From Raja brachyura (lineage: Eukaryota), in assembly GCA_963514005.1 (NCBI GenBank), contig OY740783.1:71176001-71240000 (forward strand): DNA of 64,000 nt, in the 5' to 3' direction. Below the pieces are notes generated by a model. The model did not search any database and was not told the DNA's origin. It saw only the letters and a program-made list of their open reading frames with translations. Made by a program: the position numbers and the translations under genes. Of the stretch, positions 1-64,000 are shown piece after piece; positions within the stretch are counted from its first letter, which is position 1; every line of letters begins with the position of its first letter.

Positions 1-3000
1 TTAATGGTTGACAGCATGAACAACAACTGACAAAGGTATCAGACAAAACCTTTTGACTGCCTAGCAATGGCAGAGGCATCGCTCAGAACCACAGCAACAA
101 AGATACCATTCAACTAATTCCTGACACAATTCAGGCTGTTTCCCAACACATGGTTTCCATAAGTCTCCTATGATCCAAAACACAGGGCTGTTATCCGTGG
201 TGGGCATGCTAAAACATTCCCAGATTTAACAATTAACCTTGAACTCCAGGACGTAGTTTACTGCAGGTTACTTGGGAGGCAGCACATAATTTTGTCTCTC
301 CAAAAGATAAAAAATATTGTAATATCAGACCAACCCACACTTGTTAAAAATATTAGTTACATACATTTATAGCTTAATTACTATATAAAATGAAAATGAT
401 ACTACAAGGCTTTAAAACAGCATTCTACTTTTCCCGATAGGGGTGATTGCTATTGCCAATGTGAACCATGCTGATAAGGGACTGACAGATTAATTAACCT
501 GTAATTTTCCTTTAGTCCTAACATTGCATTGTATTGGTGCAACAACTTAACTTTCATGCCTAGATCAGCTCAGTATGTATTCGGAACAGTATATGACTTT
601 CCATTATTTACAACAATATCTGTTACACATTCAAACTCACCTTACTGGAACAAGGTTGAGGAAATGTATATATGTGAGCTCTTAAAATTGTTTTTCCATT
701 TTCATTCTGATGGATTTTTTTTTTAAAGAACCAACTTTTGGTTATCTTGGGGACCTCCATCAATTTTATGAGTTTCTTGATCAAGGTTATCTTTTACCAA
801 TGTTCTTGCAGAACATCCAATCATTTATTTGCAAACAATAAACATTTGAACGTTGTTTGGAAACCTCAAGAAGCTCAATGCAATTATAACATTTATTGAA
901 CTTAAGAAGAGGAAAATGCAAAATAGGATCAGCTATGAAAAAGGCTATTACTGTAGAAATATTCAGCCCAATTCATTGAGCAATTCAACAGCATATCACA
1001 GGGTCGTTAGAGAGGTTAGTATGACAATTTAAAACTATTAATAGAGAATGCTTTGAAAGTCTCGCAGTTACTAATTCAGGGTCAAAGTACCACGAACTGA
1101 AAGGAGAAATACCAAAGAGATCAACAGGCATCAAAACCAAATGACCAATAGAGAGTATCCTGCCTATCAACCATACTGGCAATCACTGTGCATTTATATA
1201 GATTTTCAATAGCATTTATGTAGTCTTGGGGTTGCTGTCAGCTATGATCGCTTGTACAGGAATGGCGAGTGTTCTCTCTTCAATATTTTTCCATTGAGCA
1301 TCATATTATGTAGGTATGTTACAAAACTTACCTTTAGCGGTGCTGCAGTTCTGTCACTGGCCGTGTGCGCGACTATGGCGCCTTTAGGGGGGGGGGGGGG
1401 TTAAAATGCGGTTTTTCCCTTGCCATCCGGAGCTTTCTTTTTTCGGAGTGCGATCTATTTCTGGAGATTCGTTCCGACTGCCGGTAAGTTAATTTGTTTT
1501 AATAAATAGCCCGACTATTTCAACGCTGCAGTAAAATAAAAATTACCTCCTAATGCCGTGAACGCCGACAATGGGACCGATTTTACGTTGGGGACAGGTA
1601 AGTGAAAGCTGTTTATTTTTTCATATAAACCTGCTTTTTTAGATGACTTTAATCAATATTTCATGTTGCGAAACGGTGATTTAGTCCCCATATGAACCGG
1701 CAGAATTTTTCCTGCTGATATTGGGTTTAAATTCACCACAACCGCAGGAATGGGTGACGTGTCGAGACCCTTCTTCAGACTGAGAGTCAGAGGAGAGAGA
1801 CGTAAGGAAGGTAGAAACAAAAAGCTGGTGGAACTCAGCAGGACAGGCAGCATCTCTGGAGAGAAGGAAGGGTGACGTTTCATATTGAGAGCCTTCTTCA
1901 GACGGGTATGGTGTGAAAACGACAGATCAGAGCAGATAAAGAAATGCGGAATAGTTCATTGTGACTTGAGAGGAAGGTGACAACGTGACATTCAATCAGT
2001 AATATTTAACCAGGAGGGCAGTAAAACTAGTTGGAGAACTTGATGTGAGTGAGAGGGAAAGCAAGGGTTACTTGAAGTTACTTTTTCTCTGCCATCTTTA
2101 GAAAGACTGAAATATACAGGTATACAAAAATATTTGTATTTGAATTAAATTCCGGTTTTATTTCCCAGCAAAAAGATTGATGTGTATACAACAAAAGAAT
2201 CTACAAGGATCAACATATTTTGAAAAATGTTCATCAGTTTCTAACTTATCGTATTATATTTGGCAGCAGTAGATTTCATCTGTTGGAGTGCAGGTTAAGA
2301 ATAACATGTAGAGCTGCCTATAAAGAGAGCAGTCATTTATCATGGCATTGCTATCTAACTCTTGTCAGACCACACTTCCTCAAACAAAACACAAAGGGCT
2401 GGAATAACTCATTTGTTGAAGGAATGGATAGGCGATGTTATAGGTCAGGACTATTCTTCACAGATGCTTCCTGACCCACTGAGATATTCCAGCATGTTGT
2501 GTTTTGCTCAAGATTCCAGTATCTGCAGTTCCTTATGTTTCCATTTTATTGCAGCACTGCAAAATCGCCTCAAAGTATGCCTGATATTGAAGAATCTCCT
2601 CCTCTCTCTGCTCCCCCTCCGATTCCTGTTGCTCTCCTGCTGATTGACCATGTTCTGACCCAAACTCACTGCCACAGCCAAATGTGCTTCTTCAGCACTT
2701 GCTTGTGCTGCCATCTTGTCCCATGTAGCTTCCAACATCATTGCCAGGGTCTGAAGGAAGATCCAGGCACAAAACATTGCCCATCCATTCCCTCCACGAT
2801 GCTGCCTGATTGGTTGAGTTATTCCACCTCTTTTTCTTTTCCTCACGATTCCAGCATTTGCAGGGACCAATGTAGCACAGAAGGGAAAATATTATTTGGG
2901 GATTATGCCCATACCAGCTGCTGCCAACATTTATAATATTTCCAAAACTGAACATTGACACTTTTGTTTTCATTCTGATATCTGCATTTTCGTCTAAATC

Positions 3001-3589
3001 CTTTGCATGATTTTAACATTATTTTTTGATATCAAAATATCTGTTCTGTCACATCCATCGGTTGTCCCATAAGGAGATGAAAATCACCATCTGCATCATT
3101 GATGAAAACTGAGTTTTCTGCAAACTCAACATCTTCCAAGATGACAGTCAATGCAAAATTCCAAGTGCAATCATGCAGTGTAAGTATATGTATGTAAAAT
3201 GCCTTCAAGAAATAGTTTGCACCATGTGATATGACTCTAGACATACTGCTATAGCCAAATTCATAATTGAATTTAAGAGCTATTGTTTTCAATTTAACAA
3301 AATTCTGTTTGTACCTCTATTTCTGTTTATTTTCTCCTGTAAATTTCAAGAGAAAGGAATGTCCAGATATACTATTGTTAGTGTAGATGGAATATAGCTG
3401 TCTGAAGGAGCAGAAAACTAGAATTTAGTGCAAGGAAGAATAGAACAGAGTTCTTGAAGTAGAGCAGTGAGGATAGCAGGCAGTGAACGTGGTCGATCCA
3501 TCGACAAAACTCAGTCATTTTGCCTGTATATTGAATGTTGTAATGGAAATGTTGTAATGAAAATTAAAATAGTAGCCTTGGTGGAAGGC

Positions 3590-4340
3590 ACAAAATAGAG
3601 AGGAACTGTGATCTGTGAAGAGTAGGCAAGGTAAAGGAAAATCCTATGAGACTTTACAGGTATAATAAGAGCAAAAGGGTGGCTAGGTTCCCTTAAGGGT
3701 CAGCATGGTCATCTTTGTGTAGAGCCACAAGAGATGGGCAGATATTAAATAATACCTCATTCATTTTTACTGAGGATAAGATCATGGAAGTTAAGGAATT
3801 AAGACTGTGATATCTTAAGGCACTTATGAATTATTAAAGAGAAGGTATTGGCAGTTTTAAAGCACATTATGGTAGATAAATCTGTAAGGCCTGACCAAGT
3901 ACATCCTCTGATATGGGAAGCTGGGGTGATATTATAGAAGTCCTTGTAGAAATATTTGCATTATATTTAGTCAAAGGTGAAATTCCAGAAGACTGAAAGG
4001 TGGCTAATATTGTCCTGCTATTTAAGAAAGGTGGCAAGGACACACCAGAAAATTATTGGCCAGTGAGCCTGAGGGCAATGGTGGGGTTTTGTTGGAGAGG
4101 ATTCTTAGGGTTTAGTTTAGTTTATTGTCACGTGTACAGACAGGATCCGGATCTATCAGCATTTGGATAGGCATGTACTGATTAGGAAGAGACAGCAGGC
4201 CTTTTGTGATAGAGAAACATGGCCTCAGTGAGGCCTTTGATAAGGACCCGCATGCAGGCTAGTCTGGAAGGATAGGGAGGATGGAATGCAAGATGAGAGA
4301 AAATTTGAGTATCCATTGGCTTGGAGGAAGGAGTCAAAGG
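3590..4340 (+). mobile_element. Decayed CR1 LINE ORF2 fragment
   Basis: Remnants of KSPGPD, PEDW.VANIV.LFKKG and NY.PVSL coding. Confidence 0.7.
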
Positions 4341-5869
4341 GCATGTTATGGAGGACAAAGAATATAAAGTGCTGGAATAACTCAGCGGGTCAAGTAGAAT
4401 CTCTGGATAGCATGGATGTGACGTTTCGAGTCGGGACTCATCTTCAGACTGATTGGAGATGGAGGGTGGAGAAAGCAGGGAGGGTGGAGAGGCATGACAA
4501 AGTGTGCCAGGTCATAGGTGAACACAAGCAAAGGGCGTTTTGATAGTCACGTGATCGGAACAAGAGATTAAAAAAGGAATGAACTCTTGTGAATTGTGAA
4601 GCCACATTAAGGAATGAGTGGATAAAAAGAAGCAAGTTCAGGTGGAAGGTGGGGTGTTAGCTTATCCTACATACGGGGGACAATTTATAAATTTTTTACT
4701 GAAGCCAAGTAGCCTACAAACCTGTACGTCTTTGGAGCATAGGGCCACGTCAGCGATATAGCTCTGCCAAACGAGCAGTGATCCTGGCTGGACAGGTGGG
4801 AGTGGGAAAGTAACACAAGGGCAGAGGGTACCCGGAATTCGAAAAATCATCATTCCATTAGGCAGTCGCCATCTTTCCTACCTCTCCCTCACCTGGTTCC
4901 ATCAACCCATCATCCTTTCCTTATTTGGTTCCACTTATCATCTACCTCTGTCTCGACCTCACTGGGCTCCATCTACCATTTTTTTTCTCTTTCTAAACGT
5001 TTTTTACTTATCACCTATCAGTCGCTGCATTGACACTCACCCCTCCCTTCTCCCCATTTGCACCTCTACCTACCTATCAATCTCTGTTTCAGCCCTCCCT
5101 CTCATTTCTATAAACTGGCTAGCTTCCCTCTATTCTCTCAGTCCTAATGCAGTGTCTCGACCTGAAACATTAACCATTAATTTTCCTCCACAGATGCTGC
5201 TTCACCCATTGCATTCTCCCAGGAGTTTTTTTAAAATTCCAGTATCTGTTGTCTTTTGTAACTCCACCAACATTTTCAGTTCCTTGACTGGATATTTCAG
5301 ACATGTCAAGGACTGCCTGCAGTGAAAGATTTGGTAAATGAAGAAACCAAGCGGTGGAGTGAATTTATTGTTGGCTGAACTTACAACTACATTTTGAAAT
5401 TAATGTTTAACCGCTTATATAACTTCATATGTGTAAAGATTTAATTGATTGCATGGGGTTATTTCTTGAAAGAGCAGACAGAACTTAATTTAATCCTTAA
5501 TTCAAAAGACAGTGCCGCACATGAATGTCTGGGTCAATTTTTGCACACTGTGAACAGGGGGAGGTGGGATTGCCTCAGAAGGGAGAGGACTATTAATCTA
5601 TGAAGCTGAAACAGTGAAGGCAACAAAAGTCCTGCCTGGTAAAATGCCAAAGTATGATAAGTAACAGGTGATCAAAACAAAAACCCAGATGCTGGGAGTG
5701 GAAATGAAAATGAAAATTGAAAACGTGAAAATGCGAAAATGCTGGAAATGCACAACAGGACGGGCAGCAGCTGAAGAAAGATAAACTGTTATTGTTCAGG
5801 TTGATGATTGTTCTTCAGGTGAGAGCACATCAATCTAAGACAAACAATTCTCTATCAAATTCTTCACAA

Positions 5870-6480
5870 AAGTTAACACAAAGTGCTAGAGTAATTCAGT
5901 GGGTCAGGCAGTATCTCTGGTGAACATGGAGAGGTGGCGTTTTGGGTCGGGACCCCTCTTCAGGTACTGTGGGGGTTGGGAAGGGGTGGGGGAGGCAAGA
6001 AACCTGGAAGAGAGATGTGGCAGGGCAAAGAAAGGGAGGTGAGGGTTTTTTGATGGGCAGCTGATTGGACAAAGGCCAGGGATGAAACGACAGAAGGTGT
6101 CAGGAAAGGATTGAAAAGTTGCTAATTATGAAGCTAGAGGAAGGAATGTAGGTAGAAGGGGAGGGAACAAATAGGTGGGGCTCAGGAGAGTGAAGGGGGA
6201 GGGTTGTAAAAAGGGAGGGGGTAGAAAGGGGATTTTGTGGGAGGAGTTAGCGGTTACAAAATTGGAACATTCAATTTTCTCACCAATGGGTTGTAACTGA
6301 AAATGAGGAGCTGTTTCTCCAGTTTGTGTGTGGCCTCACTCTGGAAATGGGGATGTTCAGGACAGAAAGGTTGGTATGGGAATGGGAAATAAAATGGTTA
6401 GCATCCAGGAGGTCAATAAGGCCTAGGCAGACCAAGAGCAAGCGTTCAGTGAAGCGGTTACCAAGTCTACGCTCAGACTC
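5870..6480 (-). mobile_element. Penelope-like 3' fragment with pLTR
   Basis: Similar to 8895-9300, including the endonuclease tail and the ctgaaga..gaccc motif. Confidence 0.7.
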
Positions 6481-7140
6481 TGCTGTTTCACTGAAAAATT
6501 GCGCCATATCCCATAGTATGCTTTCTTCCTCACACAGTAGACGGCTTTCCTCACAGACCATAACCACAGCAATCTTGGTTTCATCAGCAAACTTACTAAC
6601 CAACCTGCCTACATCAGAATAATTTATATATATTGCAAAGAGCAGCAGTCCCAGCACAGATCCATGCAAAACTCTACAGTTCACAGACCTCCAATCTGAA
6701 TGTTGCCCTTCCACCACAACCATCTATCTTGCATCAGTAAACCGGTTCTGAATCCATATGACCAAATGACTATTCATCTGGAGCATCTGAATCTCCTGGA
6801 TCAGCCTACCATAGGGGACTTTATCAAATGCCTTACTAAAATCCTCATAGACAATATTCACTGCCATACTCTCAGCAATCACCTTTGTCACTTCCTCAAA
6901 AAGCTTAATCAAGTTAGTAAGATACGACCTTCCAAGTATAAAGCCATGCTGACTATCCCCAATTAATCCATTCTCTTGCAAATGGGAATAAATCCCATCC
7001 CAAAGTATCCTATCCAATAGTTTCCCGAAAACTGTCATGAGGCTCACCGGCTGATATTTCCCTGGATTCTCTCTACTTCATGTCTTAAATAAAGGAATTA
7101 CATGATCTGCTCTCCAGACCCCAGGAATCTCAAGATGCAA
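6480..7140 (-). mobile_element. Decayed CR1 LINE RT fragment
   Basis: ORFs 6724-7047 and 6280-6723 contain SQHGF, DFSKAFDKVP, GSVLG and SKFADE. Confidence 0.85.
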
Positions 7141-7989
7141 AGATCTTTGTCCTCTCTTCCAATCTTTTGTCTCACACCTTCTGTCTTTTGATCCCTGGCA
7201 TTTGACCAACCTACTGCCTATGAAAAGCCCCCCTCACCTGTCTTCACCCAATACGTGCGTATGAAGGAAGAGCAAATGCTTGTTTACACCAAGTTCACCT
7301 ATTATCTGCCAGGCTTTGTCCTGTCCCTCTTCTCTTTCAGTTTTCCTACCCCCTCCCCCCCCTACAATCAGTCTGAAGAAGGGTCCCAAACCAAAATGTC
7401 TCCTATTCATATCCTCTAGAGATGATGACTGACCCACTGAGTTACTCCAGCACTTTGTGTTATTTTTTGTAAACCAGCATATGCAGTTCTTTGTTTCAAT
7501 ATTCTCTCAGAAGCTGCCTGACTTGCAAGATACTTCCAGCATGTTCTGCTTTATTTATAATTATCAGGTAGTATGGGTCATTTTCCGATCTTTTCTCCTC
7601 TAGGAGATATTCATGGTCATGGAAAGAAAATCTACTCTCTCAATGGGTTCATGCATTTTATTCAGCAACATTAATGGTGTCCAATGCACCAATTTATGGA
7701 ATCATAAAAAAGTATCTGCCATATACATATACTGTAGCTTTCTAATAGAACCAACCTTATCCAAGATCATATGGGTGTCCATGTCTTTTAGAACCTGATG
7801 AATGTTTCTGCACACAGATGATAAATTAACATAAAATTATGCAAACATTTGTGGCCTTCAAACCAACCTGTCAACTAATGGTTAAGAAATCAAAAGTAGA
7901 CAAAAAAATGCTGAGACAAAGAAACTCAGTGGGTGAGGCAGCATCTATGGAGAAAAAGAGTAGGCAACCTTTCAGGTCGAGGCACTTAT

Positions 7990-8595
7990 AACCATGTAAC
8001 CATATAACAATTACAGCACGGATACAGGCCTTCTCGGCCTTTCCAGTCCGTGCTGACCATTTATTTTCCCCTAGTCCCATCTACCTGCACTCAGACCATA
8101 CCCCTCCATTCCCTTCCCGTCTATAGACCTATCCACTTTACTTTTAAATGTTAAAATCGATCCTGCCTCCACCACTTCTGCAGGAAGATCATTCCACACA
8201 GTCACCGCTCTCTGAGTATAGAAGTTCCCCCTCATGTTACCCCTAAACTTCTGTCCCTTAATTCTCATGTCATGCCCTCTTGTTTGAATCTTTCCTACCC
8301 TCAATGGGAAAAGCTTATCGATGTCAACTCTGTCTATCCCTTTCATCATTTTAAAGACCTCAATCAAGTCCCCCCTTAACTTTCTGCACTCCAAAGAATA
8401 AAGACCTAACTTGTTCAACCTTTCTCTGTAACTTAGTTGCTGGAACCCAGGCAACATTCTAGTAAATCTCCTCTATTTTGTTGACATCCTTCCTATAATT
8501 AGGCGACTAAAATTGTACACCATACTCCAGAATTGGTCTTACCAATGCCTTGTATAATTTTAACATTACTTCCCTACTCCTATATTCAATGTCTA
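7990..8595 (-). mobile_element. CR1 LINE 3' end (family also at 34160-34895)
   Basis: ORF 8071-8457 has LSYRERL..LGLYSLE..LRGDLIEVFK; short tandem tail. Confidence 0.92.
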
Positions 8596-8620
8596 CAGGC
8601 ATTGTACAATTCACTTCTAC

Positions 8621-8715
8621 AGACTGAAGAAGGGTCTCGACCCGAAACGTCACCTACTCCTTTTCTCCAAAGATGTTGTCTCACCCGCTGAGTTTCTCCA
8701 GCATTTTTGTCCACT
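8621..8715 (+). repeat. Penelope pLTR-derived repeat with minimal hammerhead core
   Basis: CTGAAGA-A-GGGTC-TC-GACCC-GAAAC-GTC at 8624-8651. Related copies at ~1760, 1875, 4420, 5940, 7372, 8965, 15130, 16780, 16803, 27322, 30875, 37790, 47360, 51885 and 60745. Confidence 0.7.
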
Positions 8716-8894
8716 GTCACCTAGTAGTGAATGCTGCAGACTCTGACAGCTGCTACATTTTCCGGGCTTTAATATTCATGCTGGGATCAAGACATTTTGC
8801 TGCTGTGCACCAATATTTTGCATTCTGTTAAAAATCCACATTAAATTTATACACCATGAGATAATCTTGACTTTAAATGATACTGTATATTAAG

Positions 8895-10348
8895 TAAGGT
8901 AGACCAAAATGCTGGAGAAACTCAGGGGGTGAGGCAGCATCTATGGAGCAAAGGAAAGAGGCGACATTTCGGGTTGAGACCCTTCTTCAGACTGATGTGG
9001 GGGTGGGGGAGCAGGAAGAAGAAAGGAAGAGGCGGAGATAGTGGGCTGTGGGATAGCTGGGAAGGGGAAGGAAGAAGCAGGGACTACCTGAAATTGGAGG
9101 TCACTCTGGCCTCCTTTCTGTCCTGGAGGAGGCCCAGGACAGAAAGGTCAGATTTGGAATGGGAGGGGGGAGTTGAAGTGCTGAGCCACCAGGAGATCAG
9201 GTTGGTTATTGCAAACCGAGCGGACGTGTTGGACGAAGTGATCGCCAAACCTACACTTGATCTCACCGATGTAGAGCAGCTGACATCTAGAGCAGCGGAT
9301 GCAATAGATGAGGTTGGATGAGGTGCAGGTGAACCTCTGCCACACCTGGAAAGACTGCTTAGGTCCTTGGATGGAGTCAAGGGGGGGGGGGGGGGGGGGG
9401 TAAGGCGACAAGTGTACTTCCTGCGGTTGCAAGGGGAAGTACCAGAAAAGGGGGTGGTTTGGGTGGGAAGGGACAAATTGACCAGGGAGTTACGGAGGGA
9501 GCAGTCTCTGCGGAAAGCCGAAATGGGAGGAGATGGGAAGATGTGGCCAGTGGTGGGATCCCGTTGGAGGTGGTGAAAATGTCAGAGGATTATCTGTTGT
9601 ATGTGATGGCTGGTAGAGTAGAAGGTGAGGACAAGGAGGACTCTGCCCTTGTTACGAGTGGGTAGGATGGGGAGTGAGAGCAGTATGGAAGAGACCCTGG
9701 TGAGAGCCTCATCTATAGTAGAAGAGGGGAACCCCCATTCCCTAAAGAATGAGGACATCTCCGATGCCCTGGTTTGGAACACCTCATCCTGGGTGCAGAT
9801 GCGACATAGACGGAGGAATAGGGAGTAGGGGATGGAGTCCTTACAAGAAGCAGGGTGGGAAGAAGTGTAGTCCAGATAGCCATGGGAGTCAGTGGGCTCA
9901 TAGTAGATATCAGTCAGTAGTCTGTCACCTGCGATGGAGATAGTGAGGTCAAGAAACAGTAGGGAGATGTCAGAAATGATCCAGGTGTATTTGAGTGCCG
10001 GATGGAAGTTAGTGGTGAAATGGATGAAGTCAGTGAGTTGTGTGTGGGTGCAGGAGGTAGCACCAATGCAGTCATCGATGTAGCGGAGGTAGAGTTCGGG
10101 GATAGGGCTACGGTATGCCTCAAACAAGGATTGTTTCACGTACCCTACAAATAGGTAGGCATAGCTTGGGCCCTTGCGCGTGCCAATAGCAACACCTGGG
10201 ATTTGGAGTATTCAAACGAAAAGTTGCTAAGGGTAAGGACCAGCTCCACTAGGCGGAGGAGAGTATCGATAGGCGGGGATTGGTTAGTTCTACGGTCGTG
10301 GAAGAAACGGAGGGCTTTAAGACGCTCCTGGTGGGAGATGAAGGTGTA
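8895..10348 (-). mobile_element. Penelope-like element, 5'-truncated and decayed (RT C-terminus + GIY-YIG endonuclease + pLTR)
   Basis: ORF 9582-10139 has YLRYIDD and SHP..CKDSIPYS. ORF 9148-9432 has NLIYCIRC..C.LLYIGE. Hammerhead-like pLTR at ~8960-8995. Confidence 0.9.
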
Positions 10349-10674
10349 TCTGCATAGATTTGAAATAATTACTTAATTAGTACCTGCTGAACCAGTAGTG
10401 AATGGAACATCCAGGAATTGTCTGAGGTTGACCATTGATATTTTAACACATTTACTTTTTGAACTGTCACGTACAATTAGGTCATTCACTTTATGCAATT
10501 ATTGTTTGTCTAATTTTTTTAATGTTTTCTTCTATGTTTCGCAATAAAGGAATCAATGATAGGGAGTTATTTATTGACGAATTGCTGCAATTTAATTAAA
10601 CATCGCTTAATTCTTGGGAAACAAAGTCCTCCTGAGTCGCATGTGAGGTGAGTTTATTTAGCCCACTATGCTTC

Positions 10675-10905
10675 AATAGACAATAGACAATAGACAATAG
10701 GTGCTGGAGTAGGCCGTTCGGCCCTTCGAGTCAGCACCGACATTCAATGTGATCATGGCTGATCATCCACAATCAGTACCCTGTTCCTGCCTTCTCCCCA
10801 TATCCCTTGACTCTGCTATCTTTAAGAGCTCTATTTATCTCTCTCTTGAAAGCCTCCAGCGAACCGGCCTCCACCGCCCTCTGAGGCAGAGAATTCCACA
10901 CTCAC
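10675..10905 (-). mobile_element. CR1 3' terminal fragment with (tctattg)n tail
   Basis: Matches the 3' UTR of the other CR1 copies. Confidence 0.8.
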
Positions 10906-10974
10906 ATTATTTCCATGCTCTAATTTTTTTGCGGGTTTGGAACTATTGATCTTTTATGGTTTTCTATCCTACAT

Positions 10975-11270
10975 TAGCACAGTGGTGCAGCGGTACAGTT
11001 GCTGCCTTACAGCACCAGAGAACCGGGTTCGATATTGGCTATGGGTGCTGTCTGTATGGAGTTTGTACGTTCTCCCTGTGACCTGTGTGGGTTTTCTCTG
11101 GGAGCTCCAGTTTCCTCCCACACTCCAAAGATGTACCGGTTTGTAGACACGATTGTAGACATACACACAAATTGCCCCTAGAGTGTATAGGTTAGTGTTA
11201 GTGCGCTGGTTGGCGCTGATTCAGTGAGCAAAGGGCCCATTTCTACACTGTATCTTTAAATTAAACTAAA
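10975..11270 (+). mobile_element. tRNA-derived SINE (HE1-like)
   Basis: A box (tggtgcagcgg), B box (ggttcgat), central tgtctgtatggagtttg..ggtttcctcccaca core, CR1-like tail with (taaac)n. Confidence 0.85.
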
Positions 11271-12205
11271 TTAGATTCCTATATAACATTGCTGACTATA
11301 GATTAATACAATATATAATATCAATTTATCCATTCTTTCTTTGCCTCGGTAGAAATAAAATACTGCGCAGGCATGCTTCAGGCGATGATATTTCCCTTTT
11401 ATATCTAAGGATCCAGTTGCAAATGTGTCACTGACCTCCTCATCAGCACACTGCAACCTGTCCAGATTGCTAACAACATCTCCTCACTGACCATCAACAC
11501 AGGTGCACCTCTAGGCTGTGTACTTCACCCCTTGCTCTACTCACTTTACACCAAGAACTATGTTCAAGAGCACAGCACCAATGCCATCTACAAATTCACC
11601 AATTACACCATTGCTGTGGCCGAATCACGGATGGTGATGAGTCAGTGTACAGAAGAGGGATAGAACGTCTCGTGGAATTCATTGCCATGGATAGCTGTGG
11701 AGGCAAAGTCAATGGACCTTTTTCAGGAAGAGATTGACAGTTTCTTGATTAGTAAGGTTACCAAGGGTTATGGGGAGGAGGAGAATGGGGTTGAGAGGGA
11801 AAGATATATTAGCCATAATTGTATGGCAGAGTAGACCGAATGGCCTATTTCTGCTCCTATAACTTATGAACCTAACTGCATGACAGCATAGCAACAACCT
11901 TTTGCTCTGTGTCAACAAAACTAAGGACCTAATTATTAACTTCAGAAGGGGAAGTCCAGAGATCATGTGCCAGGTTTCATTGATGGGTCGGAGATGGAGA
12001 GAGTTAGCAGCTTCAAATTCCTGGGTGTTAACATCTTGGATGACTTGGTTTGGGCCTGGTAGATGTAATATTAAAGAGTGTCAGTAACTCCTCCTTCTAA
12101 GACGTTAAAGCAGATTAAGCATGTCACTGAATATTCTATCAAAGATCAATAGATGCACTATAGAAAGTATCCTGACGTTCCATTATGGCCTGATATGGCA
12201 ATTCC

Positions 12206-12341
12206 TCTTCTTCTTTCGTGTGGCGTGCACAGCCTAAAGTTTATGGACGACTTGTTCTATTGATCTTCCGTTTGTGCACGTCGAGTTCATTGCATTAGTC
12301 GAAACAGGGCGGACCACTTGAAGGTTGCAATTTTCCACCCC
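12206..12341 (-). mobile_element. Short non-tRNA retroposon with 5' HDV-like ribozyme, copy 1
   Basis: 13-bp TSD atat[g/a]gcaattcc at 12193-12205 and 12342-12354; (AAG)n tail; homologous to 54249-54388. Confidence 0.85.
12289..12341 (-). ncRNA. Predicted minimal HDV/CPEB3-like self-cleaving ribozyme
   Basis: P1 GGGGUGG/CCGCCCU with G1-U wobble; P2 AUUGCA/UGCAAU; P3 ACC/GGU; L3 UUCAAGU; J4/2 CUAA with candidate catalytic C at 12298. Confidence 0.75.
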
Positions 12342-13079
12342 ATATAGCAATTCCAATGCACAGGAATGCAAGAGAGGTGAACACAGCGTGGCCCATTACT
12401 GGCACATCTTTCCTTACAAATGGAACAATCTACATGAGATGCTGGCTCAAGAAGGTTTGGTTTAGTTTAGTTTATTATTATTATTGCACATGTAACGAGG
12501 ATTCATGAGGGTATAACACTTAGTGCAAGATGAAGTCCAGTAAATTCTGATTGAAGGTCTGATTTGGAGGTCTCCAATGAGTAGATGAGAGGTCAGGACC
12601 AACCCCCACATTCCAGTTCATGCACTCTTCTCTCTGCTACCATTCTGCAGGAGGTACAAATGCCGTAAGTCCCACACCACCACAGATGTAGGAGCAGCTA
12701 CTTTCCTATAACTATCAGGTTTTTGAAACAACTGGCACAACACTAGTCCTAGCTCAGTGACAGAACACGGCAGACCATCGCTTTTACGACCATGGATTGG
12801 TTTCTAATTGTGTTGTTGCACTAATGTCTTATCTGGCACTGTCTTTTTCTTTTGACCGTCTTGTGTTATATATGTATAATTTATGATAAAGTAGTTGAAA
12901 TGTTCTGTGTGTTGTCCAAATCTACATGTTGGGATGCTGCTGCAAGCAAGGTTTTCATTGTACATATACCTCATACACTTGTATATTGTATTGTAATTAA
13001 TTTATTAACCAAGTATGTAAAAACATACAAGGAATTTGTTTTGCCATACAGTCATACCAAAAAAGCAACAACACACAAC

Positions 13080-14335
13080 CATAGGTCTTATAGTGGAGCA
13101 AGATAGACCACTCCTGCTAAATGCAATGAGCTGATGTGTAGTACGCAACGGCGCAGAACGTGGGCCTTTTTTTTCATCCATTTCAGTAATCCGACACGAC
13201 TTTGTAAATCCCTCTCGGCGTTGCGGGGGAACAGTGTGTGTGTGTGTTTGTGTGAGATATAGGGTTAGATTCATAATTCTGTTCATTCATAATTCTAAAT
13301 TTTGTTAAAGATTAATATGTTAACAAATTATGATTCTGTTAATTGTCTTTTTTAATGTTTTTTTAAAAAGCTTTTCCTTTTAAATGGCTTATGTGCTGTG
13401 TTTGAGTTCGAGTTGGTTTTTGTATTGCTCTTGCACTCTGTAATTCACCTAATCACACTGTTCACAACTGTGGTATTTGGAAAATAATAGCAATATGAAG
13501 ATTCCAGTTGCTCTGCTCTTGGAATCTTGGAATGTTCCTTAATGTTTTTTTGTGTCTATGGAATTGTTTTTCAACAATAAAATGGGTCTGGTCTTCCCAA
13601 TAGCCAGAGAGTAAAATGAGATCTGTCTGTAATGGTGGGGTTATCTAAATAAAGTATTTAGCAAAATAAACATTGTTTTGAGCTCGATTGAAAAACGATG
13701 TATAACTTAAGGATGGTTTTATTCAGTGACCATACAACTGATTAGATTGTGTAGGAAAGAACACACATACACACAGAAATGTTTAAGAAGGAACTGCAGA
13801 TGACTGAAATCAAACCCGCACCCGCTAAGTTTCTCCAGTGCTTTTGTCTACACACATGTATGAATGTGATATAGATGTATATAATCATATAACACACACA
13901 CATATATATTTCACCAGATTTTTATATTTAATTATAAACTTTATTTTGTACTCAAGGCCCAGACAAGGGGCACCATTACATAAAAATACATTGCAAACCT
14001 CCTCGCAAAGTTACCCTGGTGTCCCAGCCGTGCTGATCTGGGCCAGACTTTGCACACGCTGTGGAAGGAACATAGGCATCTTTTTGCTTCTTATTGTGAG
14101 GCAGAGAGGCAGAAAGAAAATGAGGACAAGATTTTTACCAAAGATCTTTGATCGAAGATGTTTCCGTAACCGGCTTCTGTCTCCGCATTAGTATCTTTGC
14201 TCCGCCATGGCGGACAAAGATGGCAGAGACGGAAGCCAATACGGAAGTGGGGCCAAAATTTACCCATGAATCTGCCCATGACCGTACTACGTCTTTTTCG
14301 TCGAGTGGACTATCTTGCTTGCTATAGGATCTTTA
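13080..14335. mobile_element. Non-autonomous DNA transposon, probably hAT
   Basis: Imperfect ~32-bp TIRs (cataggtcttatagtggagcaagatagaccactc / gagtggactatcttgcttgctataggatcttta). 8-bp TSD cac[a/g]caac at 13072-13079 and 14336-14343. Confidence 0.7.
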
Positions 14336-15409
14336 CACGCAACTACACAAAAATTAACATAAACATCCACCACAGCACACTGTGATGGAAGGCAATACGT
14401 ATTATCTTTTGGAGACCGATTTCTACCTTACTAACCAATACATTTTCCAAAATAAATATTACAATAATGCCATAATAAATAGCAGAATGAAAATTAATTT
14501 CGTAGCAGCATTTTAAAGAATATCATCAAAACAAATTATCAATTTGTGAGAGTTTGCTTTGCACAACGTTAAAGCCACTTTTTGACAATAGAGCAGGAAA
14601 TAGGCTTCAAATCTATGTCATTATAGATAATATAACAATGACTCATTCTATTGGAACATCAAGACTACAATTCTACAATTAAAACCCCAGGTAATTTTTG
14701 CATAACACCAGCTAAGCAAAAGTAAAGCTTCGTTCATTTTGCCCCAGCTTCAATATATACATCACTCTCATAACTGTGAAAGTGTGCTTCAGATGACTCG
14801 ATTTGTCTGCCGATGTTCTAAAATATATTTGAGTATCGAATACTGTTAATGTCTGCTATCATTTCCTTAACAAGCAGGTAAGTAAAACTCATTTGCAATA
14901 CTATCAAAACATGTCACAGACTCAGAGAATTTGAAATCATCTGATGCAGAAGATTATTTTTATTTTCCTGTCATATCTACTAACTGCATGAATAGACCTG
15001 TATATATATGTATCTTTCCAATATAAATACAAGGTCACACAAGGAACTGTAGATGCTGAATTTTGAGCAAAAGTGCTGGAGGAACTCAGCTGGTCAGGCA
15101 GCATCTGTGGAGAGGATGCACAGAAAACGTTTTGAGTTGGGACCCCTCTTCAATATAAGGTATGTTCAGGTGAACAATACCCGAGAGGTATCTCAATCCC
15201 AGCTGTCTTATGTTCAGGTGCCAATAACACCTCATATTCAACCTGGGTATTCTACAACCCACTGTTATGACCATGTGTTCCTTCCTCTCTCCTTCTAATC
15301 CAACCAGGTTCTCTCAACTCCCACAAACATTGTCCGATCCCCTTCCCCAACTGGTTTCCATCTTCCCATCATCCTCCCTTACCCGATTCCATTCTTCACC
15401 TCCTTACAT

Positions 15410-16222
15410 GTCAAGACGACACCCCCTCTCCCTCAATTTCAGCAAGACAAAAGAGATTGTGATCAAATTCAGAAAGAGAAGCAGTACATACACCCGGCAT
15501 TAATAATGCCAAAGTAGAAATGGTTGAAAGCTTCAAGGTCTTAGGAATGAATATCACCAGCAATTTGTCCTGGACCAGCCATATGCAATCAATGGCCAAG
15601 AAAGCATAGCAAGGCCTCTACTCAGAAGGCATAGGAAGTTTGGCATGCCCCCAACAACCCTCACCAACCTCTACAGATGCGCCATTTTAAGGGATGCATC
15701 GGGATGTTTGGGAACAGCACCATCCAAGACAGCAAGAAATTGCAGAGTTGTGGACATAGCCCAGACCGTCACATAAACCAACCTTCCTTCCATTGACTCC
15801 ATCTACACTTCTAGCTGGCTCGGTATGGCCACCAGCATAATCAAGGACCAGTCTCACTCCGGTCACTCCTTCTCCCCTCTCTTATCTGGCAAGAGGTACA
15901 GAAGTTAGAAACCATAACTGTGTATGTTAGAAAAGTTAGTAAACATAACCGTCCAGATTCAGGGACAGGTTCTTCCCAGCTGTTATTAGGCAACTGAACC
16001 ATCCTCTTACGAGCTAGAGAGCGGTCCTGACCTCCCATCTAACCCATTGGAAACCTTTGAGCTATCTTTAATTGGAATTTATCTTGAACTAAGCATTATA
16101 CCCTTTATCCTGCACTGTGTTATACACTGTGGATGGCTTGATTGTAATCAAGCATAGTATTTTCGCTGACTGGATAGTATGCAACAAAACGTTTTATACG
16201 TGACAACAATAAACTAAACTAA
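15410..16222 (+). mobile_element. Rex1/Babar LINE 3' fragment
   Basis: LSLNFSKTKEIV, LTNLYRC and SRFRDRFFPAV-like remnants; gtgacaa..taaactaaac tail. Confidence 0.8.
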
Positions 16223-18063
16223 TGATTCCAGCGTCTGCACACTCTTGTGTCCCCATTTATCACTTTCTAGTCTTTGTAACTATGTACCTTCACTCTTAAC
16301 TTTCCTTATTTGGCACCACCCACAACTTTTCTTTCTCTCACTCTCCCTATCTGTTTTTGCCCATTACATGCCGGCCTTTGCCTCCCAACTCCATCCCTTA
16401 CCCTCCTCCACCTACTGCCATCCAAATTTCATTTCCCCCCCTTACGCCTGCCAGCTCCCCCCCACACCACTTCATCCCATCTCTCTTCACCGTCACTTTC
16501 AGTCCTGCTGCAAAATGCCAAACATCTCTCGGTCATCTGCTGCCTAACCCACTGGTTCGTCCTCCAGCAGTTTGATGTTAGCATAAGGAATGTTTCCCTG
16601 TGGTAAACATACCTGCTCACTGTAATATTTGAAAGAAGAGTTGATAAATGTGATGTCAGTGAAACATTAACCAGATAAAAATATTCTTTGTTCGATTCTC
16701 AGTGTGCAAAATAGAGGTATGAAGTATAAGTAACTCAGCGGATCAGGAGGCATCTCTGAAGAACATGGATAAATTACATTTCACGTCAGGAACCTTCTTC
16801 AGACTGAAGAAGGCTCCCGACCCAAAACACTCTCTATCCATGTTCTTCAGAGATGCTGCTTGATCTGATGACTTACACCAGCACTTTGTGTCTTCTTTAG
16901 TAAACTAGCATCTGCAGTTCCTTATGTCAACAATCAATGAAGTGAACTTTCTGTGCACTGCAAGCACATCTTTAGACATGGAGATCAAAACTGCACTCCA
17001 TAATGCATACTCTATAAACCTTGCAATAAAGAACAGTATTCTTTTAGCCTACCTCATTTCTTGCTGTAACAGCAAAATGACTTTGTGTTTCATATAGTAT
17101 GACCCACAAATACTTTTATACAGCAACATTTTAATAATAATTTTAATAATGAGTTTTTTTATTTTTTCTTTCCAAAGCATATAACCTTACATTTCCCTGT
17201 AGTATACAGTATCTCAATCATTAAACTTGTCTATATTCCTTTGTAGGCTTTTTCTGTCCTGCTCACAGCTTGCTAAGATACCTATCTTTGTAGCATTAGC
17301 AAATTTGGCTTCAGTAACTTGATCCATTCATCCAAGTTATTAACAGTGATTATAAATAGTTGAGGCCCCCGCAATAAGACCTGTAGCACCAAACCATTTT
17401 TCAATCCTAAAATAGCCAAAAATGAAAATGATATTGCCAGTCATTTATCTAACTTTCAAAACATGCAAAGCAATGTTGTTATTAAATATCAACCACTACC
17501 TAAGCAAATATAGGTTTATTATGAATTTATTGATTGTCAAATAATTTTGTTTGTTTCTTCATTTTTTGGTCAAATATTCCTTAATTACATGCATTATATG
17601 ACAAATGTATTTCACTTTTGCACTTTCATTTACATTTGTATTACTAAATGTGAAAATGCATACCTCCAAATTCAGGGACAGTTTCTTCCCAGCTATTATC
17701 AGGCAACTAAACCATTCTATCAACAACTGGAGAGCAGTCCTGACTTACTATCTACCTCATTGGAAACCCTCAGACTATTTTTAAACCAGACGACCTTGCA
17801 CTAAACATTATTCCCTTTATCATGTTCTGTACACTGTGGATGGCTTGACAGTAACCATGCACACTTTCCGCTAACTGTTTAGCACACAACAAAACACTTT
17901 TCACTGTACCTCAGTACATGTGACAATAAACTAAACTACATTACGTAGAAAGTTGTCCCAAAATACTTTGAAAAGTGAAATGTATTTTTCTGAATCATTG
18001 CATCATCTCAAATGAATTAATCTTTTAAGCCTAATGAAGGCAATGACACATGCTTGTTTAATA

Positions 18064-18552
18064 CCAGACTGATTCCTGGGATGTCAGGACTTTCATATGA
18101 GGAAAGATTGGATACACTCGGCTTGTACTCGCTGGAATTTAGAAGATTGAGGGGGGATCTTATAGAAACTTACAAAATTCTTAAGGGGTTGGACAAGCTA
18201 GATGCTGGAAGATTGTTCCCGATGTTGGGGGAGTCCAGAACAAGGGGTCACAGTCTAAGGATAAGGGGGAATTCCTTTAGGACCGAAATGAGGAAAACAT
18301 TCTTTACACAGAGAGTGGTGAGTCTCTGGAATTCTCTGCCACAGAAGGTAGTTGAGGCCAGTTCATTGGCTATATTTAAGAGGGCGTTAGATGTGGCACT
18401 TGTGGCTAAAGGGATCAGGGGGTATGGAGAGAAGGCAGGTACGGGATACTGAGTTGGATGATCAGCCATGATCACATTGAATGGCGGTGCAGGCTCGAAG
18501 GGCCGAAAGGCCTACTCCTGCACCTATTTTCTATGTTTCTATGTTTCTATGT
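18064..18552 (+). mobile_element. Young CR1 (HER1-like) 3' end
   Basis: Open ORF2 C-terminus (18054-18452); (tttctatg)n tail. Confidence 0.93.
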
Positions 18553-19269
18553 TAATGGGATATGGTTTCCTGGTGATCATAACAATCATTGACTCATAAA
18601 GGTATGTGCATCGTCAAGATCACAGTAACTTTTAAGGAACACTTCCATATTGTTTGTGAGCTAAAAAATACTCAGAACAGCAAGACTGGTGAAATGAAAT
18701 GAATGCCAGAAGAATAATAGACCTCAAAATAATAATGGCATATCTGTGTTTTTTTAATTAAGTTAAAACACAAATCAGCGTGACATGTGAATTTCTCATT
18801 ACAAAATTACTGAAATGTTATAAATTGGAAGTAGGCCATCCAGATTTAGCTGGACTTGAATTCATTACTCAGAAATTAACTTCAACCACTTCAATTTATT
18901 TTCTCTTTTGATCTTTTGCTGCAGGAATGCTTTCAACCCAATATATACACGATAAATTGAAAAAAAACATTTAATATTTCCTTTACAATGAGCTGTATAG
19001 ATATCTATCAGTAAAGAGGTAAAACACAAATATAGAAAAAGACAGAGTTGCAGGGTCTACAGAAATACAGGATTTCAAAACTTAGGAATGTACAAGGATG
19101 TAAAATACCACTTCAGTGAACTGTTCAATTCCAAAGCTTCCAAAATATGAAACTTAACTCAAATTCTCATACTTCTGAACCTATACTCGCCTATTCATTT
19201 CTATCCGATTGGTCTTCTTAATATTTGTGTTGACTGCAGTTGCTCAATCGGTTGATTAGAATCGGTTAA

Positions 19270-19580
19270 AAGACCCCACACATCTCCATCACGGACTGTT
19301 CACTCTGCTGCCCTCGGGCAAAAGATATCGTAGCATAAGGAGCAAGGTTCTGCAACAGCTTCTTCCCACGAGCCATCAGACTCCTGAATGCCATGTAATG
19401 GGCTGCCACCATTGTCTATTTATCCTTTTATCTTTTTTATCCATTTTATCCATGTTTATCCTTCTGATAATTATCGTGTTGCACAGGGAGCCAAATGCAA
19501 CGGAATTTCGTTTGGAACTGCATATATCGATGTATTTCTAAATGACAATAAAGTTTGTTTGACTTGACTTTTTTTGACTT
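19270..19580 (+). mobile_element. Rex1/Babar 3' fragment
   Basis: HP.HGLFTLLPSGKRYRSI coding; atgacaataaa followed by (gactt)n tail. Confidence 0.75.
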
Positions 19581-19794
19581 GAGTGGTGATAACAGCGGTA
19601 CAATTAATGTTAGGACTGTTCGGTTCGGGATGGGATATTGCCCCCAGGATTCCTGTTGCTCACCCATATGCAGTGCCCATGCTGGAAGTGTAAATTTGCA
19701 TATGTTTGTTTGCCAAAATAAACAAATACTCTATTTAATTAAAAAAATCTAAATTTATAATGAAGTGTGATGTTATATGCTTCTTAACTCTGAT

Positions 19795-20339
19795 TGGCTC
19801 CAAATCTGAGGAAGGACATTATTGCCATAGAGGGAGTGCAGCGAAGGTTCACCAGACTGATTCCTGGGATGTCAGGACTGTCTTATGAACAAAGACTGCA
19901 TAGACTCGGTTTATACTCTCTAGAATTTAGGAGATTGAGAGGGGATCTTATAGAAACTTACAAGATTCTTAAGGGGTTGGACAGGCTAGATGCAGGAAGA
20001 TTGTTCCCGATGTTGGGGAGGTCCAGGACAAGGGGTCACAGCTTAAGGATAAGGGGGAAATCCTTTAGGACCGAGATGAGAAGGAATTTTTTCACACAGA
20101 GAGTGGTGGGTCTCTGGAACTCTCTGCCACAGAGGGTAGTTGAGGCCAGTTCATTGGATATATTTAAGAGGGAGTTAGATGTGGCCCTTGTGGCTAAGGG
20201 GATTAGAGGGTATGGAGATAAGGCAGGTACGGGATACCGAGTTGGATGATCAGCCATGATCATATTGAATGGCGGTGCAGGCTCGAAGGGCCGAATGGCC
20301 TATTCCTGCACCTAATTTCTATGTTTCTATGTTTCTATG
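19795..20339 (+). mobile_element. Young CR1 (HER1-like) 3' end
   Basis: Open ORF2 C-terminus (19794-20249); (tttctatg)n tail. Confidence 0.93.
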
Positions 20340-21599
20340 GCTCCTGGGCCAGAATAATTTAATTTCAAAGTATTCATTATTAGGCACAAATCATTCAATG
20401 TTTTTAACTCCCAGTCTCTATAACCTCTGCCAAATCTACAATTCAGTGAGACTTCAGCATTTCTTCACTCTGCAGTGTGTCTTCATTTACTTCACACCAC
20501 CACCAGTTAGTTGGCGTGCGTTCAGCCACATAACCTGGTCATAATGCTATTTAAAATAAAATTCTTTAACATAGACAGATTTGACATGTTCAAACGGAGG
20601 TGGCAAGGGGGAAGAGGATTTAATACGATGCAAATAGTGGCAAAGGTCTAGAGATTAAATTTCTGGAATATTCTAAATTAATGTTTCAGGTTGAAGATCT
20701 TTGATCACTACACAGTCCATCTAGTTTTCTTTGGCCAAACCTTCCAAACCAATGACTTCAACTGTCTAAGAAACAAGGGCGGCAAATAGCTGAAAATTCT
20801 CCCTAACAACACGAGTTGAATCTTTACCAAATAGACAAAAGTAATTTAGAAGGCAGCTCATGACAAGCTTCTCAAGGGAAATTTGTACACTACATTTTGT
20901 GGCACTCATTCATGTGCATCCCCCACCCCGCCCCCCCCCCCCCAATTCTTGCTACACCAAATAGAAATAGATAGCATACAAAACATCTGTCAAAAGTTCT
21001 CAGATCATTCATCTTATGGTAATCGAAAACCAAAGTTATCCAGAAATCTCCCTAATTCCTTTCTGAAGGGGTCAGTGCCCATTAAGCCGCCATTATGCTG
21101 CTGCACAAATAGACCACCCGAAAATAATAAATCTTCTAGATATCAGTGAGAATGGACTAAATTGGAGACTACAAGCAGACAGGCTGTAAAACCTACTGAG
21201 CACCTGAGCTTACTACTTTCCTGATGTCGACCAAGGTCAATATTTACCAGCATTATCTTTGTTTGCTGAAACTGTCTGAGTCTCAATAATCAGGCCCAGG
21301 CATTCTATTTGGCCATTAAATGCAAACCCAATGATATTTTTCATTAAATTCCACTCTACTGAGATTGGAGAGTTGTCAGGTTATAATCCTGATCCTTTAT
21401 TAAAATAAGATAGATCATGGACGAATGTTTTCTTTCACCAGTCTCCTGCCACCTTTTGAAAATATTTACAAGCCATCTTAATCTTTTCCTTCAACATCAT
21501 ACGGCCGAAGAGCCTGCACAAACTTCTCAAGTCCATTTAATATAGCCAACATAATTTCCCTGGAGATTTACAAACAACATACCTCATTGAACCATACCG

Positions 21600-21970
21600 A
21601 ATAGTGAAAGGCTTGGATAGAATGGATGTGGAGAGGATGTTTCCACTAGTGGGAGAGTCTAGGACTAGTGGTCATTGCCTCAGAATTAAAAGACGTTCTT
21701 TTAGGAAGAAGATGAGACAAAATGTCTTTAGTCAGGAGGTGGTGAATCTGTGGAATTCTTTGCCACGGAAAGCTGTGGAGGCCACGTCAGTGGATATTTT
21801 TACGGCAGAGATAGATAGCTTTTTGATCAGCACAGGTGTCAGAGGTTATGGGGAGTTGGCAGGAGAATGGGGTTAGGAGGGAGAGATAGATCAGCCATGA
21901 TTGAATGGCAGAGTAGACTGATGGGCTAAATGGCCTAATTCTACTCCTATCACTTATGACATTATGATTT
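21600..21970 (+). mobile_element. CR1 3' end
   Basis: ORF 21604-21876 has KGLDR.DVERMFP..VVNLWNSLP. Confidence 0.88.
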
Positions 21971-22339
21971 TAATTTAGGTTTATCTATTACATGATACAG
22001 ACACAAGGTCCACCAATAACAGCAAAACCACAGATTTCTGTACTATACACAGAAATAATTCAGTCAAAAATGCTTAAATGTAAGTAAAAGTTGGAAAAAA
22101 ACCGAACATACCTACAACCATAATGAGACTATTTTGAAGTGAGCCAGAGAATAATGCATGGTTACTTACAGTAAAACAACCTTCCAAATCTTCCCAACCA
22201 CATATTTTATCTTTTATATCAGTGTGATCCTTTTTTAAAGCAGTCAATCACTCATTTTGTTTCATTTTAATATTTTCATAAATTCTGCTTAGGTTCAAGC
22301 ATTTTTGACTTGGAATTCTTCTGATTGTTTTGAATATTC

Positions 22340-22740
22340 ACCTCTGCCCTCAATATCTCTCCCCCTTACAGAACAAAGATACAGTTCCTTTGGTCCTCCA
22401 CTCCCTCTTTAATCCTTACTTCCCTCCCACATTCAACAGATCATCCTTTGCAATTTCCACCAAGATTCCATCACAAGAAATATTGCAAAACCTGTCCTTT
22501 TGTCTCAATCATTTCCACCATCCAGGGACCTAAATAGCATTTTCAATTTAAGCAAGAACTCACTTGCACTTCTTCCAATGTAGTTTGCTGCATTTAGTAT
22601 TTGAAATTGGATCTTCTCTACATTGGAGAAAACCAAATGCAGGTTGGGTGACTACTTTGTGACACATTGCGTTCAGTGTGTAGATGCAACTCAGAGCTCC
22701 CTAGTTCAGTGCCATTCCACTCTGGCATCTCCCCTCAATC
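22340..22740 (+). mobile_element. Old Penelope-like endonuclease fragment
   Basis: Decayed NKD.VPLVL and FTCTSSN.VYCI....LYIGE-like coding remnants. Confidence 0.55.
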
Positions 22741-22751
22741 TCCAGTAGCGT

Positions 22752-23400
22752 CATAGAGTGATACAGTGTGGGAACAGGCCCTTTAGCCCAACTTGCCCAC
22801 ACTGGCCAACATGTCCCAGCTACATTAGTCCCACATGCCCACATTTGGCCTATATCCCTCTAAACCTTTCCTATCCAATGCATCTGTCTAACTAATCTGT
22901 AAACACTGGGATAGTCCCTGCCTCAACTACATCCTTTGACAGCTTGTTCCATACACCCATCACCATTTATGTGAAAAAGATACCCCTCAGATTCCTATCA
23001 AATCTTTTCCCCTTCACCTTGAACCTATATCCTCTAGTCCTCGATTCACCTACTCTGAACAAGAGGCTCTGTGCATCTACCCGATCTATTCCTTTCATGA
23101 TTTTATACACCTCGATAAGATCATCTCTCATCCTCCTGCGCTCCAATGAATTCAGTCCAAGCCTACTCATCCAGACCTAGTCCTGGCAAAATCCACATAA
23201 ATCTTCTCTGTATCCTTTCTAGCTTGACAACATCTTTCCTATAACATGGTGCCCAAAACTGAACACGACACTTTAAATGTTGCCTCACCAACTTCTTATA
23301 CTACTGCAACATGACCTCCCAACTCCTATACTATGACTGATGAAGGCCAATGTGCCAAAAGCCTTCTTGACCACCCTATCTACCTGCGATTCCACCTTCA
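22752..23400 (-). mobile_element. CR1 3' fragment
   Basis: ORF 22967-23170 has LGL.SLERRRMRDDLIEVYKI. Confidence 0.88.
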
Positions 23401-24659
23401 ATGTGCACACATGACAATAATAATCAATACCAACACCAAACCTGTGCTCTCAATTTGTGCTGTTATCTCCTACTATTGGGCATTGGGCTAGTAACCTATT
23501 GCCTATTTTTAATTTAACATATTCTAACTGTGTTTCAGGGAGAACGTAAATATTTCAAGTCATCCTCCAGGTTTCAACTAATGAATGAGATGCAAAGACC
23601 AGGAGTAGCAACTAACTGACAGGTGCAACTATGAACTCTGTGGTAAATACACTGACACACACTGGAGGCAACTCAGAAGGAATCAGGCTGACAGGCTCCC
23701 CAGGCGGAAGGAAGTTGAAAACCCAACAGAGTGTGTTCAGCATAGATGAAGAGGATAAAAATAAGCCAACTATGGAAAACTGGAAACAGATGAGAAGGAA
23801 GAAATGTTGCATTCTGACACTGAGAGAAGCAGCTAGAAACAGAACAGGCAAACAGAATGAGAATCAGACCTGGGGAATAAAAGTCACAAAGCAAGCTCAG
23901 AGAGCGATATAGGAGACAGAGCCAGGATAAATACATGTGAACAGGAAGAAGGCGAGACCATTCAGATTTCATTCTTTTTTTTTTTCTTTGGTAATTTGCA
24001 CCAAGGTTACAAATATAAAGTTTTCTTTGAAAAAAAAAAGAGAAATACGTATTTGTGAATTTGATGGATGGCAGTGCATGCATGCCTGCAGATGGAGTTC
24101 AGGTTGCTGACCAGAAATTTTTATTTTGAATTGCGAACAACCCGACCAAAGAACAAAGGAGACAAACAAAATTGACATGCTGCTAAAAATCTATCAATAA
24201 TAGCCGAGAGGTACTTTAACAATCTGACAACTCAGCCATGATGACTATGAACATGAGCAATGTTGGAAAAACATGTCATGATAATGCATCTTGAATTGAC
24301 CTACAATACAAGTCTGATGAAAATGGGTTAAATGTGCTAAAGTGCATGGAAAATTGAATGCATCTTTTAAAAAGGCAGCTGATGCTGGCATAAGAAGTGG
24401 AAAGGGTCTGTGGTTCACGGAAAGGTTTTGAGAGGTTGATAAATGGGCAATCAAATAGGGAAGGAATAGTATTTGGTTTATTTATATAACTTTCAGTTTA
24501 TCTGTCTTGCACCCTTTCTTTGAAGGTGTAAAAGTGAGCAAGACAACTGTGCTGCACAATCAATGACTGTGCCAACGCTAATAAGCTAATACACTGAACA
24601 TTCTCCAGCCCTAAGAAATCTCCAGGATCGGACAATGATAGAGCAGCTTGTAATGGAGC

Positions 24660-26940
24660 CGACCAGAGAAAAGTCAATTCTGGATTTAGTGTTGTCCAGT
24701 GAACCAGATATGATAAGATAACTCGAGGTGAAGGAACCGCTTGGAGGTAGTAATCATAATATGATTAGTTTTAATCTGTAATTTGAGAAGGAGAAGGTTA
24801 AATTGGAAGTGCCAGTGATGCAGTTGAACAAAGGGGACTATGAAGGCATGAGAGAGGAGCTGGCCAAGGTAGACTGGGAAGCGATCCTGGCAGGAATGAC
24901 GGTGGAACAGCAATGGCAGGAATTTCTGGGCATAATCCAGAAGATGCAGGATCATTTCATTCCAAAAAGGAAGAAAGATTCTAAGGGGAGTAGGAGGCAA
25001 CCGTGGCTGACATGAGAAGTTAGTGATAGAATAAAAATAAAAGAAAAGATGTATAACACAGCAAAAAGTAGCCGGAAGCCAGAGGATTGGGAAACTTTCA
25101 TTGGACAACAGAAGGAAACAAAACGGGCAATATGGGCTGAAAATATGAAGTACAAAGGGAAGCTGGCCAGAAATATAAAGAAGGACAGTAAAAGCTTCTT
25201 TAGATATGTCAAGGGAAAAAGAGTAGCAAAGTCAAATGTGGGTCCCTTGAAGGCATACACGGGTGAAATTATTCTGGGGAACAAGGAAATGGCAGAAGAG
25301 TTGAACAGGTACTTCGGATCTGTCTTCACTAAGGAAGACACAAACAATCTCCCAGATGTACTGGAGGACAGAGGATCTAAGGGGGTAGAGGAACTGAAAT
25401 AAATTTTCATTAGGCGCGAAATAGTATTGGGTAGGCTAATGGGACTGAAGGATGATAAATCACCTGGGCCTGATGGTCTGCATCCCCTGGTCCTCAGGGA
25501 GGTGGCTCTAGAAATAGTGGACGCATTGGTGATCATTTTCCAATGTTCAATAGATTCAGGATCAGTTCCTGTGGATTCGAGGATAGTTAATGTTATCCCA
25601 CTTTTCAAGAAAGGAGCGAGAGAGAAAACGAGGAATTACAGACCAGTTAGCCTGACTTCGGTGGTGGGAAAGATGCTGGAGTCAATTATTAAACAGGTAA
25701 TAATGGTGCATTCGGATAGCAGTTAAAGGATTAGTCCAAGACAACATGGATTTATGAAAGGGAAATCATGCTTGACTAATCTTCTGGAATTTGTTGAGGA
25801 TATGACAAGTAAAATGGATGAAGGGGTGCCAGTGGATGTAGTGTAGACTTTCAGAAAGCCTTTGATAAGGTTCCGCACGGGAGACTGGTGACTAAAATTA
25901 GAGCACATGGTATTAGGGGTAGGGTGTTGACATGAATAGAAAATTGGTTGGCAGACAGGAAGCAAAGAGTAGGAGTGAAGGGGTCCTATTCAGAATGGCA
26001 GGCAGTGGCGAGTGGAGTGCTGCAAGGCTCGGTGTTGGGGGCGCAACTGTTTACCATATATATTAATGATTTGGAAGAGGGAATTAGGAGTAACACTTGC
26101 AAGTTCGCGGATGACATAAAGCTGGGTGGCAGTGTGAACTGTGAAGAGGATGTTAGGAGGGTGACCTGGACAGGTTGCATGAGTGGGCAGATGCGTGTAT
26201 AATATATAGATAAATGTGAGGTTATCCACTTTGGCGGCAAAAACAAGGGGGCAGATTATTATCTCAATGGGGTTAGGTAAGGGGGAGGTGCAGCGAGACC
26301 TGGGCGTCCTGGTACACCAGTCACTGAAAGTTGGCGTGCAGGTACAGCAGGCAGTGAAGAAAGCTAATGGATTGTTGGCCTTCATAACAAGAGGATTTCA
26401 GTATAGGAGTAAAGAGGTTCTTCTGCAGCTGTATAGGGCTCTGGTGAGAACACATCTGGAGTATTGTGTACAGTTTGGTCTCCTAATTTGCGGAAGGACA
26501 TCCTTGTGATTGAGGCAGTGCAGACTAGGTTCACGAAATTGATCCCCGAGATGGCGGGACTGTCATGTGAGGAAAGATTGAAAAGACTAGGCTTGTATTC
26601 ACTGGAGTTTAGAAGGATGAGGGGGTATCTTATGGAAACATAAAATTATAAAAGGACTAGACAGGCCATTTAAGACTGAGGTGAGAAAAAACCTTTTCAC
26701 CCAGAGAGTTGTGAATTTGTGGAATTCTGTGCCACAGAGGGCAGTGGAGGCCAAGTCACTGGATGGATTTAAGAGAGAGTTAGATAGAGCTCGAGGGGCT
26801 AGTGGAATTAAGGGATATGGAGAGAAGGCAGGCACGGGTTATTGATTGGGACAATCAGCCATGATCACAATGAAAGGCGGTGCTGGCTCGAAGGGGCGAA
26901 GGGGCGAATGGCCTCCTCCTGCTTCTATTTTTCTATGTAT
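24660..26940 (+). mobile_element. 2.3-kb 5'-truncated CR1 LINE with frameshifted ORF2
   Basis: KSPGPDGLHP, NYRPVSLTSVVGK, QHGF, QGSVLG, KFADD, LEYCVQF; CR1 3' UTR. Confidence 0.95.
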
Positions 26941-27061
26941 CCCCCTCTACCCGCAAGCTCTGTGCCGAACAACTGGCACCAGTCTACACAGACATTTTCA
27001 ATCTGTCCCTGCAAACCTGCACTGTCCCTGCCTGCTTCAAAGCCTCCATTATTGTTCCCAT

Positions 27062-27275
27062 CGTGTGCGGACGTGGCGCCGACGGTCGAGAGACCAAAGC
27101 AAAGTCGTCGAAGCTAAAGAACCGAATGGAAACGAGGCCGAAATGCCAATAAACCGAAAGAGTCCGAAGACGAAACGCCTACTAACCAAAAGGATGGGAC
27201 GGCTAAATGCACACTAACCGAAAGGGCGAGACACCTAAAAGCCAACAAACCGAAAAACTACGTCGCCTACATCAC
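27062..27275. repeat. Degenerate ~16-bp minisatellite-like array (..ccgaaa..)
   Basis: ccgaa/cctaa/ccaaa cores near 27122, 27138, 27154, 27187, 27203, 27218, 27234 and 27250. Confidence 0.55.
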
Positions 27276-28149
27276 TAGAAAAAATGGATACACGATTTTT
27301 CGGATTGGAATGATTCTTCATACTGAAAAAGGGTCCTGACCCGAAACGTCACCTGCCTATTTTCTCCAGAGATGTTGCCTGATCTCTTGAGTTACTCCAG
27401 CATTGTGTGTCTATCTTTAGTAAAAACCAGCAACTTTGATTTAAAGTATTCTGTGCACCACGACCACATTTAATGTTTCAATTAAGTTAGTTTTATTCTG
27501 TGATGAATATATAATCATTGATGCACTGATTATTAAATACAGTCACACAAGACCCATTTAGAAGTATGGATTTCTGTGTTGGAGGAAGGATAGTGGATTT
27601 AGAGAGTATTCCTTTATTTGAAGTTTGGAAAGACAGTAGTCTTAGCAAAGCCACATCTATACACAGTATTAAAAATGTTCCAAAGTTTATTTCAGCATCA
27701 GTGGGCTTGATTGGATTTAGAGTACAGGAAATATGTTAAAATGCTTGCCAATTTTGTGGCAATCTTATACATTAAACCACAAAGTTAAAGTCTACACCAA
27801 AGTCTTCATGCAGCTCATCAGAGTTCATGTAGAGAATACAATTAAAGGTCCTCATTCTTCCTCAAGAATCCATAACATATCAAGTATTTCCCCCCCTCCT
27901 CCAAAAAAAAACCCACCGTTAAGAATAGAGGACATCTGAGCAAAATATAAAATGTCCAATACTTGGCCGTTCTTCTTGTTGGCTCTCTTTCCTCCCTCAT
28001 TTTAGCATTTGTGTAAATTCATGTATATTTATAGAAATTTACAGCACATAAACCTTTCAGCTTGTCTAGTCTATATCAGTCTTTCACTACATCAATTGCT
28101 TCTTGGAAAGATATTTCTCCTCATCTACCACTTCACAAATTTCAACTGA

Positions 28150-29645
28150 ATGGCTGTTCCTTCTGAACCTTCTGAATTTGGAGTCAGCAGGGCAGTACTC
28201 TGCATATCGCCAACTTGGATGTGTTGTGCATATTAACATGCTGTTAGTGCCCCCTTAAAACTGTCTAGTGAAGGTGATTTGACTACATTGTTGTCTAGTT
28301 TATTCCATTCCCTTAAGGTTCTTACAAAGAATGAGTTCTTATTAATATCTGTCCTGGCGAATGGAATTTCTATTTGCATATCATTTCTTTTTCTTGTTCT
28401 CCTTTCTGTTGAGTATGTTATGTATCTATCTGCAATTATGCCCACGATCCCCTTTTGAATCTTGTACCACAAGGCTAGTCTGTTCCCTGCCCTTCTTGTT
28501 TCCAGTGTTTCCCACTCCAGGTCGGACAGCATCTGGGTGACACTGCTATCTCTATTGTAGCTCCCGATGCAAAAGCGTGCTGCTTTCTTCTGTTTGTTGA
28601 TATGACCAGTTTTTCTAGTTTGTTGATATGACCAGTTTTGTATGGGTCCCAGGCGCATGAAGCATATTCCAGTAAGGGTCTAAGCAATGTTGTATATGAT
28701 GTGCTTTTCACTTCCTTTAGGCAGAACCAGAGGCTTCGTCTAAGGAATCCTAGTGTCCAGTTGGCTTTAGTGACCGTGTTGTCCACGTGTTCCCTCCACG
28801 AAAGCTTGTTATCAAGATGAACTCCAAGGTATGGTTGTGAACTTGTACGATGAAGTATTTGTCCACAGAAGGCATAGTCTCGAGTAGGTGGTTTCTTCTT
28901 GTTTGAAATTACTATAATAGTCCATTTGAAGCTCATCTTTCCATGCATTTTGCCATAATTCCAAGGACTTAAGGTCTTCTTGTTAGGAGTTCATATCCTC
29001 TACATCAATGACAGGTGTATATACAAGGCAATCATCTGCGAAGAGTCTTGTTTTACAATTTATGTGTTCAGGTAGATCATTACTGTACGTCAAGAACAAC
29101 AGTGGTCCGAGGACCGTGCCTTGCGGTACTCCTGACAGTACTTGTTCTTCTGAAGAAATGTTTCCTTCACAGGCCACCCTCTGTGTCCGGTTTGTTAGAA
29201 AGTCCCTAGTCCAGTTATGCAGACTATTTCTGATGCCATAATAAACCAGTTTTTCTAGGAGCCTTTCATGAGGAACTTTATCGAACACTTTCGAAAAGTC
29301 CAGGATTGCCATATGTATAGATTTCCCCTTATCTAATGCCCTTGTGATGTCATCAATAGTGACAATAAGTTGTGTTTCCCTTGAACAGTTTGCTCTGAAG
29401 CCATGTTGTGAGTCCACCAGTATCCTATTCTTTTCAAAATAGTCCATGATGTGAGAGTGCATGATGTGTTCCGTGATCTTACATGTAACACTGGTCAGTG
29501 AAATTGGTCTGTAATTCTCAGGTGCAGCCTTATTGCCCTTCTTAAATATTGCACAGATGTTTGCTTCCTTCCACTGTCCTGGTAGTGACCCACAATTAAT
29601 TGTGGACTGGAATAAATCTGTGAGTATGGGAGTATAGGAATCTGT
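28150..29645 (-). mobile_element. Distinct CR1/L2-group LINE, RT and C-terminus (frameshifted)
   Basis: NYRPISLTSV, SQHGFR, DFSKVFDKVPH, SGVPQGTVLGP, LFADD, RPLLEYASCAWDP, SVTQMLSDLEW. Confidence 0.9.
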
Positions 29646-31879
29646 GAGTATTGGAATAAATCTGTTCCTAGTCCACTTTATCAACTGCTTTCATAATTTG
29701 AAAATAATTTTCAGTTATAATAGATTAAAATTGTCTTCTCAGACCCAGCATGATAAACATCTTTTCATAACTACCATCCTTTATAATTTTATTTATCTGC
29801 TTATATACCTTCAAAATACATTTCTAACAAAGCCCTACATGTACAGTTCTCCAATTAATCGAATGAACATCTGTAGGAAAACTCTTTGGGTCAGCTGACC
29901 AGAGACCTGTTTTTACTCACGTGGCACAGATGTAGAGGGTTGGAGAACCAGACACTCTGCCACTAAGAGTCAGATGGTGAGGTGCAGCAGGGGTTCAGTT
30001 GTAACTAGGGCTTCAGTAGTGACTAGGCCTCAGGCAGTGCACTGAGGCCACGCCCTCACAGCCTTTGATTAGAAGCAGGATAGAGTCTGTCCCCTATCAA
30101 TGCTGATAGATATTTTTAATCAGTGTTATATAGATTATTCAGTGTCACTTAAATACTTTTATAGTTGCTCTAATAATTAAAAATTAAAATATTTTATTAT
30201 TTTTTCAAATAAATAACTAAGACACATAAAAATCCTTAGAAAATGATTATAAACATAACTAAAATAAATAAATTATATATCTTAACTTCCAAAAGCAGGT
30301 GTTGGAAATTTAAAGGCAGAAAATATTCAGCTCAGATGAAAAATTAATTATGTTTCTCTCTCCATGTCTGATTTGCTGGATAGCTTAAACTACTTACGTC
30401 CTCCTTACCTCAAGATTGGGAATCCAGTTCCATTTTCAACATATGTGACTAGTAGTAGTTTCCTCAGGTAACCTTGGGGATTTCCAGTGTCTTTGGGTTC
30501 TTTAGTCTACATGCCATCCATCAACAGATTGGAGTGACAAGGGGATTGGCATCTTTCACTTAATTTGTGCTGGAGTTATGGTGGGTCTGGACCTGAAATA
30601 TGTTGGAGTACCTGAAGACCAATGGTTTCCCGTGCAAACAAAGGGCATAGCATCATTTAGCCATTATTATCTTTAATCTTATACTGCATGCTACTATTTC
30701 CCATGTTCCATGTAATCCCTTTTTTTTGTTAATCAGCTGACACATTTTTAATGAGCCATACTTTTCTCAGCCATTGTACACCTTTGTAATAGTTCTCAGT
30801 GAGAATCCCCGAGGGCACAAAGTGCTGGAGTAACTAAATGGGTCAGGAAGTATCGCTGGAGAACATGGATAGGTGACGCTTTGTGTCAAGACCCTTCTTC
30901 AGACTTGGAGAGAGAAGAAAGTTAGAATAGGTTAACGTAGGCAATGGGGGGGGGGGGGGGGGGGTGTGATTGGAGGACGGTTGGAAAAGGGGGTTAACCA
31001 GCATCTGCATTTCTTTATTTCTCTGCTTGGAAACCTTGGATTACTTTGTCTCTCCTCAGCAAAGACAGATATCTGTACTAAAGTAACCATTAAGTACGGC
31101 CTTTACCCAGCTGTGGAAAGGATATGCGGTCAAGACCTCAGACCCAGCCCAAAACACTCAGTCTACTGGACAGCAGTGATTCCCTCCCTCCTATAGGTTT
31201 TTAACAATTGACATACCTAAAACAGGCACCTCGAGGCACAGAAGAGACGTTGGCACTCTGCCCTCACAAATCCTTCCTAATCCATTGCAAAAATAAGTGA
31301 AATCACATGTTATATCTGAACATACAAAAGAATGCAGTTTCCTCTTTTCAAAATACTTTTTTCCCTTTAGGCCTAATGAGTGCAACAAAGAGAGACTTAA
31401 AATAGCAGACCCCAGCTTAAATAGCAGAAGGATCACACTGCCTATACTCCTTCTCTTACTGTGGTGGGGTCTGCAGGTCCCACACTACCCTCATCAACCC
31501 ATCAGAACACTGAGAATGAGAATGGGAATGAAAGCTAGTAATCCACATACCTGAGCAATTGCCTCAGGCATCTGGATTTTCATAACCCAAAATGTATTAC
31601 CTTGCTTGTGTCCAAATAAAATTCCTTTTACCCATTCCATTAATGTGTTTGTTTTTGCCCACCTTCTTTGTCTAACGTCCTAATTTGACGTCACCTGGGG
31701 CAGGAGATACCTTAAGGGGTCGGCAGTGTACTCCTTACTCTATTTAAGCTGTGCATCTGTGTGGTCTCAATGAATGTTGAATACATTTTCAATACGTAAT
31801 CCCAACGCATCTAAATGTTACAGGCATGCACGAGGATTTAGCACAAATTCTTAGGTTTACAAATCTTCAATCTAGGGTA

Positions 31880-32170
31880 GGCTACAGTTTCTTCTCAGTT
31901 GCTATCAGGCAAATGGACCATCCTACAAATAACTAGAGAGCAGTCGAGCTATTATCTACCTTATTGGAGACCCTCGGACTATCTCTAATTGGATTTTGCT
32001 GGACTTTATCTTGCACTAACGTTATTCACGTTATTTCCTTTATCATGTATCTGTACACTGTTGATAGCTCGATCATAATCATGTATTGTCTTTCTGCTGA
32101 CTAGTTAGCATGCAACAAAAGCTTTTCACTGGACCTCGGAAAACGTGAGAATAAATTAAATTCAAACTCA
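31880..32170 (+). mobile_element. Rex1/Babar 3' UTR fragment (similar pieces at 17660-17935 and 53160-53260)
   Basis: Matches the 3' end of 48895-49970. Confidence 0.75.
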
Positions 32171-32624
32171 AATTCACATCAACATTTTGTTTTTTGTAAC
32201 TCACGCTGTTTCATTTTCTCTGATCTTACGCAGCTGGGAGTGAAGGCACGGTGTCAGTCGACTTACTACACCTACCAACTCGAACATTGCCATATTCATG
32301 TGGCAAGGGACAGGCTAAAGCCAGGATCTGGTTGGAACTAGGCACTTGCCCCGTGGTCTGTGAAGGGAGATAGAGGGAATACCAGAAATCCGGTCAATAC
32401 TTTGGTGGAGCAGCTTGCAGGAGAAGAGTGATGGTTTTGGAACATTGCATTATTATGGTATGTTCACAGACCTGCCATGAACTATAGTCTGGAAATAGCT
32501 TTGTGCTTTTTATCAGCCTTAAAGAACCATTGAGTGTTGCTCAATAAAGCTCTAAAAATATCAGGTTCACCAGGAAGAACAGGTTGATAAAGCTGCAGCT
32601 GATGTTTTTTTGTGACCATCAACA

Positions 32625-32935
32625 GTTTAGTTTAGTTTAGTTTTGAGATGCGGCACAGAAACAGGCCCTGCAGCCCACCGAGTGCACACCAACCAACGAT
32701 CCATGCACACTAACACTATCCTACATGCACTAGGGACATTTACAATTTTACCAAGCCAAATAACCTACAAACCTGTACATCTTTGGAGAGTGGGAGGAAA
32801 CCGAAGCTACCGGATAAAATATGCGGAGGTCAAGGGGAGAACGTTCAAACTCCGTGCAGACAGTACCTTTAATTAGGATCAAACCCGGGTCTCTGGCTCT
32901 GTAAGGTGCAACGCTACTACTGTGCCACTGTGCAC
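32625..32935 (-). mobile_element. tRNA-derived SINE (HE1-like)
   Basis: Reverse-complement similarity to 10975-11270; (gttta)n tail. Confidence 0.85.
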
Positions 32936-34159
32936 CAGCATTTAATTAAATTTCTGCAATGCCATCAGCCAAATTGTAAATAAAAACACTGAATGAACTA
33001 GCACTCAGAGCACGACAGAGGACTTTGTTGCGATTCATTTACCGGTGATTCCTGAGGCTGGAGTGTGCTCCCAGGTTTACTGAGAGGGATGTCCAGAGGC
33101 CTGTGGATCATATACTCACAGGGGATTGTTCACACAAGAGGTCATGGAGGACCATTCCTCCATTTTCTGGAAGCCAGAAACGGAGCTAGGCATGTTTGAA
33201 GGAATGGGAAGTGGGGACTGGAGCAAGGATGTTTGAGAAAGCCAATCCAGAGGTTACAGATGAGGCCAAGGGGATTAAATTCTGACCTTGAAAAAACTCT
33301 TCTGCATCCCAGAGGGATACAAACTGATCAACCTGCAGTTTGTCGACGGTGCTGGCTTGAAGGGCCAAATGGCCTGCACCTATTGTCTATTGTCTATTGT
33401 CTATTGTCTATTGAAACATGACAAAAAAAGATGCAAACTTTGGCAAGGCATGAAAAGCAAGGAAGGAATAGGGAAGACTAACTCCAATGTATCCGCCACC
33501 TAACAAAGTACTTGAAGTTTGTCATTATCCCCTCGTGGAACCACATCCCCAGCAGTGAAGCACTAGTTGCCCTGTCATCTCCATTGAGAAGGCCATGACC
33601 TTTGCAAGCCTGGCATCAAACACTGAAATAGACATTCTACTACGAGTTATGTCACAGGAAGAGATTACCAAACCAACAGTAAAAAGGACTCAATTATGTG
33701 CACCAAACTTCCTTGAAAATCTGCAATACCCCAACTTTACTCTGGGAATGGCTAACCCATGATTTATCATAATGGAGAAGGTCGTCCATTTGGGGTGAAA
33801 TGGAGGATCTCAACTATTTTCATCAGGAGCACCCAAATGCTATGCACAATTGTCAGAAAGAGGGCAACATCTTACAATTTATCCACCATCCCCCCCCCCC
33901 CCCCCCCCCCCCCCCTCCGCCCAACCCCCCTCCACCCATCTTGTGAAGTACCTCCTGCTCCCCCTGTGGAGGTGTCTATGGTTCCCATATTGGCCTCATC
34001 AGTCAAACTCAGATTCCAAGAACAGAAATGGAAGCAGGTCATTGTAGTTCCTGGGGAGGGGGAAGAAAATAAAAGAGCAAGAGGAAGGGGAACAGAAGAG
34101 GAGAAAGGGAAAGAGGAAGAGGGAGCAGAAGAGGGAGTGGAAGAGGAACAGGAAGGGAA

Positions 34160-34895
34160 AGGCCAAGGGGAATTGAGGAATGCTGTGGAACAGAGGGATC
34201 TAGGAATAACTGTGCATAGTTCCCTGAAGGTGGAATCGCATGTAGATAGGGTGGTAAATAAAGCTTTTGGTGTGCTGGCCTTTATAAATCAGAGCATTGA
34301 ATCTAGGAGTAGGGAAGTAATGTTAATATTGTACAAGGCATTGGTAAAACCAATTCTGGAGTATGGTGTACAATTTTGGTCACCTAATTATAGGAAGGAT
34401 GTCAACAAAATAGAGAGAGTACAGAGGAGATTTACTAGAATGTTGCCTGGGTTCCAGCAACTAAGTTACAGAGAAAGGTTGAACAAGTTAGGTCTTTATT
34501 CTTTGGAGCGCAGAAGGTTAAGGGGGGACTTGATTGAGGTCTTTAAAATAATGAAAGGGATAGACAGAGTTGACGTGGATAAGCTTTTCCCATTGAGAGT
34601 AGGGAAAAGAGGGCATGACATGAGAATTAAGGGACAGAAGTTTAGGGGTAACATGAGGGGGAACTTCTTTACTCAGAGAGTGGTGGCTGTGTGGAATGAG
34701 CTTCCAGCAGAAGTGGTGGAGGCAGGATCGATTTTAACATTTAAAAGTAAAGTGGATAGGTATATGGACGGTAAAGGAATGGAGGGGTATGGTCTGAGTG
34801 CAGGTAGATGGGACTAGGGGAAAATAAATGGTCGGCACGGACTGGAAGGGCCGAGAGGGCCTGTTTCCGTGCTGTAATTGTTATATGGTTATATG
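34160..34895 (+). mobile_element. CR1 3' end inserted in a purine-rich tract
   Basis: Open ORF2 C-terminus (QRDLG..LEYGVQFWSP); GA-rich sequence at 34050-34160 and 34895-34990. Confidence 0.92.
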
Positions 34896-35579
34896 GGAAG
34901 TGGAAGAGGAAGGGAAAGAGGGAAAGAAAGAGCAAGAAGAAGAGAAAGAGAAAGAGCAAGATGAAGAAGTAGAAAAAACGTGGAGGGGAAGTCTGCAATA
35001 ATAGGAGTGACATTGTTCAGTGGCACATATGCACTTTTTGAAGGCCATGAGTGACATCTGAAAGCAAAAACTGGATGTAAATATAAATTACTGACATTTA
35101 TTACAACCATGGAACTTTATTGGCAAAAAAAGAATAAAATTGAATTGTACAAGTAGGCCTTTGGGGGATATTGTTCTTTTGTCAGTTACAACTGAAAAGG
35201 CATGGGTTAGGTGTCATGACAACTTTCAAAATAAATATCTCCAAAGTTTAGATGATGTGAGGCATGAGGTACAATATGCTATCCAAATCAGCAACGAGAC
35301 ATGGATGTTGAAAGAACATGATTTTAAGGTTAAGAAACTTATTATTGTTTAGCAGTGAGTTTGTGTGATCTTGGATATGTCTGTGCCATATTTCCATCTG
35401 GCTGAGGTCTAGACCATGCAGTTGGATTGTTAAGTAATATCACTGCTAAAGGAATTAAAATGATGCAACACCATTGCCCCCTGTTGGAAACATTAATAAA
35501 CAATTATTATGGCACTAATATTCATGTGAAGCCAAATTACCAATGTCATATTTGTTCATCAATCATAAATAATTTGCTA

Positions 35580-36210
35580 ATCACCAGATGCTGGCAGTCT
35601 GAAATAGAAATAATTGGAAACACTCAACAGGTTTGGCAGCATCTGCGGGGGAAAAATACTGAGCTGACAATTCAGCTCAAAGACCCTTTGACAGACCTAG
35701 GAACAAGTTAATTTCTACTTGGAGAGAAAATGGGGAGGTGAATGGACAGAATATAGGGAATATTCCCAATTGTGTGAAATCTGTGTTGCCATGGAATAAG
35801 ATGGTGATGAAGTAACCCAATTGATGAATTGATGAGGCATGAACAAAGAAACATGAAAATCTGTGAGGTGAGGGCAGTTAATGAGTGTAAATACTAAAAG
35901 TTATGAAACGTAGAGCTATTGGGACTGCCAAGCACGTTTGTCCATTTGAATGGACGGAAAAAGTGAGTCAATATTACACATGGATGACCTAAGGCAAAAT
36001 TGCAATAGCTCTGTTATAAACAGTGGGGGTAAGTTACATGAAGGTTTTGAGTTGATGTAGTGCTTATGGAAGGCTGCAGTGAGCCCAGGTGGAAGATGAG
36101 GTTCTGTCCCTCAAGCATATGTTGGACAACAGTGTTGGAGAGGTCAAACAGATAGGTCAAATTGTGAGTGGGATGGAGAATTAAAGTGGCAGATAACAGG
36201 AAGCTCAGTT
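35580..36210 (-). mobile_element. Old Penelope-like 3' fragment
   Basis: Degenerate similarity to 8895-9200. Confidence 0.45.
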
Positions 36211-36539
36211 ATCTTTTTATTTCAGAAAGGCAAAATAATGAGGTTCCTAAAATAGAGAAAACAAATGGTAGTTAGCATAGCTTCCTGTAGAATAGTTTAA
36301 TATTTTTGGTGCTTTCACTAAAAAGTGATATTGATACAATTTATTGGAAATAATGCACAAAAGAGCAACATGGAATTTTACAGTTCTATAAATAGTTAAG
36401 AAAAAAGAGAGAAGTTAAACTGAGGTCTCGAGTGGTCTCTCAGTTGAATGTAAAGAATCCCATCTCACTTTCGAAAAAGAGAAAGGAATTCTCCCAATGT
36501 CCAATATTTATCCCTCACTCAAAGAAACACAAATATAGT

Positions 36540-37630
36540 TCAGATCAGTTCAGTTTTGTTTTATTTGTCGTATGTAGGTTAACACAGGGTCAACGGTACA
36601 ATGAAATGTGTTTGACAAGACAACGGGTCACCTCAGCAATGATATTACAAGGATAAAATTAAGGTTAAAAAAAAATTAAGATAAAAGTGACAATGGTAGG
36701 TAAAAGACAATAATAAATAAAATAATCAACATAGATGATATGTTTATGAGTTCAGAAGCCTGAAGGCATGATGATAAAAACTGTTCTTAAGTCTGGTGGT
36801 ACGTGCAGCCATGCTCCTATATCGTCTGCCTGATGGCAACAAGGAGAACAGTCTGTGTGCTGGGTGGCTGTGGTCCTTGATGATGCTGTGTGCCTTCCGC
36901 AGGCACCGCCGATGGAAAATGTCCTGAATGGCCGGGAGACAGTTGCCAATGATGTGCTGTGCCGCCTTCACCACTCTCCATAGTGATTTGCGGCTGTGGG
37001 CAGAACAATTCCCATACCAGACTGTGATGCAGCCCGTCAGCAGACTCTCGATGGTGCATCTGTAGAAGTTTGTGAGGATGCTGGCGTTCATGTCAAACTT
37101 CCTCAGTCTTCTCAGGAAAAAGAGCCGCTGGCGGGCTTTCTTTGTTATTGTGTCCAAGTGCAGTGTCCAAGAAAGGTCCTCAGTGATGTGCACACCGAGG
37201 AACTTGAAGCTGCTGACCCTTTCAACTTCAGCATCACCGATGTGGATGGGGAGGCGTCTATTCCCCTGCTGTCTCCTGTAGTCCGCGATCATCTCTTTAG
37301 TTTTGCTGACATTGAGAGAGAGGTTATTTTCCTGGCGCCAGCTGTTTAGTGCCTTTACCTCATCTCTATAGGCCGTCTCATTATTGTCTGTGATGAGGCC
37401 CAAGATGGTCGTTTCGTCACCAAACTTTAAGATGATGTTGGAGCTGTGCTTAGCAGTACAGTCGTGTGTGAACAGGGAGTACAGGAGAGGACTGAGCACA
37501 CAGCCCTGTGGTGCGCCGGTGTTGAGGATCAGTGAGGAAGAGGTGTGGCTGCCAATTCTCACCACCTGGGGCCTGCCTGTCAGGAAGTCGAATATCCAGC
37601 CGCAAATGGAGGTTTCCAGTCCAAGACCTC
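36540..37630 (-). mobile_element. Rex1/Babar LINE 3' part, little decayed
   Basis: 307-aa ORF 36744-37667: [39 protein letters not shown]. Confidence 0.92.
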
Positions 37631-38415
37631 CAATAGGATTTCGGGTCATCATCTCACTGCTGTACATGTAACATGCTTTGTCAAAACAATAAAAAGTATG
37701 ACTTTATTGGCCATGAGATACTTTGAAATTCCTGAAAGTCTTCACATAAAGGTTGTGTAAGAAGGAACTGCAGATGCTGGTCTAAACCGAAGAAGGGTCT
37801 CGACATGAAACATCACCCATTCCTTCTCTCCAGAGCTGCTGCCTATCCCGCTGAGTTACTCCAGCTTTTTGTGTCTATCTTCCATATAAAGGTTGTTCCT
37901 TTGTTTAAGCTTGAGTGGCAATATTGGGTTGAATCATCATTGATCATTGCAGACAGTTTAGAAGAGAATCACCAGCAAGGTGTTCTCTAAAGATCAACAG
38001 GTTCCTGATTTCCTCACTAACAGGTTATCAAAAGCACAGGGATTGTGCAGAAGCAGGAGTCAGATCCAACACACTCCAGCCCAATGTCCCACACTGAATA
38101 TATAATGGACACATTTATTTTAATTGATCTGAGTTTGCAGAATAATGCAGTGAATCAGTCTAACCACATGAATTTGTTCTGTCTTTCTAGGAGAATAGTA
38201 AGATTGAACGAGAACTTACCAGTTCGAAGGTTGATCTTTATTTTATGAGGAGTCGAAGTGAGGGATTTCGTGAAGAGCCCGCCGGCGCGCATGCTCGACA
38301 TACTTCAAAGTAGCGGCGTGGAATCACAGAACCAACAATAGAAATGACTTCGCATAGTATGATTGAATTGACTAAGATTACCAGATGAAGGTGATTGAGG
38401 GTTGGGCGAGGAGGG

Positions 38416-38528
38416 CACGAAATCCCTCACTTCGACTCCTCATAAAATAAAGATCAACCTTCGAACTGGTAAGTTCTCGTTCAATCTTACTATTTCATTT
38501 CGGAGTCACGTGAGTGACTTCGTGAAGA
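38416..38528. repeat. DIRS internal complementary region (ICR)
   Basis: 38416-38494 is the exact reverse complement of 38194-38272. 38492-38528 is the exact reverse complement of 43479-43515. The two parts overlap at ATT (38492-38494). Confidence 0.95.
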
Positions 38529-38670
38529 CTTCAAAGCTTCTGTGATTACACGCCCTGGACCACGTCCATGCTGACACACCACTACCAGGGATGGATGGGA
38601 GGAACAAACTTGCTCAATAGTTCATACTGCAAAACAAGAGCATATTTATTAATAACAAATCAAAAACCCC

Positions 38671-39609
38671 TCATGCGGGGACATCTCCACGTTTTTGACC
38701 TGCATTCAGCACGGCTTCTGCGAACTGTAGAGGAGCAGCAACAGGCTTGTTATAAAAACGCTGGAACACAGCTTCATTCGCCCATCCTGCTGTGGCGAGA
38801 ATTTGGTCCATGGGCACCTCCATGACCCTCGCCGCTGACGTCGATGCAGCCCTGGTGGAATGAGACTTGAACACATTAATGTCGATACCTGACTTACCCA
38901 AGACGACTCGAAGCCACCTGGATATCGTCTGGACTGTCACTCGATGATGAGGTCTCTTATGAGTGACAAGCAGGTATCTCTCCATTCCTCTGATGCGTGC
39001 CGTCACCTTGACATAGTGGCGGATATGTGAGGCTAAACATAGCCTAGCATCTGCGGGGTATGCCGGGAACTTCAGCTGCAGCCCTGTGCACCCAGGTCTA
39101 TGCTGCTTTAGTAGCTCGTCAATGAAAAAGACTACTTCTGTAGGGGTAGATGTCATTCTGTCGACACGAAGTTTGTGTAGTGTCTGTACCCTCTGAGCTG
39201 AAGTCAGCGCTAGTAACATCACCAGCTTCATGGTGAGTTGGTCCAGTTGGAGCCCTTCCATGGGAGACCACGTCCTGAGCAGGGTTAATACGTCCCTGAC
39301 ATCCCAGGTGATATTATAGCGTGGTGTAGGCGGATTCATATTGAATATACCCCGCATGAGTCTGGACACTAGCCTGTTGGATCCTACCCCAATCTTGAGG
39401 TAGAATGATAGCGCACTTCTGGCGCTGTTGATGGTACTGTAACTTAAGTGTTCATCATGGTGCAACCCCGCGAGGAATTCCAGGACGTCGGTTATTGTCA
39501 CGTCATCGTACGTGATGCGAGAGCGGCTGCTGTAGGCTTCCCACTTCTTAATATGCGAGCGGTATCTTCGCCTTGTGGACTCTCGACACGACGCCCCGAT
39601 GGTATCCAT
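38671..39609 (-). CDS. Tyrosine recombinase of the DIRS element
   Basis: Catalytic R (SAQR), HSTR, W (AGW) and Y (FQRFY) present; N-terminal core-binding region (LSYSTINSARSALS). First true ATG is at 39609 (accATGg); the track start at 39750 is TTG. Confidence 0.95.
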   Translation of the reverse strand: MDTIGASCRESTRRRYRSHIKKWEAYSSRSRITYDDVTITDVLEFLAGLHHDEHLSYSTINSARSALSFYLKIGVGSNRLVSRLMRGIFNMNPPTPRYNITWDVRDVLTLLRTWSPMEGLQLDQLTMKLVMLLALTSAQRVQTLHKLRVDRMTSTPTEVVFFIDELLKQHRPGCTGLQLKFPAYPADARLCLASHIRHYVKVTARIRGMERYLLVTHKRPHHRVTVQTISRWLRVVLGKSGIDINVFKSHSTRAASTSAARVMEVPMDQILATAGWANEAVFQRFYNKPVAAPLQFAEAVLNAGQKRGDVPA

Positions 39610-39647
39610 GGTCCGAGCCGAGAGGCCGTATTGGACTAACGGCCTGT

Positions 39648-41687
39648 TCAAAACCTGCAAGCCAACAAATTTAAATAGCCATGGCAGGGATGTGGCTCCC
39701 CTGAGACAGGGTGAGTAACCAATTGTGGGCAACCCTTCAAAAGGACCCAAGGTTCGTTGAGCATGTCAAAGACCACCGGATACCAAGGCTGTGTGGGCCA
39801 GTCGGGTATAATAAGGATGCCCTTGGCAGCATCTGCCTGAATCTTTCGCAATACCTGACTGATGAGGCAAAACGGAGGGAAGGCATAGAAAAACCAATTC
39901 CCCCAGTCCAGCGAGAATGCATCTAGCGCTATTGCCCCAGGATCTGGTTCCCATGAAACATAGGCTGGTACCTGATGGTTCAACCGTGACGCAAAAAGGT
40001 CAATGTCCGGTTTACCAAATTTGGCTGTGACTTTAGAAAAAATCTCAGGATGCAACATCCATTCAATGTTGTCATTAAATTTGCGTGACCTGGTGTCTGC
40101 CACAGTATTAAGCTCACCTGGCAAATAGGTAGCTGAAATCCAAATGTCTCTTTGAACACACCAGAGCCAAATTGAGTTAGCCAATTTGTCACACGAAACT
40201 GACCTGGTACCACCCATATGGTTTAAATATGCCACAGCTGTGGTGTTGTCTATTTGGAGACGGACGTGTGCTCCAACAAGCTTGGAACAATATGCACAAA
40301 GTCCGTGGAATGCTGCCAGCAACTCCAAATAGTTAATCCCTTGAGTCAACAACATCGATGCCTCAAGGGTGTCCCATCTGCCCCCACAACTAGAGCAATT
40401 ATCAGTAGCTCCCCAGCCATTGGAGCTTGCATCAGTCTGTAAATATACCACCGGATTAGCCTCCCTGACAGGCTTAAATGAGTTGCTAATGTGACACACC
40501 CACCATTGCAACTCAGTTATCGCTTCGGTCGGCAGCTGCATTGATCGATCGTAATGACCAGCGTTCCGTTTTAACGCAGTAATTTTAGCTCTTTGCAAAT
40601 TCTGATAATGCAAAGGTCCATATCGTGCTGCCGGAAACAAAGCCACTAGCTTGCCAATTACTGTGGCTGTATGCCGAATCGATGGTATATTGGTGCCAAT
40701 TAAATCTCTGCACACCTTAGTGACTTCCTCAATTTTGTTAATTGGTATAGTTATCCTCATGCTCATTGAGTTCACCGTGAACCCTAGGTAATTAATTACC
40801 TGGGCAGGGCAGAACTTCGATTTCTCTGGATGGACAATGAATCCTAATTGTTGAAATATATTGACAGCAGCTGCAACACCCTGTTCAGCCAATTGCAGGG
40901 TGTGGCCCACAATAAAGACATCATCTAAATAGGCCATAACTATATGATGTCGTTGTCTCAAATAAGCCATGATTGGCTTCACCAATTTAGTGAACAATCT
41001 AGGGGCTGTAGTGAGCCCATTAGGCAAAGCCTTATACTGCCAAAGTTGCCCCATCCAGATAAATTTCAAAAACCTTCTATCATATTTCTGGATGGATACT
41101 GAATAATATGCATCCCTCAAATCAATGCATGCCATAAAGCAGCCATGAGAAATCAATGATTTGGCTGTTTCAAACGTATCCATTTTAAAATGAGTATATG
41201 TTACAAACGTATTCAAACGGGTTAGATCAATAATGACACGACAGCCTCCATCCTTCTTAGGTCTAGTAAATATGTTCGAAACAAATTCGATTGGCTCATG
41301 CACCGTTTTCTCAATCACACCCTTCTGCTCCAGACTTAAAATTTCCTTATAACCTGCTGCCTGTTCTGCAGCAGACAATTTGAACGTACGACCAGGCATG
41401 TGCTGGGATGGAGGAATGTCGCCATTAATAAACTCAATTTTATGCTCCTGAATATTCCGCAACACATACTCATCACCAGTAAAATTACCCCATGCATCCA
41501 AAAACAACCGTAAACGACCACCAACATGGGAAGTTAAACAGAGAGAAAAGAGAGAACCAGACCCCCTCACCTCCGTGGTTACCGGCGGTCCTTGACACGT
41601 GTGGGTGGCCGTGGAGGTGCTGGGTTGGCTTGAGGGCGCGGCGTCTTCGATTTCCACAAAGGTCTCTGCCGACCCTGTCCTAAAAAA
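39648..41687 (-). CDS. pol: DIRS Pol: reverse transcriptase + RNase H + C-terminal methyltransferase-like domain
   Basis: RT motifs: GGRL, KKDGGCRVIIDL, DLRDAYY, LPNGL, YLDD. RNase H motifs: TDAS..GW, INYLEL, DNTTAV, NTVAD..SR. MT-like motifs: DLFAS, YAFPPF, PDWPTQPWY. The track start at 41657 is GTG; the span here is extended to the putative frameshift site. Confidence 0.95.
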   Translation of the reverse strand, partial: FFRTGSAETFVEIEDAAPSSQPSTSTATHTCQGPPVTTEVRGSGSLFSLCLTSHVGGRLRLFLDAWGNFTGDEYVLRNIQEHKIEFINGDIPPSQHMPGRTFKLSAAEQAAGYKEILSLEQKGVIEKTVHEPIEFVSNIFTRPKKDGGCRVIIDLTRLNTFVTYTHFKMDTFETAKSLISHGCFMACIDLRDAYYSVSIQKYDRRFLKFIWMGQLWQYKALPNGLTTAPRLFTKLVKPIMAYLRQRHHIVMAYLDDVFIVGHTLQLAEQGVAAAVNIFQQLGFIVHPEKSKFCPAQVINYLGFTVNSMSMRITIPINKIEEVTKVCRDLIGTNIPSIRHTATVIGKLVALFPAARYGPLHYQNLQRAKITALKRNAGHYDRSMQLPTEAITELQWWVCHISNSFKPVREANPVVYLQTDASSNGWGATDNCSSCGGRWDTLEASMLLTQGINYLELLAAFHGLCAYCSKLVGAHVRLQIDNTTAVAYLNHMGGTRSVSCDKLANSIWLWCVQRDIWISATYLPGELNTVADTRSRKFNDNIEWMLHPEIFSKVTAKFGKPDIDLFASRLNHQVPAYVSWEPDPGAIALDAFSLDWGNWFFYAFPPFCLISQVLRKIQADAAKGILIIPDWPTQPWYPVVFDMLNEPWVLLKGCPQLVTHPVSGEPHPCHGYLNLLACRF

Positions 41688-43336
41688 GACCCTTGGTGCT
41701 GGTTCTGGTGCTGTTGTCGTTGTGGAGCTAGAGGGCGAGACCTCGTCGAGGCACTGGCCGACCCTCGTGAGCGAATGTATGGAGCTTTTGAGCCTGACGG
41801 TGTGGGGGCACTCTGAGAGCGCATGATCCCCACCGTTTTGGCTTGTTCGTCAAGCTCTTTGACTCTCTTCGAGAGGTCCTCACCAAAGAGCTGACGGGGC
41901 GGCGGCGGCGGCGGTGGTTTGCACAATCCTGCAAACTTCGGGTTGAGTGCTGGGCGGATGCTGTTTTTGCGAAACCCGTTGATTTCGTGCTGGGTCGCGC
42001 ACAATAAGGCCAGAGCATCTTCCTGGTCCAAATTCAGTTCGTCCCCGTCCACCGACCGCGCAAAGGCGGTAATACCGGCCGTGAGGAGTTTCAAGATCCG
42101 CTGCAATTTTAGCTCCTGTTGACGGATAGCCGCACTGATGTTGCCCCATATTGGCGTATTGACCACAGGCACGTTGAAGGAGTTGCAGTTTGATGGAGCC
42201 TTGTGACGGCTCATAGCCTGGATGAGGACTTCTTCCTGCAGCACCTGATTATTAAGAAAGTCCACTGTGGCTGCCAGCTTTGTATTTAGAGGAAGACCAG
42301 CCGTATGTGGGGCCGCGAATTTGGTCGCCACATCCAAGAGTTCCTCCGCTGGCACCTCCAACGGAGGTGGTACGGGATTCACCAGAACCTCCTCCTCCTG
42401 CTGCTCCAGGCTGATAGTAGATGTTGGTGAAGACGCCCTGTGCCTGTTGCTGCCCTGCTGTTGTTGACGTTGAAGCAGGAGCTCCAGCAGCCGCTCCATA
42501 CGGTCAATACGCCCTTCACCCTGAACACTCAGGTGGTCGGAGTCCTCCGGCTCTGAAAAGAAAACCGGGCTCCTGTCATCGGCCCGCACCTCGTCGAGGC
42601 CCTGCCGGTGCCGGTAGTTGTCGCTAACAGCCGCCGAGGCGAAACTGCGCGATTCCTGCGCGGGCGTGTTCAATTGCCTCCGTTTAGCGAGAGCTGAAGC
42701 CGCTGCCACTAAGGGCACTCGCGGCGAGGTGTCGGCACCAGCCGAAGCATGGCTGCCTGGGGCCCGCGCAGTCTTGCCGGCTGCCCACATCGTGGACGTT
42801 GCCAACGCATGGTCTCGCCCACCCATCCATGGGGGGCTCGGCGACCGTGACGAGACCCGACTCGACCGACCCGTCCCGGCGTCGAGAGTCGGGGTGTGCC
42901 GGCTGGACCTCACAGCCGTCCCGGGTCTCGCCCTGGAACCTGACCGCTCCTCCGCGATAGGCAATGCCTTAGCCCTAACAGGGTTAGGCTTCTGGGCTCC
43001 TGCTCTCCCCCTTCTCGGAGGGCTGAGTGGAACAGGCCGTGCAACGGCACGTGCCCTGCTCGAGGTCGCCAGCGAGCCCGCTGACGACCTGACTGCCATG
43101 GCAGGGTCCCCCTGCTCTGGCGGCACACCACACTCCTCCTCGTCGAACTCCTCCGAGCTGTGGTGTGCTGGCGGATCTGGACCTGTAATCACAGGGCTTA
43201 CCCACATCTCCGCCTGAGTCCCGGCCTGCGCTGCAGGTACTGCCGATGGTAAAGGCCCCGGAACTGTTGACCGGCGAACTCGTCCTGACGTCCTCCGGCC
43301 CTTCGAACTCCCATCCATGTCCTTGCTGCAAGACAT
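41579..43336 (-). CDS. gag: DIRS Gag-like ORF1 (585 aa)
   Basis: Uninterrupted ORF at the 5' position of the element. Low-complexity S/R/P/A-rich N-half. C-half (PSNC..VPVVN..IW; LKLQRI; DALALL; LFGEDLSKRVKEL) resembles DIRS ORF1. The second ATG at 43318 (gacATGg) has the better Kozak context. Confidence 0.85.
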   Translation of the reverse strand: MSCSKDMDGSSKGRRTSGRVRRSTVPGPLPSAVPAAQAGTQAEMWVSPVITGPDPPAHHSSEEFDEEECGVPPEQGDPAMAVRSSAGSLATSSRARAVARPVPLSPPRRGRAGAQKPNPVRAKALPIAEERSGSRARPGTAVRSSRHTPTLDAGTGRSSRVSSRSPSPPWMGGRDHALATSTMWAAGKTARAPGSHASAGADTSPRVPLVAAASALAKRRQLNTPAQESRSFASAAVSDNYRHRQGLDEVRADDRSPVFFSEPEDSDHLSVQGEGRIDRMERLLELLLQRQQQQGSNRHRASSPTSTISLEQQEEEVLVNPVPPPLEVPAEELLDVATKFAAPHTAGLPLNTKLAATVDFLNNQVLQEEVLIQAMSRHKAPSNCNSFNVPVVNTPIWGNISAAIRQQELKLQRILKLLTAGITAFARSVDGDELNLDQEDALALLCATQHEINGFRKNSIRPALNPKFAGLCKPPPPPPPRQLFGEDLSKRVKELDEQAKTVGIMRSQSAPTPSGSKAPYIRSRGSASASTRSRPLAPQRQQHQNQHQGSFLGQGRQRPLWKSKTPRPQANPAPPRPPTRVKDRR

Positions 43337-43452
43337 AATCAGACAACAAGGACCACCAACTAAAGGTAGAATACTTACCTCCGTGGCCCCTTATGAAGGG
43401 CTGGCGAGGAGCGCGCTCCACCGCCAGCCGTCGCAGCAACACGTTACGACGA

Positions 43453-43488
43453 TATGTCGAGCATGCGCGCCGGCGGGCTCTTCACGAA
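43453..43488. repeat. DIRS inverted terminal repeat core (partner at 38267-38302)
   Basis: ttcgtgaagagcccgccggcgcgcatgctcgacata occurs in inverted orientation near both ends. Confidence 0.93.
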
Positions 43489-43986
43489 GTCACTCACGTG
43501 ACTCCGAAATGAAATTTAACACATTCACTGAGTGATTTTTAGGATCCTCTAGATTTCTTGTGGACTGAACATTCCTCTGATTTATTTTCCCAGAGTTGGG
43601 GGGGTTTGTAAACGATGAACAGGTGGGGGTCCGGCGGACACTTGGACAAGCCAAATGTGCAGTCTGTTAAATGGTTACCACCAGAGCATAGGCTAAAACT
43701 AGCATTATGTTTCATTGTGATAGAAAACTATCTTCTAAAGGGAAATCTAACAGGTTACCAAGAGCAACATGAGCTTAATTCTTGTCTTAGAACATGTCCC
43801 AAACCAGCTTGATTTGTTTTCATCCAAAGTACAATTTTTATTAGTCTATCAACTCACCATTTTTTTAATCATTTACAAAGGCTTGGAGCTCCATGTTGCA
43901 GATACGATGTAACTCAAGTATTTCACACATGAGTAAGTCGGCTGTAAAAAAGTAGCAGACAATACTGAGACGCTGATTTATGAACA

Positions 43987-44385
43987 GTCACGGTGGCGCA
44001 GCGGTAGAAACATAGAAACATAGAAAAATAGGTGCAGGAGTAGGCCATTCGGCCCTTCGAGCATGCACCGCCATTCAATGTGATCATGGCTGATCATCCA
44101 ACTCAGTATCCCGTACCTGCCTTCTCTCCATACCCCCTGATCCCTTTAGCCACATGTGCCACATCTAACGCCCTCTTAAATATAGTAGAGTAGAGTTGCT
44201 GCCTTACAGCAAAATGCAGCGCCAAAGACCCGGGTTCAATCCCGACTACGGGTGCTGTCTGTATGGAGTTTGTACGTTCTCCCCATGATCTACGTGGGTT
44301 TTCTCCGAGATCTTCGGTTTCCTCCCATACTCCAAAGACATACAGGATTATTGATTATTGATAAAATGTAAAAATTGTCCAGTAT
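43987..44385 (+). mobile_element. tRNA SINE interrupted by an antisense CR1 3' fragment (~44008-44185)
   Basis: SINE head gcagcggtaga|gttgctgcc is split by the CR1 3' UTR; gtaga is repeated on both sides. Confidence 0.85.
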
Positions 44386-44581
44386 ACAATTGTCCAACTT
44401 CCAGTGCTGAGTGATGCTCTATCTAGAGCTTTTCAGCATACCACATCCAGATCCAGATCCAGAGCTGTACAGATTATCAGTTCAAGTCCAATCTCGGACT
44501 TGTATTTATACAGTCCCTTACCTGTTCCTATCTGAATGCCCAAGGCAGCATTATAATCAATGACAACCATTTGTGCAGTGT

Positions 44582-44882
44582 TTAATTTAGTTTAGTTTAG
44601 ATATACATCACAGAAACAGGACCTTTGGCCCACCGAGTCCATGCCAACCAGTGATCCCTGCACACTTACACTATCCTACACACGCTAAAGGCAATTTACA
44701 ATTTTACCAAGTCAATTAGCCTACAAACCTGTACATCTTTGAAGTGTGAGAGCTCCCAGGGGAAACCCACGCAGGTCATAGGGAGAACGTATAAACTCCA
44801 TATAGACAGCACCCATAGTCAGGATCAAACGCGGGTCACTGGTGCTGTAATGCAGCATCTGTACCGCTGTGCCACCGTGCTG
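44582..44882 (-). mobile_element. tRNA-derived SINE (HE1-like)
   Basis: Same family as 10975-11270. Partial copies at 47600-47795, 52695-52830 and 54040-54510. Confidence 0.85.
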
Positions 44883-46494
44883 CTATTGTAATGTAGAAAA
44901 GCAATGCATAGCAAGGAAATATGCTATCTGTGGATTATTCTAGTATAGGTCAGGATTATATGTACTTATCACAATTGAAAGGCGATCAGAGGAGGATATA
45001 TATATTATCATGAAATAAAAAAAGTAATGAAAGATTGAGTGATTGTTAACAATGTATTTCCATGGAACAGATTGTAGCCTGACACACATCATGTTGTACT
45101 TCCTACAAACTACAAACTAATAATTTTAAAATATGAAAAAATGGATACTAAATTCCCCGTAGCCTATTTCTGGAATTGAACACTGGAGCAGAATCAGTCC
45201 TTACGATCTCTACAGTCCATTCTTGTTATTGGGTCTTGAAGCATACCATGTAATTTCACTGTGAACTAGAATCAAAGAGACTCAATCATACACCAGAGCA
45301 TTCAGAATGGAAATGGAAACTGGCCGTTGGAAAACTTGCAAAGTGAGCGTGCCACACTTCAGACATTATACTTTCATTAGTGTTATTAGACTTGCTATTT
45401 GTTTTTTTTATGTTGAAATTGTGTGGTATGTTCTCATGACATAGGACCCATCGCACTGGATTCTAATTTATTCACTGAATTTCAAACATAGTGAATTCAC
45501 TGAAGGACACAATTTTAGCATTAAATGGAATTAAATGCAGTCAGATTTTGATTAAATCTGTGTTCCTTCCAAACCTAATACCACTTGATCTTGCTGTATT
45601 AATAATTTTTCAGATGATTGTTTAAAGGATTATTGTCAGCTCTGAAAAGTTGTTGCCCAAGTTTTATTGGCACTCTCTTATAAACATGCGTCATGGTGGC
45701 AAAATTCCAATCATGGTTGAAGCTTGACTAATTTTTTCCATCAACTATAAATATTAATGAATTCTGCTACATTTCTTGTCACTGTAACTTTTTCTTCTTC
45801 CCCTCCTTTCCTGAAATCACTGACTTTATGCCAGAATACTATCCCATGGTTGCAGTTCACCCCCTGTTCCATATCCAAGTGAGCATTATTCATGTATGAG
45901 CCATAACAGGGACTGTTGGCAAGCCAACCAACTGTTCAAAAGCAACACAGCTCGATGGTCCACACATGTGAATTTCCAACAGAGGTCAACATGAGTAACA
46001 ATATAATTTTTTATATGCCGTCCATGCACAAAATCATTGCAGACCAATTTGCACAGCTGTAGAATGTGTAAATATGAAGGGGGGTTGCAAGAGGAAAAGC
46101 AGACAGGATTGTACAGGGTGCAGCTTAAAAGTTGAGCTGGAGGTTTTTAAGAAGTTTTTGCAAACATCAATGATGTAGATTAAAGGAAAGAACTTCAGGG
46201 ATATAATACCTGAATGACCTGTTACAGATGATGAAGCAGAGGGGGTGAGGGACAAGGAGTGGAGTACATTTAGACAAGAGGAGGGTATTTTGGGGAATCT
46301 CCACCTGATAGAGGTGCTGCGTTGGTCTGAAATGACAGCATGGAGCAGTTTGAAAAAGAATGAGAGCCTTCACATGTTCACTTGATGAAGCAAGTGGTAC
46401 TTCTCAAGGTTGAGACTGATGGAAGTGTAAGGCTTTGTGAATATGAGTTTAAGGTGGAAAATGCTGTTTCAGTTATGGAGGCAGGATAACTTGA

Positions 46495-46850
46495 AAAGAT
46501 CATGAGAGGTATAGATCTGGTAAATGAACAGAATCCTTTGCCCAAAGTAGGGGAATTGAGTACCAGAGGACATAGCTTTAAGGTGAGGGAGGAAGATTTA
46601 ATAGGAACCTGAGGGGTAAAGTTTTTACACAAAGGGTGATGGGTATATGGTACAAGCTACTGGAGAAGGTAGTTGAGGCAGGTAATATCATAATGTTTAA
46701 GAGACATTTGGACAGATACCTGGATAGCATAGGTTTAGAGGGTTATGGACCAAGCGAGGGCAGGTGAGACTAGTGTAGATGGAGCATTTTGGTCGGCATG
46801 AGCATTGGCCTGTTTCTAAGCTGTATGACTATTATTCGATGACTCTATGA
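46495..46850 (+). mobile_element. CR1 3' end
   Basis: KIMRGIDLV..TRGHSFKVR coding remnant and CR1 tail. Confidence 0.85.
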
Positions 46851-47796
46851 AAATAAGGCAGGGTTAAATCTCTCAATAACATTGAGACACTGGAGCCTTG
46901 CCTCTCTAAATTAATGATCTTAAGATGATCTTATTTCCAGCATCTGCAGTTCTTTATTAAACATTAAGATTATCTGAAATCAGCTAACTCAATGCACTCA
47001 CTGCAGACTAGATACTGTAATTGGATACTGTCCAACCTGTATCCCTTATCAAAACCATCGGATAGTCAGCCAAAATGTTCACTCTGAGCATTAGTGCTCC
47101 GTGTTAAATTATGATAAGTTGAGCAGCACTACAGTCTCAGACTCCCATTTATGTTTGCATTGCTTAATCATGTCGGAAATATGCCTTAGCTTTCATTCCT
47201 TTATGTCATTCATAACCCTTCAACTTCATGTTCCCTCTCAACCAGGAGAGGAAAGTCTCTGTAGACACAAGGAACTGCAGATGCTGGTATCTTGCATATG
47301 ATATGAAATGCTGGAGCAAGTCAGCGGGCCAGGCTACATCACTAAAGGATATGGAAACTGAGGTTTCGGGTAGAGACCCTTCTTCAAGACTCTGCAGAGT
47401 TGTTGCCTGACCAGCTGAGTTACCCCAACACTGTGTTCAACAGAGAAAAGGCTCCAGAGCTCCATTTCTATTGCTATCCTGGCAAACTTTTCAATCCTTT
47501 ACAACTTATCTACTCTTCAATAAGATTGTGGTTGATCTATTACCTTAGCGCCACTTCTCTCCACTCATGAATTAGTTGGTTTTGATTGATTGAATTGATT
47601 GAAATATACAACATGGATACAGGCCCATCGGTCCACTGAATCCATGCCGACCATTGATCACCTGTTCACTCTGGTTCGTTGTTATCCCATTTTCACATCC
47701 ACTTCCTATACATTAGGGGCAATTTACAGAGGCCAAATAACTAACAAACCCGCACGTCTTTGGGATGTGGAAGGAAAGCAGAGCACCCGGAGGAAA

Positions 47797-48835
47797 TTCA
47801 ATTCAATCTTTAAATGTCATTGTGCAGTGTACAATACAGAGACAACGAAATGCAGTTGGTATCTCCGAAGGGCAAACTTACGAATAAACAAGTAATTGGG
47901 CAGTAGTATGAGTATATACATCTATACATATACAGTGGTATCCGTGCAATTTGCTGGTGATTGGATAGTCCGGGGGGGGGGGGGGGGAAGGGTGGAGACA
48001 GGCAGTCATTGAGGTGCAGTGTTGAGAAGTGTGACAGCCGCAGGGAAGAAGCTGTTCTTGAACCTGCTGGTACGGCAGCGGAGGGACCTGTAGCGTCTCC
48101 CGGATGGGAGGAGGGTAAACAGTCTATGGTTGGGGTGTGAGCTGTCCCTGGCGATGCTGTGCGCCCTGCGCAGGCATCGTTTACTATGGACAGACTCAAT
48201 GGAGGGGAGTGAGGAGCCTGTGATGCGTTGGGCGATCTTCACCACCCTCTGCAGAGCTTTCCGGTCGGCGACAGAGCAGTTACCATACCCTACTGTGATG
48301 CAGTTGGTAAGGATGCTCTCGATGGCGCAGCGGTAGAAGTTCACCAGAATCTGGGGAGACAGGTGGACCTTCTTAAGTCTCCTCAGGAAGAAGAGACGCT
48401 GGTGAGCCTTCTTGATCAGCGAGGATGTGTTGTGTGTCCAGGAGAGGTCATCAGAGATGTTGACCCCCAGGAACCTGAAGCTGGAGACACGTTCCACCTC
48501 CGTCCCGTTGATATGGATGGGGTTGTGCGTGTAGCTTCTCGATCTCCTGAAGTCCACAATGAGCTCCTTGGTCTTCTTGGAGTTGAGGGCCACATTATTG
48601 TTGGCTCACCATGCTGTTAGGAGCTGAACCTCCTCCCTGTAGGCCGACTCATCGTTGTCGCTGATGAGGCCATTCACCATCGTGTCATCTGCATACTTGA
48701 TGATGGTGTAGGTACCATGTACAGGTATGCAGTCGTTGGTGAAGAGGGAGTAGAGGAGGGGGCTCAGCACACAGCCCTGGGGTACGCCAGTGTTCAGGGT
48801 GAGGGTAGAAGAGGAGTGGTTATCCAACCTAACAT
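47797..48835 (-). mobile_element. Rex1/Babar LINE 3' part
   Basis: ORFs 48606-48848 ([18 protein letters not shown]) and 48006-48593. Confidence 0.92.
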
Positions 48836-48892
48836 GATCACAGTGCAAAATCCATAAACAGGCAGCAGCTCTACCAATTACACCACTATGTT

Positions 48893-49970
48893 AAATTCAG
48901 TTTAGTTTATTGTCACGTGTACCGAGGTACTTTGAAAAGCTTTTGTTGTGTGCTAACCAGTCAGCGGGAAGACAATACATGATTACAATCAAGCCATTCA
49001 GATTGTAGAGATGCATGATAAGAGAATAAAATTTAGTACAAAATAAAGCCAGTAAAGTCCAACCAAAGGTAGTCCAAGAGTCACCAACGAGGTAGATAGT
49101 AGTCCAGGACTGCCCACTAGTTGCGGTAGGATGATTCAGTTGCCTGATAACAGCTGGGAAGAAACTGCCCCTGAATCTGGAGGTGTGCATTTTCACACTT
49201 CTGTACCTTTTGCCCGATGGGAGAGGGGGGAAGAGTGAGTGGCCAGTGTGCGACTCATCCTTTATTATGCTGCTGGCCTTGCCGAGGCAGCATGAGGTGT
49301 AAATGGAGTCAATGGAAGAGATGTTGGTTTATGTGATGGTCTGGGCAGCGTCCACAATTAGCTACAATTTCTTGCTGTCTTGGATGGAGCTGTTCCCAAA
49401 CCAAGCTGTGATGCATCCTGATAAAATGCTTTCTATGGTGCATTTGTAGAAGTTGGTGAGGGTTGTTGGGGACAAACCAAACTTCCTAAGCCTTCTGAGG
49501 AAGTAGAAGCATTGGTGTGCTTTCTTGGTTGTTGCTTCAATATGAGTGGTCCAGGAGAAGTTGTTGTTGATATTTACTGCTAGGAATTTGACGTTTTCGA
49601 CCATCTCTACTTTGGCACCGTCAATGCAAACTGGGGTATGTGTACAACTTTGCTTCCTGGTCGATCACTATCTCCTTTGTCTTGCTGACATTGAGAGAAA
49701 TCATATTGTTTCAACACCAGGACACGAGGTTCTCAATCTCCTCCCTGTATTCTGACTCATCATTATTTGATATCTGGCCCACAATGGTGGTGTTGTCTGA
49801 GGATTTGTAAATTGAGCTTGATTTGTACATGGCTGCACAGTCGTGAGTGTACAATGGGTAAAGAAGGGGGCTGAGAACACATCCTTGCAGAGCACCAGTG
49901 TTGAGGATTATCGGAGAGGATGATTTGTCCCTTATCCTCACTCATTGGGGTCTGTTGGTCAGGAAGCTGA
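48893..49970 (-). mobile_element. Rex1/Babar LINE 3' part (second subfamily)
   Basis: ORFs 49711-49941 and 49362-49604; gtgacaataaactaaac tail. Confidence 0.9.
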
Positions 49971-51439
49971 GCCCTCTTTCATTTATTCCTATTTGACAAT
50001 AAATGGTCTAGACAATCTTAATATCTAAAAATCTATAGATTTTTATGCTCTGCGCTAAAGGACAAGAAATAGAGATAACTTGTGTTTAGCTTGATTGCTC
50101 CATTTTCCAGCCCAGGAGACACTTAAAACAAATACAAAATATCCTACAGTAAGTAAAGGACAGATATAAATTCAAGAATCAGTCTTAGTCCAAATGGCAT
50201 GGGTTACATTTTCTTACATCCAGGCTTAAAAATGATGTCCTAAGATCACACAGATCCAAGAATCACCACTAAAATTACAGAGTCAGCAACTTGGCAACCA
50301 GTTACACACATAGAAAACTTTATCAAAGGAAGTAGTGTTCCTTGCCTGAAATAATTTATTTTGTTGCTATGAAAGATTAATCTTTATAAATTAAATATTT
50401 GTTCTTTTGTTAACTTAAAATTTAAAGCATGCTCTACAACTGTGTCAGGCTTGTCACTTCAATATGTTTTGTTTTACTGATGTTACTGGTGTATTGTAAG
50501 GAAGTTATTTTTCTCATGCCTGCTATATTAATCCCATCATTTCATATTTAACATCAATCAGGGCATTAATAAAATAGTTGCAAGTGACGAAAAATATGAA
50601 AACTGATAATGTGACTTCACCCAACATGTTTAAACATCTGGTTTTTGCTTGTCATGGAGGACTGAGCTTCATAAACTGGTTTTGTGTTGCAAAACAAGAC
50701 TGGAACAATGGATTTGTAAATTGTGGCTGAAATAAGTATTTTTTGTTCATTCAGCACCACAAATTAGTTTTTCATTGCAGCTGTTGAAAGGCAGATTGAG
50801 ATCAAAGTACAGCGTAGAGTACAACATTAAAACAAATGCAGCATAAATAACAGCATACATTAAGAGAAATGAAAATGAAAAAAAATACAGGAAGATAAAT
50901 TATAATTGAAAGAGTGACATCAAGCGAATGTAAATGTATTGAACAAACGAGAGCCTTTATAGCTTTACATACAAGCATCACATTTCTTTATATTGTTTAA
51001 TTAAATTCATATGCCTCACTCTCATGGATGTTGGCTTTATATGGAGATAAATGAAAGTAAGATAGTAAAAAGTGAAACTTAGTGCTGGCAGGAAAAATGA
51101 GCAGTTGAAAGGCAGATGCAGAAAGCACTGCAAGCAAGAACTACATTGCAATATTAAATTCCAGTACTGGGAGTATATTTATCTTTTGTAGATTGAAATT
51201 ATAAGAGACCAATTAAGATATTAGATTATATGGCTCTGAGATGTTCTGTCATTTTCTCACGGTGTTTCCCCTTTGTTCTTGAAGATGCTGTGCTATGTTA
51301 TGATGGAACTCCCCCTGCAGTAACTGTCCCACTACTCTTGCAAATGAGATAACTATGCTAGCATATGCATTGAAAGTCAGCAGATCATCCTACAAAGGGG
51401 ACATAATTATTGAGTTCATCCCCAGTAGGAATTAATGGA

Positions 51440-52515
51440 TAAAGTCCTACAACAGAATTCCCAACTGACTGACCATCAACGTAGGGTACATCAAGGCTGC
51501 ATTCTTTATCCCCCTACTTCTACACTCTTCCCACCCATAACCACGTGGCTAAGCATAGCCATCAACACATTTGCCTACGACACCTCTGCTCTTGGCCAAA
51601 ACATGGCTGGTGACAAGTTAGCATACAGGAGAGAGATAGAACGCTGGATGCATGTTTTTGCTCGAGCAATTTGCTATACATCCACAACCATGTGCTAAAC
51701 ACAACTCAAAAAGCTTCAATAAATATGCCTATGACACCTCTGCTGTTAGCCAAAACATGGGTGGTAGTGATTAAGAGTTTCTTTAAGAAAGAACTGCAGA
51801 TGCTGGAAAAATCGAAGGTAGACAAAAAATGCTGGAGAAACTCAGCGGGTGAGGCAGCATCTATGGAGAGAAGGAATTGGCGATGTTTCGGATCGAGACC
51901 CTTCTTCAGACCAAATGAGACAGGAGAGAGATAGACCACTGGTTGAGTGGTTCTACAAGAGCAATCTCATGCTCAATGTCAACAAACCAGAGAACTAATT
52001 GCAGACTTCTGAAAGGGGAAGTCGGTTATCTCCATGCCAGTTTTCATTGGTGGGTTGGTGGTGGAAGGAGTTAGCTGCTGTAAATTAATGGGTGTTCACA
52101 TCTTGGATTACATCACCTGGGCCCTATACATAGTTGAAATCACAAAGTAAATGTACTCGAGTCCCTCTACTTTCTGAGAAGTTTAGAGATTTGGCATATC
52201 ACTGAATACTTTATCAGACGTAGAAATTGTCTTGACTGTTTTCCAACATCATGACCTAATACGACAGTTCCAATACATAGAATGCAGGGGGTTGCAGAGA
52301 GTGGTTGACTCAGTTCAACCCATCATCAGCACAGACCTCCACAACAGCAAAATTGCAGAACTTACCATTAAGGATCCCCAGCAAACAGACCATCCCTCTT
52401 CTTGCTGCTACATCGGACAGGAGGTACAGAAGCCTAAAGTCCCACACCACCAGGTTTGGGAACAACTACTCTCCTCCAACCATTAGGCTCTTGAACAGAC
52501 CTGCACAACCCTAAT
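51440..52515 (+). mobile_element. Old Rex1/Babar fragment with nested pLTR repeat (~51785-51915)
   Basis: Degenerate QGCIL and RRYRSLKSHTTRF remnants. Confidence 0.65.
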
Positions 52516-54248
52516 CCTACCTTGTAAACAGACCTCTGTTGTATTTCTAATCTGAAATGTAGTATTTGCAGCACATCTTAAAAGATGAAGAGTAACTGCA
52601 TAGTACTATTAACTCAAAAAGGCTCCACCTAGCATGATCCCACCTCTTGCATTACGATGAACTTACTTTTGAATTGTGTTTTGCACTAATTTATTTTAGT
52701 TTAGAGATACAGCGTGGAAACAAGCCCTTCAGCCCATCGAGTCATGCCGACCAGCGATCCCTGCACACTGACGTTATCTTACACACACTAGGGACAATTT
52801 ACAATTTTACCAAGCCAGTTGGCATACAACCCTGTACACATTTGGTGTGACTAAAACAACTAGTGTTATTTTTGTAGTCTTATTATTTTGTGCAGTCTTT
52901 TTCTTTTCATTGTTTTGTAGAATGTAAGTGTGTTGTGTAATTTATATGTAATGTATGCATTTGTGTGTTGTATGAGTTTATGTGCTAAGATACTGCTCAA
53001 GCAAGATCTTCATTGTACCTGTATCTCACCGTACTTTGCCCATGACAATAAATTCGACTTGACTTGATTTTATTTCTCTAAACCTGTATCTCTGAGGCCA
53101 GTAGGAGTGCAATACTTGTTAAGCTAGAAAGAGATCAGCTAACCAAACATGGAATGTTTCAGTTTAGTTTATTATCAAGTGTACCAAGGTACAGAGAAAA
53201 CCAGTCAGGAGAAGGACAATACATGATTACAATCAATCCATTTACAGCGTATAGATACATAATAATGGAAATGTTACTGTAGGAATAGAGATTTAAGAGT
53301 GAAGAGTGATTGTAATATAAGTTTGTAGATCTGCTTATGTGGCTAGCACACAAATAGTCGCCTGTATTGGGCGCCATCTTGCTGCTGAGGGAATGGGATA
53401 CATATCTGGCAAGCTATCTGCTCTAGATGGCTTCATGCTACATTAGGCTTGTCATACTGGGATATTTGGTGACCTTAGGAAACAAATATTACAGTGATGA
53501 TATTTTTTTTTTGGTCCAGCCCTAACTGTCATTATATTTATAATTATGTTCAACACTCAAGGAGATATCTTGTTATGCTAGTTTTTAATGCCAATAAAAT
53601 TCTGCAGTTGACAAATACAGACTGGATTCTAAAGTGTGAGAGCATCATCTAAACATAATTTTACAGAATTTCATGGTTGTAAAAAGATATTCAAATAGTT
53701 TCATTTTATTTATTTATTCCAGCTGGGGCTGACTGTTAAGCTATACAGACATTATGGGGCCGCATTGAAAGTGCTTCACATTTACTAATGAGTCTATTGG
53801 CTAATTCACTAATGGCAACCATTCAGCAGCAGTAATTTTTCATGAAGATAAAATTATAGCGGATGAAACTAAATATTCTTTATTTTTCTTCAACCTCAAC
53901 TGTTTTTTTTTCTCTCTGTTATATATTTAAGATGGAATTATGTGATAGATTTTTAAAAAAAGAATGTCATTTTTCAGTTCAATACTCTAGAATTTATTAC
54001 CTTGAGTGTAGGAAACTGAGGGGTGATCTTAAAGAGAATTAGAGTTTAGAGTTTCGAGAGTTACAGCAAGGAAACAGGCCCTTCGGCCCACCGAGTCCAC
54101 TCAGACCATCGAACACGTGTTAGCAATAGTTCTTTGTTATGCCACTTTCACATGCACTTCCTACACACTTAGAACAATTTACAGAGGCCCATTAACCGAC
54201 AAACCTACTCATCTTTGGGATGGGGAAGGAAACTGGAGCATCGGGAGT

Positions 54249-54388
54249 CTTCTTCTTCTTGCATATGGCGTGCACAGCCTAAAGTTGTAGGACAACGCTC
54301 GATTTGATCTTATTTGATTGTGCACGCCGGGTTGATTGCATTCATCAAAACAGGGTGGACCACGTGAAGGTTGCAATCTTCCAACCCA
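54249..54388 (-). mobile_element. Short non-tRNA retroposon with 5' HDV-like ribozyme, copy 2 (nested in a tRNA SINE)
   Basis: Perfect 12-bp TSD agcatcgggagt at 54237-54248 and 54389-54400; (AAG)n tail; ribozyme fold at 54334-54387. Confidence 0.85.
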
Positions 54389-54519
54389 AGCATCGGGAGT
54401 AAACTCACATGGTCACAGGAAGAACATACAAACTCCACATGGACAGCGACCAAGGTCAGGATCGAACCCAAGTCTCTGGTGCTGTGAAGCTGCAGCTCTA
54501 ACACCTGCAGAACTGTACC

Positions 54520-55010
54520 GACAGGTGTGTAAAATCATGAGGGGAATAGATGGGTGAATGCACACAGACTCTCTCGCAGAGTTAGATTAAGGGGGATTCA
54601 AGGGATATGGGGAGAAAGCAGGAATGGGGTTCTGATTTAGGATGATCAGCCATGATCATATTGAATGACGGTGCTGGCTCGAAGGGCCGAATGGCCTACT
54701 CCTGCATCTATTTTCTATGTTTCTAAGATCTAGAGGGCAAAGGTTTTTGGTGAGAGGGGAAAGATTTAATGGGAACCCGAGAGACATTTTTTTCACACAG
54801 AGGATGGTATATAATTGGAATGAGTTACCAGAAGAAGCAGTACAATACAATATATAAAACATATTTGGATAGCAACATGGATAGGGAAAGTTTGGAAGGA
54901 CATGGGTCCAATGGGGTTAAAAGGGACTAGCTTAAATGGGCATCTTGGTTGGCATCGACAAGTTGGGCTGAAGAGCCTGTTTCCATGTGTGTTTCCATGC
55001 TATGACTCAG
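54520..55010 (+). mobile_element. CR1 3' end containing a nested CR1 3' UTR (~54585-54725)
   Basis: KIMRGID..FFTQR..WNELP remnant; internal tttctatg tail. Confidence 0.8.
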
Positions 55011-55039
55011 ATTTTAAATGAAATGAAATTAATTATAGT

Positions 55040-55902
55040 CACATACAAAGGATACAAAGGATACAATGGACATTTATTATCACATACACCAATTGGTGTA
55101 GTGAAATTTGACTTGCCATTGCAGCACACCAATAAAAATAAGACACAACATTAAAGAATTTAACAATAAACATAAAAACATCACCCCACAATGGTTCCCA
55201 CTGTGAGGGAAGGCAGCAAAGTCCAGTTCTAACCCCTGTTCACCCATGGTTGGGCCTATTGAGGCCTCCGCAGTCGCCGCTACGGTGACCCGATGCTTCA
55301 GGCCCTCTCGCCGGATGATGGAACTCCAGCGTCGGAAGAGCACTCTCAGTGGCTTGAAGTGTCTGGAGCGGCCGCTTCATCCCCGGACCCCGCGGCTCCC
55401 AAAGTCCACGGGCCGCGCTGGTCTGAGCTCCGACACTGGTGACCTCAGCGTGAGATCCCAGGCTCCGCAATGTTTTAAGTTCAGTGCCGCCCGCGCTGGA
55501 CGCCTGCAGCCACAGCTCCTCGGATGTTGGAGTCGGCGGTCTCAGCACTCCGGAGCCCACCGTACGGCGACCCGGGTCAGGCATCGCCCGCTCCACGATG
55601 GTGCTTCAGCGCTGTGCCATCGCCGAAGCTGATGTTCTGGCCGGTCCCGGCAGGAAAACGCCATACCAGTCCTGTTTTTTAGGCCGCGAGCAAGGGGTAA
55701 AAATACGGCTCGGAGAAAAGCTACATCTCCGACCAGGTAAGGACTGAGAAATGCAGTTTCCCCCTCCTCCCCCCCCCCCCCCACCACCCACATAAAAAGA
55801 CTAGAACACCTACCAAAACAAACACTTTTAACTCACTGAAAATAAAAAATAGGGTGATAGGACTAACAGCTGCTGGCAGGGCAGCCATACTCGACGGCAC
55901 CC
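55040..55902 (-). mobile_element. CpG-rich non-coding retroelement with Rex1-like 3' end
   Basis: Minus-strand 3' end ttcactacacc..tgtgataataaa plus a tandem tail; no transposon ORF; partly similar to 13005-13079 and 14336-14400. Confidence 0.55.
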
Positions 55903-56204
55903 CCTGGGGTGTGAATGAAGTTTGGATGGGAATGAAGTTTGATTTTATAATGTTTGAGAAGTTGTAACGCATCCAGATCCATGCAGAATATCTAAAGTCA
56001 TCAGCAACATACACCTTCATTGGTTTTCAATCGAGTCACAATACTGAAGGAACATTTTCTGGTTTCCCCAAACAATTTAGTTAGAGGATGGTAACCGGAT
56101 GTGCATGGCTGAAGTTTGCTTGCAACTTCTTAAAGAATGATAGGAGCATGAGGATCACCTCATGCTGAGTTTCATTCATGGTTCCAAGTTGGAAGTACAA
56201 GGGT

Positions 56205-56500
56205 GTCATAGTGGTGCAGCTGGTAGAGCTGCTGCCTCACAGCACCAGAGACCCGGGCCTGATCCTGGCCTTGGGTATTGTCTGTGTGGAGTTTGCACGT
56301 TCTACCTGTGATCACATGGGTTCCTCTGGGTCCTCCGATTTCCTCCCACATCCCATGTAGTGCGGGTCTGTAGTTTACTTGGTCTCAGTAAAAGTGGAAC
56401 AACATTGAAAAGAGTGAAAGGATGATTGATGGCTGGCACGGACTCAGTGGGCCGAAGGGCCTGTTTCCTTGCTGAATCTCTGAACGAAACGAAGCATGCA
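56205..56500 (+). mobile_element. tRNA-derived SINE (HE1-like)
   Basis: tggtgcagctggtagagctgctgcctcacagc head, central core, CR1-like tail. Confidence 0.85.
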
Positions 56501-56929
56501 ACCATTTGCAATAAATTCAAATGCTGGACATCTGTGCACTTTTTATGAAATGTGAATTCTTATGGAGTTCATGATGTTGGTCTTGCTGCAGCTCAACAGC
56601 ACTTTCACTGGGGAAGCTGCCACTTGCTCCAGGCCAGACCTGAGATCCCATTGATTTGATCCCCATTGATTTCAATGGGAACTACAGAATAACTGTAAAG
56701 AGGGCACAGGGAAAAATAAATTACTTCTTAACTATCATTTTACTTTGGCTTAACACAAAATATGTGATTTAATTAACCTATTTTTAATGTAATATACTTT
56801 TTCAAATAATTATTTCCTTGTTTTAATTTAACATGTCTCTAAGACCTTTTAAAGACCATGTGTGAGTCTGTGTTTGTGCATATGCGTGCCTGTGTATGTG
56901 CACCTTTGTGTGTGTGCATGTGTGTGTGT

Positions 56930-58288
56930 TTGAGTCAGTTATTAAAGATGGGATAGCAGCACATTTGGAAAGTAGTGAAATCATTGGACAAAGTCAGCAT
57001 GGATTTACGAAAGGTAAATCATGTCTGACGAATCTTGTGAAATTTTTCGAGGATGTAACTAGTAGCGTAGATAGGGGAGAACCAGTGGATGTGGTGTATC
57101 TGGACTTCCAGAAAGCTTTCGCAAGGTCCCACATAAAAGATTAGTATATAAACTTAAAGCATACGGCATTGGGGGTTCAGTATTGATGTGGATAGAGAAC
57201 TGGCTGGCAAACAGGAAGCAAAGAGTAGGAGTAAACGGGTTGTTTTCACAATGGCAGGCAGTGACTGGTGGGGTACCGCAAGGCTCAGTGCTGGGACCCC
57301 AGCTATTTACAATATACATTAATGATCTGGATGAGGGAATTGAAGGCAATATCTCCAAGTTTGCGGATGACACTAAGCTGGGGGGCAGTGTTAGCTGTGA
57401 AGAGGATGCTAGGAGACTGCAAGGTGACTTGGAAAGGCTGGGTGAGTGGGCAAATGTTTGGAAGATGCAGTATAATGTGGATAAATGTGAGGTTATCCAC
57501 TTTGGTGGCAAAAACAGGAAAGCAGACTATTATCTAAATGGTGGCCGATCAGGAAAAGGGGAGATGCAACGCGACTTGGGTGTCATGGTACACCAGTCAT
57601 TGAAAGTAGGCATGCAGGTGCAGCAGGCAGTGAAGAAAGCCAATGGTATGTTAGCTTTCATAGCAAAAGGATTTGAGTATAGGAGCAGGGAGGTTCTACT
57701 TCAGTTGTATAGGGTCTTGGTGAGACCACACCTGGAGTATTGCGTACAGTTCTGGTCTCCAAATCTGAGGAAGGACATTATTGCCGTAGAGGGAGTGCAG
57801 AGAAGGTTCACCAGACTGATTCCTGGGATGTCTTATGAAGAAAGACTGCATAGACTCGGTTTATACTCTCTAGAATTTAGGAGATTGAGAGGGGATCTTA
57901 TAGAAATTTACAAAATTCTTAAGGGGTTGGACAGGCTAGATGCAGGAAGATTGTTCCTGATGTTGGGGAGGTCCAGGACAAGGGGTCACAGCTTAAGAAT
58001 AAGGGGGAAATCCTTTAGGACCGAGATGAGAAGGACTTTTTTCACACAGAGAGTGGTGATTCTCTGGAACTCTCTGCCACAGAGGTAGTTGAGGCCAGTT
58101 CATTGGCTATATTTAAGAGGGAGTTAGATGTGGCCCTTGTGGCTAAGGGGATCAGAGGGTATGGAGAGAAGGCAGGTACGGGATACTGAGTTGGATGATC
58201 AGCTATGATCATATTGAATGGCGGTGCAGGCTCGAAGGGCCGAATGGCCTACTCCTGCACCTAATTTCTATGCTTCTATGTTTCTATA
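56930..58288 (+). mobile_element. Young CR1 (HER1-like), 1.35-kb 3' part
   Basis: 301-aa ORF 57183-58088 with GVPQGSVLGP and KFADD; tttctatg tail; short TG-rich repeat upstream. Confidence 0.95.
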
Positions 58289-59364
58289 CTCAGGTATGAA
58301 GCCACGACGTGCATCCAACTCTGCCGCTCCCATCCTTCTCTCTCAGCCGTCAAGGCATATGTGTAAAAGTATGCTTCTATATCATCCTAGTGCATCAGTT
58401 TGGTGAGAAGCCCATGGGCTGTAGATATGCTCCCAGCTGCATCCCTCAGGCTTGTGCCTTCACTGACACGAAGCAGCAGTGTTTTTGTAATCCGAACAAA
58501 GTTGCAGATTGACTCTAGGGCCACCCGCTGTTAATCTAGGAAGACTTGCTGTTGTTCAATGTTGGTCTCAAATAAATGCCGGATCAGTCCCTCCATTGTG
58601 TGAATGGCCAGTGCACTCATGCCACATTCTCCACCAGTGTGGCATTGAGGATGAGGCCGGGTTTGGACGTGACCACAGTTTACTCCAGAGTGCCAGTGTT
58701 TTCCAGCAGCCTAGCATCGTCTGTGGTGCTGATCGTAGGCTTCCTCTGGCCTAGCAGCCGGTGTTGTTGATCAGAATGGCCTTAAGGGAGGACGTGTCAT
58801 CACACTAGATAGGCTCTCGGTGTCGACCCAAGTAAAGGTAAGTCAAGTTGGCCCAAGTATACCCAATCAACATTGTCCATTATGAAGGGCGTAATGGATT
58901 CTGCAAATGGGGGCACAACAACCAGAATAGGATTATCTTTAATCAGACTTTACGGGACTTTATCTCGCACGTGGCATTAATCAAAACTAAACTAAACTAA
59001 ACAAATCTAAGCTAAAAACAATGTAGTGTGAACAAGCCAAACCTACCTTGAATTTAGTGATTCCTCTCTGCCGGGATTGTAGTAGCTGGTAGACATGTTG
59101 TAGCTTGTATTTTTTCTACAGATGGAAGAAACCAGCTGAAGCAATGAAGAAATCATGGTCGATGTTAGCCGCAGAAGTGGGAAGCATGCTCCTGAATTCA
59201 GTACTGAAAGTGTTTCGATGATTCCATCCTGTCAGGAAAATAAACTATATTTATGTACAAGTGATGTGTCCACTCTCACAATCTGCTGCTCTGTCCACTG
59301 CTGCACCTCACTGTTTTGCCATTGCTGTACTCATTCCCTGGGCCTGGGCGATTCCTCTCACCCA

Positions 59365-59690
59365 TCCTGATATGTTGGCTCTGGAAAGATGCAGAGAAAA
59401 TTCACCAGGACGTTTCCTGGGATTGAGGTTTTCAGTTATGAAAAGAGATTGGATAGGCTTGACTTGCATTCCTGGGAGCCGAGGAGGCTGAGGGGGGTGT
59501 TCTGAATGAGATGTACAAAATTATAAGAGACATTGTCAGGGCAGATGGACCTTCTCCCATGGTGGAGGTATTTGTGACCCAGAGGGCATTGCTTTAAGGT
59601 GAGAAGTAATATTTTTGGAGAGAAACTAAGGAAGATTTTTTTCACCAGAGAGTGGTTGGAATTGGGAATACACTACCCTAGAGGTTGGCA
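59365..59690 (+). mobile_element. Old CR1 3' fragment
   Basis: Degenerate ER.QR.FTR..PG and YKIIR remnants. Confidence 0.7.
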
Positions 59691-61124
59691 AATATCATGC
59701 TGAGCATGTTAAGAATTGTTCACATTCTGATGAGGTCACCACCTTCCTTTAACATCCTGGGTGTGTGTGTATATATATATCTTGCGATAACATATATATA
59801 TATATGAATCCTCTTGTGATAACCCATTTCCAGAAATCTGTCTAATTAATCTAATAAACGTATAGTCCCACATAGGCATTTAGATAGGAGATCAAAATTG
59901 TACACAGTACTCCAGTGATATAACTGAGCATGGGACTTCACAGCAAGACAGAGAAACAGCTAGTTCTCTTTGGCTATTGCCTTTAATAACTGAAAACAAC
60001 CAAACACGACAGGGAATATTCAAGCAGAAAAGGTAAGACTGAGAATTAAATATAGCAAGGTATAACGTGTTTGGAGAAAAGAAGGAAATTATGTAGTAGC
60101 AGTTAGTAATAACGTAATGGCTTTAAAAAACAGGACACAGCCATAAGGAAGACAAGAATGAATTCCTTACAAATAAAGTTAAGGATTATTCACACCAATA
60201 GCCAATATCAAAAAACACCTAAAATGGAGGGACTGTGGAGGAATTAAATTTGCAGACAAATTAGGGAAATTAGTGAAAATAACAGTAAAAGATCAGGGGT
60301 ATTTTTCTGTACACCAGTGTTAATTTGACAGGAGCAATAGTTAAGGCGAATAAGGTAACCGAGCTCCTACAATGTGTGCAGGACTCCTTGATAACAATAT
60401 GTAAAAACCCCAATAAGGAAGTATTTGTTATTGGATCTGGCAAAGGTGAATGAATCAAACCAGATCAGAGAAGGGAAGCACTTGGGTGGCAATGATAACT
60501 GTAATGTAACATGTTTTAAGTTGATAACAGTGGAGAACCAAAGCAGTCGATAGATTGGGAACAAAAGCTGATTTTGAGGGCTGCAAATAGAACTTGCAAA
60601 ATAAACTGAGCAATGAGTAGGAAGGACTGCCGGCAAAATCTGCAGGAAGGAACTGCAGATGCTAGTTTAAACCGATGATAAGCACAAAATGCTGGAGTAA
60701 CTCAGCAGGACACGCAGCATCTCTGGAGAGAAGGAATGGATGATGTTTCAGGTCAAGACCCTGCAGACAGCAGCAAAGCAATGATATTGGCAATGGGAAA
60801 TGTTTAGACAAAGTGCAGAGCCAACATTGCATTAAAATCAAAAAACAATGTAAACATGCAAGATACTCCATGAATGAATAAAGACAAAAGAGAACAAAGT
60901 GAAGAAACAGGAATACGTTAAATACTTGGGATCCAAGGAGAGCACTATGATAAAGAATGTGAAGGAAAGAATAAAATTCACTAAAACATTTAAGATGGCA
61001 AAAAGGACAATGAAATTATAATACCACAGAACATAAAACAAAAATAGTGTAATGTTTTACATTCACATCTAAACAAAAGTAAGGCCAAGGTAGTAATTGG
61101 ACCATTAAGGGAGATGCAGGACAA

Positions 61125-62008
61125 TACATAGAAACATAGAAATTAGGTGCAGGAGTAGGCCATTCGGCCCTTCGAGCCTGCACCGCCATTCAATATGATC
61201 ATGGCTAATCATCCAACTCAGTATCCCGTACCTGTCTTCTCTCCATACCCTCTGATCCCCTTAGCCACACGGGCCACATCTAACTCCCTCTTAAATATAG
61301 CCAATGAACTGGCCTCAACTACCTCTGTGGCAGAGAGTTCCAGAGACCCACCACTCTCTGTGTGAAAAAAGTTTTTCTCATCTCGGTCTTAAAGGATTTC
61401 CCCCTTATCCTTAAGCTGTGACCCCTTGTCCTGGACTTCCCCAACATCGGGAACAATCCTCCTGCATCTAGCCTGTCCAACCCCTTAAGAATTTTGTAAG
61501 TTTCTATAAGATCTTCTCTCAATCTCCTAAATTCTAAAGAGTATAAACCGAGTCTATCCAGTCTTTCTTCATAAGACAGTCCTGACATCCCAGGAATCAG
61601 TCTGGTGAACCTTCTCTGCACTCCCTCTATGGCAATAATGTCCTTCCTTAGATTTGGAGACCAAAACTGTACACAATACTCCAGGTGTGGTGTCACCAAG
61701 ACCCTGTACAACTGAACTAGAACCTCCCTGCTCCTATACTCAAATCCTTTGCTATGAAAGCTAACATACCATTCGCTTTCTTCACTGCCTGCTGCACCTG
61801 CATGCCTACTTTCAATGACTGGTGTACCATGACACCCAGGTCTCGCTGCATCTCCCCTTTTCCTGATCGGCCACCATTTAGATAATAGTCTGCTTTCCTG
61901 TTTTTGCCACCAAAGTGGATAACCTCACATTTATCCACATTATACTGCATCTGCCAAACATTTGCCCACTCACCCAGCCTATCCATGTCACCTTGCAGTC
62001 TCCTAGCA
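61125..62008 (-). mobile_element. Young CR1 (HER1-like) 3' part, nested in older CR1 debris
   Basis: ORFs 61717-61986 and 61319-61711 are nearly identical to the 57400-58288 region. Confidence 0.95.
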
Positions 62009-62814
62009 ATACTGCAGCTAATGATAGGAAGATGACAGAAATATTAAATGACCATGTCATGAAGATGAAATGAAGATATAATATTTACCAAGGAGATAGA
62101 ATAGGTGTTCATGATGCTAGATAATAGTGAAATAAATAATAAAATGTGCATTCAGAATAGAGAGAGGGGATGCGTTAAATAAACAACTCAAATTGTAAAA
62201 GCATGTTACCTGGTCTAGATAGATTGCATTCAAGGATAGTAAAAGATCAATTGAAAAGAGAACAGAGGTGCAACAAAACATAGCTAATAATTTACTAAAA
62301 TGACTTAAGTACTGTAGCTGTATTCACAAAGGATCAATGCTGAGAAAATGCTGTTCAGGATTTATACTGAGGATTTAGATATTGATATCAGAAATCCAAT
62401 TTCTACATATGTAGATATTACCAAATTGGTGAATTGGTCAACAGTCCATCCAAACGTCATGAATTTTGCCACAGTCCATTGTAAAAAACATTGATAAATT
62501 ATAGAACAAAATTGATAAACTTGCAGAATAGGCAGGTAATTGGAGAATGACATTTCAATGCAGCTGAACATAAGATTTTTATTGTACCTATACCTCACCA
62601 TACTTGTGCATTTGACAATAAACTTGATTTGACATTTTGGTTAGAAGAAAAGGCCATGGATTACTTATCACTTGCAGTTCAACATGAGCTGGAGGAATGA
62701 AAAGGACCTGAATATCATACACCAATCTCTGGAAGATCCAACAAGGCTATAAAGAAAACTAACCTACCACCAGAACTTATTTTTACGAGGGGTAAAATTG
62801 ACAAGCAGGAAGGT

Positions 62815-63510
62815 GAATTGAATTGAATTGTATTGAATTGAATACATTTTATTAGCTAAGTATGTATACATACAAGAAATTTGCCTTGGTGCTTTGCTTG
62901 CAAGTAACAACACGGTATACAGTAGACAAAAATAAAACATAATAATTAAAAGTGAAGAATGAAAAAGAGCAAAAGGAGGCTACAGACTATTGGCTGTTGA
63001 GCAGAGCAACTGCTCATGGAAAAGGCTTTCTTTATGTCTGGCTGTGGCAGCTTTGACAGTCCGGAGTCGCCTTCCAGAGGGAATTGCTTCAAAGAGTTTG
63101 TGGCCAGGGTGAGAGGGGTCAGAGATGATCTTACCCACTCGCTTCCTGGCCCTTGCAGTATACAGTTCGTCGATGGGGGGAAGGTTGGATCCAACAATCT
63201 TCTCGGCTCATCGAACAATGCGCAGCAGCCTCCGGATGTCTTGCTTGGTGGCTGAGCCAAACCACACCATGATGGAGAAGTTGAGGACAGACTCTACGAT
63301 GGCAGTATAAAACTGGACCATCATTGCCTGTGGCAGATTGTGTTTTCTCAGCTGCAACAGGAAGTACATCCTCTGTTGGCCCTTTTTGACGGTGGACCCG
63401 ATGGTGCCTCCATTTAAGGTCCCTGGAGATGATGGTTCCAAGGAACTTAAATGACTCCACAGATGATACTGTGGTGTTGTTGATGGTAAGTGGGGGGAGG
63501 GTAGAGGGAG
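62815..63510 (-). mobile_element. Rex1/Babar LINE 3' part
   Basis: ESFKFLGTIIS and QQRMYFL.QLRK.NLP..MMVQFY; (ttcaa)n tail. Confidence 0.88.
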
Positions 63511-63654
63511 GTGTTATGCCAAACCTGTATCACACCTGCTAAGAATGCCCAGTACAGTTCTGGTTGCTATGTTATAAAAATGTTTTAGAGGGACTGGAGA
63601 GGATGCATAGAAGACTTGCAAGGATAATCCAGAAATTCAAGTGCTTAACTGAAA

Positions 63655-64000
63655 TTAGAAACATAGAAACATAGAAATTAGGTGCAGGAATAGGCCATTC
63701 GGCCCTTCGAGCCTGCACCGCCATTCAATATGATCATGGCTGATCATCCAACTCAGTATCCCGTACCTGCCTTCTCTCCATACCCTCTGATCCCCTTAGC
63801 CATAAGGGCCACATCTAACTCCCTCTTAAATATATCCAATGAACTGGCCTCAACTACCCTCTGTGGCAGAGAATTCCAGAGACCCACCACTCTATGTGTG
63901 GAAAAATTTCTTCTCATCTCGGTCCTAAAGGATTTCCCCCTTATCCTTAAGCTGTGACCCCTTGTCCTGGACGTCCCCAACATCGGGAACAATCTTCCTG
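63655..64000 (-). mobile_element. Young CR1 (HER1-like) 3' end, runs off the window
   Basis: ORF 63753-63992; tttctatg tail. Confidence 0.93.

What the first reader, a model, noticed from the sequence alone, without database searches (positions are those of the whole stretch)
12193..12354. Short retroposon headed by a minimal HDV/CPEB3-like ribozyme and inserted exactly from the cleavage site
Seen: a 136-bp minus-strand insert with a 13-bp TSD and (AAG)n tail, and no tRNA/5S/7SL-like head that I can recognise. Its first 53 nt read GGGGUGG-AAA-AUUGCA-ACC-UUCAAGU-GGU-CCGCCCU-GU-UUCG-A-CUAA-UGCAAU. This gives a 7-bp P1 starting with a G1-U wobble, a 6-bp P2, a 3-bp P3 with a 7-nt loop, an almost absent P4, and a C-N-A-A J4/2 (C at 12298). 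G1 directly abuts the TSD. Established: this is the nested double-pseudoknot layout of HDV and CPEB3 ribozymes, which cut 5' of G1, and HDV-like ribozymes define the 5' ends of R2, some RTE and L1Tc/ingi elements. Inference: a promoter-less SINE-like family that excises itself from read-through transcripts and borrows a LINE RT (Ingi/Vingi- or RTE-like). I cannot tell whether it has been described.
Basis: partly seen in the sequence, partly recalled or inferred. Interest (0 to 1): 0.88.

Follow-up and report, generated by a model that had tools for sequence, protein, structure and literature searches.

The report
Ribozyme-headed mini Vingi retroposon
This is one copy of a 136-base jumping element, present thousands of times in this genome, built from the two ends of a longer retrotransposon that is most likely of the Vingi group; it begins with a predicted, unusually small self-cutting RNA of the hepatitis-delta/CPEB3 type that likely cuts the element out of longer transcripts.

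Summary
Confirmed. Window 12206-12341 (-) is a retroposon copy with a 13-bp target duplication (one mismatch). Its 22-nt tail motif has 7,992 exact genome matches. In 55 of 58 tail-selected copies with a detectable duplication, the duplication ends within -3..+4 of G1. It is an internal-deletion derivative of a decayed ~3.1-kb APE-RT LINE of the same genome, sharing its first ~75 and last ~40 bases. Clade features point to Vingi. The 53-nt head fits the HDV/CPEB3 double pseudoknot with P4 cut to 5 nt. Two further LINE families here start with full-size versions: 0 of 48 pair cells broken, 9 of 16 pairs changed on both sides. Cleavage is untested. The design is known (NARTc/RIME, R2 SIDEs). Not found in the papers searched: ribozymes attributed to Vingi, and a P4-less form in an animal retroposon. 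Corollary: named Vingi 5' ends and one metagenomic Vingi-like element nearly equal the mammalian CPEB3 ribozyme, which may be an exapted Vingi head.

The parts
12342..12354 (-). Target-site duplication, upstream copy (13 bp), abutting G1
12289..12341 (-). Predicted minimal HDV/CPEB3-like ribozyme (53 nt); predicted cleavage 5' of G1 at 12341
12335..12341 (-). P1 5' strand (pairs with 12306-12312; G1.U wobble)
12326..12331 (-). P2 5' strand (pairs with 12289-12294)
12313..12325 (-). P3 stem (3 bp) and 7-nt L3 with U20, C22, G25
12299..12305 (-). G37-U38 (single-pair P1.1 as in the CPEB3 model) plus a 5-nt remnant in place of P4
12295..12298 (-). J4/2 C-U-A-A; predicted catalytic C at 12298 (C in 69 of 71 aligned copies)
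12267..12288 (-). Rest of the LINE-derived 5' part (approximate end); holds an 8-nt arm complementary to the tail
12206..12242 (-). 3' part shared with the end of the partner LINE (last codons and stop, short 3' UTR, AAG repeats)
12193..12205 (-). Target-site duplication, downstream copy (one mismatch)
54249..54387 (-). Second, older copy of the family in this window, 12-bp TSD; the predicted catalytic C is changed to T

Best explanation
The element is a short non-autonomous derivative, made by internal deletion, of a LINE of this genome that is most likely of the Vingi clade; its 5' 53 nt are predicted to fold as a P4-less HDV-like ribozyme that likely cuts itself out of longer transcripts just before G1, after which the LINE's protein would copy it in trans. 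SHOWN: multicopy family; TSDs and AAG tail; both ends shared with a ~3.1-kb APE-RT LINE; 5' ends at G1; HDV layout kept with two-sided base changes across three LINE families here and one element from elsewhere. INFERRED: (1) a host or neighbouring Pol II transcript reads into a copy; (2) the double pseudoknot folds co-transcriptionally and C44 with Mg2+ cleaves, leaving a 5'-OH RNA that starts at G1 and is capped by the folded ribozyme; (3) the LINE protein binds the 3' ~40 nt, perhaps helped by a 5'-3' helix, and primes reverse transcription on the AAG tail at an APE nick; (4) cDNA runs to G1, so daughter copies begin at the cleavage site with an intact ribozyme and no 5' flank.
For: Family size: 7,992 exact tail-motif and 4,518 exact head-motif matches; reversed-pattern controls 0. 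5' ends: of 84 independent tail-selected loci, 70 have the head within 330 bp; 58 of these have a TSD, 55 ending within -3..+4 of G1 and 43 compatible with exactly G1. Loose contig ends pile at 12341 in three public runs labelled organisms C, D and E. Partner: L153 (G000:C11) has the head at its 5' end and the tail at its 3' end ~3.1 kb apart, with PF14529 and RVT_1 fragments; five other LINE copies carry the head inverted at the truncation point. Structure: Rfam's three hits on L002 are all HDV-type. Families B and D (34-41% amino-acid identity to A and to each other) start with full-P4 HDV folds: 0 of 48 cells broken, 9 of 16 pairs with two-sided change; with L419, 0 of 64 and 11 of 16. Shared non-CpG variants fall in 0 of 38 constrained columns versus 10 of 66 others (Fisher p = 0.008); in the head they sit only in J1/2 and the N of C-N-A-A. 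Clade: the L419 head passes the CPEB3 gathering score (55.6 bits), is bounded by a 14-bp TSD and resembles the 5' sequences of named Vingi families in the PMC5786205 supplement.
Against: No cleavage or RNA-end data. The window copy gets no Rfam ribozyme hit and L002 scores below the gathering threshold. The nested MFE of the window head prefers an eighth P1 pair over P3 (-14.3 vs -12.4 kcal/mol). Within family A there is no two-sided covariation; it comes only from between-family comparison of hand-parsed representatives (n = 3-4). Only 3 of 12 family-A LINE copies with a visible head reach G1/G2; the rest start later (counted by eye). In B 13 of 18 and in D 18 of 26 start at positions 1-2. 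No intact family-A ORF was found, and LINE copies are 84-89% identical to L153, while the young short subfamily is ~3.8% from its majority letters, so its actual driver is not identified. Of 9 metagenome loci with upstream DNA, only 2 (the same insertion) hit the descriptor. Exact 5' ends are also expected from an internal promoter.
Confidence: 0.8

Rival explanations
1. Dual system as in L1Tc Pr77: the head is an active ribozyme and also an internal Pol II promoter, so copies do not depend on read-through.
For: [quoted passage not shown] Thousands of dispersed copies.
Against: No promoter evidence here; the head is only 53 nt and most positions are accounted for by the fold. Not exclusive of the best explanation.
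Confidence: 0.3
2. The HDV fold is a catalytically dead or very slow relic in this P4-less family; it acts as a 5' cap or protein-binding element, and an internal promoter or RT run-off sets the 5' end.
For: P4 is lost relative to families B and D. A competing P1 extension is predicted. Rfam score is below threshold. Many family-A LINE copies lack the first bases.
Against: The catalytic C, U20, C22, G25, G37 and A47 show no subfamily-level change. P4-less HDV-like ribozymes are active in vitro (bioRxiv 2023.06.13.544163, passages).
Confidence: 0.13
3. An ordinary Pol III SINE whose head only resembles a ribozyme.
For: Weak A-box-like (position 5, 3 mismatches) and B-box-like (position 38, 2 mismatches) matches to recalled consensus motifs; short length and exact 5' ends.
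Against: No tRNA and no Rfam small-RNA hit. The head is the 5' end of a protein-coding LINE. The fold is kept with two-sided changes across families.
Confidence: 0.04

Closest known systems
NARTc / RIME / SIDER (trypanosomatid L1Tc/ingi derivatives with the Pr77 ribozyme)
   Same: [quoted passage not shown] Sister clade.
   Different: Here an animal genome, a 53-nt head without P4 (L1TcRz is 77 nt with P4), and a partner LINE with no RNase H match. Promoter activity unknown.
R2 SIDEs (Eickbush and Eickbush 2012, PMC3414825)
   Same: Non-autonomous, internally deleted, ribozyme-processed from a co-transcript (search listing; review passages PMC6765202).
   Different: R2 is site-specific in 28S rDNA with an RLE endonuclease. 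This family is dispersed, has TSDs and an AAG tail, and has an APE partner.
Vingi-1_EE non-autonomous derivatives and other bipartite Vingi/RTE elements
   Same: Same clade (likely) and the same internal-deletion origin (PMC5786205, passages and section 23).
   Different: [quoted passage not shown] Kojima 2011 itself was not held.
Mammalian CPEB3 ribozyme (RF00622)
   Same: Best Rfam match; identical L3, G-U after P1, single-pair P1.1, C-N-A-A.
   Different: Different P1/P2/P3 sequence, no P4, mobile and multicopy; 27.3 bits is below the gathering score of 35.
Minimal HDV-like / theta ribozymes (drz-Mtgn-1; phage tRNA-associated)
   Same: They lack P4 and keep the core (bioRxiv 2023.06.13.544163, passages).
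   Different: Those were assigned to gut phages or unassigned metagenomes; this one heads a retroposon in a 2.7-Gb animal genome.

Membership tests
HDV-like ribozyme | Nested double pseudoknot: 7-bp P1 with G1.U, P2, 3-bp P3, P1.1 | tested here: met
   Parse; descriptor hit; 0 of 64 cells broken across four families. P1.1 is one pair (C22-G37).
HDV-like ribozyme | Conserved core: U20, C22, G25 in L3; catalytic C in C-N-R-A of J4/2 (consensus recalled; aligned to Rfam models) | tested here: met
   C44 in 69 of 71 aligned copies; same positions in families B, D and L419.
HDV-like ribozyme | P4 helix (dispensable in minimal members) | tested here: not met
   5 nt between U38 and C44, against 40-43 nt in B and D; fits the minimal subclass.
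HDV-like ribozyme | Mg2+-dependent self-cleavage 5' of G1 | not testable with these tools
   No assay; only assembled contigs were available.
Rfam RF00622 CPEB3 ribozyme | Score at or above the gathering threshold of 35 bits | tested here: not met
   L002 27.3 bits; window copy no hit. The unrelated element L419 does pass, at 55.6 bits.
Bipartite non-autonomous LINE | Only the 5' and 3' ends of an autonomous LINE, no ORF, TSD and simple-repeat tail | tested here: met
   Positions ~11-72 and ~101-136 match the ends of L153/L155; alignment; TSDs.
Vingi clade (partner LINE) | Compact single ORF with APE and RT, no RNase H (PMC13708176 passage) | tested here: met
   ~3.1-kb element with PF14529 and RVT_1 fragments. 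Intact ~1000-aa homologues show APE, RT and a weak zf-RVT match and no RNase H. The family-A frame itself is broken.
Vingi clade (partner LINE) | 5' end like that of named Vingi families | tested here: inconclusive
   Indirect: L419 (38% amino-acid identity to family A) has a head nearly equal to Vingi-2_Gav in the PMC5786205 supplement. Family A shares the fold and L3, not the stems.
Vingi clade (partner LINE) | RT phylogeny with Repbase Vingi, Ingi and RTE references | not testable with these tools
   No named reference protein of these clades came back.
Pol III SINE (tRNA/5S/7SL head) | Small-RNA-derived head with A/B boxes | tested here: not met
   only 2-3-mismatch box matches in the head.

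The most novel reading that the evidence does not exclude
HDV-like ribozymes are the general 5' terminus of Vingi retrotransposons; this family is a P4-less, ~53-nt animal version amplified to many thousands of copies, about 45% of sampled copies (31 of 68) still structurally intact and able to cut host transcripts that read through them; and the mammalian CPEB3 intronic ribozyme is an exapted Vingi 5' end (35 of 37 core bases equal to the TSD-bounded element L419; 38 of 40 plus 14 of 14 equal to gharial Vingi-2_Gav).
Probability: 0.55. Interest if true: 0.82.

Novelty: new variant of a known kind. Interest (0 to 1): 0.64.

Why it matters
It would add Vingi to the LINE clades that end in a self-cleaving ribozyme. 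That would close a gap noted in PMC5786205: the four clades that spawn bipartite elements (RTE, Ingi, R2, Vingi) would then all be ribozyme-headed, which suggests why a ~135-bp piece with no promoter can amplify. It would place a minimal P4-less HDV ribozyme, so far tied to phages and metagenomes in the papers seen, in thousands of copies in an animal genome, as a natural mutational series and a possible source of intron cleavage. It makes the origin of the mammalian CPEB3 ribozyme directly testable. Vingi-1 is also being used for gene insertion with native 5' UTRs (PMC13708176, passages), where a 5' ribozyme would matter for template design.

Tried and rejected
Rfam on the window region: no ribozyme hit. 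Whole-element folding: z = 0.03, uninformative for a pseudoknot. RNA evidence: no RNA holder listed and no raw reads; contigs laid cannot show starts, strand or expression. The head pattern found 0 matches in metagenome contigs. An intact family-A LINE was sought and not found among 150 scored candidates. The 5' end of a fourth family (C; L189/L192/L201) was not reached. Descriptor scan of metagenome Vingi-like loci: 7 of 9 without a hit, though L358 and L364 look HDV-like by eye. The first cross-family count had an off-by-one for L419, corrected. PDB and Atlas searches gave no clade name. The Pfam match to Exotox-A_cataly is below cut-off and was treated as noise. Earlier scan findings: none. 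Not held, so not read: Kojima 2011, Ruminski 2011, Webb 2009, Webb and Luptak 2011, Riccitelli 2014. These may already report Vingi-type ribozymes under other clade names: I recall active sea-urchin and lancelet HDV-like ribozymes from Webb 2009, and they may be the Vingi-2_SPur and Vingi-1_BF heads. The review PMC6765202 states that some LINEs and SINEs of metazoans use HDV-like ribozymes. Repbase, Dfam and patents were not searchable. RTE as partner was set aside on domain type and C-terminal motif (recalled criteria) and on the link to named Vingi heads.

Full report
Observation. A 13-bp duplication flanks it (12342-12354 and 12193-12205, one mismatch), G1 at 12341 abuts the upstream copy, and the element ends in AAG repeats. 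The first 53 nt parse as P1 (7 bp, G1.U), J1/2 (3 nt), P2 (6 bp), P3 (3 bp), L3 (7 nt), G-U, a 5-nt remnant in place of P4, and C-U-A-A with C at 12298. A generic HDV descriptor, written after seeing the target, hit only this site on both strands of the window and nothing in 5.12 Mb of Markov-shuffled sequence. Rfam missed the window copy in a 2.5-kb search. For the 96%-identical copy L002 in a 121-nt search, its only three hits were CPEB3 (27.3 bits, E 8.7e-6; gathering score 35), HDV and HDV-F-prausnitzii.

Family. The genome is 2.70 Gb in 1,647 contigs; the host is an animal by inference, probably a fish, and was not identified. It holds 7,992 exact matches to a 22-nt tail pattern and 4,518 to a 32-nt head pattern, with reversed controls at 0. 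To avoid selecting for full length I sampled by the tail. Of the first 100 listed matches I took 89, leaving out 11 of a 12-copy duplicated cluster, and then dropped 5 with duplicated flanks. Of the 84 left, 70 have the head within 330 bp. Of the other 14, 3 are LINE 3' ends, 3 are full copies split by a later insertion, 1 has an internal inversion and 7 are unresolved. A TSD was found in 58 of the 70: 55 end within -3..+4 of G1 (positive offsets are G-run ambiguity), 43 are compatible with exactly G1, 1 is at +14 and 2 at -6. In three public runs labelled organisms C, D and E, loose contig ends pile at 12341 (153, 132 and 134 contigs). There is a young subfamily (38 copies, 3.8% from column-majority letters) and an older one (30 copies, 8.3%). 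Of 68 well-aligned copies (3 misaligned rows dropped), 31 keep all 16 pairs and the core bases.

Partner LINE. One tail-selected locus (L059) continued upstream into a reading frame ending in a Cys/His motif. Walking 5' gave L153, a ~3.1-kb element with the same head at its 5' end and the same last ~35-40 bases plus AAG at its 3' end, with APE (PF14529) and RT fragments. Five other copies carry the head inverted at their truncation point, as twin priming of a head-bearing RNA would leave it (mechanism inferred). The short element is therefore the LINE's first ~75 and last ~40 bases with a short filler. All family-A LINE matches scored are broken, so the source of protein for the young short subfamily was not found. 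Intact ~1000-aa homologues show APE and RT and no RNase H, which fits the description of Vingi in PMC13708176 (passages). No RT tree with named references could be built.

Structure test. Copies decay neutrally, so family A alone gives no two-sided covariation. Its shared non-CpG variants avoid the fold: 0 of 38 constrained columns against 10 of 66 others (p = 0.008; 8% threshold, few source lineages, and an indel affects columns 70-74). In the head they fall only at position 8 (J1/2) and position 45 (the N of C-N-A-A). The CpG filter removed G32-to-A, which turns U5.G into U5-A and is the state in the LINE heads. Two more LINE families in the genome, B and D (34-41% amino-acid identity among A, B and D), begin with full-size HDV folds with 40-43-nt P4 regions; 13 of 18 B heads and 18 of 26 D heads align from positions 1-2. 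Rfam's best hits in a 3.2-kb B locus are again HDV and CPEB3, below threshold. Hand-parsed representatives of A, B and D keep all 48 pair cells, with two-sided changes at 9 of 16 pairs (B needs one bulge in P2). Against the reading: only 3 of 12 family-A LINE heads reach G1/G2 (by eye), and the window head's nested MFE favours an extra P1 pair over P3 by 1.9 kcal/mol.

Outside the genome. Of 80 metagenome loci encoding relatives, 9 kept DNA upstream of the ORF. Two, which are the same insertion (L419, L420), hit the descriptor, against 0 of 450 controls. L419 is a ~3.2-kb element bounded by a 14-bp TSD that ends one base before G1. Its head passes Rfam's CPEB3 gathering score (55.6 bits, E 1.7e-14) and equals the consensus at 35 of 37 core bases. 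The supplement of PMC5786205 prints 5' sequences of Vingi-2_Gav, Vingi-4_Crp and Vingi-1_BF and a segment of Vingi-2_SPur. By eye, Vingi-2_Gav equals the CPEB3 consensus at 38 of 40 5' bases and 14 of 14 3' bases. The paper's passages do not call these ribozymes. This links the clade studied here to named Vingi families, and suggests that the CPEB3 ribozyme is an exapted Vingi head. That is inference; strong constraint on the fold and reverse capture are not excluded.

Mechanism. Most likely (0.8): read-through transcription, self-cleavage before G1, recognition of the 3' end by the LINE protein in trans, target-primed reverse transcription from the AAG tail, and a daughter copy that starts at G1. 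The sequence-level steps are shown; cleavage, transcription mode and protein use are inferred. A segment just behind the ribozyme can pair with the segment before the tail in short A, B and D, with unrelated sequences. Matched pairs gave p 0.005-0.15 and no cross-family pair fell below 0.05, but the signal was not significant in two decayed A LINE copies. Rivals: dual promoter-ribozyme as in L1Tc (0.3, compatible with the best reading); dead fold (0.13); Pol III SINE (0.04).

Comparison and novelty. The design is known from NARTc/RIME/SIDER (PMC4035085, passages), R2 SIDEs (PMC3414825, listing; PMC6765202, passages) and Vingi-1_EE derivatives (PMC5786205, passages and section 23). The last paper lists ribozymes for six clades, not Vingi. 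Searches for Vingi with ribozyme, Vingi alone, minimal ribozymes in eukaryotes and CPEB3 origin listed no paper that, by title, abstract start or the passages I read, reports this family, a Vingi ribozyme or a Vingi origin of CPEB3. Five key papers were not held, and Repbase, Dfam and patents were not searchable, so prior description is possible, above all under other clade names. P4-less ribozymes were tied to phages and metagenomes in bioRxiv 2023.06.13.544163 (passages; its supplement not seen). Verdict: real; new variant of a known kind; interest 0.64.

Noticed in passing
L419:3775-3848 (same insertion in L420): A TSD-bounded ~3.2-kb Vingi-like element from a metagenome contig starts with a head that passes the Rfam CPEB3 threshold (55.6 bits); named Vingi heads in the PMC5786205 supplement are as close. 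Possible Vingi origin of the mammalian CPEB3 ribozyme.
   Followed up: partly
L264-L277, L195:1599-4648 (family B); L314-L341, L344 (family D): Two more Vingi-like LINE families in this genome, each beginning with a full-P4 HDV-like fold and ending in AAG repeats.
   Followed up: yes
L277 (~235 bp), L320 and L335 (~420-450 bp): Families B and D also have short internally deleted copies keeping both ends; copy numbers not measured.
   Followed up: partly
window 12273-12280 with 12223-12230 (-); equivalents in B and D: Complementarity between the segment after the ribozyme and the segment before the tail, with different sequence in each family; modest statistics.
   Followed up: partly
base before G1 in tail-selected copies: Pyrimidine in 49 of 70 copies (T 37, C 12, G 13, A 8; p = 0.0005); several copies have 1-2 extra bases between the TSD and G1.
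   Followed up: no
P0002 versus L347/L348/L153: A protein annotated from the eel Synaphobranchus kaupii is 66-72% identical to decayed family-A frames, far above families B and D; possible horizontal transfer.
   Followed up: no
L152, L154, L156, L157, L158: Family-A LINE copies with the head inverted at the 5' truncation point, as in twin priming.
   Followed up: partly
L358 and L364, upstream of the ORF: HDV-like-looking heads with non-standard L3 lengths that fail the descriptor.
   Followed up: no
window 54249-54387 (-): Second, older family copy nested in another repeat, with the predicted catalytic C changed to T.
   Followed up: yes
G000:C1:14.80-14.95 Mb: Twelve tail matches spaced about 8-27 kb apart on one strand, probably a tandem segmental duplication.
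   Followed up: no
window ~11400-12460: The element sits inside a decayed LINE-like RT fragment (identification recalled, not tested).
   Followed up: no
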